In this document: in pieces, positions 1-64,000 of the stretch
Layout of the letters: every line of letters begins with the position of its first letter
Numbering within the stretch: the first letter of the stretch is position 1
IMG/VR virus record: IMGVR_UViG_3300050343_000218
DNA from: a virus
Reading direction: 5' to 3' (one strand)
DNA: 64,000 nt
Program-made: the position numbers and the translations under genes
Notes under the pieces: model-generated
Databases searched by the model: none
Seen by the model: the letters and a program-made list of their open reading frames with translations, nothing else
Told to the model about the DNA's origin: nothing

Positions 1-661
1 TCTCGTATTCTTTAATTGCCTCAAGTAGCTTGATAAAGTGAGGTTCTTTAACTGAAGTTTCTACAATTTGACACTCACCATCTTCGCAAGCAACGATGGC
101 AATGAATTTTTCTACTTCAATCTTGTAATGTTCATAGAACATATACCCATAAGCACATAGCTGTGGGAAATAATCCTGAGCGATGTATGGTTTCTTCGGT
201 GACTTAGATGTCTTGAAATCAATCACAGACAACACACCGTCAAACTCTGCAATAAGGTCTACTTGTCCAGCAATTTTTAACTTGTCTGACCAGAGCATCC
301 CCTCAACTAAACGAGGACGATCTATCCTATCTATAACACTTCTGGAAGTGTGAAACATTTGGACGGGCAAAGGAGAGTCCTTATGATCATCCAGGTTTAA
401 TTTGTTTAAGATGTATTGCTCAGCAATACCGTGGAAATTTGTGCCACGTTTAGTAGCACGATTAGTGGTACGGTTGGCAACCTCAGCTCCAACACGATTA
501 CGCCACTTGGCAATTGCTTCTCTCTTCTTCTTACGATTAGAGAGCACAGTAGTAACAGAGGGGTAGTGCCTGTCTCCTACGGAGTACAAGCGCCGCCCCT
601 CTACAAGACCACGTTTTAGTGTAACAGAATCTAGAAGTTCAGAGTGATCAAATTTTTTCAT
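1..661 (-). CDS. PD-(D/E)XK exonuclease (RecB/Cas4-like), runs off window edge
   Basis: Hand-translated from ATG at 661: MKKFDHSELL...YPSVTTVLS...RGTNFH...GQVDLIAEFDGVLSVIDFKTS...QLCAY; open to position 1; overlaps phoH stop. Absent from ORF track because truncated. Confidence 0.85.
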   Translation of the reverse strand, partial: MKKFDHSELLDSVTLKRGLVEGRRLYSVGDRHYPSVTTVLSNRKKKREAIAKWRNRVGAEVANRTTNRATKRGTNFHGIAEQYILNKLNLDDHKDSPLPVQMFHTSRSVIDRIDRPRLVEGMLWSDKLKIAGQVDLIAEFDGVLSVIDFKTSKSPKKPYIAQDYFPQLCAYGYMFYEHYKIEVEKFIAIVACEDGECQIVETSVKEPHFIKLLEAIKEYE

Positions 662-1397
662 TGTAACCTTGGTTGATCTTAGAGACCAGATACGATCTAA
701 CTAGACCAGACCTTACAATATCCTCAATGTTGAATTCAATCTTCGACATCTCGGGCATACCCTCAAGGATCTGCATAAAATCTAGAATACCAGTACGTTC
801 TGCGACCTTTTGGAGGTCAGTTTGGGTAGCGTCACCAGCAAACATAATTTTGCTGTTCTCTCCTACCCTAGTGATTATACTATCAAGCTCGTGAAAATTC
901 AAGTTCTGAAATTCGTCCACGATTACAATAGCATTATCAAGAGTCGTACCCCTAAGAAAAGAAGTAGACCAAAAGCTGATAGTTTCTTGACGTTGTAGGT
1001 CATCATACAATGTCTCAAATTCTTTGTCGGTATACATCGAGAACATATGCTTTACCATATTCTTATATGGAATCTGATAAAGAAAGCTCTTGTCATCGTG
1101 TGTGCCAGGAAGAAATCCAATCTCTCTGGTAGCAACCAAAGAACGAACAAGATAAACTTTTTCGTACGGAGAGTCTTCAGACAAAACTTCTTTCAATGCA
1201 TTATAAACAAGGCAGAATGTTTTACCTGTGCCAGCACATCCATAAGCATAGATGTTCTGACCCTTAGCATACTCTTCCCAAAGTTTTTCTTGGGTCTCTG
1301 TCAGAGGTTCAATGTTTCGCATAAGAGATGAATTGATCGGTTTAGATCTCTTCATCTGCTTAGTAGAAAGGACAGCAGAAGACTTTCTTCTTGGCAT
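648..1397 (-). CDS. phoH: PhoH-family ATPase
   Basis: Walker A GCAGTGKT, RSLV, IGFLPG, RGTTLDNAIVIVDEFQN, GDATQTDL, IVRSGLV. Confidence 0.95.
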   Translation of the reverse strand: MPRRKSSAVLSTKQMKRSKPINSSLMRNIEPLTETQEKLWEEYAKGQNIYAYGCAGTGKTFCLVYNALKEVLSEDSPYEKVYLVRSLVATREIGFLPGTHDDKSFLYQIPYKNMVKHMFSMYTDKEFETLYDDLQRQETISFWSTSFLRGTTLDNAIVIVDEFQNLNFHELDSIITRVGENSKIMFAGDATQTDLQKVAERTGILDFMQILEGMPEMSKIEFNIEDIVRSGLVRSYLVSKINQGYNEKI

Positions 1398-1409
1398 AAT
1401 CTGTGTTGG

Positions 1410-1646
1410 TTATTTGTAGGGTTTGACGTTAGATCCAGGCACTTGAGAAACTTTTTGGAGGACTTCATTCCACCCTCCATCAGTTTTATTTCTCCAGTCT
1501 CCAACCTCTCCCAACCCAGCTACGCCAGCGGACCAGTCCTTATCCCAATCGGGATTGTCCTTTCTCCACTGCTCGTAACTTGAAAGAGAAAGATTTAATT
1601 CCTGCTTTTCACCTGTAGTATTGTGCTTTACTGGATAGATCGGCAT
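1410..1646 (-). CDS. Conserved cyanophage hypothetical protein (MPxY N-terminus, FmdB-like)
   Basis: MPIYPVKHNTTGE...GWNEVLQKVSQVPGS; start moved to ATG at 1646; usual neighbour of phoH. Confidence 0.7.
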   Translation of the reverse strand: MPIYPVKHNTTGEKQELNLSLSSYEQWRKDNPDWDKDWSAGVAGLGEVGDWRNKTDGGWNEVLQKVSQVPGSNVKPYK

Positions 1647-1651
1647 ACTAT

Positions 1652-2284
1652 TTATTTTAAATCGGTGTACTTGTCTTTGTTTTGTGCACTGTATCCCTTT
1701 TCCCAAGGGTTAAGTCTTTGAGATCCCAATTCCAGCTCAATAGAATCATCAGAAGTAGTACCGCGCATACCTCTTTTGTGTTCATACTGTGCTTGTCTCG
1801 CTGACCTATCGGAGCTGACCATTTGTTCAGTGTATTGATCTAGTTCTTCCTCAGTGATGGGTTCACTAGAGTCAACTTTATCAACGTGAAAATCAACTGA
1901 TCCACCTTCTCCTAACATCTTAGGAGCCCCTACTATTCTACCATACTTTTTGATATCTTCATCAAAGTGACTGATTTTATTTGCACGTTTGTCAGTTACC
2001 TTATACTTGGTATAGTTTTCAGTTGGATCTTTAGTGTCATTCCACGAAGCAGGGTCTGCTGGTTTAAATTGACTTCCTCTTTCTTCGGGAGTCCTAGTAT
2101 TCAAATTCATATCAGGATAACTAGGGAATGAATCGTCAGATTTATCCGCAAGGTATCTAAGCTTACCAGGAGCAACACAGAGTTGAGGATTCATTTGAAG
2201 AAAATCTTCCAACCCTTCAAATGAAAGATACAATTCACCTACACTTTCTCCAGAACCCTTATCATTAAATTCGTATAGTGGCAT
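1652..2284 (-). CDS. Hypothetical protein with MPxY N-terminal module and acidic extension
   Basis: 210-aa ORF, MPLYEFNDKGSGE; abuts neighbours. Confidence 0.65.
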   Translation of the reverse strand: MPLYEFNDKGSGESVGELYLSFEGLEDFLQMNPQLCVAPGKLRYLADKSDDSFPSYPDMNLNTRTPEERGSQFKPADPASWNDTKDPTENYTKYKVTDKRANKISHFDEDIKKYGRIVGAPKMLGEGGSVDFHVDKVDSSEPITEEELDQYTEQMVSSDRSARQAQYEHKRGMRGTTSDDSIELELGSQRLNPWEKGYSAQNKDKYTDLK

Positions 2285-2934
2285 TAGAATTTCATCACAG
2301 TAATGTATCTAGGAGTGTAAGCTGATGTTACTGGTGGTCGAGCAGAGTGTGGAATCCTGCCATCAAATGATACTACTCTCCCAGGTCTAGGTTGAACTGC
2401 TTTAATAATGTTATCGTCAAGGTCATAAAAAATAGTCTCGCCACCCCAGTCACGATACCATTCATCATTTGTATAGAACATAACAGTTCTATTCTTAGCA
2501 TCGATGTTGTCTATATGTGCTGTAGGTCTATCCATAGTCCTTAGCATATTAGTATAAACGTTTCCCAAAGTTTCGTATGGAGGGAGGTCGCAGACGACTG
2601 CAAGACCATCATAAAGAGCTTGACAAAGTGACTCGTCATCTTCATTACACTCAGGCGCACCTTTATGAATACGAGTCCAATACAATTTCTCTGCTTTAAG
2701 ATTCTGATCGCGAATAGAATTCCTTAGCTGTTGCTTGGTGAACTCTTCTTTATATTGTTCTAGTTCCTCTGGAGTTCTCTCAACACGTAGAAACTTTTTA
2801 CTGTGCTCTAGTGTATCGCTATCATTAGTACGAGCAAGAGTATAAAAGTTTTTAGAAAGGTACTGAAATATTTCTTTAATGGCACGTTGGTCCAGAACGC
2901 CATCATACACTTTAATATCATTTAGGAATTCCAT
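2284..2934 (-). CDS. 2OG-Fe(II) oxygenase (prolyl-hydroxylase-like)
   Basis: HID...WGGET...PRPGRVVSFDGRIPH: HxD...H triad. Confidence 0.85.
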   Translation of the reverse strand: MEFLNDIKVYDGVLDQRAIKEIFQYLSKNFYTLARTNDSDTLEHSKKFLRVERTPEELEQYKEEFTKQQLRNSIRDQNLKAEKLYWTRIHKGAPECNEDDESLCQALYDGLAVVCDLPPYETLGNVYTNMLRTMDRPTAHIDNIDAKNRTVMFYTNDEWYRDWGGETIFYDLDDNIIKAVQPRPGRVVSFDGRIPHSARPPVTSAYTPRYITVMKF

Positions 2935-3563
2935 TCAAGTGCCTCCGCGCAAATAGGAAATTGTTCGATGAAAAGTTTCTTGCAAGACTCAGCTACATCC
3001 ATATGTTCTTTCTGCGTACCATTAGCAGTCCTCAGAGTTATATAATGGATCCACGAACGACACGAGCCTGTCATATAGATTTTGGTTGGTACTGCCAAAG
3101 GAAGCACAAAACGTGAACATTCCTTTGCAATCCCTACAGAAAGCATATGCTGATAAAGATCCATAGCAGAATCAAAGTGACGCTCAATAGCAATCTCAAG
3201 TTCCTGCTTAACAAAAGGATCTATATCATCAATACTATTCTGACGATTCTTTGTATCCTGACGACGCAATTCAGGTAGAGGGATTTTATCTGCCAGCATA
3301 GAACTGTCAGCATACCGTTGAGAAAACTCTTGGAATGTGAAACTCCTATGCCTCAGAATTTGAGCTGCGATTCCCCTAGTGGTTTCAATCTCCAGGGTCA
3401 TTGTCGATTGCTCAAAAACAGACCAGTGGTTGTGCTTGATACAATACTTCAATAGACCTGCAACCTTAGGGTTGTCCTGGTTTGCAGGGTTACTCACCCT
3501 CGCTACGTACCCCATCATCTTCTCAGCATCAGGGGTGATAGAAACTAATTGTGCGTTATTCAT
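2922..3563 (-). CDS. thyX: FAD-dependent thymidylate synthase
   Basis: HWSVFE, QILRHRSFTFQEFSQRY, QKEH ThyX motifs. Confidence 0.95.
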   Translation of the reverse strand: MNNAQLVSITPDAEKMMGYVARVSNPANQDNPKVAGLLKYCIKHNHWSVFEQSTMTLEIETTRGIAAQILRHRSFTFQEFSQRYADSSMLADKIPLPELRRQDTKNRQNSIDDIDPFVKQELEIAIERHFDSAMDLYQHMLSVGIAKECSRFVLPLAVPTKIYMTGSCRSWIHYITLRTANGTQKEHMDVAESCKKLFIEQFPICAEALEWNS

Positions 3564-4222
3564 TTAGATAAGCGAAGGCGATAAACTCCAGTGTCGATTA
3601 CACTAGGTACAAAGTTCATTGAGATTGAAACCCTACGGATATCATCCGTAATAATTTCGGTCTCGTGAGTAAGGTTACTACTCCAGAGAAAGAGTATACC
3701 CTCTTTAGGCATCATAGTCAAGGTCTCACTGTTCCATTGGTTTGGTTTCCTAGGATTGGGTGAGAGGTATGGAGAAGTTTTCTCTTTAGAAAAATGGGTA
3801 AAGGTTATCCCAGGAGAGCCTTCAGGAAAGTTTAGATAGAATGTACCAGAGACAAAACAATTAGAATGACTATGCTTATACTGCCAACCATTCTTTCGCT
3901 GAACGTTTACCCAACACTCCGTGATGAAGTGCTCCTCAGTTACGTTCCAATTGTATACGTTCTGAGTAAAATCTGTATATGATTCCGATAGAAACTCTTC
4001 AAACTCTTTGATGAGAGGATGATCTTCATCTAGAAAGCTATTACCAGATGTATTCCAAAAATGCAGGAGGTCATTACTTAAAGGACAACCATCGACTCCG
4101 TGTTCAACGGCTCTCTTCGCCATCAACTCACGGGTAAGATCTTTCAGTTCTGCAAGCTTATCTGCATCCCATTTATAAATTCCCAACGGTGTGGAAAACA
4201 TAGGTACGATCTGTTCTCTCAT
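3560..4222 (-). CDS. Putative 2OG-Fe(II) oxygenase (TIGR02466-like)
   Basis: WVN...HSH..VSGTFY...PKEG.LFLWSSNLTH...RVSISMN. Confidence 0.8.
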   Translation of the reverse strand: MREQIVPMFSTPLGIYKWDADKLAELKDLTRELMAKRAVEHGVDGCPLSNDLLHFWNTSGNSFLDEDHPLIKEFEEFLSESYTDFTQNVYNWNVTEEHFITECWVNVQRKNGWQYKHSHSNCFVSGTFYLNFPEGSPGITFTHFSKEKTSPYLSPNPRKPNQWNSETLTMMPKEGILFLWSSNLTHETEIITDDIRRVSISMNFVPSVIDTGVYRLRLSK

Positions 4223-4920
4223 TACGAATCTCTAATAACACGATAGTGATATGCTCCTGCTGTAAACACAGAAGGAGTAAAGTTCATAGACACAGAAACT
4301 CGTGGTTCGTCACACGTAGTTGTATCCGTGTAGTGAGCAATATTAGATGGCCACAATACCAAATGACCTTCAAGACAATTTACTATGTGAGCAGTTGCAT
4401 TGAATACAGTATCATCAGACTGGTCAAATCCAATGTAAGGACGGTTAGCACTAAGGTTGGTGTGAGTTAAGACCAGGGGAGCAGCTCCTTCAGGCATACT
4501 CACGTAATATGTACCAGATACAAATGAATTTGCGTGAGAGTGGATGACTTGAGATCCACCTTTTTTAGTAATGTTCACCCAACAATCAGTAACGAAAGGA
4601 ACTGGGTTTGCGTTCCATCCACATACACCCATAACATAATCTTTGTAAGCAGACTTCAAGAAGAAATCAAACTCCTTAAACACTTCTACTTCTGGGTTAT
4701 CTTCTAGAAGATGTTCACCAGCGTGCTGATAGAAATGATATAGATTCTTTTTGTAATTATTTTCACCAGCTCTAGGTTTCTTTACCGCAGTCCGAATAGC
4801 ATTCTTAAATTCTTCCTGCAGTCCTTCAGGAAATTTATAATAACCAACTGGCGTAGAGAAGATAGGTTCAATGTGAACTCTATCTACACTACGGTATTCA
4901 ACATCAACATTCATACCCAA
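4222..4920 (-). CDS. Putative 2OG-Fe(II) oxygenase (TIGR02466-like)
   Basis: WVN...HSH..VSGTYY...EGHLVLWPSNIAH...RVSVSMN; paralog of neighbour. Confidence 0.8.
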   Translation of the reverse strand: MGMNVDVEYRSVDRVHIEPIFSTPVGYYKFPEGLQEEFKNAIRTAVKKPRAGENNYKKNLYHFYQHAGEHLLEDNPEVEVFKEFDFFLKSAYKDYVMGVCGWNANPVPFVTDCWVNITKKGGSQVIHSHANSFVSGTYYVSMPEGAAPLVLTHTNLSANRPYIGFDQSDDTVFNATAHIVNCLEGHLVLWPSNIAHYTDTTTCDEPRVSVSMNFTPSVFTAGAYHYRVIRDS

Positions 4921-5090
4921 ATCCTTTCTGTGCTTTTTTTACGAAGTTGTTTTTCTTTTAATTGTTGTTTAGCAACTCCAAGTTGCTTTCTCATATACAT
5001 TATTTCTTCATCAGTATAGAGATGAGGTTTAACGTCAGCTAATTTAATTGCTGCCTTCGCCAAACGAATTTGATCCTTCAGTCTTGTCAT
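4911..5090 (-). CDS. Small basic hypothetical protein
   Basis: MTRLKDQIRLAKAA...LYTDEEIMYM; start reassigned to ATG at 5090. Confidence 0.55.
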   Translation of the reverse strand: MTRLKDQIRLAKAAIKLADVKPHLYTDEEIMYMRKQLGVAKQQLKEKQLRKKSTERIWV

Positions 5091-5289
5091 TGTAGTAAGC
5101 GTTGTAGTAAGAGACGATTCCGCTAGAAATCCTATGTCCTTGGGAAACCCAATCGTGGCAACACTCATAAATTGATTGCGCATTTTGAGGGATTGTAACA
5201 CTACCATATTTGCTCAGCAAAATTAGTAGACATTCTTCTCTCAGTTTTAGTTTCTCTTCGGAGTAACGCCAGTCGTTATCCATTTTCAT
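5044..5289 (-). CDS. Conserved cyanophage hypothetical protein
   Basis: MDNDWRYSEEKLKLREECL...IYECCHDWVSQG. Confidence 0.6.
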   Translation of the reverse strand: MKMDNDWRYSEEKLKLREECLLILLSKYGSVTIPQNAQSIYECCHDWVSQGHRISSGIVSYYNAYYNDKTEGSNSFGEGSN

Positions 5290-5461
5290 CCTCGTTTAAA
5301 GTGTCAAGAACATCCTCATATTGAACTTGAAGATAACTAGGGCTACCATTCTCAGGCAGGCTATAACGTTCGGGATCAGAATAAATTTCAGACTCCAGTG
5401 CACTGACCAGTGACTTAAGATTCTTCAGGATTAGCTTGAGACGTTCCCTGTTAGGTTCCAT
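5276..5461 (-). CDS. Conserved cyanophage hypothetical protein
   Basis: RERLKLILKNLKSLVSALESEIYSD. Confidence 0.6.
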   Translation of the reverse strand: MEPNRERLKLILKNLKSLVSALESEIYSDPERYSLPENGSPSYLQVQYEDVLDTLNEDENG

Positions 5462-5492
5462 AGGACTAGTATGTTTGAGTATATATTAGCAT

Positions 5493-5518
5493 AAAAAAAG
5501 AGGGGTTGCAACCCCTCT
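5493..5518 (-). terminator. Rho-independent terminator
   Basis: Perfect inverted repeat GAGGGGTTGCAACCCCTC followed by T7 on minus strand. Confidence 0.85.
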
Positions 5519-5541
5519 CAATGTAAGTATTGTCCAAGCAA

Positions 5542-5712
5542 TTACTTGGTGTACGTTTTACCACGATAGCAGAAAGTCCCGTGAGACTCTTTGCTTTCTA
5601 CACAACGGGTATCATACTTAACACCACGATATGAGGTGTGGGTAATCTGTGCGTTGTGAAGTGCAGATGCTTTGTTGATCTGCTTCTTGATCAAGTTGAG
5701 TGAATTCAACAT
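5542..5712 (-). CDS. DUF4278-like 'downstream peptide', 56 aa
   Basis: Hand-translated MLNSLNLIKKQINKASALHNAQITHTSYRGVKYDTRCVESKESHGTFCYRGKTYTK; two YRG motifs; SD CAGGAG. Not in ORF track (<60 aa). Confidence 0.75.
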   Translation of the reverse strand: MLNSLNLIKKQINKASALHNAQITHTSYRGVKYDTRCVESKESHGTFCYRGKTYTK

Positions 5713-5747
5713 TTGGTTACTCCTGAAAGTAGAGGGTTTTTAATCCC

Positions 5748-5977
5748 CGTTCCTTCAGTCGTGTGCGTCCCAATACCATTGGCATTCTGGCGATGAGTCC
5801 TTAAGGGTCTCAACCAACTCAACCTTAAGCTGATTGTTAAGGTTGGTATTGTTCTCAATCTTCAGCATAATAGCATCAGTTTGAGTACAAGTGAGTGTTG
5901 TGTAGAATAGTACTTCTAGCATTAGGATGAACGGCTCCGTTCCGCGACTTACTTGCGTCCCCCTAGGGGGATGAACG
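5748..5977 (-). ncRNA. Glutamine-riboswitch-like RNA (glnA / Downstream-peptide class), split around an ORF
   Basis: CGUUCA-P2-CGCAAGUA-AGUCG ... CGACU-GAAG-GAACG plus a second CGUUCA/GGAACG pair; begins a few nt after the -10 of a sigma70 promoter and precedes a DUF4278-like gene. Confidence 0.75.
5755..5922 (-). CDS. 55-aa peptide embedded in the riboswitch-like RNA
   Basis: Hand-translated MLEVLFYTTLTCTQTDAIMLKIENNTNLNNQLKVELVETLKDSSPECQWYWDAHD. Confidence 0.65.
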   Translation of the reverse strand: MLEVLFYTTLTCTQTDAIMLKIENNTNLNNQLKVELVETLKDSSPECQWYWDAHD

Positions 5978-5984
5978 TACAGAC

Positions 5985-6014
5985 ATTATACTATGTCCTA
6001 TATTATTTAGTCAA
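5985..6014 (-). promoter_or_regulatory. Host-type sigma70 promoter
   Basis: TTGACT-18 nt-TATAAT; also contains late-like CTAAATA. Confidence 0.75.
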
Positions 6015-6037
6015 GTGTTTTGGTATGAAGATACGAA

Positions 6038-6475
6038 TTACTTTCTATTGCCCCACTGGACGTTAGGAAACGCATCCCTGACTACGTTCTCGGTGATTCT
6101 GTATTTTGTTTTAAGTTTTTTATCCTTTGCCAAGCAGACAACCTCAGCTTCAGACTCGTGTAACCCCTCCAGGAGACCCACAAACATCGACTCCCGCTTG
6201 AGAGCAGGAAGACTATCACCACCACCCTTCACGAAGTAACGGAGGATCCTATGCTCAGTACTGAGGCGTGTGTGCTCTGTACCCTCAGGCACTTCGTTTG
6301 GTTTGTAAGGAACGTTACCCTCAGGAAGATTTGACTCAATACTGGGATCGTAATTGATGATCAAGATCTTGCGAAGAGCTTCGCTGTTATTCTGTTTTAG
6401 AAGTTTAACCTTTTGTTCCTTGGTCTTAGCATTGCTCACTTTTTGGAGCACTTCAGATACTAATAGTTCAGCCAT
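6038..6475 (-). CDS. Conserved T4-like hypothetical protein
   Basis: LVSEVLQKVSNAKTK...LPEGNVPY...RESMFVGLLEGLHESEAEVV. Confidence 0.75.
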   Translation of the reverse strand: MAELLVSEVLQKVSNAKTKEQKVKLLKQNNSEALRKILIINYDPSIESNLPEGNVPYKPNEVPEGTEHTRLSTEHRILRYFVKGGGDSLPALKRESMFVGLLEGLHESEAEVVCLAKDKKLKTKYRITENVVRDAFPNVQWGNRK

Positions 6476-6496
6476 AGTAAAATAATTTTCTAATAT

Positions 6497-6724
6497 TTAG
6501 TCTTCTTCCTCAGCCCATTCATTATCGAATGTTAGAGAAAATAGTTCGCCAGTATAGGGTCTGCCGTTGGAATCATACATTTCTGGATGGTCATATGGTT
6601 CTTCATCGTTACCGCCATTCATAGCAAAAACAACATCATTACCAACCCATCCAATAATAGTACCTAAGACAAAAAAGATGATGCAAGAAACCGCGCTAAA
6701 GAATAGCACAATGGATACTGACAC
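6497..6724 (-). CDS. Small membrane protein (DUF2973-like)
   Basis: N-terminal TM helix, HPEMYDSNG motif. Confidence 0.55.
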   Translation of the reverse strand: MSVSIVLFFSAVSCIIFFVLGTIIGWVGNDVVFAMNGGNDEEPYDHPEMYDSNGRPYTGELFSLTFDNEWAEEED

Positions 6725-6727
6725 GAG

Positions 6728-6862
6728 TTACTCCTGTGGTTTTTTCTCCCACTCTAGTGACATACTAAAAAAGAATGTTTTGCGGAAGAGTTTAATTGAG
6801 GGATTAAAAGCGAACCCCGTACGCTCTATGGGTTCTTGAGGTTTTTTTGCCCTCCTTAGCAT
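6728..6862 (-). CDS. Small hypothetical protein, 44 aa
   Basis: Hand-translated MLRRAKKPQEPIERTGFAFNPSIKLFRKTFFFSMSLEWEKKPQE; fills the gap downstream of a GATAAATA late-like box. Confidence 0.4.
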   Translation of the reverse strand: MLRRAKKPQEPIERTGFAFNPSIKLFRKTFFFSMSLEWEKKPQE

Positions 6863-6891
6863 CAATTCTATGCCTTTATTTATCGGAGAGG

Positions 6892-7131
6892 TCACACCAA
6901 TCCTCTAGATTGAAACAGCTTTGCAGCGTCTACTAGTCCACCAACATTCTTCCCTTCAAATACTATTTGAGGAAACGACACAGAATCTTTATCGAGGATA
7001 TCTTTGATCTCCTCATCAGTAAAATCTTCATCAAGCTTCATTTCGACATAATCGATATCAGCACGTGTGAATAATTCTTTAGCGAGGGTGCAGTAGTTAC
7101 ACCCATCCATTGTATAGATGACGTTAGGCAT
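6892..7131 (-). CDS. nrdC: Glutaredoxin
   Basis: CNYC active site, SFPQI cis-Pro motif, VGG. Confidence 0.9.
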   Translation of the reverse strand: MPNVIYTMDGCNYCTLAKELFTRADIDYVEMKLDEDFTDEEIKDILDKDSVSFPQIVFEGKNVGGLVDAAKLFQSRGLV

Positions 7132-7154
7132 AGTCAGGTAGGGACTAGAGAAAT

Positions 7155-7205
7155 ATTATACCACAAAAAAAGGGAGGTGTCTGGATTTTGCCAGACTCTC
7201 CCTTT
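7155..7205 (-). terminator. Terminator hairpin fused to extended -10 promoter
   Basis: GGGAG-AGTCTGG/CCAGAC-A-CCTCCC-T7 then GTGGTATAAT. Confidence 0.75.
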
Positions 7206-7225
7206 GCGGCGACGATATACTTTAT

Positions 7226-7435
7226 TTATGAGAAGTGTTTATCCAGGACTTCAATCCTTTCCTCTTCGTGAGCAATGATATCAAGCTGATCTTGGATGGC
7301 AGCAAGTACATCAGGGTGCTCACCAATACCTACAGGATTGCGTAGATAAACTTCGACGTTTGTTTTTGCTTTGGAAATGTTACCTTCTGCTTGAGCACGA
7401 AGTGATTCCAGCATCATAAGGCGTAGATCGGACAT
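7226..7435 (-). CDS. Conserved cyanophage hypothetical protein
   Basis: NVEVYLRNPVGIGEHPDVLAAIQDQL. Confidence 0.7.
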   Translation of the reverse strand: MSDLRLMMLESLRAQAEGNISKAKTNVEVYLRNPVGIGEHPDVLAAIQDQLDIIAHEEERIEVLDKHFS

Positions 7436-7477
7436 AATAATTTAAATTGTTTTTATATTATGAAGCGATTAATCGCT

Positions 7478-7684
7478 TCATTTGTTGTATATATCTTCCA
7501 GTTTTTCTCTGGATAGATCAACGTACATCAACTCTTCACCTGCTTGTGGTGCTTCAGGATGCTTTGGTTTAGGTGCATTCATCTCTACGTTAATAGATTG
7601 AATGTTAGCCCACATCATAGCAAAGGCACCACCAGCAATGAGAGCAAAGCATATGAAGTATAGCGTTACTTCAAAACTATTCAT
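7478..7684 (-). CDS. Small membrane protein (DUF2973-like)
   Basis: TM helix then KHPEAP. Confidence 0.6.
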   Translation of the reverse strand: MNSFEVTLYFICFALIAGGAFAMMWANIQSINVEMNAPKPKHPEAPQAGEELMYVDLSREKLEDIYNK

Positions 7685-7803
7685 TGTGCTCCTTGATACG
7701 AAGGTACCATCATACCACCATCTTGATCATCATCATCGTCAGTTTCCTGAGAGATAACGAATAAGATGACGAGTCCTACCCATAGAAGGTATTCAAAATG
7801 CAT
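7681..7803 (-). CDS. 40-aa membrane micro-protein
   Basis: Hand-translated MHFEYLLWVGLVILFVISQETDDDDDQDGGMMVPSYQGAQ; ATGA overlap with next gene. Confidence 0.5.
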   Translation of the reverse strand: MHFEYLLWVGLVILFVISQETDDDDDQDGGMMVPSYQGAQ

Positions 7804-8049
7804 TTATGCCTCCTGTAGTGATTGTACTGTGTTATGAAGCTCTCCAATGTCTAGGAGACCTTCAGCACTGAACCAGGGAGCATTCTCCCAACTAAATCCA
7901 ACGCCCATTGTGCTATCAGGTGCTACGATGTACCAATGACAAGCTGTGTCTGGTACATCAACAGCGCACTTACTCCAGTCATCGCTCCACTGTGGGACTT
8001 GTACCCACATCAACGCAGCAAATATAAAACTGAAGAGTGACTTGATCAC
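7804..8049 (-). CDS. Hypothetical protein with signal/TM segment
   Basis: [34 protein letters not shown]; overlaps psbD stop. Confidence 0.6.
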
Positions 8050-9101
8050 AGTGCGTTACCTCGTGGCAGAACTTCTTCTGGGAAAATAAACTGTTCGTGT
8101 GGTTGATCAACTGGTGCCAACCAAGCACGCAGACCTTCATTCAAAAGGATGTTCTTTGTATAGAACGTTTCAAACTCAGGATCTTCCGCAGCCCGAATCT
8201 CCTGACTAACGAAGTCGTATGCACGGAGATTGAGAGCGAGACCAATAATGCCAATAGAAGAGGTCCAAAGACCCATAACAGGCACAAAAAGCATAAAGAA
8301 ATGAAGCCAGCGCTTATTGCTAAAAGCAATTCCAAAAATCTGAGACCAGAAACGGTTAGCCGTAACCATACTGTACGTCTCTTCCTCTTGCGTGGAATCG
8401 AAAGCCTTGAAAGTGTTTGCTTGTTCTCCATCTTCATACAATGTATTTTCAACTGTGACACCGTGGATTGCCGATAGCAATGCACCACCTAGGATACCAG
8501 CAACTCCCATCATATGGAATGGGTTGAGCGTCCAGTTATGGAAGCCCTGTAGGAAGAGTAGGAACCTAAATATCGCTGCAACACCAAACGACGGTGCAAA
8601 GAACCAACTGGACTGTCCGAGAGGATAGATGAGAAACACACTGACAAAAACAGCGATAGGCCCAGAGAACGCAATAGCATTGTACGGACGGATACCAATG
8701 AGACGTGACAGTTCAAACTGACGAAGCATAAACCCAATCAGGGCGAAGGCACCGTGGAGCGCCACAAAATTCCAGAGTCCCCCAAGTTGACACCATCTGA
8801 CGAAATCCCCTTGAGCCTCAGGACCCCAGAGAAGAAGAAGAGAATGACCCATAGCGTCAGCTGGAGTGCTAACTGCTGCCGTAAGAAAGTTTGCACCCTC
8901 AAGATAGGAACTAGCGAGTCCGTGGGTATACCAGCTCGTAACGAAAGTTGTGCCAGTAAGCCAGCCCCCAATAGCAAGATAAGCAGTGGGTAAAAGAAGA
9001 AGTCCAGACCAGCCAATAAAAACGAAACGATCTCGTTTAAGCCAGTCGTCAAGGATGTCAAACCACCCCCTCCTTTGTTGTTGTAGTGTTGACGCGACCA
9101 T
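8046..9101 (-). CDS. psbD: Photosystem II D2 protein
   Basis: [16 protein letters not shown]...[10 protein letters not shown]...[12 protein letters not shown]; uninterrupted. Confidence 0.99.
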
Positions 9102-9125
9102 TGTTTGTTTCCTTTAAATGTGTGT

Positions 9126-9515
9126 TCATTTACCGTAAGTGTCGTAACCAGATTCATCATCAGTTTTCTTAACCTCAGCTGCAATCTCTTGCTCGGTCTT
9201 TAGATGATGTGGTTTGTGCTCCCTATCCATAGGTTGCGATTTTGTAGAGTCGTCTCGGGAAAGATTCTTGATAACAAGAAAGGCATCTTTGTTGTACTTA
9301 CGGGTGCCAATAGGCGATTGCCATTTCTTGTTATAGTCTTCCCCGACATCTATACCAGATACCTGAGTTCCAGCGAGTTCAATAACGATCTGATCTCTGA
9401 GCAGATCCCACCCTAGAGTGGATAGCATTTCCCATAATCGTTCTTGAGTAAACCGTTCTCGGTCTACTAAAATGTCGTTCATAACGTGTTCTTCAGGATC
9501 AAGTTTACCAATCAT
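9126..9515 (-). CDS. Hypothetical protein between psbA and psbD
   Basis: 129-aa ORF with its own extended -10 (TGGTATTAT) upstream. Confidence 0.65.
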   Translation of the reverse strand: MIGKLDPEEHVMNDILVDRERFTQERLWEMLSTLGWDLLRDQIVIELAGTQVSGIDVGEDYNKKWQSPIGTRKYNKDAFLVIKNLSRDDSTKSQPMDREHKPHHLKTEQEIAAEVKKTDDESGYDTYGK

Positions 9516-9562
9516 AATAATACCACGCAGATAAGGGGAACGATAAGAGTTAAAATACCTAT

Positions 9563-9590
9563 AAAAAACCCCCCCACATATGTGAGGGGG
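9563..9590 (-). terminator. psbA terminator
   Basis: CCCCC-T-CACATATGTG-GGGGG hairpin followed by T6. Confidence 0.75.
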
Positions 9591-9611
9591 TGAGTACTAC
9601 CATCAGGCATA

Positions 9612-10688
9612 TCAGCCTACGGTAGGTGCGGTAAGAGCAACAGGAGTTGACTCAGCAGCAGCAAGATCCAATGGGAAGTTGTGAGCATTGCGCTCGTGCA
9701 TAACTTCCATACCAAGACCTGCACGGTTCAGCACATCTGCCCAGGTGTTCAACACACGACCTTGACCATCGATGATGGACTGGTTGAAGTTGAAACCGTT
9801 CAGGTTGAATGCCATCGTGGAAACACCAAGTGCGGTGAACCAGATGCCAACAACAGGCCAAGCAGCAAGGAAGAAGTGCAAGGAACGGGAGTTGTTGAAT
9901 GAAGCGTATTGGAAGATCAAACGACCGAAGTAGCCGTGTGCAGCAACGATGTTGTACGTCTCTTCTTCTTGACCGAACTTATAACCATAGTTCTGTGACT
10001 CTGTTTCAGTCGTCTCACGGACGAGTGAGGAAGTAACGAGACTTCCGTGCATAGCAGAGAAAAGAGATCCACCGAATACCCCAGCAACACCGAGCATATG
10101 GAACGGGTGCATAAGAATATTGTGCTCTGCCTGGAAGACGAGCATATAGTTAAAAGTACCAGAGATACCAAGAGGCATAGCATCGGAGAAACTACCTTGA
10201 CCGAAGGGATAGACGAGGAATACTGCACTCGCAGCAGCTACTGGTGCCGAGTAGGCAACACAGATCCAGGGGCGCATACCCAGGCGGTAAGAGAGTTCCC
10301 ACTCACGTCCCATATAGGCATAGATGCCGATCAGGAAGTGAAAGACTACCAATTGGAAAGGACCACCATTGTAAAGCCACTCATCGAGTGAGGCAGCTTC
10401 CCAGATGGGGTAGAAGTGGAGACCGATTGCGTTTGAACTTGGGACAACAGCACCAGAGATGATGTTGTTACCGTACATAAGTGAACCAGCAACTGGTTCG
10501 CGGATACCGTCGATGTCAACGGGAGGTGCTGCTACGAAAGCAACGATGAAGCAGATGGTAGCTGCCAACAAAGTTGGGATCATCAGCACACCAAACCAAC
10601 CAACATACAAACGGTTGTTGGTGGAGGTTACCCACTCGCAGAATGATTCCCACGAGGAAGTAGATTGTTGTCTTGAAAGAGTGGACAT
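9612..10688 (-). CDS. psbA: Photosystem II D1 protein
   Basis: NRLYVGWFG...HNFPLDLA plus C-terminal extension; start set at MSTLSRQ (10688); no intron. Confidence 0.99.
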
Positions 10689-10696
10689 TGAAATTG

Positions 10697-10795
10697 AAAA
10701 AAGTAAGACCATCAGGGAATGGTGGAGTTACTATTCCTCTACGCCCTAGGCAGAGGTATTAAAGACGTGTTTAGACACCCTATAGGTCTTGGTTT
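10697..10795 (-). ncRNA. PhotoRC-II-like structured psbA leader
   Basis: AAGACC...GGGUGUCUAAACACGUCUUUAAUACC...GAAUAGUAA...CCAUUCCCUGAUGGUCUUACUUUU resembles, from recall, the motif found upstream of cyanophage psbA. Confidence 0.65.
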
Positions 10796-10802
10796 GAGGA
10801 GT

Positions 10803-10820
10803 GTTACGAACCGTTAAGAA
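10803..10820. promoter_or_regulatory. HLR1-like direct repeat (possible RpaB site)
   Basis: GTTACGAA-CC-GTTAAGAA in psbA 5' region. Confidence 0.45.
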
Positions 10821-10852
10821 ATGTTTTCTTTCCTTAACCTGTTGACTTATTT

Positions 10853-10881
10853 AGTATAACAGGAAACCCTCACAGCGTCAA
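10853..10881 (-). promoter_or_regulatory. psbA sigma70 promoter with overlapping late-like box
   Basis: TTGACG-17 nt-TATACT followed by CTAAATA. Confidence 0.75.
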
Positions 10882-12611
10882 CCCTCAAAAGATAAGCATA
10901 AGTGCTCATTAATGAGAGCGTCGTCTTGGACAAAATACACGTAGTCGAGCATAGAATCCTTGAGTGTGTCCAGTGCATCCTGCTTGGTATGCACCAGTGG
11001 TGCACCTGCAAGATTGAAACTAGTGTTCAACAGAATTGGAACCCCAGTGATCTGATGATACTCCCTAAGCACCTCAGCCATATACCCCTCTGTGACAGTT
11101 TGTATTCTGCACGTACCATCAACGTGGATCACTCCAGGAGCATTGTCTATGGCAATCTGTTTAGCTTTAAAACTAACAGTCATTTCAGGAGATGACTTGA
11201 GACCAAGAGTCTCAAAGTACTCTTCAAAATACTCTTCTAGGATAATACCAGCAAAGGGACGATACCATTCTCTCTTCTTAATTTCATTTACTTTGTCTTT
11301 CGCATCTCTACCACGAGGATCAAAGATGATAGAACGATGTCCCAATGCACGTGGACCTGCTTCAGGTTGACCATCATACAAAGCAATAGATCTATCCTTC
11401 ACAAGCAGCTCAGCAAGGTCTCTAGCGGTTGCAGATCTACCAGTAACTACAGGTTGTTCATCTAGATGATGATAGAAAGTATTGTTCTTGGGGTATGGAG
11501 TCTTGTCTGATGTATGTTGACGATAAAAATACCAAGCAGCACCCATACTATTACCAGTATCATCTGCATTGGGTTCAAAGTAGAAGCTTACATCTGGATT
11601 TTGCTCAATCAAATAGTTGTTAGCAACAACATTCAGTCCATAACCACCAGTAATAATCACATTATTAATTCCAGTATGCTTAACCCACTTCCGAACCAAA
11701 TAATTTAATGCCTTTTGAGTCTCTTTCTGCAAGTGCAGCGCCCAGTTTGCATAGGGTTGAAAATTTTCTCGGGTAACTTTACCTATGATTTTCATCTTAG
11801 GATTAGACACCGTGGTAGTCCAACTAGCGTGAGTAAAATACAGATCAAGTGGAGTAGATCCCATAAACAATGAAGGAAAATACTGTTCTTCACCGTAAGC
11901 TGCAAGACCCATAGTCTTACCATTCTCTAACGGACCTTCGCCAATCAATGTAGTACCACTTTCATATACTTTAGTGATACCAAATCCACTACGATAGTTC
12001 AACTCCACGCCAGGTTTCTTTGCTTGCATCTTCTTGATGAAGTCTTCGTAACCAGCAGGATTATTCTTTGGTGTCCTAGGATTCCCAGGATTACGCATCC
12101 AGTAAGCTTTATACAGTTCTTTATACAAAGCTGGTTGACGCATCAAATATACAGACTCACATTCTCTACCAATCCACTCTGCTTCAAGATTGCCAGATCC
12201 ATCAATGCCAACTGGTTCATCACCAGGGTCATAGATCTGAGACCCATCACGATCGATAACAAAGACTAAAGCAGTCTCCATTGCAGCATTATTATATGCA
12301 TTGAAAGCGTGAGAAAGGTGATGGTCTCCTGTAAAGTCTACAACCATCTCAGGTGACAACCCTGTCTTCTTACAAACGAAGCACCTGAAGGTGTCAGAAA
12401 AAGGAGGACAAGCAGTAGGAGATTGTATGACTGCCATATCAATCTTCCCCTTCGCTGCTTCAATTGCCTTCTCGATGGCAATGAAGGGTTGCTTATCTCG
12501 TTTCTCTCCTGTATACCTCTCTTCCTTTCCAAAGTACTCAAGCTCACCATCATTGATGACGCAGACACTGGAATCGTGAGCAACACTGATTCCTAGAACT
12601 CTATAACTCAT
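10878..12611 (-). CDS. O-carbamoyltransferase (NodU/CmcH/TobZ family)
   Basis: HDSS, HHLSHA, GKTMGLAAYG, GGYGLNVVAN, PEAGPRALGHRSI, KKREWYRPFA, LLNTSFN. Confidence 0.9.
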   Translation of the reverse strand: MSYRVLGISVAHDSSVCVINDGELEYFGKEERYTGEKRDKQPFIAIEKAIEAAKGKIDMAVIQSPTACPPFSDTFRCFVCKKTGLSPEMVVDFTGDHHLSHAFNAYNNAAMETALVFVIDRDGSQIYDPGDEPVGIDGSGNLEAEWIGRECESVYLMRQPALYKELYKAYWMRNPGNPRTPKNNPAGYEDFIKKMQAKKPGVELNYRSGFGITKVYESGTTLIGEGPLENGKTMGLAAYGEEQYFPSLFMGSTPLDLYFTHASWTTTVSNPKMKIIGKVTRENFQPYANWALHLQKETQKALNYLVRKWVKHTGINNVIITGGYGLNVVANNYLIEQNPDVSFYFEPNADDTGNSMGAAWYFYRQHTSDKTPYPKNNTFYHHLDEQPVVTGRSATARDLAELLVKDRSIALYDGQPEAGPRALGHRSIIFDPRGRDAKDKVNEIKKREWYRPFAGIILEEYFEEYFETLGLKSSPEMTVSFKAKQIAIDNAPGVIHVDGTCRIQTVTEGYMAEVLREYHQITGVPILLNTSFNLAGAPLVHTKQDALDTLKDSMLDYVYFVQDDALINEHLCLSFEG

Positions 12612-12634
12612 AAAAAAAGGGAGCGTATGCTCCC
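12612..12634 (-). terminator. Terminator of hli operon
   Basis: GGGAGC-ATAC-GCTCCC-T7 directly before the carbamoyltransferase ATG; TGTTATAAT just upstream. Confidence 0.75.
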
Positions 12635-12661
12635 CATATTATAACAGGTTATTGGTATTTA

Positions 12662-12769
12662 TCACCAGATACCAGGGATGATTTGTCCTGTCGTTGCGTA
12701 AGCACCGATTGCTGCGATGATACCGAGCATTGCTGCCCAACCGTTAATGCGTTCTGCGTTTTCGTTCAT
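12662..12769 (-). CDS. hli: High-light inducible protein, 35 aa
   Basis: Hand-translated MNENAERINGWAAMLGIIAAIGAYATTGQIIPGIW; ExxNGxxAMxG motif. Confidence 0.92.
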   Translation of the reverse strand: MNENAERINGWAAMLGIIAAIGAYATTGQIIPGIW

Positions 12770-12915
12770 TGATTTTCCTCGATAGTTTTGTTGGTGATGA
12801 TGATCTTTTGACCATCGTGTGTAAATTGCAACTCATCATCTGGATGCCACATAAGCTCTTCGTACATATCGTCAAGCTTCTGCATATCCTGATAGAGTTG
12901 ATTAGGATTGGACAT
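12766..12915 (-). CDS. Small acidic hypothetical protein, 49 aa
   Basis: Hand-translated MSNPNQLYQDMQKLDDMYEELMWHPDDELQF...; ATGA overlap with hli. Confidence 0.6.
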   Translation of the reverse strand: MSNPNQLYQDMQKLDDMYEELMWHPDDELQFTHDGQKIIITNKTIEENQ

Positions 12916-13129
12916 CAAGTTCTAGAAAGAATTTGGTTTGATCACTAGGGGAGTTCTCGTAGATAGAACTGTCACCATATTCTTTGTGATCTTTGTACCC
13001 AACCATACGACCTTTCGTATTTTGGATCGCTCCCATCATAGCAATGATCAAGAAGATTGCAGGTGGTCCGATGATAAGGGCACCTCCAATGACATAATAT
13101 GTAAGAATTTCAAGTAGGGAAGGTTCCAT
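12902..13129 (-). CDS. Small membrane hypothetical protein
   Basis: TM segment, GRMVGYKDHKEYGDSSIY. Confidence 0.6.
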   Translation of the reverse strand: MEPSLLEILTYYVIGGALIIGPPAIFLIIAMMGAIQNTKGRMVGYKDHKEYGDSSIYENSPSDQTKFFLELDVQS

Positions 13130-13347
13130 TAAATACCGAATGCGCCGAAAAAGAATAGACTACCAGTGGTAGCGTAGGAAACAAGTGCTGCAACAAAACC
13201 AAGCATCGCTGTGCGACCGTTGAGTTTTTCTGCACGTTCTGCATAAGTCTCATAACCATAACGCTCAGCGTCCGTCTGTGAGATATACATTCTGGGTTCT
13301 GTGGCGTACATATTCGTACGTCCACCGTCTTCAGTTGTTACAGTCAT
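13129..13347 (-). CDS. hli: High-light inducible protein, 72 aa
   Basis: MTVTTEDGGRTNMYATEPRMY...AEKLNGRTAMLGF; start set at 13347. Confidence 0.92.
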   Translation of the reverse strand: MTVTTEDGGRTNMYATEPRMYISQTDAERYGYETYAERAEKLNGRTAMLGFVAALVSYATTGSLFFFGAFGI

Positions 13348-13356
13348 AGAAGTTTT

Positions 13357-13429
13357 GTTAACTTGTGTTACATTATATAGGAAGGGGGAACCGTCTGTCA
13401 AGAGTCTGACTGTTAGAATTTGTTAACAA
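13357..13429 (-). promoter_or_regulatory. hli promoter flanked by two HLR1-like repeats
   Basis: TTGACA (13396-13401)-18 nt-TATAAT (13372-13377); GTTAACTT-GT-GTTACATT at 13357-13374; GTTAGAAT-TT-GTTAACAA at 13412-13429. Confidence 0.65.
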
Positions 13430-13435
13430 TTCAGA

Positions 13436-13636
13436 TTAGTAATCCTGATCTCTCAGGATGCTCTTACAAGTTTCCGAGTTCCTTTTACAGAACTGTCGTA
13501 CGTGTCCGTGGACATCGTGCTCCATAGTTTGGTGAGCTCGCGTGTGAACAAATTCGATGAACCCTAGGGTTCCAAAGATCGTAAAGATCAAAACGAATGC
13601 AGGATGGGTAAGACCACGAAGAAGGTAACGCATCAA
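13436..13636 (-). CDS. Small membrane hypothetical protein
   Basis: TM segment, HDVHGHVRQFC. Confidence 0.55.
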   Translation of the reverse strand: MMRYLLRGLTHPAFVLIFTIFGTLGFIEFVHTRAHQTMEHDVHGHVRQFCKRNSETCKSILRDQDY

Positions 13637-13657
13637 AAAAGGGGTCCGAAGACCCCC
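13635..13657 (-). terminator. Terminator with cUUCGg loop
   Basis: GGGGTC-TTCG-GACCCC-T6. Confidence 0.85.
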
Positions 13658-13682
13658 GTATTATAGCAGACTGTCAAGTGGA

Positions 13683-14054
13683 TCAGAAGTTGTACTTCAC
13701 ACCGAGCTTAGCTCCGTAACCACGGTCAAGATCTTCGTCACCAGATCCAACGAATGAGACTTCACCATATGCACCGAGGGCATCGGTCACAGCGAAACCA
13801 ACACCTGCCTTACCTGAAGGAACGGTATCAGCGTCACCACCATCGGGAGTCAGCACGGTAGCGCCGCCCTGAACGTAGTAGGAACCACTTTCGCCAAGAG
13901 CACCTTCGTAACCTACGTGCAGGTCTGTTCCAGCACCATTGTACTCCGATCCAGTCCAACCAGCATTGGTCTCTACGTTAACGTAGGGTCCTGCGAAAGC
14001 AGCACCAGCAGAAGCGAACAGAGCAGCGGAAGCTGCGAATACAGTTTTGATCAT
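13683..14054 (-). CDS. Putative small outer-membrane beta-barrel/porin-like protein
   Basis: Signal peptide (AAFA-GPYV), alternating beta strands, terminal GVKYNF. Confidence 0.65.
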   Translation of the reverse strand: MIKTVFAASAALFASAGAAFAGPYVNVETNAGWTGSEYNGAGTDLHVGYEGALGESGSYYVQGGATVLTPDGGDADTVPSGKAGVGFAVTDALGAYGEVSFVGSGDEDLDRGYGAKLGVKYNF

Positions 14055-14133
14055 TTGTTTTAGAAAATTAAGTATGTCTCGTAGAGTTTAACCTACGGAT
14101 GAAAGAAGACTCGACAAGTCTTCGTTGTAACGA

Positions 14134-14592
14134 TTAATTACAAGTTTTATTTATACTTGCAACTTTGTCAAAGAAGTACGGGTTTTGCCCACCGAAGATG
14201 TGCTCTCCGTCCTTCGTGCCGTAATCATAGCACTCGATGGTGTCTTCTGTCAATCTAAAATGAGACTTGACTTGAGCACCACGGGCAGTGCATAGAGGAC
14301 TGCCCTTTCCAATCCACACCTCAAGGCGAGGATCGAAGACACAAAGCATATCACAGTTCTCGTTCCTTGTCCAGTCACTGAGATAATTCCTGACCAGGAC
14401 TTCAGTGTCGGAGAAGTAAACGAGATCGTGATAGCGTTCGCGATAGATCTTACCGTCGTACATATACTTCTGTACGACGTGGATAGACCCGTCCTCAGAT
14501 AGGTCATAGGTAAGTTGAACGTGTGAGAAATCAGTGGGACGTGACTGAGCTTGTTTAATGTTGTCCCACTTACCGATTAACCAGTCTCTCAT
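14134..14592 (-). CDS. cpeT: T-type phycobiliprotein lyase
   Basis: GKWDNIKQAQSRPTDFSHV, YRER, NCDM, G.HIFG...YFFDK. Confidence 0.8.
   Translation of the reverse strand: MRDWLIGKWDNIKQAQSRPTDFSHVQLTYDLSEDGSIHVVQKYMYDGKIYRERYHDLVYFSDTEVLVRNYLSDWTRNENCDMLCVFDPRLEVWIGKGSPLCTARGAQVKSHFRLTEDTIECYDYGTKDGEHIFGGQNPYFFDKVASINKTCN
14148..14155 (-). promoter_or_regulatory. T4-type late promoter
   Basis: Exact TATAAATA upstream of porin-like gene. Confidence 0.7.
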
Positions 14593-15202
14593 TTTGAGGT
14601 TGTATTGTCAGATTGTAACTGACGATAATTTTATCATCAGTGTCTTGATTTTTTTCTGTCTCGTGTTCCAACCAACCAGGGAACATCAGTAGTGTTCCTG
14701 TCTTAGGTTCGACATCCATAGTTTTTGCTGTCTGAAAAATCAAATCTTCATCGAAGAGGTGATTAATCAATGGAGCAATAGGATTGAAAAAAGTAATCGG
14801 TCCTGCAAGAGTAGGTTGCCTGAAGTAATACGCACCACTCACCATAGAATTACTATGAGAATGACGAGGAATATAAGCTCCAGGTTCATACACAGTCCAC
14901 CACGCTTGATAGGTAGAGAACTTGATAGTGTCACAGAACAACTTTCTGTATGTGTCATACAGGTTCTGCATAATGTGACGCATCAGAGGTCGATACCTCT
15001 CTTCATTAAACAAATTGAAATCATAATATGATGTAATCCCGTGCTCGTGAGGATCAAATGTTTCTGAACGATCTTTGGAATAACCACCTTTGTTCAGGAT
15101 CCACTCTCTATCCTTGTAGATAATCTCTTCTATCTCACGAAAAGGAGGTGGGTTTGTGTCCACCTCCAGCACAGAAAAAACATCACGAGTATGTTTCTTC
15201 AT
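14570..15202 (-). CDS. Putative 2OG-Fe(II) oxygenase (TIGR02466-like)
   Basis: WW...HSH..VSGAYY...PKTGTLLMFPGWLEH. Confidence 0.8.
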   Translation of the reverse strand: MKKHTRDVFSVLEVDTNPPPFREIEEIIYKDREWILNKGGYSKDRSETFDPHEHGITSYYDFNLFNEERYRPLMRHIMQNLYDTYRKLFCDTIKFSTYQAWWTVYEPGAYIPRHSHSNSMVSGAYYFRQPTLAGPITFFNPIAPLINHLFDEDLIFQTAKTMDVEPKTGTLLMFPGWLEHETEKNQDTDDKIIVSYNLTIQPQNERLVNR

Positions 15203-15519
15203 CCGAGCGAGATAGTATCGCTAGCAGATGCTCCAGCAATTACATTGTCACCAAAACTGATAACATCTTGCCCACCAAAGACTCCATAACCATAGTCTAC
15301 TGCTTCAGCAGCGTGGTTCTGGTAGTCAGCACTGCTGAAAGAGAAGTTGATACTATCATCAGCTTCAGCAGTATGCTTGTGGTTGTCAGCGATGTGACGC
15401 AACCCCAAGTAGTGACGCCACAGTTCAGCAAGCGTATTGGTCTCTTCATTTGTGTTGAGACCGTGGATGACTGCTTCTTTAGCAGCTTCCACGGCAACTT
15501 TGTACTTAGTGCAACTCAT
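15199..15519 (-). CDS. Hypothetical protein
   Basis: 106 aa, coupled to both neighbours. Confidence 0.6.
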   Translation of the reverse strand: MSCTKYKVAVEAAKEAVIHGLNTNEETNTLAELWRHYLGLRHIADNHKHTAEADDSINFSFSSADYQNHAAEAVDYGYGVFGGQDVISFGDNVIAGASASDTISLG

Positions 15520-15782
15520 TAAAATACTCCACTTTCGATAAGGTCTGCTTCCACAGAGTCAAGGATGACATTGTAGTCATCTTCAGGGTCATCATACAAT
15601 TGGACGCCACGTTCTTCGTAGTAGCGTATTAGTTTCTGATATAAGCGAGGGTACTCTTCATCGAGAGTAACCTCACCAGAAACTGCAGCAGTCAACTTGG
15701 TAAGATCGGATTTGAACTTAATAGTCAACGACGATTTTCGTACGGACATTGTTTTGAATTCGACTTCGGCATTATAGATCAA
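15519..15782 (-). CDS. Conserved cyanophage hypothetical protein
   Basis: KFKSDL...LYQKLIRYYEERGVQLYDDPEDDY; true start may be the internal MSVRK. Confidence 0.6.
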   Translation of the reverse strand: MIYNAEVEFKTMSVRKSSLTIKFKSDLTKLTAAVSGEVTLDEEYPRLYQKLIRYYEERGVQLYDDPEDDYNVILDSVEADLIESGVF

Positions 15783-15806
15783 TGAAAGGTTCAGGTCAAG
15801 CCCCTA

Positions 15807-16010
15807 TCAGCAACCATCATTGTGATCGCAGTACATATCGTACAACTCTTCATCACCTGTTACCTGTGCTGCTTCACACAGGTCGCCAATTGGCACAGCT
15901 ACAACAGCTCTGCCATCAGGTTGCCTAACGATAAACTTTTCTCCTGACTCAATTCTATCCATATAAGAATCGAAGTCTTTTTCAAATTCTTCTACGGTAA
16001 TTTCAGTCAT
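15807..16010 (-). CDS. Phd/YefM antitoxin-like small protein
   Basis: ITVEEFEKDFDSYMDRIESGEKFIVRQPDGRAVVAVP resembles the Phd N-terminal domain. Confidence 0.55.
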   Translation of the reverse strand: MTEITVEEFEKDFDSYMDRIESGEKFIVRQPDGRAVVAVPIGDLCEAAQVTGDEELYDMYCDHNDGC

Positions 16011-16662
16011 TCATCAATGCTGCCCAATCAGCGTTAAACTGTTCCAAACCTTTATCAGTTAGTACGTGATCGTACATTGAATCAAAGACCTTCAGTGGCA
16101 ATGTACACACACTTGCACCGTTGTACCAGGCACGAACAGCACGAGGTACAGTGCGAATAGAAGCAGCTAGCACCTCAGTATGAACACCGTGGCGACAATA
16201 GATGTCAGAGATAGAACGAACAACTTCTAAACCAGCAATGCTTTGGTCATCCAAGCGACCTACAAATGGTGAGACATAAGAAGCTCCCGCTTTGGCAGCT
16301 AGGATCGCCTGTGCCGCGTTGAAGATCAAAGTAACGTTTACCTTAATGTCTTGCTCGCTAAGGATCTTACAGGCGAGCAGACCATCTACTGTGCAGGGAA
16401 CCTTAATCGTGATGGCAGGTCCGATAGGTATATACTTTTCCGCCATTGCCAGCAGTTCGTCAGCTGTATCGCCAGATACCTCTGCAGAAATACTAGCACG
16501 ATCGTCATCTCTGAAGATATGATTAATCTCTGTGATGACTTCGACGGGATCCCTTCCCTCTTTAAGCATAAGAGTTGGGTTGGTAGTAATACCGTCAATC
16601 AGACCTGTATAATACCTTTTTTTAATTTCTTCTACGTCAGATGTATCAAGAAAGATTTTCAT
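16003..16662 (-). CDS. talC: Transaldolase (TalC/MipB type)
   Basis: MKIFLDT, GITTNPTL, IKVP Schiff-base Lys, VNVTLIF, SPFVGRLDD, LAASIR. Confidence 0.97.
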   Translation of the reverse strand: MKIFLDTSDVEEIKKRYYTGLIDGITTNPTLMLKEGRDPVEVITEINHIFRDDDRASISAEVSGDTADELLAMAEKYIPIGPAITIKVPCTVDGLLACKILSEQDIKVNVTLIFNAAQAILAAKAGASYVSPFVGRLDDQSIAGLEVVRSISDIYCRHGVHTEVLAASIRTVPRAVRAWYNGASVCTLPLKVFDSMYDHVLTDKGLEQFNADWAALMND

Positions 16663-17270
16663 TTATGTGTCCAAGTGTACCATTGATTAGTGGTTCTTAT
16701 TCGCCCTTCGGGATCTCTTGAAGGAATAAAGCAATCGAAAGCTGCAGACACACGAACACCTTCACCTTTGTACGAACGTACAGCGTGGGGAAGAGATGGT
16801 GGGAAGAGGGTAAATTGCCCAAACTCGTTGGGTATATCTATTTTTTCCCCACCTAAAATATATGTAGTAGCTGTAGGATTTTCAGAACCCAAGAAGAGAT
16901 TACCTGATACACTTTGAGGGTTAGTATCGTAGTTATCAGGTGTACCGAAGTGACGATGAGGAAAGATTTTATTATCCATCCTCAAGATATTTCCCCAAGA
17001 TTGATAGTGAACTACCTCTCCTGGTGTCAGTGTTAGAAAGTCAGCAACAATTTCTTTAACACGTGGGAAACAATAATCTTCCCACGTCTCAAGATCGTGT
17101 AATAGATTATAGTACTGTTGCTTTCCTGTGATTTGATCTTCGGGATAATTGAAGATTGATTTGCCAAGACTGATAAGACCAGGCTCAGATTCCAGTAGAC
17201 TTTCACGTAGTATTATAGCAGTTTTTTCGTCTAAAAGATACTGCTTAATACCAAAGTCATCTAGTTTCAA
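16659..17270 (-). CDS. Putative 2OG-Fe(II) oxygenase
   Basis: SWGN...HRH...VSGNLFL...LFPPSLPH...RVSAAFD. Confidence 0.75.
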   Translation of the reverse strand: MKLDDFGIKQYLLDEKTAIILRESLLESEPGLISLGKSIFNYPEDQITGKQQYYNLLHDLETWEDYCFPRVKEIVADFLTLTPGEVVHYQSWGNILRMDNKIFPHRHFGTPDNYDTNPQSVSGNLFLGSENPTATTYILGGEKIDIPNEFGQFTLFPPSLPHAVRSYKGEGVRVSAAFDCFIPSRDPEGRIRTTNQWYTWTHK

Positions 17271-17514
17271 AATTCATTCTCCTGATCTTTCTCTGCTTAC
17301 GATTCTCCTGAAACTGCTTGTCATTTTCTGACAGTACCCCAGGAGTCGTTCCAGCTTGAAACTTATCTTGAGAAACTATTTCAATGAGAGACAGGTCGTT
17401 ACCAGAAATGGTAGTACCAGTAACTGTAGACATATTAGGACATCCACAGCATTTCGTTTCGATAGTATAGCTGGTCAGCTCTTTATTGCATTGTTTGCAT
17501 CTGATAGTAAGCAT
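17257..17514 (-). CDS. Zn-ribbon hypothetical protein
   Basis: CKQC...CCGCPN. Confidence 0.65.
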   Translation of the reverse strand: MLTIRCKQCNKELTSYTIETKCCGCPNMSTVTGTTISGNDLSLIEIVSQDKFQAGTTPGVLSENDKQFQENRKQRKIRRMNFETR

Positions 17515-18324
17515 TTATTTTTTCCATATGAATGAAAAGGGACATTTAGATTCTTCCTCTACATCATCCTTGATCATAGACCAGGATTTATTTGGCAACC
17601 AATTCTTAATACCTTGGTTCAATCTAAATTTACGTTGCACTTCCATAGGGGGTTCAATCCCTTCCCAGCGCTGTAGTTCGTAGCTATTATCTTTAGATCC
17701 ACGAAATCTAACACAGTAAAGAGGGGTGCCACGTGGGACATTCACCTCTGTCTTGTGACAACGATAGGCACCATTGATTGATCTATACCACCTACCTAAA
17801 GGAAGTTCAGCTGTAATCAATTCCATCCCTGTCTTATGATGAAGTTCAGGATGGGGTATCATCTCGACCCAAAGATTTTTATTTGGTTTTTGTGGCCAAA
17901 ACATCATACTTTGCGCCCATTGAATGACAAGAAAGTCTTTAAAGTTATAAGGATTTGAAGACTTCGCACTGTCGTAAGATTGTATCTTACCTTCTTGCAC
18001 AAACATATAGTCTGCACAATTTTCTCTGGGAAAGCTGGTGTCATAGACTAAACCATCTGACTTCTGCCACTTGAATTTTATATCAAGTTGATTGAATACA
18101 ACAAAAGTATTAGCCCAATACTGTTTCCAAGCAGGACACTTGTAGTATGAATTTTTTTGATGTTCCTCTTTGTGATACTCTATGTATTTCTGAGGAGGAA
18201 GATAGTACTCAGGAATGAATAGAGGGTGATGCATATCTGTCTGAGCAGGACTATTAGTTGCTTTGACAGTTTGATAGTTAGGGTTGTAAAAAATCTTAGT
18301 CATTTCCAGAATTTCATAGGACAC
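17515..18324 (-). CDS. Hypothetical protein (CPAW family, paralog A)
   Basis: HPL..PPQ..CPAWKQYWANT..PLGRWYR..RGTPLY..KCPF. Confidence 0.65.
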   Translation of the reverse strand: MSYEILEMTKIFYNPNYQTVKATNSPAQTDMHHPLFIPEYYLPPQKYIEYHKEEHQKNSYYKCPAWKQYWANTFVVFNQLDIKFKWQKSDGLVYDTSFPRENCADYMFVQEGKIQSYDSAKSSNPYNFKDFLVIQWAQSMMFWPQKPNKNLWVEMIPHPELHHKTGMELITAELPLGRWYRSINGAYRCHKTEVNVPRGTPLYCVRFRGSKDNSYELQRWEGIEPPMEVQRKFRLNQGIKNWLPNKSWSMIKDDVEEESKCPFSFIWKK

Positions 18325-19097
18325 TTAGAAGGGTCGTCTTTCTTGAAAAGGTTCCAAGATCCACCAGGCACCCATTGTTTAAAAGCTTGATGTTGATTCA
18401 ATCTAATCTGCAATTCTTTTGGTGGTTTTGGTTCCGCCCATCTTCTCAAATTATATGCGTTGTTCTTACCACCTCTAAACCTCATAGTGTATAGGGGTTG
18501 CCCTCGTTTAATGTTAACCTTACTACCGTGTGCTTTAAATGCAGGATTAGCAGGACGATGCCACCTACCAATTGGATACTCTACACTGATAAACTCAAGC
18601 CCTGTATCGTGAAAAGTATCTGGCCAAGAATTCAATTCAATCCAGACGTTTCTTTCCTTTTTAGGCAACCACATAAAGAGCAGTTGAGGCATTTGAAAAA
18701 CTAGATTGCCTTGATATTGACAACCAATATAACTACTGCTCCACAACACACCGTCTTCATAGATTTTACCTTCATTAATGGTGATGTGATCTCGGAAACC
18801 TTTTCCCTGAAAGTTTGTCTTATTAATAAGACCGCTCTTCATATCATATTCTAGATACAAATCAGTCTGACTGAACACAACCCACGTATTCGCCCAATAA
18901 CTCCTCCAAGCAGGGCATTCATCATAGCTGTGACCCTTATGCTCTTCAGCAGCATAGTCTAGAGCACGCTGAGGAGGGATAAAAGCGTGTTCAGAATGCA
19001 AAGGGTGGTCCCAGATGCAGGTATTGACTCTAGGATCTTGCTCAATATATCCTACTGGAGGATGATAACAAGGAGCGTAATTAATTTTAGTTGCCAT
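18300..19097 (-). CDS. Hypothetical protein (CPAW family, paralog B)
   Basis: HPL..PPQ..CPAWRSYWANT..PIGRWHR..RGQPLY..KCPM. Confidence 0.65.
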   Translation of the reverse strand: MATKINYAPCYHPPVGYIEQDPRVNTCIWDHPLHSEHAFIPPQRALDYAAEEHKGHSYDECPAWRSYWANTWVVFSQTDLYLEYDMKSGLINKTNFQGKGFRDHITINEGKIYEDGVLWSSSYIGCQYQGNLVFQMPQLLFMWLPKKERNVWIELNSWPDTFHDTGLEFISVEYPIGRWHRPANPAFKAHGSKVNIKRGQPLYTMRFRGGKNNAYNLRRWAEPKPPKELQIRLNQHQAFKQWVPGGSWNLFKKDDPSKCPMKFWK

Positions 19098-19098
19098 A

Positions 19099-19647
19099 TC
19101 AAGTGCGGGAGGATCCGAACATCCTCATATCTAAGTCTGGGTCAGTAACGTTTTCGTATTTAATAGCATAGGTGTAGCGAACGTTCTCAGAGAATGGAGT
19201 TGCCCTATGCCAGATAGCACCATCAAAACAAACAGCTCTATTAGGTAAAGGCAATGAACCATAGGTATGATCTTCACACCAGAACTCAGTGCATCCACCT
19301 TCGTTTCTTTCCCAATGATGTTGAGGGTAGTACAACACAGTGTAAGCTTCTAGTCCATCAACAGGGACAGTATCGAAGTGCCATCTAGGACACTCACCAG
19401 GAAAGAATACATTCACATACATACGAATGCAATCAAAGTCTTTTGTCAAGCAACTGAAACTATCTCTAGCAACTTGATCAAACTTTTTATAGATTGGTTC
19501 GTGTTCTCTAATGTTTACCGTAAGACCAGTAGGTCTATCAGGTCTGTCATCATATTCACCCCAACGTGCTGAGGTATTGGAAGCATACAAGTAAGACTTA
19601 TAGTGATGCTTGTCTTCCAGAAAATTGTCTTTTGTGTATAATTCCAT
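19099..19647 (-). CDS. 2OG-Fe(II) oxygenase (prolyl-hydroxylase-like)
   Basis: RMYVN..HFD..TVLYY..GGCTEF..PNRAVCFDGAIWH..RYT. Confidence 0.85.
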   Translation of the reverse strand: MELYTKDNFLEDKHHYKSYLYASNTSARWGEYDDRPDRPTGLTVNIREHEPIYKKFDQVARDSFSCLTKDFDCIRMYVNVFFPGECPRWHFDTVPVDGLEAYTVLYYPQHHWERNEGGCTEFWCEDHTYGSLPLPNRAVCFDGAIWHRATPFSENVRYTYAIKYENVTDPDLDMRMFGSSRT

Positions 19648-19649
19648 AA

Positions 19650-19722
19650 CAGGTCAGGTAGGACTCGAACCTACAATCGGCAACTTAGAAGGTTGATGCA
19701 TTATCCATTATGCTACTGACCC
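19650..19722 (-). tRNA. trnR: tRNA-Arg(UCU)
   Basis: GGGTCAG/CTGACCT acceptor stem, anticodon loop CTTCTAA, GGTTCGAGTCC T-arm; CCA not encoded. Confidence 0.95.
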
Positions 19723-19735
19723 AAAAAAGAAGAGA

Positions 19736-19864
19736 TCAATTGATCTCTTCGTCAAGCCATTCGCTGAATTCTTCTATAAGTGCGATGCAGGATTGAGCGT
19801 CGTTACGCTCTGAGTGATAATCTAATCGCTCGATAATGTACTTACTAATTTCACTCTGATTCAT
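19736..19864 (-). CDS. Small hypothetical protein, 42 aa
   Basis: Hand-translated MNQSEISKYIIERLDYHSERNDAQSCIALIEEFSEWLDEEIN; overlaps upstream stop. Confidence 0.5.
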   Translation of the reverse strand: MNQSEISKYIIERLDYHSERNDAQSCIALIEEFSEWLDEEIN

Positions 19865-20300
19865 AGTAGTCTTTTCGATAGTACCTCCCGAGGATGTTGC
19901 TATTATAGAAGGCAGGGATGCCGTCTGTCAAGCTCTCGGTAAGAACGTTATTAATGAAGAGTTGGCGGGTCTCTTCGTAGTTGACTCGCCCTGGAGTGGT
20001 GTGTAAGGAGAGGATTTCTCTAGCAAAAGACTCCCGTCCATACGTTCGTACATCTTCTGTAAGCTCTGGACAACTTCCATAGTACTTTCTCCAGTTACTT
20101 TCACTTGTAACTCTTCGCCGCTTTGCAGTACCACCTGTATCTCTAGGCTTTCGTTTTTGCCAGAAGTATTTTCTACCGATGTAGGAACGGTTGGTGGTGC
20201 TACAGGTGATTTTGTAGACAAACCCGTAGTTGTCCCCAATAAGAGACCCATCAAAGACGCTCCCACGATACATCCAGGGATTTGGATACGGTTCACCCAT
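19851..20300 (-). CDS. denA: GIY-YIG nuclease, T4 endonuclease II-like
   Basis: GFVYKIT...SYIGRK...ESNWRKYYGS; single catalytic domain. Confidence 0.75.
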   Translation of the reverse strand: MGEPYPNPWMYRGSVFDGSLIGDNYGFVYKITCSTTNRSYIGRKYFWQKRKPRDTGGTAKRRRVTSESNWRKYYGSCPELTEDVRTYGRESFAREILSLHTTPGRVNYEETRQLFINNVLTESLTDGIPAFYNSNILGRYYRKDYYESE

Positions 20301-20309
20301 TTCATAATC

Positions 20310-20747
20310 TTAAATTCTCTCATTGATATTTAGTATGGTTTGGTAAACGTGGATTGTGTTTTGCAAGGGGATGTCAATCTCCTTGTGCTGCTCTATTATA
20401 TTACAATAATCCAACCAGCGCAAGGAAGTCTTGAGAGGTTCATCAAACTCAACACCGCCCATAAACCTCACTCTTCTCTCTCCCCTGGTCTCGCAGAAAT
20501 TGTATACTATTTCCTCTGATTGCTCACCAATATTACGGCGAACAGCTTCTCTAGTTATCACTAAACCAGGTACATAAAATTCTGTACCATATATTGCGTG
20601 AAAAAGACCTGCACGTTGTTCGTGTTCAGGTCTTTTATAGTCGTGTAGTAGTTTGTATACTCCGATAAGATGTGCCAGAAGGTTCCTACTATCGTGAGGT
20701 ATCTGTTCACATCCTATCTTACGTAGGAACTCAATCTCCTTTTCCAT
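20310..20747 (-). CDS. HD-domain-like hypothetical protein (DUF6817-like)
   Basis: PHDSRNLLAHLIGV...AGLFHAIYGTE. Confidence 0.6.
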   Translation of the reverse strand: MEKEIEFLRKIGCEQIPHDSRNLLAHLIGVYKLLHDYKRPEHEQRAGLFHAIYGTEFYVPGLVITREAVRRNIGEQSEEIVYNFCETRGERRVRFMGGVEFDEPLKTSLRWLDYCNIIEQHKEIDIPLQNTIHVYQTILNINERI

Positions 20748-20892
20748 TTGGTTGCCGTAGATAACGATACTTCAATGCAGACAACCGCCAAGCTTGCGCT
20801 AAGGACTTAGGTCCCTTCTTAAGAAGAGTTTCCTCTTCCTCAGTGAGAGGGAACCTTTTGTCTAACAACATTCTGCGTTTCCAATAAGGCAT
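20731..20892 (-). CDS. Small basic hypothetical protein, 53 aa
   Basis: Hand-translated MPYWKRRMLLDK...GPKSLAQAWRLSALKYRY; 1-nt overlap with nrdB stop. Confidence 0.5.
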   Translation of the reverse strand: MPYWKRRMLLDKRFPLTEEEETLLKKGPKSLAQAWRLSALKYRYLRQPNGKGD

Positions 20893-22052
20893 TACAGAGA
20901 AAATCCAGCAAAAGTATCAGCTTTGACATCTTGTTTGATGCCACCGATAAGATAAGACTCAACCTCTGTCTCCTGTGGTGCCACCTGCATACCCTTAGAA
21001 GAGATCCAATGCTCTGTCCAGGGCAGAGGATTGTTGCTAGCAGGAACATCATAAACAGGTTTGATACCAATCGACTTCATACGACGATTGGCAATCCACT
21101 CAACATACTGAGCAAGAAGACGGTCATTCAGACCTAGCATCGATCCATCTTTGAACAGATACTTTGCCCATTCTTTCTCCTCATCAACACATTTTTTAAA
21201 GCAAGAAAGAGTATACTCCTCTTCTTCTTTAGCAATCTCTACCATCTCAGGGTCGTCCCCTTGCTGCCACTTTTTGATAATGTTTTGAGTGAGGACAAGA
21301 TGCTGGTTTTCGTCTCTGGCGATGAAAGAGATAATTTTAGCTGATCCTTCCATAAGTTTGAGTTCAGCAAATGCGAAAGAGCACGCAAACGAGACATAGA
21401 ATCTAATCCCTTCCAAGATGTTGACATTGATAACTGCACGATAGAGTTTACGTTTAAGATCGCGGAGAGTCCACTGCGAAGTGGGAGAATCTTTGAAATC
21501 ATCTCTCCAAAGGTTGCCTGTACCATACTCCTGCGCCGCATTGATGAAGTCATCATAAGCTGCAGTGACAGACTTTGCTCTCTCTATGATTCTAGCGTCA
21601 TTTGTGATGTGGTCAAGTACCTCAGCAGGATCACTATAGACATTCTTAATGATGTAGGTGTAGGAGCGACTATGAATCATCTCCATCATACCCCACACGG
21701 TCATTGCTGACTCAAGTTCGGGTAAGCTACAATAAGGACCAAAAGCCATCCCAGGACCACGCCCTTGTACAGAATCCAAAAGGATCTGATACTTAAGATT
21801 GGAGGTAAAGATGTGCTTTTGTACATCATTGAGTGTCTGATAGTCAGATCTATCTTTCTGGAGAGAGACTTCCTCGGGTCTCCAGAAATAACTGAGCTGT
21901 GTCTGAGTAAGTTTTTCAAACACAGGATACTTTTGAGTATCATATCTTTGAACACCAAGTGGGCGTCCAAAGAACATTGGTTGCGAAGTATAATCGACAG
22001 CATTTTGATTAAAAACGGTCATTCCTTCTACTTTAGATGGTGCAACTGTCAC
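20892..22052 (-). CDS. nrdB: Ribonucleotide reductase class Ia beta subunit
   Basis: FWRPEEV, LLDSVQGR, EMIHSRSY, LEGIRFY, RDENQH; start could be ATG at 22022. Confidence 0.97.
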   Translation of the reverse strand: MTVAPSKVEGMTVFNQNAVDYTSQPMFFGRPLGVQRYDTQKYPVFEKLTQTQLSYFWRPEEVSLQKDRSDYQTLNDVQKHIFTSNLKYQILLDSVQGRGPGMAFGPYCSLPELESAMTVWGMMEMIHSRSYTYIIKNVYSDPAEVLDHITNDARIIERAKSVTAAYDDFINAAQEYGTGNLWRDDFKDSPTSQWTLRDLKRKLYRAVINVNILEGIRFYVSFACSFAFAELKLMEGSAKIISFIARDENQHLVLTQNIIKKWQQGDDPEMVEIAKEEEEYTLSCFKKCVDEEKEWAKYLFKDGSMLGLNDRLLAQYVEWIANRRMKSIGIKPVYDVPASNNPLPWTEHWISSKGMQVAPQETEVESYLIGGIKQDVKADTFAGFSL

Positions 22053-24339
22053 AGTCTTCTCCTTCCGTTTGTAATATTTGTTCTAACAAAGTTTTCTCAT
22101 CAGGCACATCATCTGTTTTGTTGTCGTATGTGTTTTGATAGTAAGAAGTCTTCCATCCATACTTGTAAGTCTTCAGGAGATCCTGTGCCATTACGGAAAC
22201 AGGGACTTCACCGTTATCATAGTGAGCTGGATTGTAACTCCAGTTGCCAGAAATTCCTTGGTCAAAGAATTTTTGGAGAATAGCAACGACTTTGATGTAA
22301 CCATCATTGTCAGGCATATCCCATAGCAGGGTATAGTCGTTCTTGTGCTTCACATACTGAGGCACAATCGTTTTAAGGACACCCTTCTTACTCTTCTTGA
22401 CCGTGAGATAGTCACGAGGAGGTTCGATACCATTCGTAGTGCCACAGACGACGCTAGAGGACTCCGAGGGCATCTGAGCAGTCAGTGTGGAGTTGCGAAG
22501 ACCGTGGTTCCAGATCTCGTCACCAAGTGCTGCCCAATCCATCTTAAGCTCAAACTTTTGGTTCTTGTCATCATAACAAAACTCGTCAATATCAGTCTTA
22601 TATGTATCGACAGGCATAACCTTACGGGAATACTTTGTCTGTTCAAATGCCTCACAAGGACCATACTCTTTAGCAAGTTGCATCGATGCTTCCAGCAAAT
22701 AGAATTGGAATCTCTCTGCCAAAATGTGCACTGACTTGTGTGCTTCCCAAGAATCGTATTTGAATCCAAGTTTAGCAAGGTAGTGTGCCAAACCAATGAA
22801 ACCAATACCTAGGGAACGACGTTGACGGGTGGAGTTTTCTGCAGCTTTGACAGGATACTGTTGATAATCAATCAATACATCCAAGGATCTTACCGACAGT
22901 TCACAGAGACGACGGAGATGATCCCAATCTCTCAGTTTGCTGAGGTTAACAGCAGACAGAATACACAGTGCAATTTCACCGTGACCATCAATATGCTGCA
23001 GAGGATCCGTAGGCAGTGTAATTTCCTGACACAGGTTACTCATCTTGATAGGAGTATCAAAAGAAGAGTGATCGTTGCAATGATCGATATTCATAATATA
23101 GATACGACCAGTCTCAGCACGTTCCTTAAGCAAAGACAAGAACAGTTCTTGAGCTTTGACAGTCTTCTTAGGAATCAACTCGTTAGCCTCAGCTTCCAAG
23201 TACATATTATCAAAGGACTCGCTACCAAATTCCTCATACATTTCAGGAACGTCGTGGGGACTGAAGAGTGTGATGTCTTCGTTGTTAATGAAACGTTGGT
23301 AGAACAGTTTAGAAATCTGAATAGAGTAGTCCAGTTTACGGACACGGTTATCTTCAGTTCCTTTGTTGTTCTTAAGAACTAGGATGTCTTGGATTTCTTG
23401 GTGCCAGATTGGGAAGTGGACTGTTGCTGATCCTCCACGAATCCCATTTTGCGTGCAGCATCGTACAGTTGATTCAAATTTTTTAAGGAAAGGAACAACA
23501 CCCGTGTGTTGAACTTCTCCACCTCTGATTTTACTGTTGATGCCACGGATTCTGCCTGCGTTAATACCGATACCTGCCCTTTGTGCAACATATTTGCCAA
23601 TAGCCATATCGCTAGTAAAGATACTATCGAGGGTGTCATCAGCATCAATAAGAACACAGCTTGCGAATTGCCTAATAGGTGTTCGCACTCCCGCCATAAT
23701 TGGCGTTGGGAGGTTGAGCTGGTGTTTGGAGATTGCATCGTAGTAATCCTTTACGTACTTGAGACGAGTTTCTTTCGGATAAACAGAAAAGATCGTAGCG
23801 GCAATCAGCACATACATCTGCTGAGGAGACTCATAGATCTCCCCACTACTACGGTCCTGTACAAGATACTTATCGGAAACCTGACGGAGACCAGCATAAG
23901 TAAACAGCATATCACGTTCGTAATCAATATAATTATTGATTCGATCCCACTCAATATCATTATAAGCATTCACAAGAGTGCTGTCGTAGACACCCTTCCT
24001 AGCACCATCGAGTAGATGCTGAAAAATATGGGGAGGTTTTCTATTTCTACCATACAACTTCTTGCGAATAGAAATACTAAGCAAACGTGCTGCAACGTAT
24101 TGATAGTTAGGATTCTCAAGGGTAATCAAATCAGATGCAGAACGAATCAAGATATCTTGAATCTGTTCAGTAGTGATACCATCATAAAATTGAATGCCAG
24201 ATTGAATCTCAACCTGAGAAGCACTTACACCAGAGAGTCCGAGGCAAGCTTCCTCTACCATAATATGAATCTTTTCTAGATTCAGTGATTCGGGAAGTCC
24301 ATTTCTCTTAACAACTGTAAGTTCTTCAGTGGGGGTCAT
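22033..24339 (-). CDS. nrdA: Ribonucleotide reductase class Ia alpha subunit
   Basis: ATP cone VVKRNG, FASCVL, SNLCQE, C-terminal CDSC; start at MTPTE (ATGA overlap with primase); uninterrupted. Confidence 0.98.
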   Translation of the reverse strand: MTPTEELTVVKRNGLPESLNLEKIHIMVEEACLGLSGVSASQVEIQSGIQFYDGITTEQIQDILIRSASDLITLENPNYQYVAARLLSISIRKKLYGRNRKPPHIFQHLLDGARKGVYDSTLVNAYNDIEWDRINNYIDYERDMLFTYAGLRQVSDKYLVQDRSSGEIYESPQQMYVLIAATIFSVYPKETRLKYVKDYYDAISKHQLNLPTPIMAGVRTPIRQFASCVLIDADDTLDSIFTSDMAIGKYVAQRAGIGINAGRIRGINSKIRGGEVQHTGVVPFLKKFESTVRCCTQNGIRGGSATVHFPIWHQEIQDILVLKNNKGTEDNRVRKLDYSIQISKLFYQRFINNEDITLFSPHDVPEMYEEFGSESFDNMYLEAEANELIPKKTVKAQELFLSLLKERAETGRIYIMNIDHCNDHSSFDTPIKMSNLCQEITLPTDPLQHIDGHGEIALCILSAVNLSKLRDWDHLRRLCELSVRSLDVLIDYQQYPVKAAENSTRQRRSLGIGFIGLAHYLAKLGFKYDSWEAHKSVHILAERFQFYLLEASMQLAKEYGPCEAFEQTKYSRKVMPVDTYKTDIDEFCYDDKNQKFELKMDWAALGDEIWNHGLRNSTLTAQMPSESSSVVCGTTNGIEPPRDYLTVKKSKKGVLKTIVPQYVKHKNDYTLLWDMPDNDGYIKVVAILQKFFDQGISGNWSYNPAHYDNGEVPVSVMAQDLLKTYKYGWKTSYYQNTYDNKTDDVPDEKTLLEQILQTEGEDCDSCTI

Positions 24340-25328
24340 ACTCGTTTCCATTCTGTTAGTTTTACTTGGGCTTGGAGTCCGTTAAATGTATTAGATTCTA
24401 CCACGGATTGAACTTCAATGCCAGCGTTAACCATATCATTGAGATCTTTCTGTAGTATTGATTTTGGCCAGATGACTACTGGATTTCCTTTGAGGATGGT
24501 TGCTGCAATCTTATCAACAATCTGTTTACTTCGGGGTTCGTTGTCGAAGGCGTATACAAATTGATAATTAAAAGAGCTGAGGTCAACATCGCTACCACAC
24601 ATAGCGATAGCATTTCTAAGGAAATGACTGTCGAATGGTCCTTCTGTGACGTATACTGTTTCTGTTTTGTCAATGTCGCTTAGTCCATATACTTTAGGTA
24701 CATCATCTTCAAGCATTACGGTAACGTACCGCAGCTTATCATTAGGGTTTAGGGAGCGCCCCTGATACCCAAACAGGTTACCGTCTTCATCCTCCAAAGG
24801 AATAACAATTCGAGATTCCTCACTGTCTATACGATCATAAGTTTGCTTCAAAGAGTTAGTCCACTCTTTGAACTTTTCTGCGTAATAGAACTTTGACAGT
24901 GTTTCTTCTGGCAATCCTCGTTTTGTTAAATACGTCCTTGCGGGGTGAAGATTATTTAGGTCCGAGACTAGTGGAAGTTTGATTCTTTTTTTGTTTTTAA
25001 AGACAGGTTTTTTAAAAACACTAGTGTCAATAACCCTTCTCTTTTTGGTACCAGTATTTCTCTTGAATTTCTCAAGATTATACTCTTCCCATAACTGGGT
25101 GTCCTGATCTTTCAGGAAATTATGAAAGGCTTTAGAAGTTCCACAGTTGTGGCATTTGTATACCAAACCTGTCTTAGTAGTGAAAAGGTATCCTCTCTTC
25201 TTGGAACTCCGACGCTCGGAGTCTCCGCAGTAAGGGCACCTAAAATTGTAGAGACCAGACTTCTTGGTACTAAATCCCTGCAGTCTGGAAGCTAGTAGAT
25301 TTACGTACTGCAAATCTAGATGATTCAT
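24336..25328 (-). CDS. gp61: DNA primase
   Basis: CPYCGDS..CHNC zinc finger, EGPFD, DNEPR TOPRIM motifs. Confidence 0.95.
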   Translation of the reverse strand: MNHLDLQYVNLLASRLQGFSTKKSGLYNFRCPYCGDSERRSSKKRGYLFTTKTGLVYKCHNCGTSKAFHNFLKDQDTQLWEEYNLEKFKRNTGTKKRRVIDTSVFKKPVFKNKKRIKLPLVSDLNNLHPARTYLTKRGLPEETLSKFYYAEKFKEWTNSLKQTYDRIDSEESRIVIPLEDEDGNLFGYQGRSLNPNDKLRYVTVMLEDDVPKVYGLSDIDKTETVYVTEGPFDSHFLRNAIAMCGSDVDLSSFNYQFVYAFDNEPRSKQIVDKIAATILKGNPVVIWPKSILQKDLNDMVNAGIEVQSVVESNTFNGLQAQVKLTEWKRV

Positions 25329-25716
25329 CAGGTACAGGAGCAGTCGGTCCTCCGATTATAGCAGAAGGCTTCACCTCAAACAAGGGGGTGATGGTGTTTT
25401 GTATAAAAGGTGTGACAAAGAACACAAGAACTGCGACAGCACCTGTTGCTATGTACATCTTCTTCTCCATCTCATCAATCTTTTTCTTGACCAGCATAAT
25501 ATCACGCTCGCAACCTTTCTTGATCTCGTCAGTTTTCACCTCAAGATCTTTGTGAAGGTTATCGATTTTGAGAAACAAAACGTCATCAATTTTTTCTTGT
25601 TGCGCAAGTTTCTCTTGATGCACTGCCAGTAATTGTCCCATTTTTATAGAATTATCTTGTAAAGATGTTACAACATCTTCTAAACGGTCAAGGATTGCAA
25701 CGCTAACTGAATCCAT
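25270..25716 (-). CDS. Coiled-coil protein with C-terminal TM helix
   Basis: Heptad-rich body then MYIATGAVAVLVFFV. Confidence 0.6.
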   Translation of the reverse strand: MDSVSVAILDRLEDVVTSLQDNSIKMGQLLAVHQEKLAQQEKIDDVLFLKIDNLHKDLEVKTDEIKKGCERDIMLVKKKIDEMEKKMYIATGAVAVLVFFVTPFIQNTITPLFEVKPSAIIGGPTAPVPDESSRFAVRKSTSFQTAGI

Positions 25717-25736
25717 AGCTCTACTATTCGTATATC

Positions 25737-26402
25737 TTAGTTTTGTCGGACGGCAAAATCAATAGCTGCAAGATATGTTTCAGGAGATTGGTTCAGCATT
25801 TGCTGAAATCTAATTTGATTAGCGGGATCCAATGCCTGATGAACAGCAACTGCACGCTTAGCAGAATACTGATCCATCTTAATAGAATTATCACCAACTC
25901 GAACGTCAGCAAATCCTTGGGTGTCTCCAATTTCGCCAGCAGCAAGTTGAGTTGCTGTTGCTAGTACATCATTTTCCATAACAAATTCTTCTTTTTTAAA
26001 CTTCTTAGTTTGATCGGATGCTTTCTTTTTAAAGTCAGAAAGACGTGCCTTCATCAGGGTGTCCATCTCTTTGGTTTTAGATTGCATCTTGCTCTTAGCT
26101 TCGTCTCTCTTCTTTTGGAGATCCTTAGCACGACCAAGTTTCTTGCCTTGCTGAATTTGCTTTTGAGCTCTTTCAGTTTCGCTAGAAGCTTCAGTAATTT
26201 TCTTCAGTTCTTCAGACATTTTTCCTTTTCGATTTAGTAAAACGCGAGAGACGAGTTTACGACCTGCTTTAGTACGCCCATCATAGCGAGCGTTATTCTT
26301 TTTGTATTTAGTACGTGAACGTTTTCCAACAATGACGTGAGCAGGAGGCAATGCAACTCTACTGCCGTCACCAGCTGAATTTACGGGAGCATCCTCGTTC
26401 AT
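25737..26402 (-). CDS. Hypothetical, probable virion-associated protein
   Basis: MNEDAPVNSAGDG, YDGRTKAG, basic coiled coil. Confidence 0.6.
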   Translation of the reverse strand: MNEDAPVNSAGDGSRVALPPAHVIVGKRSRTKYKKNNARYDGRTKAGRKLVSRVLLNRKGKMSEELKKITEASSETERAQKQIQQGKKLGRAKDLQKKRDEAKSKMQSKTKEMDTLMKARLSDFKKKASDQTKKFKKEEFVMENDVLATATQLAAGEIGDTQGFADVRVGDNSIKMDQYSAKRAVAVHQALDPANQIRFQQMLNQSPETYLAAIDFAVRQN

Positions 26403-26758
26403 AGTTGATCCAATTCCTCTAAAGTATATGTATCAATATAAGGATCGTCTAATTCTGCAGGCAATTGATTTATGTACTTAAGAAAAGACTTTAGTATTTG
26501 CCAATTAGACTTGTCTATCTTATGGAATAGCATAAGAGTAGAAGCTTCACCAAAAATATTGTAGATAACAATAATATGATTAAGAATGAGATGAACCTTT
26601 AGTTCACCTGTCTTCTCATAACGTTTAAACAATCTCTTGATATATTTAAAACGTTTTAAATCCTCAAGGAAGTCCTCGTAAGTTATTCCTTGAGGATTGT
26701 TGTAGTTTTTTGAGGCAAAGAGAAGAAAGTTTTCATCATTTAAATAGTCAAATCTCAT
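26399..26758 (-). CDS. Conserved T4-like hypothetical protein
   Basis: LNDENFLLFA..Y.NP..F.EDLKRFKYIKRL. Confidence 0.75.
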   Translation of the reverse strand: MRFDYLNDENFLLFASKNYNNPQGITYEDFLEDLKRFKYIKRLFKRYEKTGELKVHLILNHIIVIYNIFGEASTLMLFHKIDKSNWQILKSFLKYINQLPAELDDPYIDTYTLEELDQL

Positions 26759-26768
26759 TCTCTAACCA

Positions 26769-27347
26769 TTACGCAGTGGTGATAGCAGCTGTGTCAGAAA
26801 CCAATTCAGGAGCACCGTTAGTAGAGTTAATCTTCACACGGTATGTGCCAGCATTGGTTGCTGCATAGGTTCCAACAGTATACGTTGCAGCAGTTGCACC
26901 AGCAACGTTAGCGAAACGATTGCCAGACTTCTTCTGCCACTGATAGGTGAGGAGTGAAGCATCACCAGGAGGTGTACCAGTAGCGGTGACTGCGAGAGAC
27001 ATAGCAGCGCCCACAGCTACAGCAGCGTCAGCAGGTTGTGAACTGATAGCAATTGCTGCAGCAACGTCAGCAGCGATTGAATCATCTGCCTGAGTCTCCG
27101 AAGCGTTAGCCTCAGGGTCTTGGATATTCACCAAGCACTCTGACTTGTGACGTGTGTTTCCAGCAGCGTCTGTATAAGTCTGATACGACCACCAACCAGG
27201 AGAAACCAAACCGCGATTACGATTAGCGGCAAGTGCTGCTTCAGTGGCATCGATAAACACAACAGTAGCACCACTAGTATCAGCAACCAGAGTTGCTTCT
27301 ACCGCAGTTTTTGCTGCATTGCTGTCTTCAGCTTTGTAGAGGGACAT
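26769..27347 (-). CDS. Virion protein with C-terminal Ig-like domain
   Basis: PGWWSY..RHKSECLV N-module; SSQP..YQWQK..GATAATY..AGTYRVKI Ig pattern. Confidence 0.7.
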   Translation of the reverse strand: MSLYKAEDSNAAKTAVEATLVADTSGATVVFIDATEAALAANRNRGLVSPGWWSYQTYTDAAGNTRHKSECLVNIQDPEANASETQADDSIAADVAAAIAISSQPADAAVAVGAAMSLAVTATGTPPGDASLLTYQWQKKSGNRFANVAGATAATYTVGTYAATNAGTYRVKINSTNGAPELVSDTAAITTA

Positions 27348-27368
27348 CGTACTAAATCTGTTTAAAAG

Positions 27369-27376
27369 TATTTATA
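27369..27376 (-). promoter_or_regulatory. T4-type late promoter
   Basis: Exact TATAAATA. Confidence 0.75.
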
Positions 27377-27378
27377 AA

Positions 27379-27969
27379 TCAGGATGATGGTGGAAGACCA
27401 TTAATGGTTTCACGGGTCACGGAGAATTCTTCCTTACCCTTCTCATCAGGGACTCCTAAAAGAATACCTCTAGTTTTGTGAGTCTGTTTCCTGAGACCTT
27501 GTGCGTGCTGTTCGCGCAGCAGTGCGTTCTGAGTATCAATCTCAGCAGCAGTCATATGTTCGATCCACTCACCTGTGTTAACAAGTGCCTTAGCTTGTGC
27601 TGGAACGATGCAATCCTGAGGGTTATCGACAACGAATTTGACATCCATATCGCCAGTGAATCCACTGCCGTTTCCTGCCATAGCCATCTCGACATCCATC
27701 AAGACTCCTTTAGAAGACATAACCACACGGAAAGATGCACCGTTATGATTGATGTCATCACCATTGGCGTCTACTAATTGAACTCTAACATTAGCACCTT
27801 TCTTGTATCTACCTTTTTCGTAGACACGAACTGTGTCAATGGTTCCTAGAATGTCAGGATTGCCCTGAAAGTATTTGATGGTACCGTCGGCTTGAGGAAG
27901 AGCAGTGATAATACCCTGCTCCTCTCTCTCAACGAATTGCGGTTTCCAATTGTTTGCGTCAACGCCCAT
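27379..27969 (-). CDS. Hypothetical late protein
   Basis: 196 aa, downstream of TATAAATA. Confidence 0.6.
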   Translation of the reverse strand: MGVDANNWKPQFVEREEQGIITALPQADGTIKYFQGNPDILGTIDTVRVYEKGRYKKGANVRVQLVDANGDDINHNGASFRVVMSSKGVLMDVEMAMAGNGSGFTGDMDVKFVVDNPQDCIVPAQAKALVNTGEWIEHMTAAEIDTQNALLREQHAQGLRKQTHKTRGILLGVPDEKGKEEFSVTRETINGLPPSS

Positions 27970-27998
27970 TGGTTTTGATAAAAACTACAGTCTTGAGT

Positions 27999-28006
27999 TA
28001 TTTATA
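27999..28006 (-). promoter_or_regulatory. T4-type late promoter
   Basis: Exact TATAAATA. Confidence 0.75.
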
Positions 28007-28018
28007 AAAAGTATAGAA

Positions 28019-28219
28019 CTACTCTTCGCGAGCAGCAATTGCTTTCGTGACAACCTCAAGAAGTTGGTCATCCATCTCAGTCTTGGTCAACTTAACTGCC
28101 TTAGAAAGAATAACAAGACAGATCTCAACCATTTTCTCACCGAGTTCTTCATTCTCAGGAATGTTTGAAACGGCATCTTTGATAATTTTCGATGCTAGTG
28201 GGAGTAGGAATGCAAGCAT
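28019..28219 (-). CDS. Small amphipathic hypothetical protein
   Basis: MLAFLLPLASKII...AVKLTKTEMDDQLL. Confidence 0.65.
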   Translation of the reverse strand: MLAFLLPLASKIIKDAVSNIPENEELGEKMVEICLVILSKAVKLTKTEMDDQLLEVVTKAIAAREE

Positions 28220-28242
28220 TTTAATAAAGTTATAAGGCTCTA

Positions 28243-28731
28243 TTATTTAGACTTCTTTTTGCCCATTGCCTTAGCAATTGCAGAACGTCTGTTCTTCAAA
28301 TACTTGTCAGACTTATCCACGTCGCCATCATTGTCAACGTCAGAGTCTTCTTTACCTACGGGATCAAGCTTCTTCTCTTTGATCTCTTCACCAGTGGGTT
28401 CAAATCCTGCTTTGACACAGTTGTTGACTTCCTTACCACCTTTCTTTTTGGTGCCCTTCTTCTTATAACCTTTCCAGCAAGAGGTGTTGCCGTTGTCATC
28501 AACGCCGTCCATCTTGACTTCGACAAGATCATACTCCTCGCCGTCAATCTCAAGAGAGTACTCGCTACCAACACTTTCCTTCTTGACTTTCTTCTTCTTT
28601 AGTTTTACTTCTTTAGGATCATCGGAGTCTGCCTTGATTTCAGGCATCACTTCGATTTCTGATGTCTCTTCAAAGTGCTGAACGTTCCAGTGCTCAAGCG
28701 CTTCTTCAAGGAATTTCTTGAAAGGCTTCAT
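28243..28731 (-). CDS. Probable internal head protein
   Basis: MKPFKKFLEE N-terminus; CWKGY..NNCVK; DVDNDGDVD. Confidence 0.55.
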   Translation of the reverse strand: MKPFKKFLEEALEHWNVQHFEETSEIEVMPEIKADSDDPKEVKLKKKKVKKESVGSEYSLEIDGEEYDLVEVKMDGVDDNGNTSCWKGYKKKGTKKKGGKEVNNCVKAGFEPTGEEIKEKKLDPVGKEDSDVDNDGDVDKSDKYLKNRRSAIAKAMGKKKSK

Positions 28732-28750
28732 CTTACTAAGTAATTTTAAT

Positions 28751-28758
28751 TATTTATA
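28751..28758 (-). promoter_or_regulatory. T4-type late promoter
   Basis: Exact TATAAATA. Confidence 0.75.
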
Positions 28759-28987
28759 AAACAGAATGTTCTCTTAGATCCTTGACCCAGGATCTAAATA
28801 TTTTATTGTTCTCACCCAGTGCAATAACATAGTTTGGACCACGACGGATCACTTTACCCGTCTTACCATTAGAAATGTGCTGAACCCAATCTCCTTCGGA
28901 GAATATAAGGTCTTTTCTGTAGTCCTCCTGAACGTCTTTTTCAAATCTTTCGGTGATAGATTTTCTAAATTGACGAAAAGATTTCAT
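28754..28987 (-). CDS. Small SH3/KOW-like protein
   Basis: MKSFRQF...IFSEGDWV...GKVIRRGPNYVI; start reassigned to 28987. Confidence 0.55.
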   Translation of the reverse strand: MKSFRQFRKSITERFEKDVQEDYRKDLIFSEGDWVQHISNGKTGKVIRRGPNYVIALGENNKIFRSWVKDLREHSVL

Positions 28988-28988
28988 A

Positions 28989-29561
28989 CTAGCAGTTCCA
29001 CTTTCTAAGAGATTTTGACAAACGGTCATCACCCGTGTTGTTGGATGATTTCTGTCTCTTTCTCATACCTTTCATTCTAGCACAGAAGGATGCCCTACGG
29101 GGATTTCCAACCTTTTTTGATGGTGCCTTAAGGTCTGATCCAGGATTTTCTCTCTCGTAAGACTTGCGTCCTTTTTCGTTGAGTCCTCCTTCTTTGTTCT
29201 TACCTGACTTCTTTGTCCAGGCAGCTCCTTCATCCAGTCCCAGTTCCCTTCGCTTTTCAGCAAGATCGGGGTGAGGGGCGTACAAAGGTCCTTCATAATT
29301 TCCAGCGAATTTTGTTTTTGGTTCTCCATCTACAGTCGATTGTTCGGACACTATACCAGCGTCAACTGCAGCAGCTTCTTTCTCTGAGTCGGAAGCGTCT
29401 GTTACGGAATACTTGTCCCATCCTGCTGAACCGTATCCACACACAGATCGCTTCTCACGCTTACCGCAAAGGCGACAATATCTTTCCTCGTTTTTGCCGC
29501 CTTTACCACAGCTCTCAAGTACAGCTTCAGTGAGCGTTTTAAATTCGTTTAAACTTTTCAT
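28989..29561 (-). CDS. Hypothetical protein (DUF6321-like), probable internal head protein
   Basis: GGLNEKGRKSY..SDLKAP..RRASFCARM..SLRKWNC. Confidence 0.6.
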   Translation of the reverse strand: MKSLNEFKTLTEAVLESCGKGGKNEERYCRLCGKREKRSVCGYGSAGWDKYSVTDASDSEKEAAAVDAGIVSEQSTVDGEPKTKFAGNYEGPLYAPHPDLAEKRRELGLDEGAAWTKKSGKNKEGGLNEKGRKSYERENPGSDLKAPSKKVGNPRRASFCARMKGMRKRQKSSNNTGDDRLSKSLRKWNC

Positions 29562-30127
29562 TTAAAGTTTGATGGTAAGGCGTCAGCAATTTCTTTCATT
29601 AACTTTTGGCATTCAGTGTCACTAAGGGCACGAGGAATACCTTCTCGAAAGGTTGCAAAGTCACCAGCAAATGCTGCTCTTCGCATTTTAGTACCAGAGA
29701 TGGCAAACGTATCTCCGTCTGCATCACGGTTACCTGAGGAAACCACATCGAGTTTACGGAAGAAATATTCCTTCCCGTTATATTTATGTATGAATTTGAA
29801 AGCATCTACTCTATCCGACCCAACCACAAGAGTAGCATCATCATATCCAGCTGCTTGAATTTCTTGCAAGCACTCAATCACATCTTTCTTAGCACCTGTA
29901 ATGTTACTGGCATATAACCTGAACATTTTTTTCATCCACGATACTTTATTTTCTGGGCGTAATGGATTTTTACCTTTGCTATCGTGAGAACGAGAAGTAT
30001 AAATCCTCCAATCGCAGCTGCCAGCAGCATTTTTAACTCCTTTGATATTTTCTTCGTGACCTGTAGTGGGTGGTTGAAACCTACCGAAGGTAAAGTAACA
30101 ACACTTGTAAATATGATCTACCGCCAT
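29558..30127 (-). CDS. Cytidylyltransferase-superfamily nucleotidyltransferase
   Basis: FGRFQPPTTGH, VVGSDR, ISGTKMR. Confidence 0.85.
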   Translation of the reverse strand: MAVDHIYKCCYFTFGRFQPPTTGHEENIKGVKNAAGSCDWRIYTSRSHDSKGKNPLRPENKVSWMKKMFRLYASNITGAKKDVIECLQEIQAAGYDDATLVVGSDRVDAFKFIHKYNGKEYFFRKLDVVSSGNRDADGDTFAISGTKMRRAAFAGDFATFREGIPRALSDTECQKLMKEIADALPSNFK

Positions 30128-31323
30128 TGCTTTTGTATAGTGAAGTTATTGTATGCAAACTCAATTCGATTGACCAACTTAATCATATCACCATTCTGAT
30201 GTAGAACATATCCTTCAGGGGTAGTGACCTTATAACCGTTGTCAGTCTGAACGAATGTTCTGAATTGTTCTAGGTGATCTAGTTTATCTATAACAAATTT
30301 CTTTGCTATCTGCATCTCTTTGTAGAGTGCCAGCATAGCTTTAAACTTTCTTTCGTTGTGATCAAGGAACTGTTCACTCTCATATACAAGCTGACGTTTC
30401 TTAGTTAGGTTTGCTTGCGTCTTAATCTTAGCCAACTCTTTCTTTGTCTTCTCGTGATAAAAAATAATCAAATTATCAAGTGCTCTTCTGACATTTTGAA
30501 CCTCTCTACCTTCACGAATCTCATTATTAAAATACTGCTTTAAGTAAGAAGCAACGTGAAATTTTTTATCTCCTGTAGTGCCTATATTAGAAACCACAAG
30601 GTTTAAAAAATCTCCACATAAATCACACATCTTCTCAATTTTTTTAATGTGATTATGAAATTTAACAATCTCGTTACTACTTAAGGTAACACTGTTGATA
30701 GGAGTATCATTAGAAATAACTAGTACCTCTGGCACCTTTACAAAGGTATTGATAGGAGCACCAGCACGAGCTTGCATTGACTGGAAGTCATCACCAGTAT
30801 AGTGAGTATGAAAAACTACACCGATCTTCGATACCTTTGCTGCTCTACCAATAGGATGATCTATTGGAATGCCATAAGTGATAGTGTTAGGTCTAAAGGT
30901 ATAAAGTTTCTCTCCATCTACAGTCTCTGTATCAAGTGTGCTGCTGGTGTATAACAAGTCACCTTGTACAATACCAGGGATATTAAGCTTACTAAAATAT
31001 GCCAGTGAGAACTTAAGTTTCTCTGCCAGGTCACCCTCGTAATACATATCCACATCTATATCGCTGTAACAAGCTTTAGGTGTCTTGGCAAATACAGACT
31101 TAGTACCCACGAAAAACATACCATTTTGAGGATTCTTTCCGCAGATGATAGAGGGAGCGCCATCCCATTTGGTCTGCATAAATCCATCCGACTTAGACTT
31201 TTTACCCAGCATTGCTAACAGTTCTTCAAGAAATGATACTGCTGCCATACATCCATCGACGCCGTAGTTCAGCATCTCATCTTCAAGATGCTCCAGGTGC
31301 TTAAGCTGTTTTACATTTGCCAT
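30118..31323 (-). CDS. Conserved T4-like protein with KxDG motif (DUF6267-like)
   Basis: HLEHLED, KWDGAP, QGDLLY, EGYV, KLVNRIEF. Confidence 0.7.
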   Translation of the reverse strand: MANVKQLKHLEHLEDEMLNYGVDGCMAAVSFLEELLAMLGKKSKSDGFMQTKWDGAPSIICGKNPQNGMFFVGTKSVFAKTPKACYSDIDVDMYYEGDLAEKLKFSLAYFSKLNIPGIVQGDLLYTSSTLDTETVDGEKLYTFRPNTITYGIPIDHPIGRAAKVSKIGVVFHTHYTGDDFQSMQARAGAPINTFVKVPEVLVISNDTPINSVTLSSNEIVKFHNHIKKIEKMCDLCGDFLNLVVSNIGTTGDKKFHVASYLKQYFNNEIREGREVQNVRRALDNLIIFYHEKTKKELAKIKTQANLTKKRQLVYESEQFLDHNERKFKAMLALYKEMQIAKKFVIDKLDHLEQFRTFVQTDNGYKVTTPEGYVLHQNGDMIKLVNRIEFAYNNFTIQKQWR

Positions 31324-32465
31324 TAGTCGTCGTAACCTTCGTCTGATGTACTGAACAATAGTTCATCTTTAAACTTATACGCTGACTGCAATTTGTCTGG
31401 CCAAGGTAAACTGCTACCAGATGTATCACGAATATTAAATTTCAACTCCATAACTGGTGTCTTCACTGTAATATCAACACGTTGACCAGTACCAGTTTTA
31501 CCTCCATAATGAACTATGACAGATGTAATGTTAGTTGCATCATCACATTTCTGTTTAGTCATAGGAAAGCTTTTTATCTTTCCACCAGTCTGCAAATGAG
31601 TATAGTGGTATCCATACCCTATAGATCCTCGGATCATACTTTGCAGTAGTCCTCTATTATACGTAGGGTTTGTAACGTTACCGCCACTGACTACTTCACC
31701 CGCAAGAGCTTCTTGAAATATCTTACAAAGTCTTTGATTATCTATACCAAACGTTTCAAGAACTTTCAATCCAACTTGATTGGTAATTTTTCCCACAGAC
31801 AATTCACTCTGAGGAAATATTTTTTTCATACCTAAGTTGGACATCGTTGTTGTCCCACCTTTCTTTAGAGAAAGATAAATTTCCTGATCCGCTTTCCCTT
31901 TACATTTAGTTTTCAAGGTCAAGTCAGTGACAATAGAACCAATGTCATAATTGGTTGCTGTAGCATCACCAACTTTCCAACTAGTACCAGAAAATACTAA
32001 TGGTCTTTTCTTGTTCAACTCACCTTCAGAAACAAGAACAAACTGACAGTCATTTAAATCATACGTCTTAACAAGATCTTCAATAAAAGCTTTGTATGGA
32101 TTGTTAGTATATTCATTAGTCTCAATCCAATCATTTAAACCATTCTCCAACTGCTTCTCAAACAAGTTGCCTGTGTTTGATGCACCACGATTACCTCTGC
32201 TACCATCGCCTGCAGTAAATTTAAGATTACTTATCTTTAACTTCGTCTTCAATTGCGCTTCTGTAAACTGTCCTTTCAATGCACGTGCATACTTAACATC
32301 ATTCTTCCTGTCAGAAGCGAAAGCAAGTGGATCGGGAAGCAGTTTCCCATACTCAGTCACTAGATAATTCCACAGTCGTGTCGCCTCAATAGCGGACTGC
32401 GGATTCATATGGGACACAGCTGCGCTGAGTTCCTTATAATCTTTAGGGATGACGTTGTATGCCAT
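31323..32465 (-). CDS. Hypothetical protein, possible PD-(D/E)XK nuclease
   Basis: GNLFEKQL...VTDLTL...IYLSLK. Confidence 0.5.
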   Translation of the reverse strand: MAYNVIPKDYKELSAAVSHMNPQSAIEATRLWNYLVTEYGKLLPDPLAFASDRKNDVKYARALKGQFTEAQLKTKLKISNLKFTAGDGSRGNRGASNTGNLFEKQLENGLNDWIETNEYTNNPYKAFIEDLVKTYDLNDCQFVLVSEGELNKKRPLVFSGTSWKVGDATATNYDIGSIVTDLTLKTKCKGKADQEIYLSLKKGGTTTMSNLGMKKIFPQSELSVGKITNQVGLKVLETFGIDNQRLCKIFQEALAGEVVSGGNVTNPTYNRGLLQSMIRGSIGYGYHYTHLQTGGKIKSFPMTKQKCDDATNITSVIVHYGGKTGTGQRVDITVKTPVMELKFNIRDTSGSSLPWPDKLQSAYKFKDELLFSTSDEGYDD

Positions 32466-32500
32466 AAAAAAAGACCCTCCGATGTATTTATCAGAAGGTC
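32466..32500 (-). terminator. Terminator hairpin containing a late-like ATAAATA
   Basis: 11-bp stem GACCTTCTGAT/ATCGGAGGGTC plus T7. Confidence 0.65.
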
Positions 32501-32509
32501 TTTAGTCTA

Positions 32510-33181
32510 TCAGAGGTGCCCGTTGTTTTCAAGCCATTCTCGGGTCATCGGGGTCAGTTCATAATCTGACCACATCGTACCAGCAGCGCAAGACTCAAGT
32601 GCATTTTGTGTCATACTCTCAGTTCGTGCTGCCCAAAACGCTTCCTTCTCCCAAGGAATAGCACTAGGTTGACTTCTGTAGGTATCTTTAGCCATATCTT
32701 GCCAGATCTGAGGAACGTCTTCCTCATTATGAATGATACCAATAAAGTTATTATTGATACCACCTGCCATACAATCCTGTGCAGCGTGCCATCCTTCGTG
32801 ACGGACAACACTCATCAACACTCCAGGACGATGAACATATCTTTTGTTAAGATAGAAGTGATTGCTAACAGTATGATAGACACCACGATGTCCTACTGGA
32901 AAATACTTTTCATCAGCAAGATACACATTAACTCCAACCTGTCCGAATGCAACCATAATTTGATTGAACTCAGCTGAAACAAGGTCCCAATTAGAATCAG
33001 GATATGCTGAACGAAGATCACCAGAACTATGAATTTGATCAATGCCTTCAGTGCATTCTTTCAAAAGCATACATCCCATAGCATCCATCGAGAAGTATCC
33101 CTTGGTAGGTTTAGCGATTACTGGTGACAGCAATGCAGCTGACAGACCTAGAAGGGTGCTAAGAATAATAGCGCGTTTCAT
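32510..33181 (-). CDS. Secreted zincin-like protein
   Basis: Signal peptide; VVRHEGWHAAQ (HExxH); downstream WEKEA. Confidence 0.65.
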   Translation of the reverse strand: MKRAIILSTLLGLSAALLSPVIAKPTKGYFSMDAMGCMLLKECTEGIDQIHSSGDLRSAYPDSNWDLVSAEFNQIMVAFGQVGVNVYLADEKYFPVGHRGVYHTVSNHFYLNKRYVHRPGVLMSVVRHEGWHAAQDCMAGGINNNFIGIIHNEEDVPQIWQDMAKDTYRSQPSAIPWEKEAFWAARTESMTQNALESCAAGTMWSDYELTPMTREWLENNGHL

Positions 33182-33354
33182 TTTTTGTCCTCGTAATAAA
33201 GATCTAGTTTAGAGTCAAGTTGTCCAATCACTTCGCGAAGTTTTTTGATGCGATAGGGGCAACAGGTTTCATCTGTTGTATAGTCTCTCTGCTCACGAAT
33301 TAGTGCTTGCAGAATTGATACCGCCATTTCAGGGGTAAGTTCTAATTCAATCAT
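33178..33354 (-). CDS. Small hypothetical protein, 58 aa
   Basis: Hand-translated MIELELTPEMAVSILQALIREQ...; coupled to both neighbours. Confidence 0.55.
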   Translation of the reverse strand: MIELELTPEMAVSILQALIREQRDYTTDETCCPYRIKKLREVIGQLDSKLDLYYEDKK

Positions 33355-33776
33355 CAGATGTCATCCGTCTTACGATTCTCGGAACGATAGATATCAAACG
33401 AACCTTCTGGATATCGGGAAAGAAGTTTGACCATATTCTGTGTCAGGATGTGATCCAGAGTTACGTCAAGACAAATACAAGCTTGAGTGACATACCACAT
33501 CACATCTCCCAACTCCTTAACCATATGAAGTTTATTATCGTTGGTAAGTTCTTTACCTTGGAAAGCAACCTTCTTAACGATCTCAGTAAACTCCCCACCT
33601 TCAGCACTGATACCTACAGCAGCAGTTAGAAGACGAGCGATAGGCACACCCTGTTCTTGCAAATCTTGAATGCGACGAATAAACTCGTCATCATTCTTAG
33701 AGGGAATACTTGTAACTTCGTTTACAAACTGAGCATACTTAATGAAATCAACTTCTTGATTGTCGGGGGTTTTCAT
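33354..33776 (-). CDS. mazG: MazG-like NTP pyrophosphohydrolase
   Basis: AEGGEFTEIVKK, KELGDVMWY, KLLSRYP. Confidence 0.92.
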   Translation of the reverse strand: MKTPDNQEVDFIKYAQFVNEVTSIPSKNDDEFIRRIQDLQEQGVPIARLLTAAVGISAEGGEFTEIVKKVAFQGKELTNDNKLHMVKELGDVMWYVTQACICLDVTLDHILTQNMVKLLSRYPEGSFDIYRSENRKTDDI

Positions 33777-35152
33777 ACTACAAAATCGGAAAATTTGGAT
33801 TGAGATTCCTTAGAGAAATCTGGTTGGAAATTTGTCGTGTTGGCAACAGCCTCAGAGTCTTGTTCCTGCTGCACATCATACAGCTTCATCTTCGCTCTGT
33901 CAATACCTATGGTGAATCTTTTGAAGATGGTCGGGTCATTGTATCTGTTCTTGAGTTGCTTGACCATAATCTGGTTCTGCGCCTCAAGTTCTTCAGTAGA
34001 GATAAGAGCAAACATAAGATCCGCAGTGGCAGGTAGACCAAATGACTCAGAGGTGTCGGTAAGATCAACGTCAGAATTGCCATACCCAGACCTAGTAGTC
34101 TGAGTAGCAGATACAATTGGTAAATTAAACTCGACAGCAAGACCCCGAAGCTCTTCTGCAATTGCTTTAACATACGTATAAGAATTGACAATTGCGCCTT
34201 TATACCTAGAGGATGCGCAGATATTTAGATAGTCAATAAAGATAATATCTGGACTGAAGGATTTTTTTAATGCTAGTTCACTGAGAAGTGCACGAAAATG
34301 CCCAACGTGAGCAGAAGCTGTAGGATACTCTTTGATAATAAACTTACCTTCTGTCTTACGTGACAGGTCAGCAACCTTAGTTTCAAATAGCATCCTAGGC
34401 AATTCAGCAATGTCTTTGATGTTTACATTGAGAAGATTAGCATCAATACGTTCAGCAATTTTCTCCTCTGACATCTCCATCGTGATGTACAAGACGTTCA
34501 GACCCATCGTCAAGCAACCAGCTGCTTGATGGCACATAAACAGACTCTTGCCCACTCCTGTACCTGCCAGAGCAACGTTCAAAGACTTGTTAACCAGTCC
34601 ACCCTTGGTGATCTTATTGAAGAAGTCCAAGTCAAAAGGAATTCGATCCTCATTCTTGGTATAGAAATCAAAACGTTCTTCATAATCTTCCAGGTAGTCG
34701 TGACCAATATGATCATCGAAAGAAACAGACAAAGCTTCCTTCAGAATGTCAGGGATAGAATCTCGCGACTTCTGTTCATCCTTGCCATCAGCAAGTTTAA
34801 TGGACTGCATCAATGCCAAATAGATGGCACGATCCTTACACCACTTCTCCGTGGCATCCAACAACCAGTCCTTTGTTGGATCTTCTACTACATCCTGGAA
34901 AGACTTACAGACACTTCGGACTTCACCAAACGTCTGATCAGAAACATCGTCCCGTCCTTCGACTTCAATAAGAACAACCTCTGTGGTCGGGAGACGGTCA
35001 TACTTATCAGCGAACTTTCTGATCTCTTCAAAAATGATCTTTTCGTTAAGTTCTTCATAATATTCAGATTTAATAAATGGTAAGACCTTACGAAAGTAGT
35101 CATCATTTCTGAAGAGATTTCGTAAGATCGTTTGTTCAATGCGTTCATTCAC
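33773..35152 (-). CDS. gp41: Replicative helicase
   Basis: [31 protein letters not shown]; GTG start at 35152. Confidence 0.97.
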
Positions 35153-36158
35153 CGTATTTAAACTCCTTTGCAGCTGCTTCATCCAGAGCTTGCATCACTT
35201 CATCGGTGAAATACTTTTCGGGTTCTGCAAGGATCTGTTTAGGATAAAGAGACTTGTCTCCAATCTTGTAACGATTACCCACTCGCTCAAAGACTCCATA
35301 CTCATCGCCAAGTTCTAGCAATCCAAAGTAACGGTCAAGTCCACGCTCGTCATAAAATAGGCGTGTCTTCACTTTACTATTTTCTTTCGTGAATCTAGAC
35401 TTTTTATTTGTAGCGGTGATAATGTTACCGACAACCTCAGTACCGTCTTTCTCTTTCGCCTTCGACAAGAAGACAATGTTGGAAGCTGCATACTTAAGTC
35501 CTGTACCGCCGCCCATTTCTTTTGTTGGAACATAAGCACCAACAACTTCATAAGTGTGATTGGTAACAATCAAAGGAATGTTTGCTCTACCAAGATTAAG
35601 AGTCAACACTCGGAAGATGGATTTGATGACCTGTGCTCTAGTCATATCACGGGTCTCTTTTCCTGCTGCAGAATCTTCCATCTCTTTAGATGTAGAAAGA
35701 TTGCCTAGACTATCCAGGACCATAAGCAGGGGAGGACGATCAGCTTCTTTAATCTTTTCGTACTCGCTAACAATTTTCATAGCTTGTGTACGAAATTCCT
35801 GCACAGTGACGACAGGAACTAGTCCCACACGATCAGTATCGATCGCACGGTCTGACATCATATCTTTGGAGATAGCAGATTCAGACTCAAAATAAATGAC
35901 ATTACCTGTAGGATTAGCGTTAAGGAAAGACCGAACGATACTAAGAGCAAAAAAAGTTTTTCCAGTGCTTGATTCTCCTGCAAGAGCGGTGACTTTGTTT
36001 GAAGGAATACCTCCAAAGACCGAACCACTAACAAGGGCATTGAAAATATAAGAGCCAGTGTCAACCCAACCAGCAAGGTCACCTGAAGTAACCCCGTCGC
36101 TAACAACTGAAGCATACTCATTACCAATTTCCTTGATAACGCTATTCAAAAACGACAT
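35145..36158 (-). CDS. uvsX: RecA-like recombinase
   Basis: [22 protein letters not shown]. Confidence 0.96.
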
Positions 36159-38647
36159 TAAAAAAATTCCAAAAGACTACCAGAGCGTTCCGGCTTCCAA
36201 CCAATGCATTCTAACACGGAACGCAGAGGTTCGTAGAACGACTTGTTAAATTGTTTGTCAAAGTCAATGTACTGTTCCAACCCAAACTCTTGGGGCAGCT
36301 CCTGGAAAAAGGAGATGACGTTCTCGCCAAGGATGTTTGGTTCTTTCAAGTAAATGAATTTGATCTTCTCGCCCTCTTGAATGCGAGCGTGTTTGTTTTC
36401 GATACCGTACTTTTTAATGTAGTAGTTGTACAAGAGAGAACCACGTACGTGAATAGGACACCCCTTCTCATAAATGTTTTTGGGATGTGAATACGTACCG
36501 AGGTTATTACAACCACGAGGGAAAGCAATCTCAGAGATAGTTGCTTGCCTAGTTTCTTTCTTACACTTATCGATAAACTCGATGACGGTATCATTGTCCG
36601 AAGACATAATCAATCGGTAAGCTTTCTTAAGACGATCACGAAAGAATTGAGGGACTGATGAACGGGCAGTTTCCAAACCCATAATTTTCATCTTAGGTTC
36701 TTTATAAGCAACCCCCTCACTGTTCCAAACGTTGAGAATGTATCGCTTCTTGGCAGTCCAGATGCCACGGTCAGCAATGTTCTCACGTTTCATAATCATT
36801 TTTTGATCGTATGCCGAAACGTACGACGCAAGTTCTTGATATGAACGTTCGATAAAAGGTTCCAGTTTCTCTTGGCAGATCTTATCAAGTATGGAAACAA
36901 TTGCTGCTTTGTTGCTAGACTTATTACTAAAAAATTTAGTAACAAGAGGTCCCATATTAAGATAAATTGAATCAGTGTCAGATGCAATTACGTAGTCCTC
37001 ACCTTCTGTGGAAAGCGTTTTATTTAGGTACTCATTAATCTTCAGTTCGATCCACCGAATCGAGACTTGACCGCTGAGAGTAATCGCCTCAGCATTCGCC
37101 AGCTTGTAGTATCGGAAGTATTCGTTTCCGATAGCACCGTATGCTGAGTTAAGTTGGATCTTACGTGCCATCTGGAAGTTGTTGTATCGAGAAATTCTCT
37201 TTTGAACATCCAGGGTCGGAGAAGCTTCGTATTCTTGTTTTGCATCCAGCATCTTACGCTTGTAAATCGATCGTTCATCATAGATTTTCTCCATTAGTTC
37301 AGGTAAAAACCCACGCACGTCTTTACGATACTGAGCGCCATTAGCACAAACACAATACTCACCATCAATATCAATCTTCTTATTAAGAAGACCATCAACT
37401 GTGGCAGAGGGATGACGAACATCCATCAATGTCTCAGGTGAGATATTGTACTGCATAATGAGGTGGGGATACAGAGAGTTAAGGTCGAAGTTTACGACCC
37501 ACTCATATATTCCAGCTATAGGTTCCTTTACGTAAGCGCCAGCATACTTGTCTTTTTTGACAGACGTTTGCTTGGGAGGAATTGCAATATTCCTTTTACG
37601 TAAGTAGTTATAAATGATTGCGTCCCACATACGAACCTGTGAGAACACATCTTCAAGATTAACCTTAGCATCATACGCTAGAGTGAATGCAAGATCCATC
37701 AGCTTCATCTTGTCTTCTAGTTGGTCTACAAGACGAACGTCAATGATGTTGTATTCAACGAACTTTTTCCAGTCGTTTGTATAGAACTCTTTGAAGGTAT
37801 CAAACTCAGAGTGATCGAGTTTTTTTCTACCTAGTTCTACAAATGCAATATGATCTAGGCGATAGGACTCCTGGTTTGTATAAGTAAATTTCTTATACAG
37901 ATCCAGGTAGTCCAACACCGTGATCCCCGAAACATCATAAGAGATGTTTTTACGACCTTGAATATAAATTTCACGGGAACTAAGAAGTTTCCAAGGTGAA
38001 AAGAGTTTCGTAGTCTTGTCTCCAAGAATGCGAGCAAGACGATTACAGATGTATGGAACGTCGAACAGATTGACATTCCACCCTGTAATTACGTCGGGAT
38101 AATTCTCGGTCCACCAAGCGAGGTACCTCTGAAGGAGCTCCTGCTCGTTAGCGCAATGTGTGTACGATACATCAGCCTGTGGGGTCTGGAAGGGGCGTGA
38201 ACCCCAAACGTGGTAGATCCCTGTAAAACTGTCCTTGACTGTGATAAGTAAGATCTCCTGATCAGCAGACTCAATGTCGGGAAAACCATTCTCTGCTGCG
38301 GTTTCAATATCGATCGTAAACACACGGATCTTACTAGGATCATACTTGACTTCACCAGGGAAGTTGTCGCTGATCCATTGATAGAGGTACGCTTGATTAC
38401 CATATACGGTGAAGTTTTCAACGTTCTCGTAACGTTTGCAGAATTCTCTGCTGTCACGAATACCGCCTGGACGGATAGGTTTAACAGTGTCACCCTCAAG
38501 TGTGGTGTACCCTGTATCCTCTCCGTTATTACTTCTCACATATAGGGTGGGATAGAACTCGTCACGAAGACGAACCTCTTTGTTTCCATCCCACCCGCGA
38601 ACAAGAATGCGATCACCAACTTGATCAACGTTCTTGTAAAATTTCAT
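36158..38647 (-). CDS. gp43: Family B DNA polymerase
   Basis: DIET exonuclease, [20 protein letters not shown]; no intein. Confidence 0.98.
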
Positions 38648-38915
38648 CGTAAGCTTTGACTAGGTGCGAATTTGGTTCAACAAGCGTGAGAATCGTATCG
38701 CTGTGGATCATCATCTCATCTTGTATGGTAACACTCTTAAGGAAGCGTGTCAAGGTTCCGTCTTCATCTAGTTCATACGGTTTGACAAGCAACACATCGG
38801 GTTCTCCAGGAAGATCAGCCCCCGTCTCCTCCATCTGTGTCAGGAGCACTTTGTTGTTCTTCAGCAGGACGACCTGCAGTGAGTTGCTCGTCTTCTGCTC
38901 CGAATCGTTCGACAT
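38625..38915 (-). CDS. Hypothetical protein (Sm-like)
   Basis: VVLLKNNKVLLTQM...ILTLVEP. Confidence 0.55.
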   Translation of the reverse strand: MSNDSEQKTSNSLQVVLLKNNKVLLTQMEETGADLPGEPDVLLVKPYELDEDGTLTRFLKSVTIQDEMMIHSDTILTLVEPNSHLVKAYDEILQER

Positions 38916-39180
38916 AATGATCAGTTAGGGCTTGTAGGGGGTTAGTAATAGTAGTGAAGCTGTGTTCTTTAACAAGGAACCGACGCTCAGAAGACAAAGG
39001 TGCCCAGTTCTCAAACGTAACGTTGGGACCTGCTTCAGGGTCTTCCATATTTTTCATAATTCGCACGATCTGAGGGTCGCGCAAGATGAAACCAACGTCA
39101 TCGCTGGTCTCAGAACGTGTCTCATAGACATCAGCGATGACATCCTCACCGCTTTTCATCAGAATCAGTTGGATCGACAT
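38815..39180 (-). CDS. Hypothetical protein (Sm-like)
   Basis: MSIQLILMKSGEDVIADV; start reassigned to 39180. Confidence 0.6.
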   Translation of the reverse strand: MSIQLILMKSGEDVIADVYETRSETSDDVGFILRDPQIVRIMKNMEDPEAGPNVTFENWAPLSSERRFLVKEHSFTTITNPLQALTDHYVERFGAEDEQLTAGRPAEEQQSAPDTDGGDGG

Positions 39181-39201
39181 ATTAGTTCTAGGTGAATCTC
39201 T

Positions 39202-39237
39202 ATTATAAAGGACCCCTCGACCGAAGTCAAGGGGTCC
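39202..39237 (-). promoter_or_regulatory. sigma70 promoter embedded in a hairpin downstream of hsp20
   Basis: TTGACT-17 nt-TATAAT inside GGACCCCT-TGAC-TTCG-GTCG-AGGGGTCC. Confidence 0.75.
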
Positions 39238-39264
39238 AGTTGGCACGCAGGGGGTCACACGTAT

Positions 39265-39699
39265 TTAGAGGAAATCCTGACGTTGGAAATGTTCAGGTAC
39301 TACCTTCTGTAGGGTGACGGATAACAAACCGTCCTCAAATTCAACTGCATCGACTCTCCAATCTTCAGTCAAAGTCCAAGCTCGAGTGAAACTACGTTGC
39401 GCGATTCCTTTATGGGAATAATTAACGTCAGTTTCTTTGTCTTCTTTCTGACCTTCGACAAACATTTTGCCGTGTTCAGTATAAACAAAGACTTCTTCTT
39501 TCTTGAATCCAGCAAGTGCAATTTCAATACGAGTTTTTACATTGCTCTCGTGGATAACATTATAAGGGGGATAATTTTTAGTGGTCTCGTGCAGTGCACC
39601 TAGTCGATCGAACCAATCATCAGCACCAATTGAGTGCTTGACAATCCTGTCCATCAGCTCGGGAAGATCCGAGGCAGTATAACGTACTAGACGTTCCAT
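39265..39699 (-). CDS. hsp20: Small heat-shock protein
   Basis: NYPPYNV, IEIALAGF, HKGIAQRSFTR, FEDGLL; start at MERLV behind AGGAG. Confidence 0.95.
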   Translation of the reverse strand: MERLVRYTASDLPELMDRIVKHSIGADDWFDRLGALHETTKNYPPYNVIHESNVKTRIEIALAGFKKEEVFVYTEHGKMFVEGQKEDKETDVNYSHKGIAQRSFTRAWTLTEDWRVDAVEFEDGLLSVTLQKVVPEHFQRQDFL

Positions 39700-39707
39700 T
39701 ATGGTAG

Positions 39708-39751
39708 CTCCTATAAAGCGAGTTTGTGTTTTGTGGACCCCGAAGGCATCC
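39708..39751 (-). promoter_or_regulatory. ROSE-like RNA thermometer candidate
   Basis: CUCGCU-UUAU-AGGAG hairpin with bulged G over SD, preceded by a cUUCGg hairpin. Confidence 0.5.
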
Positions 39752-39773
39752 AATAATAATTATATCAGAACAT

Positions 39774-39800
39774 AAAAAAAGACGAGTGGCGAAACCCGTC
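39774..39800 (-). terminator. Rho-independent terminator
   Basis: GACGGGT/ACTCGTC stem plus T7. Confidence 0.7.
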
Positions 39801-39853
39801 CATTGGTAGCGTATATTCCGTATGTAGAGGTCGCGCACGAAAGAGCGACACTA

Positions 39854-40102
39854 CTATTTAGGTGGATTCCACATCCTTGGGTTGATCTTTCCTTTAGATT
39901 GTGCGAAACCTACGAACTCTTTACCATACTTATCATAGTAATAGTCAAATAAGTCTACAGTTTTTGTACACTTAGCAATATCATATTTTGCAAATCCTTC
40001 AGATTTATATTCTACAAGATATGCAGTATACGGAAGAGTCGTATCATCTGCAAGAGATGCATCGCAATCTTCGTGAATGATTTGAACTCTGTTCTTAGCC
40101 AT
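39854..40102 (-). CDS. Conserved cyanophage hypothetical protein
   Basis: IIHEDCD..LPYTAYLVEY..DLFDYYYDKY..G.INP. Confidence 0.7.
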   Translation of the reverse strand: MAKNRVQIIHEDCDASLADDTTLPYTAYLVEYKSEGFAKYDIAKCTKTVDLFDYYYDKYGKEFVGFAQSKGKINPRMWNPPK

Positions 40103-40922
40103 CTTTTTTAGTAATGAATGAACTTTTGTTCGCTGGTGGATTGGTTAGCGCCAACATCGCAACTAAAGAATATCTAACGTGACCATCATTATACTGCTTA
40201 TCATCATAATAGGCAGTGTGGAAAACAGAACCTCTGTATCCAGAGCAGACATTAAATCCTGCAGGAACAATACCTTCTAAGTTGTAAACCTCATCACCTT
40301 GGAAGCATTCCCAGGAAGACATCTTGCCGACGCCATCTCTACCAACATCCATCAAAGATGCAATAGTTGAGCTGCGATATCCTCCTTGCTTTTCCAACAG
40401 TCTAACGTCCAACCATTTTGTGCCTTCAACATTAATGGAGTACATTGCAGTACCATCATTAACTAGATCATCAGAAAGAAACAAGTTAAACGCAAAGTCA
40501 CCAGGGTCAACGTGAGGACGATAGTTACTATCGATTGATTGCATACCCTTCCAAAAAACATTGTTGTAGCAAGAGAAATCGTGCCACGTCATAGATTTGG
40601 TAGTAATCTTCCAGTCAAACAAAAGTTTGCGCAAGTAACTTACATAAGGCTTTACCCATTCATTCGCAACAGGCTGCTGCATACCAGGTGCACCAGTCTT
40701 AGTCGGCATAAGATCATTGGTGCCAGTAATATACGAAGAATTGATTAGAAAATCCCTAACATCATAAGGATTGACTAGGCAGTTCTCTACAGCAATATAA
40801 CGTAAATCAAAATCGGGCGAAATTTTCTCTACGTATTCTTTTCTATTTGGATTAATAGCAAATAATTTTTCCAATCTCTCGGGAGTTACCACACGAGAGT
40901 CGAAATCACCTAACGTCAACAT
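40095..40922 (-). CDS. Putative 2OG-Fe(II) oxygenase (DUF6445-like)
   Basis: PHVD..GTAMY..FN..GYRGSVFH..R. Confidence 0.65.
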   Translation of the reverse strand: MLTLGDFDSRVVTPERLEKLFAINPNRKEYVEKISPDFDLRYIAVENCLVNPYDVRDFLINSSYITGTNDLMPTKTGAPGMQQPVANEWVKPYVSYLRKLLFDWKITTKSMTWHDFSCYNNVFWKGMQSIDSNYRPHVDPGDFAFNLFLSDDLVNDGTAMYSINVEGTKWLDVRLLEKQGGYRSSTIASLMDVGRDGVGKMSSWECFQGDEVYNLEGIVPAGFNVCSGYRGSVFHTAYYDDKQYNDGHVRYSLVAMLALTNPPANKSSFITKKDG

Positions 40923-40924
40923 AA

Positions 40925-41350
40925 TTATTCAGGGGTTTTTTTCTTTCCAATATTATACTTAGACTCTAAAATCCATTCAGATTTGTCTTTAAAGGAAAGA
41001 ACTTTGATCTGGTTAAGAGGAGCTACGTTGAGTATTTTCTCTTTACTTAGATCACAAATAGTAACGAGACCCCAGTCTACCAGGAGCTGCACGATACGAT
41101 TTCTTCTTTGGATATCGTTCACACTCAAGTTTGTCTGCTTGCCATCCAAGGCAAACAATTCTTTGAAGTGAACAATATAATACTTACCACGTTTATGGAG
41201 GATGTGACAAGATTGATAAATTTTCTTCTCTTTGCGAGAAGCGACACCAATACGTGTTAGCGTTTCTCTCACTTTGAGGAAGTCATCGGGTTCCCCAAGC
41301 ACGACTTCGACCATTTGGGTCTCGTCCCATTGTACAAATTCTTCGCTCAT
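40925..41350 (-). CDS. regA: Translational repressor RegA
   Basis: FLKVRETLTRIG, QSCHILHKRGKYYIVHFKELF. Confidence 0.97.
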   Translation of the reverse strand: MSEEFVQWDETQMVEVVLGEPDDFLKVRETLTRIGVASRKEKKIYQSCHILHKRGKYYIVHFKELFALDGKQTNLSVNDIQRRNRIVQLLVDWGLVTICDLSKEKILNVAPLNQIKVLSFKDKSEWILESKYNIGKKKTPE

Positions 41351-41721
41351 CTGTTGCCACCTGTGTCAATTAAGGATTTAATCTCAGTGATTTGAGAAGT
41401 GGTCAATACCTGTAGCGCTTGTCGTGCCTTTTCATTACTATAACCATAGTAAGTCTTCACAGCTTCAAGATCATTAAGTTTTGACTGCTTCAACCAAGGA
41501 GAAAATCTTTTCCTAGGTCTCAGTGTATTTATGTAGTAGTCATACTGCATTTTTTTATCGAGATGATGTGCTTGATTCATCTCATTAACGTGCAATATAC
41601 AATCTAAGTGTCCAGAAAGACATCGGTTAATCACAAATGGTGGGTAGTTTTTGTGATTATCTTCATCCCAAATATCTTTCTTAGACTGATTGATTGAATA
41701 CAAGTAGTCCTTGAGTTCCAT
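41347..41721 (-). CDS. gp62: Clamp loader small subunit
   Basis: YPPFVINRCLS, NEMN, YYGYSNEKA. Confidence 0.93.
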   Translation of the reverse strand: MELKDYLYSINQSKKDIWDEDNHKNYPPFVINRCLSGHLDCILHVNEMNQAHHLDKKMQYDYYINTLRPRKRFSPWLKQSKLNDLEAVKTYYGYSNEKARQALQVLTTSQITEIKSLIDTGGNR

Positions 41722-41736
41722 AATAAAAAATTAAAG

Positions 41737-42081
41737 TTAAAGCTTACCGCTTACCACACTACTAAAGGTAGATTGGATTCCATCGTAACCATCAATAGCC
41801 CATTTAAGATGCCAGTAAGTCATCGAGACGACTGCATCTAACTCACCGCCAGTTAAAATAGTATGACCTTTGAGGGTAGCTTCACCAACACTGCTATACA
41901 ATCCATAACGTGTTTTGAAAAAACGTACTTTACCTAGACGTTCTTCTCCAACGTAGTAAGACCACTCAGTCATCCACGTCGCAGATGCAGGAAGTTCAAA
42001 AAGTACGGACTGGTCCAAAGACTGTTCTCCCACTACTGTTGAATCTGTAGATCTGGGTCTTTCCATTTGTGAGGTTGACAA
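41737..42081 (-). CDS. Conserved cyanophage hypothetical protein
   Basis: MTYWHLK..VVSGKL; start uncertain. Confidence 0.55.
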   Translation of the reverse strand: MSTSQMERPRSTDSTVVGEQSLDQSVLFELPASATWMTEWSYYVGEERLGKVRFFKTRYGLYSSVGEATLKGHTILTGGELDAVVSMTYWHLKWAIDGYDGIQSTFSSVVSGKL

Positions 42082-42214
42082 CTACTTCGTCTCCTTGAAT
42101 AAGTGCATTTTGTACATCGACCCCGAAGGTCTGAATGACACCAGCAGAGGTGTCTACGATTTGAGCGCGACCATTCGCAGCTCTGGCAATAATATTTCCC
42201 ATTACTTGTACCAC
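41996..42214 (-). CDS. Small beta-rich hypothetical protein
   Basis: MGNIIARAANGRAQIVDT..GKTQIY. Confidence 0.55.
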   Translation of the reverse strand: MVQVMGNIIARAANGRAQIVDTSAGVIQTFGVDVQNALIQGDEVVVNLTNGKTQIYRFNSSGRTVFGPVRTF

Positions 42215-43065
42215 TTTCCTGTACTGTTATCTATGTTGTAATTGACTAGCATCAATTCCTTACGCTTGTCTTGATCGGACCCATAGGATGCTGTCGAACG
42301 CATCGTATAAGTCAAGTCCCACTTCAATTTTGAGAATGATGGATAGAGCTCTTCTACTTCATCACAGGAATTGTAAGTGATCATAGTATTACCTTTAAAG
42401 TCCTTAAGAGTTTCGGACATTCGTACGTGATCAAATGATTTGTGAAGATCTCCCTTCTTCCCGTATAGATTATCTTTAATCAAATATGGAGGATCCAAAA
42501 AGTTAAATGCATCTTCTCTAATAACATTGGCATAGTCCTCATTAAGGATATTCCAGTTTTGGATTGCCTGATGATACCAGGTCAAAGAATTGATACCATT
42601 GAAACTGAAGTTAGACTGCGATGCTTGAGCTGAGAAAGAACTGTTCTCACTCAGACCAGAGAAAGAACATTTATTACAGATATAAAAATTGACAGCAGAC
42701 TCATACACCCCAATGTCTTCATTGAGCTTTTGCTTTGCTTTTTGAAATGCCTCACGGTGAGCAGCGATCACGTCATCCTGATCCTCAAATCTATTGAGGT
42801 AGGTTTTGATGTTGAAGAGGTGATCCTGCAGTTGGGGACCTATATCGCGAAGCACCAACCAGAAGCGGTACAGAGGCGTATAGAGGTCGCTCACGGTCAC
42901 CTTAAGGTCAGGGTTGGTACGGGTCAAGGCAATCGCCATAGAACCGCCACCCAAGAAACCTTCAGTGTAGTGCTCGTAGTTTGATGGAATATAGTCCAAC
43001 AGGATCTTAGTGGCGCGAGACTTGCCACCAGGATACCTAAGAGGAGTTTTAAATCTTTTACTCAT
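42202..43065 (-). CDS. dam: DNA adenine methyltransferase (D12 class)
   Basis: LRYPGGKS, FLGGGS, DPPY. Confidence 0.92.
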   Translation of the reverse strand: MSKRFKTPLRYPGGKSRATKILLDYIPSNYEHYTEGFLGGGSMAIALTRTNPDLKVTVSDLYTPLYRFWLVLRDIGPQLQDHLFNIKTYLNRFEDQDDVIAAHREAFQKAKQKLNEDIGVYESAVNFYICNKCSFSGLSENSSFSAQASQSNFSFNGINSLTWYHQAIQNWNILNEDYANVIREDAFNFLDPPYLIKDNLYGKKGDLHKSFDHVRMSETLKDFKGNTMITYNSCDEVEELYPSFSKLKWDLTYTMRSTASYGSDQDKRKELMLVNYNIDNSTGKWYK

Positions 43066-43858
43066 AACAAGGAATAGGTACTAGATTAGTATTAAACATA
43101 CTAACTTGACGTTCAAATACAGGGTACGCTTGGCATACACCTTTCTCAGAACTGCAGCTCTGTAGAGGAACCCAGTTCAGATCATCGATAATATCATACC
43201 CAATACTAACACGTATGCCATCATACTGTCTAGGAATTACCCGATGCAATAAAGGACCAGGACCAATGTAATGCTGTCCTTGCTTATTAGGAATGACACG
43301 TACGTTTTCAGTATCATTCAAAGGATGATCATCACGTGAGTCTGGATTATCCATATACCACTGAGTGATTTCATCTCTTTCTCTCAAGTGAGCGAGATGA
43401 TCGCAGAAGACAGTATCAGTAGGACGATCACTCAAGTGAACAAATCCGTGGTACTTACAGTAACTATGATTATGCCACCCAAGAGAAAGCTTTCCAAGTT
43501 CCTCATACCTATGGACATTCATCCAAGCGTGGATCCACAAAGGTTGACTCTTCAGTTCTGGATGGGAACGAATCTGCTTAAACATATCCTGCCAAAGGTA
43601 GAAGAAGTTAGGCATTGTCGAAGACAGCATAATCAAATTGTATGCATTCTTCCCAAGGGTCATATCCCAATCGCCATCCTTCACACTACCGTCACCCATA
43701 GATTGAGAAAAGAATTGTTCAGCTGAATGCTGTCTGATATTCTGATCCCAAAGGTTGTAGCACGCACGTGCTTCAGTTAAGAGACCTTCCCAATTAGTGT
43801 GAGGGACGATCTCATAGGTCTTGATATTATACAGAAACTCTTTTATAGCTTCACTCAT
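43058..43858 (-). CDS. Putative 2OG-Fe(II) oxygenase
   Basis: AWMN..WHNH..HGFVHL..LLHRV..RVSIGYD. Confidence 0.65.
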   Translation of the reverse strand: MSEAIKEFLYNIKTYEIVPHTNWEGLLTEARACYNLWDQNIRQHSAEQFFSQSMGDGSVKDGDWDMTLGKNAYNLIMLSSTMPNFFYLWQDMFKQIRSHPELKSQPLWIHAWMNVHRYEELGKLSLGWHNHSYCKYHGFVHLSDRPTDTVFCDHLAHLRERDEITQWYMDNPDSRDDHPLNDTENVRVIPNKQGQHYIGPGPLLHRVIPRQYDGIRVSIGYDIIDDLNWVPLQSCSSEKGVCQAYPVFERQVSMFNTNLVPIPCYE

Positions 43859-44793
43859 TTGAATTCACACTCCACCATAATTTGTGTCATACACGCAAGA
43901 AGATTAATTTCCTGGTCAGCAACAAAAGAAGACTTGTACTGATACTCAGCAATAATAAGAACTAACTGTGGTACAGACTTGCCAGATAATACTTGCGAAA
44001 GAGAATCGTAGATCTTACGTAGGATAACGTTAGGATCATTATCCAAACTCTCCACAACCCACTGACGAACAGAGTTGAACTCTTTGTTCTTCAAAGACTT
44101 GATCAATGTAGTAACGTCCAAGTCTGCAATGTCTGCCAGAATGCCACTATCTATTTGACCACTAGCAGAGTGACGTTGCAGTTCATTGAGGCAACGTCTC
44201 CAATCAGGGAAGTGTTTCTGTACCAGTTTGACTAGTACTTTATCCTCAGCTGTTACACCATTCTCATTCAGAATGAATTTAACACGACCAAAGAAGTTAC
44301 CCTGCAGCTGCATCTTCTCTTCTTTCTTAAAAGTAAAGTCGAAGTTAGAGCACCGAGACTGCAGTGGTTGGATGATCTTATTCTTGTAGTTGCAAGTAAA
44401 GATAAACCGACAGTTGTTCTGATACTCCTCAATAGCAGCACGAAGTTGCGACTGCACATCAGGAGTCATATTGTCTGCCTCATCAATGATGACGCACTTG
44501 TGCTTAGATCCAGTCAGAGAGACCGTAGAAGCAAACGTTTTGACGCGGGTTCGTACCGTATCAAGGTATCTCCCCTCATCGGAACCGTTAATAACAATGG
44601 AGCTAACACCCAGCTCAGAACAAAGAGCGCGAGCAATCGTCGTTTTACCCACACCTGCAGGTCCCGAGAATAACAAATTTGGAAACTCACCTGCATCAAC
44701 AAACTCCTGAAATGTTTTTTTCAATCCACTAGGAAGAATACAGTCCGCAACAGTTTGAGGACGGTACTCTTCAACCCAAAGAAATTTACTCAT
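43855..44793 (-). CDS. gp44: Clamp loader large subunit
   Basis: LWVEEYRP, GPAGVGKT, IDEAD, SRC. Confidence 0.97.
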   Translation of the reverse strand: MSKFLWVEEYRPQTVADCILPSGLKKTFQEFVDAGEFPNLLFSGPAGVGKTTIARALCSELGVSSIVINGSDEGRYLDTVRTRVKTFASTVSLTGSKHKCVIIDEADNMTPDVQSQLRAAIEEYQNNCRFIFTCNYKNKIIQPLQSRCSNFDFTFKKEEKMQLQGNFFGRVKFILNENGVTAEDKVLVKLVQKHFPDWRRCLNELQRHSASGQIDSGILADIADLDVTTLIKSLKNKEFNSVRQWVVESLDNDPNVILRKIYDSLSQVLSGKSVPQLVLIIAEYQYKSSFVADQEINLLACMTQIMVECEFK

Positions 44794-44817
44794 AATATTT
44801 TAAAATGTGGAAAGGGT

Positions 44818-45519
44818 TTACGGTTCAAGGGCAATAAAATATGTCAGGTCAAATTCAGAAAACTTCCATTCAGAAATCATACGAGAGGACACACTGACTG
44901 CATAATGGCATTTATCAGTCCGTTGAATAGTATTGATACCAAAGAGTTTCAGATTCTCCACCTTAAAATCCAGGGTATATTCGTCATCGGCATTACCACT
45001 AACAATCTGATCGTAGGTGTTACTGGTGTCATCTTCCTTGTCTCTGCTTTGGAGAGTGACAGTATCTTGCTCACTCCGTACAGTAAAGTCAGGCAGACCG
45101 TAGACAGCGGCAGCTTTAGTAAGAGATTTAAGATTGCCATTACTGACTTCAAAGTTGATGTTGCCACCAGGAAACTTAATCTCACGATCTGGAGCATTAC
45201 GCATCGTGATCTCAGGGTTGCTGAAGTAATACTTCGAGCGGCGACCCTTAGTAGAGTCCTTGATAGTGACATAGTTTTTGTTATCAAAGACCAAGACAGG
45301 TTCGTCAAACAAACAGATAGCAGCAAGAAGCTGACTCAAATCATAGATAGCAAAATCTTGAGGAAATTCTTCTTCGACTACAGCACGAGCAAGAATGTTC
45401 TGAGCATTACTAATAGTCTTCAGAACATTACCTTTCTTGAAAAGAATACTACTATTAATAGTAGCAAAGTTTTGCAAGATATCAATCGTAGTGGTGGAGA
45501 GTTTTACAGTGTTGCTCAT
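44818..45519 (-). CDS. gp45: Sliding clamp
   Basis: LQNFATINSSI, FAIYDL, YFIALEP. Confidence 0.93.
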   Translation of the reverse strand: MSNTVKLSTTTIDILQNFATINSSILFKKGNVLKTISNAQNILARAVVEEEFPQDFAIYDLSQLLAAICLFDEPVLVFDNKNYVTIKDSTKGRRSKYYFSNPEITMRNAPDREIKFPGGNINFEVSNGNLKSLTKAAAVYGLPDFTVRSEQDTVTLQSRDKEDDTSNTYDQIVSGNADDEYTLDFKVENLKLFGINTIQRTDKCHYAVSVSSRMISEWKFSEFDLTYFIALEP

Positions 45520-45800
45520 TGGGGGTAGTCCTCACGGATAGAATTTTTGTCATTGAAGTGCATTAGAAGAACAGCATAGTGCAGGATCTTCATAAGGTCA
45601 CGTCGGGCTGTACCCTTCTTATCATATCGTGATGCATACTTGAGGATGTTGCTACGACAGAATGCCTCGCCATCACCGCAAGCTTCGATTAGATCCAGGG
45701 TTTGGATCTTGTCGTCACCAGATGAATAATGTTGACTGTAAGTTGAGCAAATGTAATCACGTAGTTCTGAAATAATGTGGTCTTCGTTGTACTTGTTCAT
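45516..45800 (-). CDS. DUF3310-like protein
   Basis: HY..IQTLDLI..FCRSNILKYASRY.KKG..DLMK. Confidence 0.7.
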   Translation of the reverse strand: MNKYNEDHIISELRDYICSTYSQHYSSGDDKIQTLDLIEACGDGEAFCRSNILKYASRYDKKGTARRDLMKILHYAVLLMHFNDKNSIREDYPQ

Positions 45801-46129
45801 AATAAGAAATCAAGGAGATTGATTTTCACTTTTGGTTTCGGCATCGCAGTATACGGTGTCGTATCTTTGATGTCTATGGAGTCACCCAGTTGTTTGTGAT
45901 TGATCGGACTGTAGTAGATTCCCCGTTTGGTGTCATAGAATCCCCAGATACAATAACTGTCATTACCATCATTGTAAATAAACTCACGATCACATACAGT
46001 CCAAATTGATAACACATTAGCTTTCTTACGAAAGACTTCGTATCTGTATCCATCAGGTGCCTCGTGGGTAAACGTTATAGGAAGTTCTATTGTATCACTC
46101 ATCTCCTGAGATTTCAACCTTGTCATCAA
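45797..46129 (-). CDS. Conserved cyanophage hypothetical protein
   Basis: FTHEAPDGY..IWGFY..PIN..TTPYTAM; true start may be MSDT at 46102. Confidence 0.6.
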   Translation of the reverse strand: MMTRLKSQEMSDTIELPITFTHEAPDGYRYEVFRKKANVLSIWTVCDREFIYNDGNDSYCIWGFYDTKRGIYYSPINHKQLGDSIDIKDTTPYTAMPKPKVKINLLDFLL

Positions 46130-47117
46130 CTTTGCTATAAAGATCTAAGAATGCTTGCTTGGTCTCATCATCGAAACGATTCAGACAAAGCTGAACTGCC
46201 TCAAGACGATCCTGGAAGATGTCAAATGCCTTGACAATATGAACCAAGCGACGGGTGGAGATGATCTCATCAATACCACCATCATAAAATGTCTTACGGA
46301 TGATGTCTGCCCAATCAGAAAGACGCTTGCAGAACTCAGCATCCGAACAAAGCTTATTCAGGATTTTGATTTCGATAGCAGCAGTAGGATATTCCTGCTC
46401 AAAAGTCAATGGGAATCTTTCCAAGAACGCTTCGTTAAGGACATTCGTCCCAACAAACCTACCGTCATCAGAACCCTTACCTTTCGTGTTGGCAGTAGCA
46501 ACCACCGTGAACCCTTTAGCAGGAGTGACCCAACGTCCGATTTTTTTGAGGAACACCCCTTTGCCTTCAAGGATGCTCTGAAGACACAGAATTTTGTTAG
46601 AAGCAAGGTCAATCTCGTCAAGCAAAAGAACAGCACCGCGTTCCAAAGCATCGATAACAGGACCGTTGTGCCATACAGTATTACCATCAACCAACCTGAA
46701 ACCACCAATGAGATCATCCTCATCTGTTTCGATAGTAATGTTAACACGGATAAGTTCTCGATTGAGTTGAGCACAAGCTTGTTCTACACTAAAGGTTTTG
46801 CCATTACCAGACATTCCAGTAACGAACAGTGGATAGAAAATTTCGGATTTGAAAACTTTCTTGATACGATTGAAGTTACCGAAAGGAACAAAGGAAGAGT
46901 CTTGTGCAGGAACAAGATTCTGATTAGCAACAGTTTGTTCAAACTGCTCACGTGCTTCTTTGACAGTCAGGTTCCAACTGCCACGTTTTACTTTGTACTG
47001 TTCGATGTGACGAGTCACGGTAGGATAGGACAGACCTTGCTCGCGAGCATATTTTTTGACTTCTGTGGAACTGATGTCAGAACCAAAGCGGTCGCGAAGA
47101 TCAGAAACGATAGACAT
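46095..47117 (-). CDS. cobS: CobS/MoxR-like AAA+ ATPase
   Basis: GMSGNGKT, DLIGG, LLLDE, NEAFLERF, STRRLV. Confidence 0.9.
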   Translation of the reverse strand: MSIVSDLRDRFGSDISSTEVKKYAREQGLSYPTVTRHIEQYKVKRGSWNLTVKEAREQFEQTVANQNLVPAQDSSFVPFGNFNRIKKVFKSEIFYPLFVTGMSGNGKTFSVEQACAQLNRELIRVNITIETDEDDLIGGFRLVDGNTVWHNGPVIDALERGAVLLLDEIDLASNKILCLQSILEGKGVFLKKIGRWVTPAKGFTVVATANTKGKGSDDGRFVGTNVLNEAFLERFPLTFEQEYPTAAIEIKILNKLCSDAEFCKRLSDWADIIRKTFYDGGIDEIISTRRLVHIVKAFDIFQDRLEAVQLCLNRFDDETKQAFLDLYSKVDDKVEISGDE

Positions 47118-47140
47118 TGGTTTTCTGTGTTGATGTAGTT

Positions 47141-47185
47141 ATTATAGAGGAAGATGCCCCCGTGACCAGGGGCAAATGGACAGTT
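47141..47185 (-). promoter_or_regulatory. Promoter with AACTG box 34 nt upstream of TATAAT
   Basis: AACTG-34 nt with GC hairpin-TATAAT; no canonical -35. Confidence 0.6.
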
Positions 47186-47187
47186 AA

Positions 47188-49254
47188 TCAGCTGACCATA
47201 GCAGCGAAAGAAGACAAGATTTTTTTGTTGACAGACTTGTTTCCAAGAGATTTCTTGAAAGCAGATTTGATTTGAGCTTTACTAGCATTATTATCAACTT
47301 CAAAATCAGTGTCAAGTGACAGTGACTTTGTAGTAATCAAATAGAAGGCATCATAACCAAGACCTTTACCCACAACCATAGTACGTTCCTTACGAAGACG
47401 ACTACGGAATTTATCGGTGTCTTCAATCCCAAGCATCCAAGAAGCAGTACGAACCCAAGCACCAACATCACGATTATCAATCATTCGGAAACAAACAATG
47501 TTTGATTCAGGAAAACTAATTTTTACATTATCAATATAGATTTTCATATTACCAAGATAACCTTGGTCAAAGACTGGGTGAATCACACCACAGTTGCGAT
47601 TGCGAAGTTGTGCACGACCTTCAACCTGTCGAACAAGGTAGCTCTCAGGGTCATCATAAGATTGAATATCTCCTGCAAAACCACCAGCACCAGCTTCACC
47701 ATCAGATAAAACAATGACATTTAATTTTTCAACCTTGTACTTCTTGCGGAAGTAAGGCATCACAGTGTGCAAGGAGTTGATAGCATCAGAAAGAGGAGTG
47801 CCACCAAGTTGACATCCAATTGGATAACCTAAAGCGTTAGCAGCATAGAAGACAGGTACATTTCCATAACTAGAAAAGAAAGCACTAAGACGAAACAAAT
47901 ATTTCAGCTGGTTTTCAAACTCTCTTGCAGAAACATCAGTAGTGATCACGTTGATCAAACTGAAGTTGCTATTAAAACAATATGTATTAGGAGTAGCACG
48001 AAAATTGGTATGCTCACGTGGCCATTCTGTGGTAAACAGATATGCGTTAAAAGGAATCTGAACTTTCTTACAGAACCAAGCAATGTTTGCAAGCTGCTTG
48101 ATCATATTAAAAGAGACATCAGCAATAGAACCAGACCAATCAATTAAAGCAATTAAACCGTGATTCTTTCCATCAGGAATTACGTTGATCTTTCTGAAGA
48201 TATCATCATTATATTTGTACGTATGCAACTTGGCAGTGTCAAGGACACCTGTCTTAGACACTGTAGTCCGAGCATATGCAGCTGCAGACTTCTTACACTC
48301 AAACTCTTTGACAAGATAATTAACCTCACGTGCAGCAGACTTACGGTACATAGCAAACTCAGAGTCAGCAATAGAAGTATCCGTATGAGAATAGTGCTCC
48401 TCACATACTTTAAGAAAATCAGAATTGCTTACTACTAAGTCTTCGACTTTCATACCAGGAATCTCGATGACTGTATTCTCATCGTAATGATTAGTGCTGG
48501 CACGATTCTCCAGAGCATCAGAGAAATGCTCAGCAGTAGTCACAGAGTCGTGCCAACCGCTACCACCAACCGAAGAATCGCTTTCTTCATTTACATCTTC
48601 CCCATCGTCTCCAGAATCGTCTGTATCACCCTCATCTGCTTGCTGCTCTATAGGACTGGAAGAACCACTGTTAGACCCTTCCTGAGTGCCATTCAAAGGT
48701 ATCTCCACGCTCTGCTCATCATTACTATGGAGTGCTGCCATCAAACGTGCTGCTTCAACAGCTTCATCAAACGTTTCTGCCTGATCTACCAAAGAAACAA
48801 TGTGCTGCTCCTCAACAGAAAATTTGATGTCGATGAAGTGACCGATCTTGAAGTGAAGATTGACACGATCAGCAAGAGACATTGCGTTGACATCTTCATT
48901 GTCAATGCCAAAGAAATCCATCGCTTGGAGCTGACGGTAACCTTCAAAGAAATCTTTACGGAGACCCAAGTACTTACGCTTCATTAGTTTCTCAACACGA
49001 GCATCCTCAGTCACGTTGACATAATCCTTAGGAGCTCCACAGTCAGTCATATCACGATCAGGAGTAAACAGAGCGTGACCAACTTCGTGACCCACTAGAA
49101 GATCATAGACGCGAGACGAGAGACCTTTCCAAATAGGAAGAGTCAGCATACGACTGTGCACATCAAAGGAAGCAGTCTTAACTGCCTTGTGTTGAACCAG
49201 CAAATTTTCTGTAGCAAGCAGTTTAGCAAGGTTGCCTTTGATCTCTTGGTTCAT
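47188..49254 (-). CDS. CobT-like protein: HExxH domain plus vWA domain
   Basis: HEVGH; MIDAS DWSGS, GGTP, SDGE. Confidence 0.8.
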   Translation of the reverse strand: MNQEIKGNLAKLLATENLLVQHKAVKTASFDVHSRMLTLPIWKGLSSRVYDLLVGHEVGHALFTPDRDMTDCGAPKDYVNVTEDARVEKLMKRKYLGLRKDFFEGYRQLQAMDFFGIDNEDVNAMSLADRVNLHFKIGHFIDIKFSVEEQHIVSLVDQAETFDEAVEAARLMAALHSNDEQSVEIPLNGTQEGSNSGSSSPIEQQADEGDTDDSGDDGEDVNEESDSSVGGSGWHDSVTTAEHFSDALENRASTNHYDENTVIEIPGMKVEDLVVSNSDFLKVCEEHYSHTDTSIADSEFAMYRKSAAREVNYLVKEFECKKSAAAYARTTVSKTGVLDTAKLHTYKYNDDIFRKINVIPDGKNHGLIALIDWSGSIADVSFNMIKQLANIAWFCKKVQIPFNAYLFTTEWPREHTNFRATPNTYCFNSNFSLINVITTDVSAREFENQLKYLFRLSAFFSSYGNVPVFYAANALGYPIGCQLGGTPLSDAINSLHTVMPYFRKKYKVEKLNVIVLSDGEAGAGGFAGDIQSYDDPESYLVRQVEGRAQLRNRNCGVIHPVFDQGYLGNMKIYIDNVKISFPESNIVCFRMIDNRDVGAWVRTASWMLGIEDTDKFRSRLRKERTMVVGKGLGYDAFYLITTKSLSLDTDFEVDNNASKAQIKSAFKKSLGNKSVNKKILSSFAAMVS

Positions 49255-49275
49255 TGCTCTCCTGTGTATGCAGAC

Positions 49276-49320
49276 ATTATAAAACCCCTGTCCCGTATTA
49301 GGAGATCAGGGGTGCCAGTT
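49276..49320 (-). promoter_or_regulatory. Promoter with AACTG box 34 nt upstream of TATAAT
   Basis: Same geometry as 47141-47185. Confidence 0.6.
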
Positions 49321-49885
49321 GTGAAAGTGTCAGTGCCTCAGTTTCAGCAGTGACTGGTGGTTTCCATTCCAGGTTTCCAGATACAGAAACTCGCGGTTCG
49401 TCTTCTGTGTGCTCTATGACAGAATGAACAATGGCAGAAGGAAAAATTATGATATCACCAGCTGCAAAACTAAAGTTAATAGATTCGTAGAAGTGTCCTT
49501 CCTTATGTTCAAACTCTCTTAGAATTCTAAACTGATCAAAGACGTTTGGATTTTGTAGTTTCAATCCTGTGGAATCTGTCAGATACCAAACAAACGACAG
49601 ATCAGCTCCAGGATGGCAGTGAGGAACGTTCTCATCTCCTTTACGATTAATGTTTACCCAAGCAGACTGTAATTTAAATGCAGAAACTGCATTTGCCAAA
49701 TAAGTTTTTAGAGGATTCAAATAAGGATCGTTACGACAGTCTTTAGATTGCCACCCACCCCTATTAGATTTTTTTCTTCCTGAAGAAAGATCGGATTGAG
49801 TCAACCAGTAAGGCAGTGAACCATCAGGGATATCAATATGCCCTTTAAAAATAGGAGTGGCAAATATAGGAAAGTAGTCAAGCAT
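49298..49885 (-). CDS. Putative 2OG-Fe(II) oxygenase (TIGR02466-like)
   Basis: AWVN..HCH..LSFVWY..IIFPSAIVH..RVSVSGN. Confidence 0.8.
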   Translation of the reverse strand: MLDYFPIFATPIFKGHIDIPDGSLPYWLTQSDLSSGRKKSNRGGWQSKDCRNDPYLNPLKTYLANAVSAFKLQSAWVNINRKGDENVPHCHPGADLSFVWYLTDSTGLKLQNPNVFDQFRILREFEHKEGHFYESINFSFAAGDIIIFPSAIVHSVIEHTEDEPRVSVSGNLEWKPPVTAETEALTLSQLAPLIS

Positions 49886-49886
49886 A

Positions 49887-50069
49887 TTATTCTTCTTCGT
49901 TCATATGTTGAAGAAGAGATTCAATCTCTTGGATATGCTCAACATTAAAGATCATCTCTCCAATGCTTTTAATGATGAAAGGACTCTCTGCTCTAGCAGC
50001 AAATGCCAACGCTTCACGTAAATGCTTTTGAGCTTCTTTGAGAGAATCTTGTACTTGTTCGGAAACCAT
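49887..50069 (-). CDS. Conserved cyanophage hypothetical protein
   Basis: QVQDSLKEAQKHLREALAFAARAESP. Confidence 0.6.
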   Translation of the reverse strand: MVSEQVQDSLKEAQKHLREALAFAARAESPFIIKSIGEMIFNVEHIQEIESLLQHMNEEE

Positions 50070-50070
50070 T

Positions 50071-51813
50071 TTAAACTACTGCGATACTATGGGGTGATTC
50101 TTGAACTTCTAACTTAGAGAAGTTTTGAGGTTTTGTAAATTGCAGAACCCTATCGAATTTATCGGTAAGGTTATCTCTATGAGAAATGACAAAGACGTTT
50201 GCGTTTTCGTTGAACGACCTTAGGATAAAGGATAACTCATCAGACCCAACTGTGTCAAGAGACCCGTCAAAGATCTCGTCAAGAATCAATAGATTAGTAT
50301 CCACAGAATTCTTGAGCTTAGCAACAGAACGCCAAGTAAGCAGAAGACTGATGTCAATACGAGCTTTCTCTCCTTCCGAGAAATTTTCATAACTAAATTC
50401 GTCGATGTAACGTGACTTCAGGACTTCTTTAAATTCTTCATCTAAAGTAAAATTGCAGAAGAATTGCAACTGATTCAAATACTTATTGATCAGCTTGTTC
50501 ATTACGGGAAGATACTTCTTGATGATCCTCGTTTTGATCCCTGAATCTTTTAGCAGCAGACCTGCTGTTGAATGCAGGTCCATCTGTTTCTTCGATTCTA
50601 TAAGATCGCCAGTGACTTGTTTGAGAGATTCATTCATCTGTAAAAGTTTCTTAGCTTCTTCTTTGACAGAAGACTCATCAGATACCAGACCTTTGATCTC
50701 TCTTTGAAGTCCTTTACGCTGACCATCAAGAGTAGATATCACCCCCTGTTGTTTGTACGTGATCTGAGTGCAGTCCCTGATAGCATTTGTATACTCCGTT
50801 AGTTGTTCTAATGGTGAAATAATTTCAGTAAGGCGTTGATCGATGTCAGCAAACGCGACTTCGATTTCTCCGATCTTACCGTCAAGTTGTTCAATCTGTT
50901 CAAATTTAAAATCCTCACTGATTGGTTGCTTGCAGGTAGGGCAGTGTTCAGTATCGAGATAGAATCTCTTATCACCTGAAAGCTTACTTACCCTTCGCTG
51001 TAACTTCATTGATAACGATTCGAGATCTGCTCTACGCTTCTGGGGGTTGTTGAGAGAATCAATCTGTTGAGTGATCTCCTCAATCATTTTAGTAGCGTCA
51101 GTAATCTTTTCTTTACAAGAGTCTTGACTCTTGATAATGTCACGAAGTTGATCTTTCTTCTGTTCGATATCTTTAGTCTTCTTTTCCTCCAGTTGTTGGA
51201 TAAAACCTTTTTGAAGTTCAATCTTCTCTTTAACACTTTGTGCGTTTAAATTGTGCGTTTGCACAGCGTCTCTGATTTGCTTGAGGCGAACCTTGAGAAC
51301 TTCATTCATTGAGGAGAATACATTAATATCTAGGAGATCTTCAATGATCTCTCTACGAGCTGGAAGAGGCAAACGCATAAAAGGTACGAATGTACTGCTA
51401 CCCAGAACCACAATCTGTGTGAAAGATTTGTAGTTTAGCTTAAGAACGTTCTGCTCTAGATTCTTTTGCTGATCTACAGCATTGCTGTTTTGATCAAGCA
51501 TCCGACCATCCACATAGATCTCAAATATGTTTGGTTTGATGCCACGAATTATTTTATATTCTTTACGTCCAATACTAAATTCAATCTCAACTAGAGTGCC
51601 TTTCTCATTGACACTGTTGACTAGTTGAGGTTTGTTAACTTTACGAAATGGTTTACCAAATAGTCCAAAGGTAAACGCATCTAAGATAGTTGATTTGCCA
51701 GCACCATTAGTGCCAATAATTAAGTTTGTTGCAGCTCCAGTAATCTGCACTTCGGTAAACGTATCACCCGTGCTTAGGAGGTTCTTCCATCGAATCTTCT
51801 GGAACAGGATCAT
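50071..51813 (-). CDS. gp46: Recombination ATPase (Rad50/SbcC-like)
   Basis: GTNGAGKS, CPTC hook, FSEGE, LDEIFD. Confidence 0.97.
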   Translation of the reverse strand: MILFQKIRWKNLLSTGDTFTEVQITGAATNLIIGTNGAGKSTILDAFTFGLFGKPFRKVNKPQLVNSVNEKGTLVEIEFSIGRKEYKIIRGIKPNIFEIYVDGRMLDQNSNAVDQQKNLEQNVLKLNYKSFTQIVVLGSSTFVPFMRLPLPARREIIEDLLDINVFSSMNEVLKVRLKQIRDAVQTHNLNAQSVKEKIELQKGFIQQLEEKKTKDIEQKKDQLRDIIKSQDSCKEKITDATKMIEEITQQIDSLNNPQKRRADLESLSMKLQRRVSKLSGDKRFYLDTEHCPTCKQPISEDFKFEQIEQLDGKIGEIEVAFADIDQRLTEIISPLEQLTEYTNAIRDCTQITYKQQGVISTLDGQRKGLQREIKGLVSDESSVKEEAKKLLQMNESLKQVTGDLIESKKQMDLHSTAGLLLKDSGIKTRIIKKYLPVMNKLINKYLNQLQFFCNFTLDEEFKEVLKSRYIDEFSYENFSEGEKARIDISLLLTWRSVAKLKNSVDTNLLILDEIFDGSLDTVGSDELSFILRSFNENANVFVISHRDNLTDKFDRVLQFTKPQNFSKLEVQESPHSIAVV

Positions 51814-52072
51814 CTTTATCGAGTGGGGGAATAACGAGAACGTCTGGAGTAATAATACTATATTTGCAGTTAACCTTTTCGCAAGTGGAAATCACTTCCT
51901 TGTCTGCGACCTTGGTAACTACGATTGGTGGGAAGTCTTCTGCTTCCAATAATCCAGCATACCGCATTGCATCATCTTTGTCAACAAACAAATAGAGGAC
52001 GTTTTCACCGTGCTCATCGTGCACAGCGTAAGCGCCCTCTCCTTGGTGACCGTCTAAAGTGATGATAAACAC
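51764..52072 (-). CDS. Conserved hypothetical protein between gp47 and gp46
   Basis: EGAYAV..LYLF..DDAMRYAGLLEA..VIPP. Confidence 0.7.
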   Translation of the reverse strand: MFIITLDGHQGEGAYAVHDEHGENVLYLFVDKDDAMRYAGLLEAEDFPPIVVTKVADKEVISTCEKVNCKYSIITPDVLVIPPLDKDDPVPEDSMEEPPKHG

Positions 52073-53118
52073 TATGCTACTTCACAACTTTCAATATATA
52101 GTGATTTCATTAAATTCTTAAGTGCGGTTTTGTCTACATCGACAGTCACTTCATCTAAGTATTCGTCAAGCAATGTCAGAGTATCTTTGACATCTAAAGC
52201 ATCAGCTTCAGGGTCATCAAACACTCCGACTTTTTCCACAACCTTAACATCGTGAGCACCTGCATCATACAAAGTATTAAGCATTAGCTCAAAGTCTGAG
52301 TAGTTAGTTTTTTGCTCGACAATAACTTTTACGTATTTGCTGGCATAGTCATTGGGATCGAGTTGAGCAGGACAATCTGCAGAATCATTCCAATAAATTT
52401 TAGCAAACATTTCGTACGGGTTTTTCACCATACGTATTTTTAATGTTTCTGTATCAAAGGTGTGGAAACCACGAGTGTCACCGTAGTCATTCCAATACAT
52501 CTGATACGGGTTACCAAGATAGGTAATGTTACCCTTAGAGTTCTTATGGTGGAAGTGTCCGCTCAGTACAACATCAAAGTTAGAAAAGAGGTTAGCGTCC
52601 ATTCCACTGTCATAGCGGAAACCAGGGCGAGCAAGATACCCGTTGAGCTCGAGATGCCCCATTGCAACTCTTGAGGAGGAATCACGAACTTTCGTAAGGG
52701 ACAGGTCATAATTGTCAGAGCAAATCCAAGGAACAAAAAGAATACTTGTTCCACCGATCTCAACGTCAGTGGGTTCTTTGTATACAATCACATTGTCATA
52801 CTCGTTGAGCAACAGCTCCATCGAATTGACTTTGTTGGTGTTCTTATAGTATGCAGTGTGATTGCCAACAACGGTATGGACAGTGACGCCCATATCGCGG
52901 AGAACATTATAGTAAGTCTCCTTTGCCCATTCAAGAGAAACAAAGTCGATACTCTTGCGGTTGTCAAAAGTATCACCGAGATCAAGAACGGTTGTGATTT
53001 TGTTCTTCTTCAAATAAGGGAAGAACACGTTCTCATAGAAGCGTTGATAATACTCTCGGTAGATGTAACTACCTTTATGAGAACCAAAGTGTTGGTCGGT
53101 AATTACAGCAACCTTCAT
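52072..53118 (-). CDS. gp47: Recombination nuclease (Mre11/SbcD-like)
   Basis: DQHFG, GDTFD, GNH, GHLE, SGHFH. Confidence 0.97.
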   Translation of the reverse strand: MKVAVITDQHFGSHKGSYIYREYYQRFYENVFFPYLKKNKITTVLDLGDTFDNRKSIDFVSLEWAKETYYNVLRDMGVTVHTVVGNHTAYYKNTNKVNSMELLLNEYDNVIVYKEPTDVEIGGTSILFVPWICSDNYDLSLTKVRDSSSRVAMGHLELNGYLARPGFRYDSGMDANLFSNFDVVLSGHFHHKNSKGNITYLGNPYQMYWNDYGDTRGFHTFDTETLKIRMVKNPYEMFAKIYWNDSADCPAQLDPNDYASKYVKVIVEQKTNYSDFELMLNTLYDAGAHDVKVVEKVGVFDDPEADALDVKDTLTLLDEYLDEVTVDVDKTALKNLMKSLYIESCEVA

Positions 53119-53606
53119 CGCGACATTCTAATCTCAATGTTTTCTTTAATGGAATTGAGTCCCGAATCCGATTCGTTCATCCCTGACATACTACCATCAA
53201 ACCGATCAGAATGCAACACCTCGGCATACCCACACCGCTCAATGAGCTTAGTGCGAATCTCGAGCTGCTTTTTCTCCTTCTGAATACGACGCAAGAAGGC
53301 GTAGTAAATGATCTGGGTGAAGTAAGCGAACGGATTCTTAGACTTCTCTGGATCGAAATTATCGACGTACTGCAAGCAGTTCTCGATACCATCGCAAACC
53401 ATATCTTCGCGAAACATATAGTTGACGAAGTTAGGTTTATAACTTAGGTGAGTGGCAATCTTGAGAAAACACTCGGCAATGTACCGTGGAAGAAGAGGAC
53501 GAGTAAGATCATTCATCTTGGCATAAGCAACCTTGTCACGAAATTCAACGATCGCGGCAAGGAATTCTTTGTTATTAACGTAATACTCTGTTTTAGCTTT
53601 TGCCAT
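53115..53606 (-). CDS. gp55: Late-transcription sigma factor
   Basis: YVNNKEF, NFVNY, NPFAYFTQI..AFLRRI.KEK. Confidence 0.96.
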   Translation of the reverse strand: MAKAKTEYYVNNKEFLAAIVEFRDKVAYAKMNDLTRPLLPRYIAECFLKIATHLSYKPNFVNYMFREDMVCDGIENCLQYVDNFDPEKSKNPFAYFTQIIYYAFLRRIQKEKKQLEIRTKLIERCGYAEVLHSDRFDGSMSGMNESDSGLNSIKENIEIRMSR

Positions 53607-53662
53607 TTGTCGATAATTCGATGTGTTTATTATAGCATATAATGGTGGATCTAGGGGTAAGC

Positions 53663-53691
53663 TTGACAGCCCTCTAAGATATCTGTATAAT
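53663..53691 (+). promoter_or_regulatory. Consensus sigma70 promoter in antisense orientation
   Basis: TTGACA-17 nt-TATAAT on plus strand. Confidence 0.7.
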
Positions 53692-53731
53692 AACAGTGTC
53701 GCTGTTGAGAAACACCAGAGCTTCTAAAGGG

Positions 53732-54139
53732 TTAGCTTCTATAGAGTTTTTCAAATTTGAATCTGTATTCATTGATCGTACCTATGTGACCCATATCAGC
53801 TGTTGGTTTGATCCTATTCGACATAGAGTTGCGGAATACCATAGAGATATTGTTCTCATAGAATTTCCCGATCGACTCGTTCGCTTCGGTCATCGTAATT
53901 ATTCTATCAGTAGTTAGCAGAAAAAACTCATCTTGTTCCATAGCAGATTTCATCCAGAGATCCAACTTGAATCCTTTGATCATATGACTTTCGTCTTTGC
54001 TGCTTGCTTCCACAACCATCATAGGATTTTGGAGCATCAAAACATTATCTTCTTCTGACCAAGCAACCCAAGAAATGAGCTCCTCACCAGTAGTCAATTT
54101 AAGTATTCCGATAAAAGGTTCTTCTAATGGATCTAACAT
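53732..54139 (-). CDS. Conserved T4-like hypothetical protein (Sm-like)
   Basis: ILKLTTGEELI..LQNP..WM..IITMTE. Confidence 0.7.
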   Translation of the reverse strand: MLDPLEEPFIGILKLTTGEELISWVAWSEEDNVLMLQNPMMVVEASSKDESHMIKGFKLDLWMKSAMEQDEFFLLTTDRIITMTEANESIGKFYENNISMVFRNSMSNRIKPTADMGHIGTINEYRFKFEKLYRS

Positions 54140-54142
54140 AGG

Positions 54143-55600
54143 CTAAAATTTAGAACGTACTTTGATTACTTCGTAATCGAATTTTTCTTCCATATAGATT
54201 TTGACACGTTCTTCAAAATGTTTATAAGTAAAATTCTTCCACTCCCCCCGAGAGATATCATCAGCGATATCATATAGAGTGGCAACGTGTTTGTCTTTTG
54301 ATTTTCTCAGCACTCGTCCAATGGATTGTAAGTTGCGAATACGCGACTTGGACGGTGAAGCAAAAATAATATTGTGTAGCTTCTTTATGTTGATGCCAGT
54401 TGAGAATGTTCCGTAAGACGCAATGATAATTGCATCGCGTTCCGTTTCCGTAATCCTACGAACTTCTTCTCGGTCTTCTACATCAACACCCCCGTGGACA
54501 AAGAACACTTTCCTATCCGTACTATTATTTATCAACTCGTATAAAGGTTCTCCGTGACGTTCTACGTAGTTGAATAGCACAAGACTATTGCCTGATGCAT
54601 CCAAGCACAGATTTTTAATAAGCTTATTACGTTTGGGATGTGTAATCAAATAATCAATCTCATCGTGGTACGTATCAAATATACTCCACTCGTGCTTAAG
54701 CAATAGACATTTTACTTTAAGCGGAGTAAGATACCCACCTTCCATTAACTCCTTAGTTTTGACTAGTTGCTCGCACGGTCCAAACAATCCTTCTAGGATC
54801 CACTGGTGTGTTTGAATACCGTCAAGTGTACCTGTAAAACCAATCCTATATTTTACATTATGACATTTAGTCATAATCTTTGTGAGAGACTTTGACTTAA
54901 ACAAGTGAGCTTCGTCACCAATCACACAGTCAAACTTTTCAAACCATTTACGTGGTTCTTTGTAAATAGATTGCCAAGTTGTGATTACTACGTTAGACTC
55001 CTTATACTTATCCTGACCCGCGTAAATCTTGTGACAATGCTTGCTAGCATTCCAACCGTAATCTTCAAAGTCCTTGTACATCTGTTCTACCAAGCTTGTG
55101 GTAGGAACAATCAGCAAGACCTTGCGCTTCATAGCGACGTGGTATCTGGCAATGCCATAGACCATCAAAGACTTACCACTGGCAGTCGGGGACAGCAGCA
55201 GTTTACGATTATATTTCAGAGCTTGGTATACACCTTCGATCTGATAGATCCTAGGTTCGAGTTTAGTAATGCCTTGCATAAAAGTACGAACACCAGACAG
55301 ACTAACCTCTTGGTTCATCTCGTCAGGCATACCGAAGAACTTATTATCTTCGTACGAGATGGTGTATCGCATTGTTTTACACCAATGCAACAGGTGTTCA
55401 GTTAGTCCGCCATATATTTCTCCATTGCCAGGAGAGTATAGACGGATCTTTCCGTCCCATACTTTCTTCCTGTATAGAGGCATAAATTTTGCTTCGGGAA
55501 CCTCAAAAGTAAAGTACTCGGAGAGCTCTCTATGAACGTGAGGTTCCGCTGTGATGACGTTATATACTTCGTTCTTTTTCTGGAGGTTAATGTCCGCCAC
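54143..55600 (-). CDS. uvsW: UvsW helicase
   Basis: PTASGKS, GDEAH, FTGT, QSIGRVLR; GTG start at 55600. Confidence 0.96.
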   Translation of the reverse strand: MADINLQKKNEVYNVITAEPHVHRELSEYFTFEVPEAKFMPLYRKKVWDGKIRLYSPGNGEIYGGLTEHLLHWCKTMRYTISYEDNKFFGMPDEMNQEVSLSGVRTFMQGITKLEPRIYQIEGVYQALKYNRKLLLSPTASGKSLMVYGIARYHVAMKRKVLLIVPTTSLVEQMYKDFEDYGWNASKHCHKIYAGQDKYKESNVVITTWQSIYKEPRKWFEKFDCVIGDEAHLFKSKSLTKIMTKCHNVKYRIGFTGTLDGIQTHQWILEGLFGPCEQLVKTKELMEGGYLTPLKVKCLLLKHEWSIFDTYHDEIDYLITHPKRNKLIKNLCLDASGNSLVLFNYVERHGEPLYELINNSTDRKVFFVHGGVDVEDREEVRRITETERDAIIIASYGTFSTGINIKKLHNIIFASPSKSRIRNLQSIGRVLRKSKDKHVATLYDIADDISRGEWKNFTYKHFEERVKIYMEEKFDYEVIKVRSKF

Positions 55601-56033
55601 TTCTAAATTTCTCCCACTCAATAGCATTTTTAATTTGATATTGACGAGTAGAGATTTGTTTAAGAACCGATTCTAAAAAGAACAAGATCATTTTGTAATA
55701 CTCTATCTTTGCGGTGACCTTTGCTAGGTCTTGATCCGCATTAATAAACATCTCTACTTCGTCTTTAGTAGTCAACTTGAGATCGAACGGCACGTCCTTG
55801 TATGCTGTAGCAGGTGCCTTCTTTTTATAATACAACCACTTATCTTTGTACTGAAATTTGTATGCAAACTCCTGGTCAATTAATCTTGACTTGGTGTCGC
55901 AAAAAATTTCTAGATACTTAGAGTGTAGGTAGGGTGTTTCATTACAAGCTTTAAGAAAATCTGGGTAACCATCATTTCCTTCTAGGACAGCGGAATCATT
56001 CTTCCACATCTCCTTCAATTGGTCAAGGTTCAT
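55587..56033 (-). CDS. uvsY: Recombination mediator
   Basis: MWKND, LHSKYL, QIKNAIEW.KF. Confidence 0.88.
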   Translation of the reverse strand: MNLDQLKEMWKNDSAVLEGNDGYPDFLKACNETPYLHSKYLEIFCDTKSRLIDQEFAYKFQYKDKWLYYKKKAPATAYKDVPFDLKLTTKDEVEMFINADQDLAKVTAKIEYYKMILFFLESVLKQISTRQYQIKNAIEWEKFRSGGH

Positions 56034-56544
56034 ACTTACGGGATTCTATATTCAAGAATTCATAGAAGGCGTACTTAAAAGTAACTGTGCCTACTAAGTA
56101 TTCTACATCAGATGCTCCCACATTGAAAGGCAACGTAGAAAGTTGCGTGGGAAACAAACTGTCAAAATTAACAACGAAGTTAGCGTTGTAGTTATTTGTC
56201 AGCACGAAAAGCTGACCAGTACTGAACACTGCGTCATCGTCAGTGTCGGGTTCGTATGCGTTTGTAGTTTTAGTGATCCAGTTCCAGAGCGAAAGATAAT
56301 TTTTTAGATCTTCGTCAATTAGGAACGAGAGTGTTAGGTCATCGAATCGGGTTCCTCCTCCAGAGGGTACCGCTAGCGGTCTGCGAGGAGTATCAAATTC
56401 TGTAACTTGAGCTGTTGTGCCAGGGATTGAAGCGCTTTGACATAAGAAATCAACACCAGGAAAGATATCAAGTTTTAGCTTGAACCCAACAGGTGAAAGA
56501 TAGTTTCTATTGTCTAGTTGTTTGACGTGCCAATCGGCAGGCAT
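56023..56544 (-). CDS. gp3: Tail completion / tube terminator protein
   Basis: NYLSPVGF, FLCQSASIPG, FLIDEDLKNY, VTFKY. Confidence 0.85.
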   Translation of the reverse strand: MPADWHVKQLDNRNYLSPVGFKLKLDIFPGVDFLCQSASIPGTTAQVTEFDTPRRPLAVPSGGGTRFDDLTLSFLIDEDLKNYLSLWNWITKTTNAYEPDTDDDAVFSTGQLFVLTNNYNANFVVNFDSLFPTQLSTLPFNVGASDVEYLVGTVTFKYAFYEFLNIESRKYEP

Positions 56545-56575
56545 AACAATTCTCTGTCACTACTACTGTATTTAG

Positions 56576-56755
56576 TTACTTATTCAGAACCCAGTTTTCA
56601 GCAAACTCGTCTGCTTCTACCTCCCTATCAAATATTTTTTTCTCTAAAGTTTTTTCTAGAGTCTGTGTACATAGGACTTCAAATCCATTCCTGTTGTAAG
56701 TCACTATTGCGTGACGGTCTCCTTCGGGTGAGAAGAAATTCGAGAGGGTGAGCAT
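56576..56755 (-). CDS. Small hypothetical protein
   Basis: MLTLSNFFS...AENWVL; start reassigned to 56755. Confidence 0.55.
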   Translation of the reverse strand: MLTLSNFFSPEGDRHAIVTYNRNGFEVLCTQTLEKTLEKKIFDREVEADEFAENWVLNK

Positions 56756-56779
56756 AGGGATATAATAAGACCCATAATA

Positions 56780-56813
56780 ATTATACTCATAAAAAAGGAC
56801 CCTGCACGGGTCC
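56780..56813 (-). terminator. Terminator fused to -10 box
   Basis: GGACCC/GGGTCC hairpin, T6, then ATGAGTATAAT. Confidence 0.75.
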
Positions 56814-56818
56814 ATAAG

Positions 56819-56998
56819 TTACGTTAGAATTTCCCTACATATTCGTTTGCAATGCGGCGTGTCTCCTGCGCATTCAATTAAACATTCAAAGTAATCATTT
56901 AGTACCTCTACGTTTTCATCTTTGATATCTGCCAGACTGATTGTAGATGCGAAATGCTTCCATTCGTCTAGCTGACCGCGTGAAATAATGTTATGCAT
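56819..56998 (-). CDS. 59-aa Cys-containing protein (Cx3C-x6-Cx3C)
   Basis: Hand-translated MHNIISRGQLDEW...DYFECLIECAGDTPHCKRICREILT; SD AAGGT. Confidence 0.65.
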   Translation of the reverse strand: MHNIISRGQLDEWKHFASTISLADIKDENVEVLNDYFECLIECAGDTPHCKRICREILT

Positions 56999-57106
56999 AA
57001 GTTACCTTTTTAGTACGTCATAATGAAGTAGGTTTCATCTCATAAGTTTAACTCGTTATCTGCAGTATTTATGTCAGGGATGCCTGATATAGATAATTAT
57101 TTACAT

Positions 57107-57134
57107 AAAAAAAGACCCCCCGTGAGGGAGGTCT
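57107..57134 (-). terminator. gp23 terminator
   Basis: AGACCTCCC-TCAC-GGGGGGTCT plus T7. Confidence 0.8.
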
Positions 57135-57174
57135 GAAAGGACAGTCGGGGCAACCTGCCCCGCAACATCCTGGA

Positions 57175-58599
57175 TCACATAAGGTTGCGAACAAGTACAC
57201 GTCTGTAGTACTGGTTGCGTCCCTTGCCGTTCGTACCAAGAAGATCTTCGCCCACAGCAGAACCGTCTGCTTTGAACACGAAGGGGTTGGCGACCATACC
57301 GTAGCGGGTCTTGAAGCCAATCTTGGGTTGGAAGGATCCCTGATCCACAGCGCGGACCATCTGGAGGGGCACATATGGGCAGTAGAAGAGTCCTGCGTCA
57401 TATGCACTGCTACCCTTGTAACCAGCCACGTAGTAGTGGTCGTTAGCCAGGTTTGCAGAATAAGGATCCACATACACTTTCACGCCACCGTTGAGAGTAC
57501 CAACGAAGGTGTTACCAGTGTCATCGGGGAGACCGTTGGTTGACAGTGCAGGGGTGTAATCCAGCACGCCAGCCATATTCAGAGCGGAAGCAACATCAGC
57601 AGAGCAGAGGATGAAGTTGCCCTTCCCTCTACGAGTTTGCTGTGCAATAGCGTTGGCGTCACGCTCGATCTGATAGATCAGACCTTTGAACTTCTCAACA
57701 CTCCAACGTCCGTTGGAATCAGTGTCAAGGTTGAAGATGCCAGCGTTAGCAACGTTGTTCTGAGCACCGACCTTTGCCTGCATATACACAGTACGGATCA
57801 CTTCACGGTTGATCTCAGCCAAGATCTCAGAAGAGAGGATGTTGGCGAGTTCCGTTTCAGCATCCAGACCGTGGATTGCCTTAAGGTCTTGAGCAAGCTC
57901 AAGGGTGTACTCTGCTTTCAGAGCGCGTGATTTGGCGGTAACAGACACCTTGTCGATGCTGAATGCCATCTCGCGGAAGTCAGGTGAACCAGAGGTTCCC
58001 AGTGCTTCCAGGTAGTCACGTGAAGCGCCTTGAGCGTTCTCGTAACGCACGTCGCCAGAAGCGTACGTGGTGCTATCATTGAGGATAGCGGGGTTGTCGC
58101 CTTCAGCGTCGTTGTTAGCAGAAGCAGCTTGGTTAGAACCATCGCCACCGTTACCAGGACCAACGTAACCAGCGGTAGGATCGTAACCGCTGCCACCCTC
58201 GGCAGAGAAACCAGGGTTAGGCTCGTTGAACAATGCTTCAGCGCCACTACGATCGTTGTAGTGGGACTTCATTGCGAAGATGAGTCCAGTAGGACCGCTC
58301 ATTGGTTGAACGCCACACACGTCATATGCGACGAGGTTAGGCATTGCGCGGCGCATCAAGCTGATCAGGATTGGATCGAATCCAGCCAGACCTGAGGAAC
58401 CGTGAGAATTTTTAAGACCGTCAGCACCAACTGAGTTGATAGGTGCGGCTTCGTTTAGGAGAGCAGACTCGTTAAGGCAGCGCTCTTGGTTTTCGAGGAG
58501 TTGAGCAGTGACTTGACGACGGTGACCATCCTTAATAGGACTGTGATCGCCGTGGTCAAGAACAGGTGCCCACTTTTCCTGCAACTGATGGGTATCCAT
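57175..58599 (-). CDS. gp23: Major capsid protein
   Basis: LQEKWAPVL, GVQPMSGPTGLIFAM, AKSRALKAEY, CPYVPL, GFKTRYG. Confidence 0.99.
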   Translation of the reverse strand: MDTHQLQEKWAPVLDHGDHSPIKDGHRRQVTAQLLENQERCLNESALLNEAAPINSVGADGLKNSHGSSGLAGFDPILISLMRRAMPNLVAYDVCGVQPMSGPTGLIFAMKSHYNDRSGAEALFNEPNPGFSAEGGSGYDPTAGYVGPGNGGDGSNQAASANNDAEGDNPAILNDSTTYASGDVRYENAQGASRDYLEALGTSGSPDFREMAFSIDKVSVTAKSRALKAEYTLELAQDLKAIHGLDAETELANILSSEILAEINREVIRTVYMQAKVGAQNNVANAGIFNLDTDSNGRWSVEKFKGLIYQIERDANAIAQQTRRGKGNFILCSADVASALNMAGVLDYTPALSTNGLPDDTGNTFVGTLNGGVKVYVDPYSANLANDHYYVAGYKGSSAYDAGLFYCPYVPLQMVRAVDQGSFQPKIGFKTRYGMVANPFVFKADGSAVGEDLLGTNGKGRNQYYRRVLVRNLM

Positions 58600-58642
58600 T
58601 TGTTTGGGAAATTTGAGTTAACGTTTTTTATAATTTAATGAA

Positions 58643-59731
58643 TCACTTTTTGCCGAGTGCTTTCACATACGCCGCCATAGCGGGGTTAGCGAAGCTCTCA
58701 GTCAAACCTTCGACAGGTGTCTCAGTTTGCTCAGTGGCAATAGACTTGCCTTCAGAGAAGTAAGAACCTTTGATGGTGTTGAGTTTTTCTCTATATGTCT
58801 CTTCGTCCTTGAAAGAAACAGCTTCCGCGAGGGCAGCAAATTTTTCTTTCTGGGTGTCGGTGAGACCTTCACTCATTTCGGCAACAATGCCTTCACGAGA
58901 GAATTCAGAGATGCGATTAGACAGTTTCACATTCGCGTCAATTTGTTCGTTGAGGCGATCTTCCATTTCACGAAGGGAGACGTTCATTGATTCAAGAACA
59001 TCTTCTTTGCCCTCAGGCACATCAATATAATGGTCATCGAAGAGGGACTTGAGTCCACCAATAAAGGACTCGGTGAGTTCCACCTTCAAACCATTGTCGA
59101 TAGCAACTTGGTTCTCTTCGAGCCAACGCTCGGAAGTATACTTAAGCATACCATCGACTTCTTCTGCCAAGGAAGCACGAACTTTTTCGACTTCCTCGGC
59201 AAGCTTGGTGTTGTACTGTGCTTCCAGTTCCTCTACAATAGAACCAATCTTTGTTTTAACTGCTGCTTCAAAGATGGTTGCTGCTTTTGAGAGAAACTTC
59301 TCAGACAGTTGTTCGCCTTCTGCGAGTGCTGCAACGTCAGCACTGAGGTCAACTTCGATGTCCTCACGACGGGTGCCATAGGCAATTCCCTGATCCAGTT
59401 TTGGTTCAGAACCGTCTGGCAGATCAGTACCGTCACTACGTGTCTGACCATCTTTAGCAGCACCCAAGGTTGCATTGTCCTTGAGTTTGTTGCTATCGTC
59501 AGTAGACTTATTGTTAGTGGGGGTAGGACCACCTAGATCCTGAATTGCCTGACCAGGCACCAGGGATGGATCGAGTTTTCCAGGAGTTTGATCACCAGCT
59601 TCTGCCTTGGCATTCACTGCAGTTTTCGACTGAGTGGATGGTGCAGCGGGCTCCGAGCCAGGCACAGTGCTACTGGGAAGTTGCATTTCTGCAACCATCT
59701 CCTCAAATTTTTCGTTAATCAATTGGGACAT
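58643..59731 (-). CDS. gp22: Prohead core scaffold protein
   Basis: LSEKF..KAATIFEAAV, W.EEN, ESFIGGLK.LF. Confidence 0.93.
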   Translation of the reverse strand: MSQLINEKFEEMVAEMQLPSSTVPGSEPAAPSTQSKTAVNAKAEAGDQTPGKLDPSLVPGQAIQDLGGPTPTNNKSTDDSNKLKDNATLGAAKDGQTRSDGTDLPDGSEPKLDQGIAYGTRREDIEVDLSADVAALAEGEQLSEKFLSKAATIFEAAVKTKIGSIVEELEAQYNTKLAEEVEKVRASLAEEVDGMLKYTSERWLEENQVAIDNGLKVELTESFIGGLKSLFDDHYIDVPEGKEDVLESMNVSLREMEDRLNEQIDANVKLSNRISEFSREGIVAEMSEGLTDTQKEKFAALAEAVSFKDEETYREKLNTIKGSYFSEGKSIATEQTETPVEGLTESFANPAMAAYVKALGKK

Positions 59732-59776
59732 CGGGAGTTAACCTCTAAGCTTTTTATACTGTTGTATGTCTAGATT

Positions 59777-59784
59777 TATTTATA
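59777..59784 (-). promoter_or_regulatory. T4-type late promoter
   Basis: Exact TATAAATA upstream of gp22. Confidence 0.8.
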
Positions 59785-59786
59785 AA

Positions 59787-60431
59787 TTAAAGAGTGTTCA
59801 AGAAATCGTGAAACACTCTGAGTTTCCGCGTTTCTAATTCGCGGCGCTCACTCTCAGAAATGAACTTCTGATATTTAGCAACTTTTGACTCGTGAATGGC
59901 ACCGTTATTCCAGACCCATTCTTTACCTTCCATAATTCCATTGACGAAAGCATCAGGTGCGGAAGGATCGGCAACAATGTCAGCAGCGGTTGCTAACATA
60001 AAGTCGTCTTTAACGTAAGAAGTATTCTCACGACGGTCAACGGAACCAAGACCCCTAGATGACACGCCTAGTTTTACGCCTTCATCTAAAAGATTTCTTG
60101 CAATATTGCCCATAGGCGTATTCAAGATCTTTGCTTTACCAATAAAATTATTGCCTTCTCTCTTGAGAGAAACGATGCGATGCGATACGCGATCAAGATT
60201 AATGGTGGGACCATCTGGGTGACCTAGTTCACCAACAGCACGATTAGCTTGTACGTGCTCAGTGACATACTTATTCACTTCGCGCTCAAGAACGTTCATA
60301 GGATAGACCCTATTGTTACGGTTCTTAAGTTCCGCTTGAAGGAAGACACCTTCGATGTAATGATTTTTCTTACCATTAGATTCCTCTATGATAAGATTAA
60401 CCTCTTCAATCGTTTCCGTTATTAGTTTCAT
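59787..60431 (-). CDS. gp21: Prohead protease
   Basis: MKLITE, NRNNRVYP, GELGHP, GVSSRG, DIVADPSAPDA; start reassigned to 60431. Confidence 0.96.
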   Translation of the reverse strand: MKLITETIEEVNLIIEESNGKKNHYIEGVFLQAELKNRNNRVYPMNVLEREVNKYVTEHVQANRAVGELGHPDGPTINLDRVSHRIVSLKREGNNFIGKAKILNTPMGNIARNLLDEGVKLGVSSRGLGSVDRRENTSYVKDDFMLATAADIVADPSAPDAFVNGIMEGKEWVWNNGAIHESKVAKYQKFISESERRELETRKLRVFHDFLNTL

Positions 60432-60636
60432 CTGTTGTGGGTTCAGCAGTTGCTTCTGGTTCTGCGCCGACATCACCAAAATAAGATTTGGCAATGACAT
60501 CTGCATATGTGTCTAATGTCTCTGCGGATTTACCATAGAGCATTTGGTTAATCGCATCTACAGCTGCAGCGCGGTTGCCATCAGCAATAGCATCAACTGC
60601 CGCTCGTGCGGAAGCTTCGGGAGTCGTGTTTTCCAT
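60406..60636 (-). CDS. Small prohead core protein (gp67/gp68-like position)
   Basis: 76-aa acidic ORF between portal and protease. Confidence 0.55.
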   Translation of the reverse strand: MENTTPEASARAAVDAIADGNRAAAVDAINQMLYGKSAETLDTYADVIAKSYFGDVGAEPEATAEPTTDETNNGND

Positions 60637-60661
60637 TATTAAGAGACCAGAATAATATTAT

Positions 60662-62254
60662 TTAGCTATCTAAGTCGCTAGAACTTGCGCTTCCTAGATC
60701 AGGTTGGTTTTCGGGGAGTACTGCATCGATAGGAACAACGCTAGGAATGATACCAGCTGCTCTCTCTGCTTTGATCTGAGTTTCAATTTCTTTCCGTTCT
60801 TGATCACTCTGCTGAAGTACTTGCTTTTTGATGTACTCAGCTGAGAAGTAACGTCCCAGGTATGGTTCCATCTTGACAGCAAGATCCATACGATTGTTGT
60901 TAAGTTCCGCGTCTTTTAGTTCTTGGAAATGATTATCGAATAGGAAATCATATTGAATATGCTCACGCATATCCTCCCACTCTTCTACACTGATAACTCG
61001 CTTGAGAACAAGCTGAGTCTTCAGAAGATCATCAAATAGAACAGAAAACTTTTTGCGGAGACGACCAACAAACTTACCAAACTTAAGTTCATCACGGAGA
61101 ATTTCATTGCTTCTTCCGAGACTAAATCCTTTTTCGCCATCCAATCTACTTGGTGGTAAGTTGAGTGACTTGAATAATTTCGTTCTGAAATATTCTACAT
61201 CCTTGAGTTCACCAAGGTTTTGCCCGCCAGGAAGGGTGGAGATTTCGGTACCGCGCCCTCCCTCGCGGCGTGGAAGCCAGAAGTCTTCCAGCATAGACAT
61301 ATGCTTTTTGTCATCGCGAATCTCACCCGTGTTAGCATCATATACCAGCTTATTGCGATACCGATTCATTACATCGCGAAGGTATTGTTCTGCCTTAACT
61401 TTGGGCAGGTTACCAACATCGATGTAAAAAATTCTGCGCTCAGGTGCTCTACTCAAACGGTAGATAACCAAAGCATCTTCAATCATTCTCAACTGGTTAA
61501 GAGATTTGATTGCCTTGTGTAGGAATGAAAGACCAATCTTTTGATTGAGATCCATCAGTCCTGAATTGGTGTGAGCAATAGCATCCATCGCGATGCGGAT
61601 ACCTTTTTGCTCAGGTCCATTCATATTCAGGAAACCTTTTGGGTTATAGATGTAATACTCATCGTGGTTTCCAAAATCATAATCAAGAGCAGACGGTTCA
61701 GATCCACCATTAGCACGTCGTGCTGCGTTGGGATCCTTATCGTTCTTTCTGATCTCGCGCACTCTCTTGATCTTTAGGGGATCAATATAGCGAAGTTCGG
61801 TGATACCGAGTTTAGGACTATTGAGATCGATTACTTTGTGGTAGTGAAGTCTTCCATCAATATACCATCGACGAAAAATTTCGTGGGATTTACGATCAAA
61901 ATCAAGCAGACGCTTGACGTTCTCGAATTCCTCACGAATTTTTGTCTTGATATTATCTCCAACTTCAAGGTTAGACAATTCGATCTGAACTGGAGTATCA
62001 TCCAGATCGGAAATGATAGCTTCATTCACCACTTCATCGATAGCAGTATCGACTTCTGGGTGAAGTGCCATATCACGATAGCGGCGAATCAGCTCGTATT
62101 CATTACGAGACGATGCGCCGCCATCTAGGTCTACATATTGCCCAAAGTAACCACCAGCAATTGTGGTGATACTATCATCCTGTGATGGAGGGATCGGGGA
62201 CTGACCCTTCGGTCCCTCCTTTCTCTTAATAGAGAATCCAAATAATTGAGCCAT
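60662..62254 (-). CDS. gp20: Portal protein
   Basis: MAQLFGFSI, WYIDGR, APERRIFYIDVGNLPK, EDFWLPRREGGRGTEI. Confidence 0.99.
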   Translation of the reverse strand: MAQLFGFSIKRKEGPKGQSPIPPSQDDSITTIAGGYFGQYVDLDGGASSRNEYELIRRYRDMALHPEVDTAIDEVVNEAIISDLDDTPVQIELSNLEVGDNIKTKIREEFENVKRLLDFDRKSHEIFRRWYIDGRLHYHKVIDLNSPKLGITELRYIDPLKIKRVREIRKNDKDPNAARRANGGSEPSALDYDFGNHDEYYIYNPKGFLNMNGPEQKGIRIAMDAIAHTNSGLMDLNQKIGLSFLHKAIKSLNQLRMIEDALVIYRLSRAPERRIFYIDVGNLPKVKAEQYLRDVMNRYRNKLVYDANTGEIRDDKKHMSMLEDFWLPRREGGRGTEISTLPGGQNLGELKDVEYFRTKLFKSLNLPPSRLDGEKGFSLGRSNEILRDELKFGKFVGRLRKKFSVLFDDLLKTQLVLKRVISVEEWEDMREHIQYDFLFDNHFQELKDAELNNNRMDLAVKMEPYLGRYFSAEYIKKQVLQQSDQERKEIETQIKAERAAGIIPSVVPIDAVLPENQPDLGSASSSDLDS

Positions 62255-62295
62255 TATATTATGGAAAAATACCTAATACTAAGGTATTTATGCGA

Positions 62296-62880
62296 TCAAC
62301 TAATCTGGTTGTTGAACTCAGGGCCGTTGTCGCCAGCAGTCCAGTACTGAACTTGGAACTCAACGGTGAACTCTTCGATCTGATCATTGCTGTCATAAGC
62401 AAGATCGATCTGGGAGATCTGAGTAGGGAAACAACCCCACATCTTGTAGGTTCTGATCTTGTCGGACTCTTTACCAGAGCGACCCAACTGATGAACAATC
62501 AGGTTCTTGGTGTATCCTTCGGAACCACCACGTGGAAGGGTGAGATCAGCTACGTTATCTTCGTGTGCGTTGATGTTCTGAATCCACTCTTCAAACAACT
62601 GACGAAGTGCGAAGTCAGTATCGTTGAACAGGGTGATACTCCAGGTGTCGAAAGTTCTGTCACCAGCAACCTTCACGACGCGCCCACGGAAAGGAACGTC
62701 GATAACACCAATGTTTGATGCAGGAAGAGCAGCAGACTTGCACAAGAAAGAAGCTAGTTCTTTATCAGGAGAGGATGCTCCCAACCCAGTGGGCCAATCA
62801 AGATTGACACGGAATAGATTGGGTTTTACACCACTTTTTACTTTTGAAAGGAAGTCCTTTACGTTACTTGAGACTGGCAT
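62296..62880 (-). CDS. gp19: Tail tube protein
   Basis: KPNLF, VPFRGR..AGDRTFDTW, IEEFTVEF. Confidence 0.96.
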   Translation of the reverse strand: MPVSSNVKDFLSKVKSGVKPNLFRVNLDWPTGLGASSPDKELASFLCKSAALPASNIGVIDVPFRGRVVKVAGDRTFDTWSITLFNDTDFALRQLFEEWIQNINAHEDNVADLTLPRGGSEGYTKNLIVHQLGRSGKESDKIRTYKMWGCFPTQISQIDLAYDSNDQIEEFTVEFQVQYWTAGDNGPEFNNQIS

Positions 62881-62923
62881 TGGTTTTTATACCTCTATGA
62901 ATTTATTTAGAAAGAAAATTTGA

Positions 62924-64000
62924 TTATCTACCAACAATTTCATCGAAGCTAATACCGCTACGGGTAGCAACGAAGGTGATCGTAATGAAGTTGATGGAGC
63001 GCGAAGGCTTCAGGTAGATCTCGGCAACAAATTCGTTGCGGTCGATCACATCGCCCGTGTTGTTTGTCTCATCGCAAACGACTAGGTAATCAGTGATACC
63101 ACGACGTGCTTGGACTTCACGGAGGAAACCGCCAACAGCGTTAGCGAAAGAAGAACGAGTAATTTCATCGTTCAAATCAAACAGAACGTTCTTACCAAGA
63201 TTCTCAACTTGTCTTTCGACAGTCAAGAACAAACGGCGAACATTGATACGGTCGAATGCGGAAGGAGTGCTGAGAGCAGTCTTATCACCATAGAGGACGG
63301 TACCGCGACCAGGGAATGTCGAGATTGGGTTGATACGTGCTTGGTACAGCTTGTCACGATCTGACTTAGCAGGGGTGTAAGCAAGCTTGATGACACCACG
63401 GAGAACACCGCGAGTGAAACCAGCAGGTGAGAACCAAGGATCCAGATCTGCACCCGTCTCAACACAGAGACCAGCAACGTCGCCGTTGCAAGGTACGTAA
63501 CGATAAGTATCGTTGAAACGATCGTAGACATACTTCCAACCGCTATCAAACACAGCGTAAGAAGTAGGAGATCCAACGCCATCGAAGAAGTCGATTACGT
63601 TATCTCTTTGCTGCTCCACACTAGCGGCAAGCGTGCCAATCACGGCTGCCTTGTAAGGAGAAACAAATGCCATACAATCCTTTCTGCTAGAAGCGATGTT
63701 GATGCACTTCTGAGCAACTGTGATCGAGTCAACGCGAGTACTGAGTAGAGGACCAGCAAGGACATAATCAAGATTGATTGCTTCTGTATCAGCGAAGTAA
63801 TCGTAACCAGAGGTAAGATCGCCAGCATCAACGTTGTAACCATCCACGCCACCAGCAAGGGTGTAGGACTGGTAACCCAGCATTGTGTAGTTGCGACCGT
63901 CTTGGATGCCGCTGCCCCAGATGCCAGTGGTGTAACCAGCGTAGCTAGCGGTAACGTTAGTGCTGTCGTGCTTACCGAAGTACAGGTACTCGGAAGCAAA
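62924..64000 (-). CDS. gp18: Tail sheath protein (N-terminus beyond window)
   Basis: DSGWKYVYDRFND, WFSPAG, RINPI, FDRINVRRLF, INFITI; frame open from 64000. Confidence 0.97.
   Translation of the reverse strand, partial: FASEYLYFGKHDSTNVTASYAGYTTGIWGSGIQDGRNYTMLGYQSYTLAGGVDGYNVDAGDLTSGYDYFADTEAINLDYVLAGPLLSTRVDSITVAQKCINIASSRKDCMAFVSPYKAAVIGTLAASVEQQRDNVIDFFDGVGSPTSYAVFDSGWKYVYDRFNDTYRYVPCNGDVAGLCVETGADLDPWFSPAGFTRGVLRGVIKLAYTPAKSDRDKLYQARINPISTFPGRGTVLYGDKTALSTPSAFDRINVRRLFLTVERQVENLGKNVLFDLNDEITRSSFANAVGGFLREVQARRGITDYLVVCDETNNTGDVIDRNEFVAEIYLKPSRSINFITITFVATRSGISFDEIVGR

Follow-up and report, generated by a model that had tools for sequence, protein, structure and literature searches.

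A putative nested double glutamine aptamer that encloses a small gene in the leader of an ocean cyanophage transcript

Downstream of a near-consensus promoter on the minus strand of this viral DNA (5979-5720) lie two sets of glutamine-aptamer elements whose strands interleave: 5′ half A comes first, then the near 3′ half, 5′ half B and the far 3′ half, with an open reading frame (ORF1) between the last two. The question raised by this arrangement is which halves belong together, and what an RNA folded in this way could do for the two small genes of its transcript.

Setting of the RNA and its relatives

The window, that is, the whole 64-kb stretch that was analysed, belongs to a T4-like cyanomyovirus with a PhotoRC-II RNA at 10723-10816 (Rfam, gathering threshold), and its best DNA matches are S-RIM44, S-CAM4, ACG-2014 and other Kyanoviridae. 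The carrier of the RNA is an ocean cyanophage. The TTGACT/TATAAT promoter that the initial annotation placed just ahead of the RNA is borne out (Table 1), and transcription is predicted to start at approximately 5979-5977, exactly at the RNA. An inverted repeat surrounds the -10 box. A TTGAC...TAnnnT pattern recurs upstream of the RNA in relatives (124 of 191 distinct sequences), while no NtcA box of the form GTA-N8-TAC was found near the promoter, where GTA-N9-TAC alone is present, at 5991-5977. Bounded by this promoter and by an intrinsic terminator, the two-gene phage transcript is a self-contained unit.

Table 1. Positions of the features discussed; the roles of RNA strands are those proposed for the nested fold
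Feature	Position	Strand	Motif	Remarks
Sigma-70-type promoter	6014-5985	minus	TTGACT 6014-6009, TATAAT 5990-5985	18-nt spacer; 11/12 consensus matches
5′ half A	5977-5973	minus	CGUUC, then A5972	5′ strand of outer P1; partner is the far GAACG, 5752-5748
P2 hairpin, outer unit	5971-5958	minus	UCCCCC-UA-GGGGGA	Directly after CGUUC-A
Groove strand and E-loop 5′ strand	5957-5950	minus	CGCAAGUA	CGC groove strand (base-triple and linchpin nucleotides), then E-loop 5′ strand; AAGUA 5954-5950
P3 5′ strand	5949-5945	minus	AGUCG	Partner CGACU 5761-5757; helix common to both junctions; C follows
Near 3′ half	5943-5937	minus	G-GAACG-G	GAACG 5942-5938 with CGUUC of half B, 5933-5929, forms the inner P1 hairpin; loop AGC
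SD-like motif	5938-5935	minus	GGAG	Last stem G and loop of inner P1 hairpin; ORF1 AUG 12 nt downstream
5′ half B	5933-5929	minus	CGUUC, then A5928	3′ strand of inner P1
P2′ 5′ strand	5927-5917	minus	UCCUAAUGCUA	ORF1 start codon 5922-5920 inside
ORF1	5922-5755	minus		55-aa protein, phrog_504, T4-GC_430; wholly within the P2′ and P3 enclosure
P2′ 3′ strand	5778-5768	minus	UGGUAUUGGGA	Also codons near the ORF1 C-terminus
Inner groove strand	5767-5762	minus	CGCACA	CGCA 5767-5764; also encodes Ala-His
P3 3′ strand	5761-5757	minus	CGACU	Overlapped by ORF1 stop UGA 5757-5755
E-loop 3′ strand and far 3′ half	5756-5753, 5752-5748, 5747	minus	GAAG, GAACG, G	Matches RF01739 consensus GAAGGAACG
Anti-SD strand	5729-5723	minus	CUUUCAG	Partner CUGAAGG 5758-5752; overlaps AGGAG SD 5724-5720
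ORF2	5712-5542	minus		56-aa DUF4278/IF17-like protein, two YRG motifs; phrog_545, T4-GC_937
Intrinsic terminator	5519-5498	minus		Hairpin and T run; closes the two-gene unit

All minus-strand elements quoted in the initial annotation are in the sequence where it placed them, except that the first base of CGACU, given there as 5760, lies one base further, at 5761. The DUF4278 gene, the anti-Shine-Dalgarno (anti-SD) platform, the GGAG in the near:B loop and the use of C-terminal ORF codons as aptamer core had no place in that annotation. Only two copies each of GGAACGG and of CGUUCAU[CU]C occur on the minus strand of the window, and all of them lie here, while CGUUCA, CGC and G-GAACG-G are present in both units and near-invariant among relatives. 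Among deposited phage records, 418 match the 651-nt region and 424 match a 66-nt query over the 5′ half, 254 of the latter along at least 80% of the query. With its unique motif copies, these 424 records and the covarying helices described below, the element set is more than chance.

For comparison, IMG/VR loci were gathered via the ORF1 protein and DNA patterns, and 242 distinct RNAs were parsed. An ORF stands between 5′ half B and the far 3′ half in 173 of these, and the other 69 are compact, with the element order unchanged, P2′ reduced to a short hairpin (e.g. UCCCAAUGGGA) and the DUF4278 gene following directly. In some relatives P2 also holds inserts, up to a whole ORF. Among relatives, three different loops carry ORF-sized inserts. 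A pattern scan of genome contigs gave 13 matches, mostly chance, with the others on contigs of metagenome-assembled genomes that resemble phage, one of them 194 kb in length; because the phage nature of these contigs is unverified, absence of the RNA from hosts is not claimed.

Pairing of the two element sets

The site that distinguishes the possible pairings is the fifth base pair of each P1 helix. Written in the order 5′ half A/near/5′ half B/far, the four strands read CGUUC/GAACG/CGUUC/GAACG in 223 distinct RNAs (35 of them without a parsed 5′ half A), which are uninformative, CGUUC/CAACG/CGUUG/GAACG in 13 (two without a parsed 5′ half A), CGUUC/AAACG/CGUUU/GAACG in four, and CGUUU/CAACG/CGUUG/AAACG in two. 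The informative variants (19/242) thus comprise three kinds of change, and in every one of them A:far and near:B remain Watson-Crick, while none fits a tandem arrangement, in which each would place a mismatch in both helices (C-C, G-G, U-C or G-A). The near:B helix becomes CAACG/CGUUG in 15 variants and AAACG/CGUUU in four, and A:far changes from C:G to U:A in two relatives (L222 and L302). CAACG/CGUUG is found in the compact and ORF-bearing classes alike, and therefore the change arose or spread more than once; in all, what discriminates the folds is a single base pair in each P1 helix, changed in perhaps three to five independent events.

In a MAFFT alignment of 91 ORF-bearing forms, the nested structure is 97.0% paired, with A:far, near:B and P3 each at 100% over 90 sequences, and its covariation score was reached by none of 500 shuffles. 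Nine cells of near:B and all four closing pairs of P2 are changed on both sides while remaining 100% paired, and the closing pairs of P2′ covary. When the tandem structure is placed on the same alignment, nine cells of each P1 are left unpaired and neither helix covaries. Compensatory variants of P3 include AAUCG/CGAUU, AGUCA/UGACU and GGAAGG/CCUUCC, together with G-U intermediates, while the large compact class carries GGACGG/CCGCCC, with one central mismatch; the GAAG strand of the E-loop alternates with AAAG. Both long-range helices of the initial annotation, P3 and, at its closing pairs, the 11-bp P2′, covary in related phages. When each fold is enforced in ViennaRNA, the nested form reaches -73.4 kcal/mol and the tandem form -69.0, a difference of 4.4 in favour of nesting. 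In nearest-neighbour terms the nested fold lies 6.1 kcal/mol above the minimum-free-energy fold, a gap that ligand and tertiary energy would have to close.

No glutamine riboswitch reaches the Rfam gathering threshold in the window, where only PhotoRC-II and a tRNA do so. Sub-threshold matches are confined to 5979-5934 (RF01739, 28.6 bits against a threshold of 35; RF01704, 27.4 against 33), in an alignment that pairs the first CGUUC with the near GAACG and omits the GAAG strand of the E-loop, and this alignment is a compact misreading. The lack of a full match is technical, because the 185-nt insert in P3 exceeds the span of such small models. The compact, ORF-less relative L090 is the natural equivalent of deleting the ORF insert from the window, and here RF01739 scores 37.6 bits, above its threshold, with 5′ half A aligned to the far 3′ half and 52 nt inside P3. 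On L092, by contrast with this, cmscan prefers to pair B with far.

Because covariation, the L090 alignment and energy all favour nested pairing, the nested twin with a shared P3 is the supported fold, and the layout first proposed from the letters alone, a glnA-type outer junction sharing P3 with a permuted inner core and holding an ORF in its stem, is upheld by the 19 variants, the compensation in P3 and the L090 alignment. An ordinary side-by-side tandem would instead consist of A plus near (5979-5934), then B plus far with the ORF in its first hairpin, AGUCG and CGACU at most kissing. Such an arrangement finds some support in the sole cmscan matches of the window, which pair A with near, in the preference on L092, and in the literature, where glutamine aptamers lie in tandem a few nucleotides apart. 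We nonetheless consider it improbable, since its helices are mismatched in all 19 informative variants while the nested ones stay Watson-Crick, its A-plus-near unit has neither the GAAG strand nor a P3 of its own, and its fold is the less stable. The initial annotation had left room for two tandem units with kissing loops; covariation and energy disfavour these too, and both the tandem and the tandem-with-kissing folds were rejected. It is also conceivable that the two pairings follow one another, A:near forming first in transcription and being displaced by the nested fold, or the reverse, with the exchange itself as the regulatory step. Both pairings are indeed possible in the window and in 223 of the 242 variants, and the near GAACG is transcribed approximately 190 nt ahead of the far one, but in the informative variants selection has let the tandem pairings go, and we give this exchange very little credence.

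The inner core and the embedded gene

In the nested fold, the outer unit would be a type-1 three-way junction made of P1, P2, an AGUA/GAAG E-loop and P3, and the inner unit would sit at the far end of P3, with its own P1, P2′ and the groove strand CGCA (Table 1). That one P3 of 5 bp, with its E-loop, can hold two junctions without a clash is an assumption of this fold and is untested. Both E-loop strands stand at glnA consensus positions, and CGCAAGUA agrees with the RF01739 consensus CGGAAGUA and with the RF01704 consensus CGCA; the roles of the CGC groove-strand nucleotides in the base triple and linchpin are taken from PMC6698751. The nucleotides that make up the ligand site in solved structures (PMC6698751), which are those of the C1-C5 strand, of the G18 and G35 triples and of the C19:G41 linchpin, are retained in both units.

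The inner unit has its strands in the opposite order, GAACG preceding CGUUC with a loop of 3-6 nt between them, and its chain is open where P3 would be; the unit is a circular permutation of the glutamine-aptamer core. Its P1 hairpin has a pair probability of ~0.97 in ViennaRNA. The P2′ helix (UCCUAAUGCUA/UGGUAUUGGGA) has 11 bp, with approximately 138 nt between its strands, and all 11 pairs are present in the minimum-free-energy fold at a probability of ~0.9. The inner CGCA is kept in ORF-less forms as well, and in a few variants it becomes CGAA, and therefore the inner core may not always bind.

Enclosed by P2′ and P3, ORF1 matches phrog_504 from end to end (E 1e-24), and its relatives are annotated as T4-GC_430. 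A comparison of 61 distinct 55-codon versions counts 10131 substitutions at first, 4231 at second and 16483 at third codon positions; about half of the differing codons are synonymous, indels come in multiples of three and two Cys are conserved. By this pattern of change ORF1 is a real gene, of unknown function. An AlphaFold model consists of three short helices (mean pLDDT 80) and is uninformative on function, the protein has no match in Pfam, and a Foldseek comparison of the model with the PDB gave nothing with E below 2.7.

The gene and the RNA share nucleotides at both ends of the reading frame. Over codons 4-47, entropy at the third codon position averages 0.88 bits in the 61 sequences, while it is zero over the last six, W-D-A-H/N-D-stop, which form the end of P2′, the inner CGCA, the 3′ strand of P3 and the first base of the E-loop. 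On the strength of this alignment the last six codons are frozen by the RNA core, and constraints on RNA and protein overlap. The stop codon overlaps CGAC-UGA-AGG in 160 of 173 ORF-bearing forms. At the other end, the AUG keeps the same offset within the 5′ strand of P2′, with at least two of its three bases paired in 138 of 173 relatives. The near:B loop reads GAG(N), which gives GGAG, in 153 of 173 ORF-bearing forms as against 1 of 69 compact ones, and it probably serves as the Shine-Dalgarno sequence (SD) of ORF1.

The proposed switch and its relation to known riboswitches

The second gene, ORF2, has its ATG 7 nt behind an AGGAG SD. Its product matches phrog_545 with an E of 1e-33, and PF14105 with an E of 9e-5 and 23.2 bits, under the Pfam cut-off of 25.3. 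The DUF4278 domain is that of IF17, the glutamine synthetase inactivating factor, and of the proteins that both types of glutamine riboswitch typically control; its function, inhibition of glutamine synthetase, is known only for IF17 of Synechocystis, where the type-1 glutamine riboswitch of gifB is a validated ON switch upstream of DUF4278 (PMC6212724).

Part of the SD of ORF2 lies within a helix formed by CUGAAGG and CUUUCAG. All seven pairs of this anti-SD helix occur in the unconstrained minimum-free-energy fold, with a probability of ~1.0; that fold (5979-5705, -79.5 kcal/mol) contains P2, near:B and the whole of P2′, while the outer P1 and P3 are absent. With 6 bp, the helix is found in 165 of the 173 ORF-bearing forms. 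AAAG occurs with CUUUAG in 55 of 55 cases and never with CUUCAG, GAAG pairs with CUUCAG or, through G-U, with CUUUAG, and CCGAAG pairs with CUUUGG; as judged from these sequences, the helix covaries. Its 5′ strand runs from the end of P3 through the E-loop strand to the first G of the far GAACG, all of them aptamer nucleotides, and therefore the helix cannot coexist with the outer aptamer. This competition predicts an ON switch by glutamine for the downstream DUF4278/IF17-like gene, in which the direction is inferred and a response to glutamine has not been shown.

In the mechanism that we propose, the absence of ligand would leave CUGAAGG paired to CUUUCAG, hiding part of the SD of ORF2. Bound glutamine would stabilise P1, the E-loop and P3, so that CUGAAGG is withdrawn, the SD is freed and ORF2 is turned on. 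A second glutamine may bind to the inner core, which would pre-form P3 at its inner end and sharpen the response. Translation of ORF1 would intervene in this folding. The start region of ORF1 is transcribed approximately 150 nt before its pairing partner, and ribosomes could thus load on the nascent RNA. While ORF1 is being translated P2′ could not close, and ribosomes would hold P2′, P3 and the anti-SD helix open; a ribosome stopping at the UGA would cover CUGAAGG, which would free the SD of ORF2 and couple it to ORF1. Once ribosome traffic is over, the RNA would fold and act as a sensor. The interplay with ORF1 translation, the second glutamine on the inner core, cooperativity and the sensing of host nitrogen are inferred and have not been shown.

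That the leader is a nested double glutamine aptamer enclosing ORF1, with an anti-SD ON switch, seems to us probable; glutamine binding by the RNA is inferred from homology to validated aptamers, and there are no binding or probing data. A more far-reaching form of this idea holds that both cores bind glutamine and cooperate through the shared P3, one of them with a permuted topology unseen in natural riboswitches, that ribosomes on ORF1 open P2′, P3 and the anti-SD helix, and that the RNA integrates a metabolite signal with the record of its own translation, thereby setting the proportions of two small proteins in infection. This we offer only tentatively, as possible rather than expected. 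In a more modest alternative, only the outer unit would sense glutamine, and the inner look-alike would be a non-binding scaffold or duplication remnant that presents the SD of ORF1, hides its AUG and closes P3. The inner unit has no E-loop, its permuted topology has never been shown to bind, its SD-like GGAG goes with the presence of the ORF, and the CGAA variants and the lack of cooperativity in published tandem aptamers could be read in the same way. However, the inner unit retains all ligand-contact and triple nucleotides (CGUUCA, CGC, G-GAACG-G), and does so in ORF-less relatives too, which are free of coding constraint, and we regard a purely structural role as unlikely, though not to be dismissed. 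Finally, the RNA might not sense a metabolite at all, with the CGUUCA...CGCA and GGAACGG blocks serving as sites of protein binding, RNA processing or recombination on either side of a small mobile gene. ORF-sized inserts at three different loops could indicate such a mobile cassette, yet the blocks match two curated glutamine aptamer models, covary as helices, lie upstream of a gene family typically under glutamine riboswitches and are linked to a covarying anti-SD helix, all of which leaves this last explanation with next to no credibility in our eyes.

Compared with known systems, the probable nested aptamer joins features of both glutamine riboswitch types. With type 1 (glnA, RF01739; the Synechocystis gifB leader, PMC6212724) it shares the outer P1 CGUUC/GAACG, the A, P2, the CGxAAGUA...GAAG E-loop and P3, and with gifB also a DUF4278 gene downstream, an anti-RBS pairing that competes with the aptamer and an implied ON switch. 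It differs in that P3 is not a short hairpin, since approximately 185 nt with a second core and a gene lie inside it, in a linchpin of the type-2 kind (CGC...GAACGG rather than CGG...GAACGC), and in its score under the Rfam threshold. With type 2 (Downstream-peptide, RF01704; Prochlorococcus yfr6, PMC6698751, PMC2864571), the inner unit has in common CGUUCA-hairpin-CGCA, G-GAACG-G and the lack of an E-loop, and the downstream gene is likewise that of a YRG peptide. Here, in contrast to type 2, the inner GAACG precedes CGUUC with a loop of only a few nucleotides, giving a plain hairpin and no H-type pseudoknot, and the hairpin of the type-2 layout is a long-range helix around an ORF. The RNA is of interest as a natural circularly permuted aptamer core.

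Tandem glutamine aptamers (Ames and Breaker, 2011) also have two glutamine cores in one leader, but as far as they are described in PMC5066625 and PMC2864571 they form separate units with only a few nucleotides between them, lack an identified expression platform and showed no cooperativity in vitro, whereas the strands in the window are interleaved, P3 is shared and an anti-SD helix covaries. As a candidate expression platform, this helix would fill a gap in multi-aptamer glutamine switches, for which no platform had been identified. The tandem glycine riboswitch similarly has two like aptamers on one expression platform and the possibility of contacts between them, but the glycine aptamers stand side by side with tertiary docking, while in this RNA a helix of one core holds the other core. 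No published account of interleaved strands, a permuted core or a gene inside the stem was found in a search that did not cover Ames and Breaker (2011). Neither a nested form nor an ORF in glnA is noted in the supplement of Weinberg et al. (2010).

Glutamine riboswitches of cyanophages are known in outline (PMC9964418), and a census of 2017 counted two glutamine aptamers in cyanophage genomes and described riboswitch use by phages as rare (PMC5473149). Set against those two, the 424 cyanophage records matched by the 5′ part of the RNA suggest that such use may be underestimated; marine T4-like cyanophages may commonly carry the switch, its split, nested layout concealing it from covariance models. 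Through it, a phage may time an IF17-like factor, and hence host glutamine synthetase, by the nitrogen status of its host.

A gene in a peripheral stem, and the existence of ORF-less and ORF-bearing forms, are also seen in ORF-carrying RNAs such as group I and II introns and HEARO, the last marked as one that ‘contains an ORF’ in the supplement of PMC2864571. In the window, by comparison, the host RNA is a putative cis-regulatory riboswitch on the same mRNA, with start and stop codons within aptamer helices. The start codon, the stop codon and six sense codons double as aptamer nucleotides and the gene lies inside the stem, so that translation and ligand sensing must compete on one RNA.

Gene-sized inserts in other loops of the RNA

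The hairpin formed by the near 3′ half and 5′ half B, the P1 of the inner aptamer unit, can also carry a gene in its loop, making this the third gene-carrying loop of the RNA, as seen in one relative, L071. Here, the loop (locus positions 400-600) contains an insert of ~165 nt with a 41-codon ORF that includes a helix-turn-helix-like motif (LPIRKLAEVYQTSHTSIRRWKK). In three relatives, L006 (352-580), L059 (352-580), and L055, an insert of 230-440 nt opens up the outer unit's P2 hairpin. In L006 and L059, this insert encodes a 66-aa protein with a weak match to the profile of the family of ORF1, the small gene enclosed by the long-range helix P2′ (hmmsearch E 1e-6). P2 as well as P2′ can thus house paralogous small genes.

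Sequences flanking the RNA

An inverted repeat spans the -10 box of the riboswitch promoter; in the window, its two arms, GGACAU and AUGUCU, pair with one G-U pair. We counted such stems in the 45 nt upstream of the RNA among distinct sequences of loci L005-L336, where 177 of 191 relatives have a stem of 5 bp or more whose end lies no further than 5 nt from the first CGUUC, in 5′ half A, as compared to ~20% of shuffles. Complementarity of the repeat is conserved among relatives while its sequence differs. The repeat may serve as an operator or, when transcription reads through from upstream, fold into a hairpin in the RNA, and its role remains unexplained. On the other side of the RNA, an additional conserved element of ~40 nt (GGAAAAACGGAUCC-hairpin-GAGAAGGUUAAUUU) separates the far 3′ half from the anti-SD strand in many relatives (L109, L115, L116, L125, L222, L302, and others). 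It follows the far GAACGG, ahead of the SD, and is missing from the window.

Other features of the window and contigs binned as cellular

The DUF6433 gene, the upstream neighbor of the riboswitch, stops 24 nt ahead of the promoter's -35 box. PhotoRC-II is a known photosystem-associated motif of cyanophages.

Features of the window, with positions and supporting matches
Feature	Position	Strand	Support
Inverted repeat at the -10 box	5998-5981	minus	
DUF6433 protein gene	6038-6475	minus	PF20025, E 1.7e-50
PhotoRC-II RNA	10723-10816	minus	65.6 bits, far over Rfam threshold
tRNA gene	19650-19722	minus	64.9 bits, Rfam tRNA model

The interleaved RNA is also present on four contigs, L206 (JBJBBP010000001.1), L213, L214, and L216, from bins labeled as Synechococcus, Nonlabens, and Euryarchaeota genomes. 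These contigs are probably phage DNA within the bins, which is unverified; one of them, at 194 kb, is as large as a cyanomyovirus genome.

What the first reader, a model, noticed from the sequence alone, without database searches (positions are those of the whole stretch)
5755..5922. 55-aa ORF whose start and end are parts of the aptamer
The AUG lies in the 5' strand of the 11-bp helix. The last codons (W-Y-W-D-A-H-D-stop = UGG UAU UGG GAC GCA CAC GAC UGA) encode its 3' strand, the CGCA junction and half of P3. Translating ribosomes must melt the aptamer, and aptamer folding hides the start codon, so this ORF could act as a leader coupling translation to ligand sensing for the next gene.
Basis: partly seen in the sequence, partly recalled or inferred. 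Interest (0 to 1): 0.7.

Follow-up and report, generated by a model that had tools for sequence, protein, structure and literature searches.

The report
Protein gene nested inside glutamine riboswitch
In this ocean cyanophage a real 55-codon protein gene sits inside one hairpin of a glutamine-sensing RNA switch, so its first and last codons are also parts of the sensor; hundreds of related phages share this layout and I found no paper describing it.

Summary
On the minus strand, a sigma70-like promoter (6014-5985) starts an RNA that begins with a glutamine-riboswitch leader (5977-5748). The leader precedes a DUF4278/IF17-like peptide gene (5712-5542) and a terminator.

The 55-codon ORF (5922-5755, phrog_504) is looped out of an 11-bp helix of that leader. 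Its AUG lies in the 5' strand. Its last seven codons and UGA spell the 3' strand, the CGCA junction, the P3 3' strand and the start of the GAAG junction.

The ORF is a real gene:
- dN/dS is about 0.25 and third codon positions vary freely.
- Two Cys are invariant or nearly so.
- 341 cluster representatives match its profile.
- GGAG lies upstream in 90/98 ORF-bearing units and 0/11 ORF-less units.
- Synonymous sites of the last five codons are frozen.

Some homologues are free-standing, a few directly after the DUF4278 gene. The ORF is therefore a protein gene lodged in the sensor, not just a leader.

Covariation favours two interlocked sensor cores sharing helix P3 over two aptamers in a row. 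The ORF's stop codon also lies in a covarying helix that masks the next gene's ribosome site. Coupling between ORF translation and sensing is therefore geometrically forced, but its direction is inferred.

This scan has noted the same layout in many other cyanophage genomes.

The parts
5985..6014 (-). Sigma70-like promoter: TTGACT (6014-6009), 18-nt spacer, TATAAT (5990-5985). The predicted start near A5978 is one base before the riboswitch.
   Evidence: 11 of 12 consensus matches; sequence. The start site is inferred, not mapped.
5973..5977 (-). Outer P1, 5' strand CGUUC. It pairs with GAACG at 5752-5748.
   Evidence: Sequence. It is the closing helix in the folds of ORF-less relatives and invariant in 28 ORF-less units.
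5958..5971 (-). Outer P2 hairpin UCCCCC-UA-GGGGGA. It is short here. In 26 of 100 unique related units this hairpin holds a second ORF.
   Evidence: All 5 pairs covary.
5950..5957 (-). J2/3 CGCAAGUA, with the CGC of the ligand-site strand and the AGUA side of the loop-E motif.
   Evidence: Matches the RF01739 consensus GaCGGAAGUA with one change.
5945..5949 (-). P3 5' strand AGUCG. It pairs with CGACU at 5761-5757.
   Evidence: Fold. P3 covaries across sequence classes. Rfam aligns these bases as P3 in ORF-less orthologues.
5929..5942 (-). Inner hairpin P1': GAACG (5942-5938), loop GAGC, CGUUC (5933-5929). GGAG at 5938-5935 is the likely Shine-Dalgarno of the nested ORF, 12 nt before its AUG.
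   Evidence: Folds. The double change CAACG+CGUUG occurs in 10 unique variants with no single changes. GGAG is present in 90/98 ORF-bearing and 0/11 ORF-less units, Fisher p 2e-10.
5917..5927 (-). P2' 5' strand UCCUAAUGCUA, containing the ORF start codon (5922-5920).
   Evidence: The basal 4 pairs are 100% paired with C-G/U-A/U.G exchange.
5755..5922 (-). Nested protein gene: 55 codons plus UGA, phrog_504. Predicted to be a small three-helix protein with two conserved Cys.
5768..5778 (-). P2' 3' strand UGGUAUUGGGA, which is codons W-Y-W and the GA of the first Asp codon.
5762..5767 (-). Inner junction CGCACA, inside codons D-A-H.
   Evidence: Sequence. It is CGCA[A/C]A in all sampled units (pattern-anchored) and in 78/80 protein-anchored loci.
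5757..5761 (-). P3 3' strand CGACU. Its last base is the U of the UGA stop codon (5757-5755).
5748..5756 (-). J3/1 GAAG (5756-5753, the loop-E side) and outer P1 3' strand GAACG (5752-5748). G5747 follows.
   Evidence: Exact match to the RF01739 consensus GAAGGAACG.
5720..5729 (-). CUUUCAG (5729-5723) pairs with CUGAAGG (5758-5752). It overlaps the Shine-Dalgarno AGGAG (5724-5720) of the DUF4278 gene.
   Evidence: This helix is in the minimum-energy fold with the platform. UGA/UAA covaries with CUU[C/U]AG and no C.A pairs occur.
5542..5712 (-). The regulated gene: a 56-aa YRG-repeat peptide (DUF4278/IF17-like, phrog_545).
   Evidence: A peptide of this kind (38-61 aa) follows nearly all of the 190 units read.
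5496..5519 (-). Intrinsic terminator that ends the two-gene unit.
   Evidence: 9-bp stem, T run.

Best explanation
The stretch is a small, self-contained cyanophage operon. Its leader is a type-I glutamine riboswitch, and a real protein gene has been lodged in the loop of one of the leader's peripheral hairpins.

The leader most likely folds as two interlocked cores:
- An outer core made of P1, P2, the loop-E junction and P3.
- An inner, permuted copy at the far end of P3, made of hairpin P1' and helix P2'.

The 55-codon gene is looped out of P2'. As a result:
- Its ribosome site (GGAG) is the P1' loop.
- Its AUG is in the P2' 5' strand.
- Its last seven codons and stop are P2' 3' strand, junction, P3 3' strand and loop-E.

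The tail W-D-A-N/H-D is dictated by the RNA. The rest of the protein is a small helical, two-cysteine protein of unknown function, selected as a protein.

The same nucleotides cannot be in a ribosome and in the sensor fold at once, so translation of the nested gene and sensing exclude each other on one mRNA.

The ORF's stop codon also lies in the strand (CUGAAGG) that, without ligand, pairs with CUUUCAG and half-masks the Shine-Dalgarno of the IF17-like gene. I infer two routes to opening that site:
- Glutamine binding to the outer core (an ON switch, as in gifB).
- A ribosome finishing the nested gene (translational coupling).

The nested gene itself would be initiated mainly before its 3' helix strand is transcribed.

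Shown: the anatomy, the coding status, the dual constraint and the covarying helices. Inferred: ligand binding, the ON direction and the coupling.
For: Real gene:
- Matches phrog_504 over its full length, E 1.3e-24.
- In 115 unique sequences, second-position entropy is far below third-position entropy. C13, E37 and C50 of the family alignment are invariant and P48 nearly so, all with variable third bases.
- NG86 dN/dS has a median of 0.25.
- ORF lengths differ by whole codons.
- 341 representatives at E<=1e-3.
- GGAG is upstream in 90/98 ORF-bearing and 0/11 ORF-less units, p 2e-10.

Dual coding:
- 78/80 protein-selected loci keep every base of the last five codons.
- Other tails (WDANAD, WDAKAD, WDANG) track other P3 sequences.

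Riboswitch identity:
- ORF-less orthologues reach RF01739's gathering score: 41.1 and 39.0 bits as an outer aptamer with a 41-42-nt insert in P3, and 35.9 bits in L333 read as a second tandem aptamer.
- A DUF4278-type peptide follows nearly all of the 190 units read. This is the usual partner gene (PMC6212724).

Interlocked fold:
- It is the minimum-energy fold of most ORF-less units.
- On 28 units it is 97.2% paired, with covariation 0.306 against 0.095 in shuffles (0/500).
- P3 changes on both sides at 3 pairs.
- The P1' double change has no single intermediates.

Window fold: z -3.1, with P3, P1' and an 11-bp P2'.

Masking helix:
- It is in the minimum-energy fold.
- UAA goes with CUUUAG in 56/57 units. 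UGA goes with CUUCAG or CUUUAG. No C.A pair occurs.

Gene partnership: in L333 and L334 the homologue follows the DUF4278 gene with an ATGA overlap, behind an ORF-less riboswitch.

Generality: 26 of 100 unique units also hold a second ORF (phrog_6471) in the outer P2. Its stop codon type covaries with the bases before its AUG.
Against: - No experiment shows glutamine binding, translation of the ORF, or coupling.
- In the window itself Rfam reaches only 28.6 bits (gathering score 35), and only for a partial reading. My own model could not span the ORF.
- The sequence also fits two aptamers in a row. Rfam prefers that reading in two orthologues.
- Outer P1 and P1' never vary in the ORF-less set.
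- P3 carries A.C mismatches in many variants.
- Family-wide, only 4-5 bp close the ORF loop. Closure over about 150 nt may be weak, and AUG burial is lineage-specific.
- The stop codon is 42 nt from the next AUG, which is far for re-initiation.
- 31 of 33 ORF-less loci show no homologue nearby, so the protein is dispensable for the riboswitch and peptide.
- In the nearest-neighbour model the ligand-competent fold is about 6 kcal/mol less stable than the masked fold.
Confidence: 0.65

Rival explanations
1. The nested gene is a passenger. The variable hairpin loop is simply a tolerated landing site, perhaps reached by recombination between the conserved aptamer sequences. The gene is translated from its own GGAG, and the riboswitch works only on mRNAs that are not being translated there. 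No regulatory coupling has been selected.
For: - P2 and P2' are variable-length hairpins that accept anything from 4-nt loops to 200-nt inserts.
- Several unrelated-looking ORF subfamilies occupy the same site.
- Homologues work outside riboswitches.
- Many phages keep the riboswitch without the gene.
Against: - The arrangement is the majority state: 98 of 111 sampled units.
- The reading frame always ends at the first stop inside the switching strand or the helix.
- In the other gene order the two genes overlap by ATGA, which is itself translational coupling. This suggests co-production is selected.
Confidence: 0.22
2. The leader is two independent glutamine aptamers in a row (a pseudo-cooperative doublet, as described for glutamine riboswitches). 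The ORF sits in P2 of the second aptamer. The AGUCG/CGACU complementarity is incidental.
For: - 157 glutamine doublets are reported (PMC9481103).
- Rfam scores the second-tandem reading at 35.9 and 34.5 bits in L333 and L084, and hits the first unit alone in the window.
- Both linker strands have equal length, and in some variants they are direct repeats (AGCCGACU twice).
Against: - The CAACG+CGUUG double change would put a mismatch in both tandem P1 helices but keeps the inner hairpin.
- P3 changes on both sides in three sequence classes.
- The interlocked fold is the minimum-energy fold of most ORF-less units.
- Rfam gives its best scores to the nested reading (41.1 and 39.0 bits).
- The first unit lacks the GAA side of loop E and the second lacks the AGUA side.
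Confidence: 0.3
3. The ORF is a regulatory leader peptide only. The act of translating it matters and its product does not.
For: - Position inside a riboswitch leader.
- Start and stop inside switching helices.
- Precedents are mgtL in the mgtA leader (my own knowledge) and uORFs in B12 riboswitch platforms of M. tuberculosis (Kipkorir 2024, listed as a reference in 10.1101/2024.07.19.603033; not read).
Against: - dN/dS is 0.25, with two conserved Cys and a conserved helix motif.
- A confident three-helix model, pLDDT 78.5.
- Free-standing homologues with unconstrained tails.
Confidence: 0.06
4. The insert is untranslated structured RNA and the open frame is incidental.
For: The insert folds well (z -3.1). 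No direct evidence of translation exists.
Against: - Three-base periodicity of substitutions and purifying selection.
- Frame kept in 98 of 100 long inserts.
- GGAG is present only when the ORF is present.
Confidence: 0.03

Closest known systems
Glutamine-I riboswitch (glnA RNA, Rfam RF01739), e.g. the gifB/IF17 leader of Synechocystis (Klaehn et al. 2018, PMC6212724; Weinberg et al. 2010, PMC2864571)
   Same: - P1 CGUUC/GAACG, a P2 hairpin, the CG(G/C)AAGUA and GAAGGAACG strands with loop E, and P3.
- A DUF4278/IF17-like gene downstream.
- The 3' aptamer strand can pair with the ribosome-site region, as in the proposed ON switch.
   Different: - P3 encloses a second, permuted core.
- A hairpin loop holds a 168-nt protein gene.
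- The aptamer is also coding sequence.
- Phage-borne and widespread (418 phage records), whereas a 2017 survey found only two cyanophage examples (PMC5473149).
Tandem (doublet) glutamine riboswitches (Sherlock et al. 2022, PMC9481103)
   Same: Two sets of the conserved core nucleotides lie on one leader.
   Different: - That review treats doublets as separate riboswitches, each with its own expression platform.
- Here covariation favours one core folded inside the other, sharing P3 and one platform.
- No ORF inside an aptamer is mentioned there.
Protein ORFs looped out of peripheral stems of group I and group II introns (my own knowledge, not tested here)
   Same: A complete protein gene sits in the loop of a peripheral helix of a functional RNA fold. 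ORF ends can overlap core pairings. Translation and RNA folding compete.
   Different: The host RNA is a metabolite sensor on an mRNA leader, not a self-splicing intron. The protein is not a homing endonuclease or maturase.
Leader ORFs inside sensing leaders: mgtL in the Salmonella mgtA leader (my own knowledge); uORFs in B12 riboswitch platforms of M. tuberculosis (Kipkorir 2024, listed as a reference in 10.1101/2024.07.19.603033; I did not read it)
   Same: An ORF inside a ligand-sensing leader whose translation changes which RNA helices can form for the downstream gene.
   Different: - Those ORFs are short regulatory peptides in the expression platform.
- Here the ORF is a conserved protein gene that lies inside the aptamer itself and has free-standing homologues.
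Yfr6 / Downstream-peptide (glutamine-II, RF01704) of marine picocyanobacteria (PMC2864571, PMC6212724)
   Same: A glutamine-sensing leader with a short YRG/DUF4278 peptide gene, first taken for a non-coding RNA.
   Different: There the ORF lies after the aptamer. The window scores below that family's threshold (27.4 against 33 bits).

Membership tests
Glutamine-I riboswitch (RF01739) | P1 helix CGUUC/GAACG followed by G | tested here: met
   5977-5973 pairs with 5752-5748, and G5747 follows. Invariant in relatives.
Glutamine-I riboswitch (RF01739) | P2 hairpin directly after CGUUCA | tested here: met
   5971-5958. All five pairs covary in relatives.
Glutamine-I riboswitch (RF01739) | J2/3 CGGAAGUA and J3/1 GAAG (loop E) flanking P3 | tested here: met
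   CGCAAGUA at 5957-5950 (one change from consensus) and GAAG at 5756-5753. Rfam aligns the same strands in ORF-less orthologues.
Glutamine-I riboswitch (RF01739) | P3 helix | tested here: met
   AGUCG (5949-5945) pairs with CGACU (5761-5757). Three pairs change on both sides, 88.6% paired. It encloses 183 nt instead of a short loop.
Glutamine-I riboswitch (RF01739) | Score at or above Rfam's gathering threshold (35 bits) | tested here: inconclusive
   Window: 28.6 bits, for a partial reading only, because the ORF insert is beyond the model's reach. ORF-less orthologues score 41.1, 39.0 and 35.9 bits.
Glutamine-I riboswitch (RF01739) | Selective binding of L-glutamine | not testable with these tools
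   Needs in-line probing or ITC.
Glutamine-I riboswitch (RF01739) | Association with a DUF4278/IF17-type gene | tested here: met
   A YRG-repeat peptide follows nearly all of the 190 units read. phrog_545 E 1e-33. Pfam DUF4278 23.2 bits, just under its 25.3 cutoff.
Glutamine-II riboswitch (RF01704) | Pseudoknot between CGUUC and a GGAACGG loop closed tightly by helix P2; score >= 33 bits | tested here: not met
   27.4 bits with non-standard pairs. The CUGAAGG/CUUUCAG helix resembles its P2 but encloses a further hairpin.
phrog_504 (cyanophage small protein, function unknown) | Full-length profile match | tested here: met
   E 1.3e-24, residues 1-55 on profile positions 1-53 of 53.
Regulatory leader peptide / uORF | Peptide sequence itself not under protein-level selection; found only in the leader context | tested here: not met
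   dN/dS 0.25 and conserved Cys. Homologues occur outside any riboswitch.

The most novel reading that the evidence does not exclude
The interlocked riboswitch is a two-output toggle. The glutamine-bound fold clamps P1'/P2' shut, which silences the nested protein, and at the same time frees the IF17-like gene's ribosome site. Without glutamine the nested gene is translated, and its terminating ribosome sets the basal level of the second gene. One RNA would then give reciprocal, nitrogen-dependent control of two phage proteins. Both cores would bind glutamine, and hairpin loops of a natural aptamer would serve as exchangeable gene slots. Some relatives fill both slots.
Probability: 0.2. Interest if true: 0.9.

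Novelty: new variant of a known kind. Interest (0 to 1): 0.8.

Why it matters
- Riboswitch aptamers are normally treated as non-coding leader elements. Here dozens of nucleotides serve at once as sensor core and as codons, and whole genes sit inside aptamer hairpins.
- Standard RNA-family scans miss these switches, and gene callers mis-start the ORFs. Phage riboswitches are therefore undercounted: a 2017 survey found two in cyanophages, while 418 phage records match this unit.
- The layout offers a natural system to study competition between ribosomes and ligand-dependent RNA folding.
- It ties two unknown phage microproteins to host nitrogen status and, through the IF17-like peptide, possibly to glutamine synthetase control during infection of globally abundant picocyanobacteria.

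Tried and rejected
- **Rfam at gathering threshold on the window:** no glutamine family hit.
- **My own covariance model from ORF-less units:** it found only the 5' part and misplaced the 3' half, because it cannot span the ORF.
- **Whole-genome search of the window's own genome:** none is held.
- **Scan of bacterial and archaeal genomes for the inner-hairpin pattern:** only chance matches in the 120 rows returned, including three cyanobacterial coding regions.
- **Complex prediction of the nested protein with the DUF4278 peptide:** no verdict, score 0.01.
- **Foldseek against the PDB and the ESM Atlas feature search:** no informative relative.
- **Pfam:** nothing for the ORF.
- **RNA-library contigs:** contigs from two studies cover the ORF and its junction with the DUF4278 gene without mismatch. 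They are contigs, and DNA carry-over is possible, so I do not count them as proof of transcription or of transcript ends.
- **Lipoprotein or signal-peptide reading of the N-terminus:** considered but left open. The main family has only about 11 hydrophobic residues before Cys12 and an acidic residue at position 3. Some longer variants look like true signal peptides.
- **Ames and Breaker 2011:** could not be read.

Full report
**What is there.**

The window is from a T4-like cyanophage. It has a PhotoRC-II element and a tRNA, and its best matches are Synechococcus myoviruses at about 84% identity or less. All features below lie on the minus strand.

- A near-consensus promoter (TTGACT, 18 nt, TATAAT; 6014-5985) would start the RNA about one base before CGUUC at 5977.
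- A glutamine-riboswitch-like leader follows (5977-5748).
- Next come a Shine-Dalgarno AGGAG (5724-5720) and a 56-codon YRG-repeat gene (5712-5542). That gene matches phrog_545 and scores just below the Pfam DUF4278 cutoff.
- An intrinsic terminator ends the unit (5519-5496).
- The 55-codon ORF of the finding (5922-5755) lies wholly inside the leader.

UCCUAAUGCUA (5927-5917) pairs with UGGUAUUGGGA (5778-5768) over 11 positions. The AUG (5922-5920) is in the 5' strand.

The last codons spell, in order:
- the 3' strand
- CGCACA (5767-5762)
- CGACU (5761-5757), which pairs with AGUCG at 5949-5945
- the first bases of GAAG, with the UGA at 5757-5755

The 230-nt RNA folds better than all 200 shuffles (z -3.1), with exactly these helices.

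**The ORF is a real gene.**

- It matches phrog_504 end to end (E 1.3e-24).
- 418 phage records match the region.
- I sampled IMG/VR using only the 3' aptamer half as anchor. Of 111 units, 94 carry an ORF running from an AUG shortly after CGUUCA (10 nt in most) to the UGA/UAA in ACU[G/A]AAGG. Another 4 end at a UAG in the helix 3' strand. Eleven have a short hairpin and no ORF, and 2 have long inserts without an intact frame.
- In 115 unique sequences of the main family, second codon positions are far less variable than third positions. C13, E37 and C50 of the family alignment are invariant and P48 nearly so, and all four have free third bases.
- Median dN/dS is 0.25, and length changes are whole codons.
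- GGAG precedes the AUG in 90 of 98 ORF-bearing units and in none of 11 ORF-less units (p 2e-10).
- A profile of 44 diverse members finds 341 cluster representatives.
- AlphaFold gives a three-helix model (pLDDT 78.5). It has no informative structural or sequence relative.

**Dual coding.**

In 80 loci chosen by protein similarity, 78 keep every base of the last five codons, including all synonymous sites. The two exceptions change the CGCA junction to CGAA.

Other family members end WDANAD, WDAKAD or WDANG. These tails follow different P3 sequences. The C-terminal tail is therefore written by the RNA.

**It is more than a leader.**

Many homologues have unrelated tails.
- In L333 and L334 the homologue sits directly after the DUF4278 gene with an ATGA overlap, behind an ORF-less riboswitch.
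- In L327 and L330 there is no riboswitch nearby.
- Conversely, 31 of 33 ORF-less loci have no homologue in their flanks.

So the protein has a function of its own. It is often co-expressed with the YRG peptide, in either gene order.

**Architecture of the RNA.**

The conserved nucleotides occur twice. Two readings fit: two aptamers in a row, or one core inside the other.

Evidence favouring the interlocked fold:
- It is the minimum-energy structure of most ORF-less units.
- On 28 ORF-less units it is 97.2% paired, with covariation 0.306 against 0.095 in shuffles (0 of 500).
- P3, a helix that exists only in this fold, changes on both sides at three pairs (classes AGUCG/CGACU, GG(A)CGG/CCGCC and GG(A)CAC/GUGCC).
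- Ten unique variants change the inner GAACG...CGUUC to CAACG...CGUUG together, with no single changes. This keeps hairpin P1' but would mismatch both P1 helices of a tandem fold.
- Rfam's glutamine model scores two ORF-less orthologues above threshold as an outer aptamer with a 41-42-nt insert in P3 (41.1 and 39.0 bits).

In two other orthologues, however, Rfam prefers the tandem reading. I rate the interlocked fold at about two in three. Either way the ORF lies in a variable hairpin loop and overlaps core strands.

**Expression platform.**

CUGAAGG (5758-5752) contains the ORF's stop codon. It can pair with CUUUCAG (5729-5723), which overlaps the next gene's Shine-Dalgarno.
- This helix is in the minimum-energy fold once the platform is included.
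- It covaries. UAA goes with CUUUAG in 56 of 57 units. UGA goes with CUUCAG or, by G.U, with CUUUAG. No C.A pair occurs.
- It excludes P3 and the outer P1. This fits the ON-switch model proposed for gifB (PMC6212724).
- The ligand-competent fold is about 6 kcal/mol less stable in the nearest-neighbour model.

**How it probably works (inferred).**

Ribosomes can load on the nested gene while its body is being transcribed, before the P2' 3' strand exists. Afterwards, in this lineage, an 11-bp helix buries the AUG.

A ribosome reading the last codons unpairs P2', P3 and the outer P1. At the stop codon it covers CUGAAGG, which frees the downstream ribosome site. Glutamine binding would free the same site by holding CUGAAGG in the aptamer.

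The direction and size of these effects are untested. Family-wide only 4-5 bp close the loop, so AUG burial is not general.

**Wider pattern.**

In 26 of 100 unique related units the outer P2 hairpin holds a second ORF (65-75 aa, phrog_6471). Its stop codon lies in the helix, and the stop type covaries with the bases before its AUG: UCUUAUG/CAUAAGA, UCUCAUG/CAUGAGA and UCC.AUG/CAUAGGA. Hairpin loops of this riboswitch are therefore recurrent gene slots.

**Literature and earlier notes.**

- Glutamine riboswitches, their doublets and their link to DUF4278 are known (PMC2864571, PMC6212724, PMC9481103).
- A 2017 survey found only two in cyanophages (PMC5473149).
- Cyanophage papers list glnA hits without this anatomy (PMC9964418).
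- My searches found no description of a gene inside the aptamer.
- This scan's own notes record the same layout in many other cyanophage genomes, with similar readings. I reached mine from the tests above.

Noticed in passing
L160 (outer P2 ORF = L160:5094-5291:-), also L102, L108, L145 and others: In 26 of 100 unique related units the first (outer) P2 hairpin also encloses an ORF of 65-75 aa (phrog_6471). The stop codon type (UAA, UGA or UAG) covaries with the bases before the AUG.
   Followed up: partly
L187 (about 5065-5410 in the orientation read): A single aptamer with no twin carries a 325-nt insert in its hairpin. The insert holds a 62-codon ORF plus a second coding-looking segment that ends at a UAG in the helix.
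   Followed up: no
L023, L033, L059, L103, L127, L158, L174, L183, L160, L193: The inner hairpin is changed from GAACG...CGUUC to CAACG...CGUUG, on diverse ORF and peptide backgrounds. Often the loop is UUC and lacks GGAG.
   Followed up: partly
L335, L336, L367 (P3 strands): P3 variants in which both strands read AGCCGACU (or similar) give two symmetric A.C mismatches. In L337, CC is replaced by UU, which repairs one of them.
   Followed up: partly
P0002, P0009, P0011, P0044 and other 78-82-aa database entries; L081 CDS 719-997: Gene callers often extend the nested ORF about 27 codons upstream through the riboswitch. In S-SM2 the peptide gene is annotated from a start inside the nested ORF. 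Several database proteins are frameshifted read-throughs of the aptamer (tails like GTQTTEGTG) or adapter chimeras.
   Followed up: partly
window 10723-10816 (-) and 19650-19722 (-): A PhotoRC-II RNA (65.6 bits) and a tRNA (64.9 bits) are the only Rfam hits at gathering score in the window.
   Followed up: no
window 6038-6475 (-) and 5276-5461 (-): The unit is flanked by a DUF6433 gene (E 1.7e-50) upstream and a phrog_878 small gene downstream. The same neighbours recur in related loci (for example L338).
   Followed up: no
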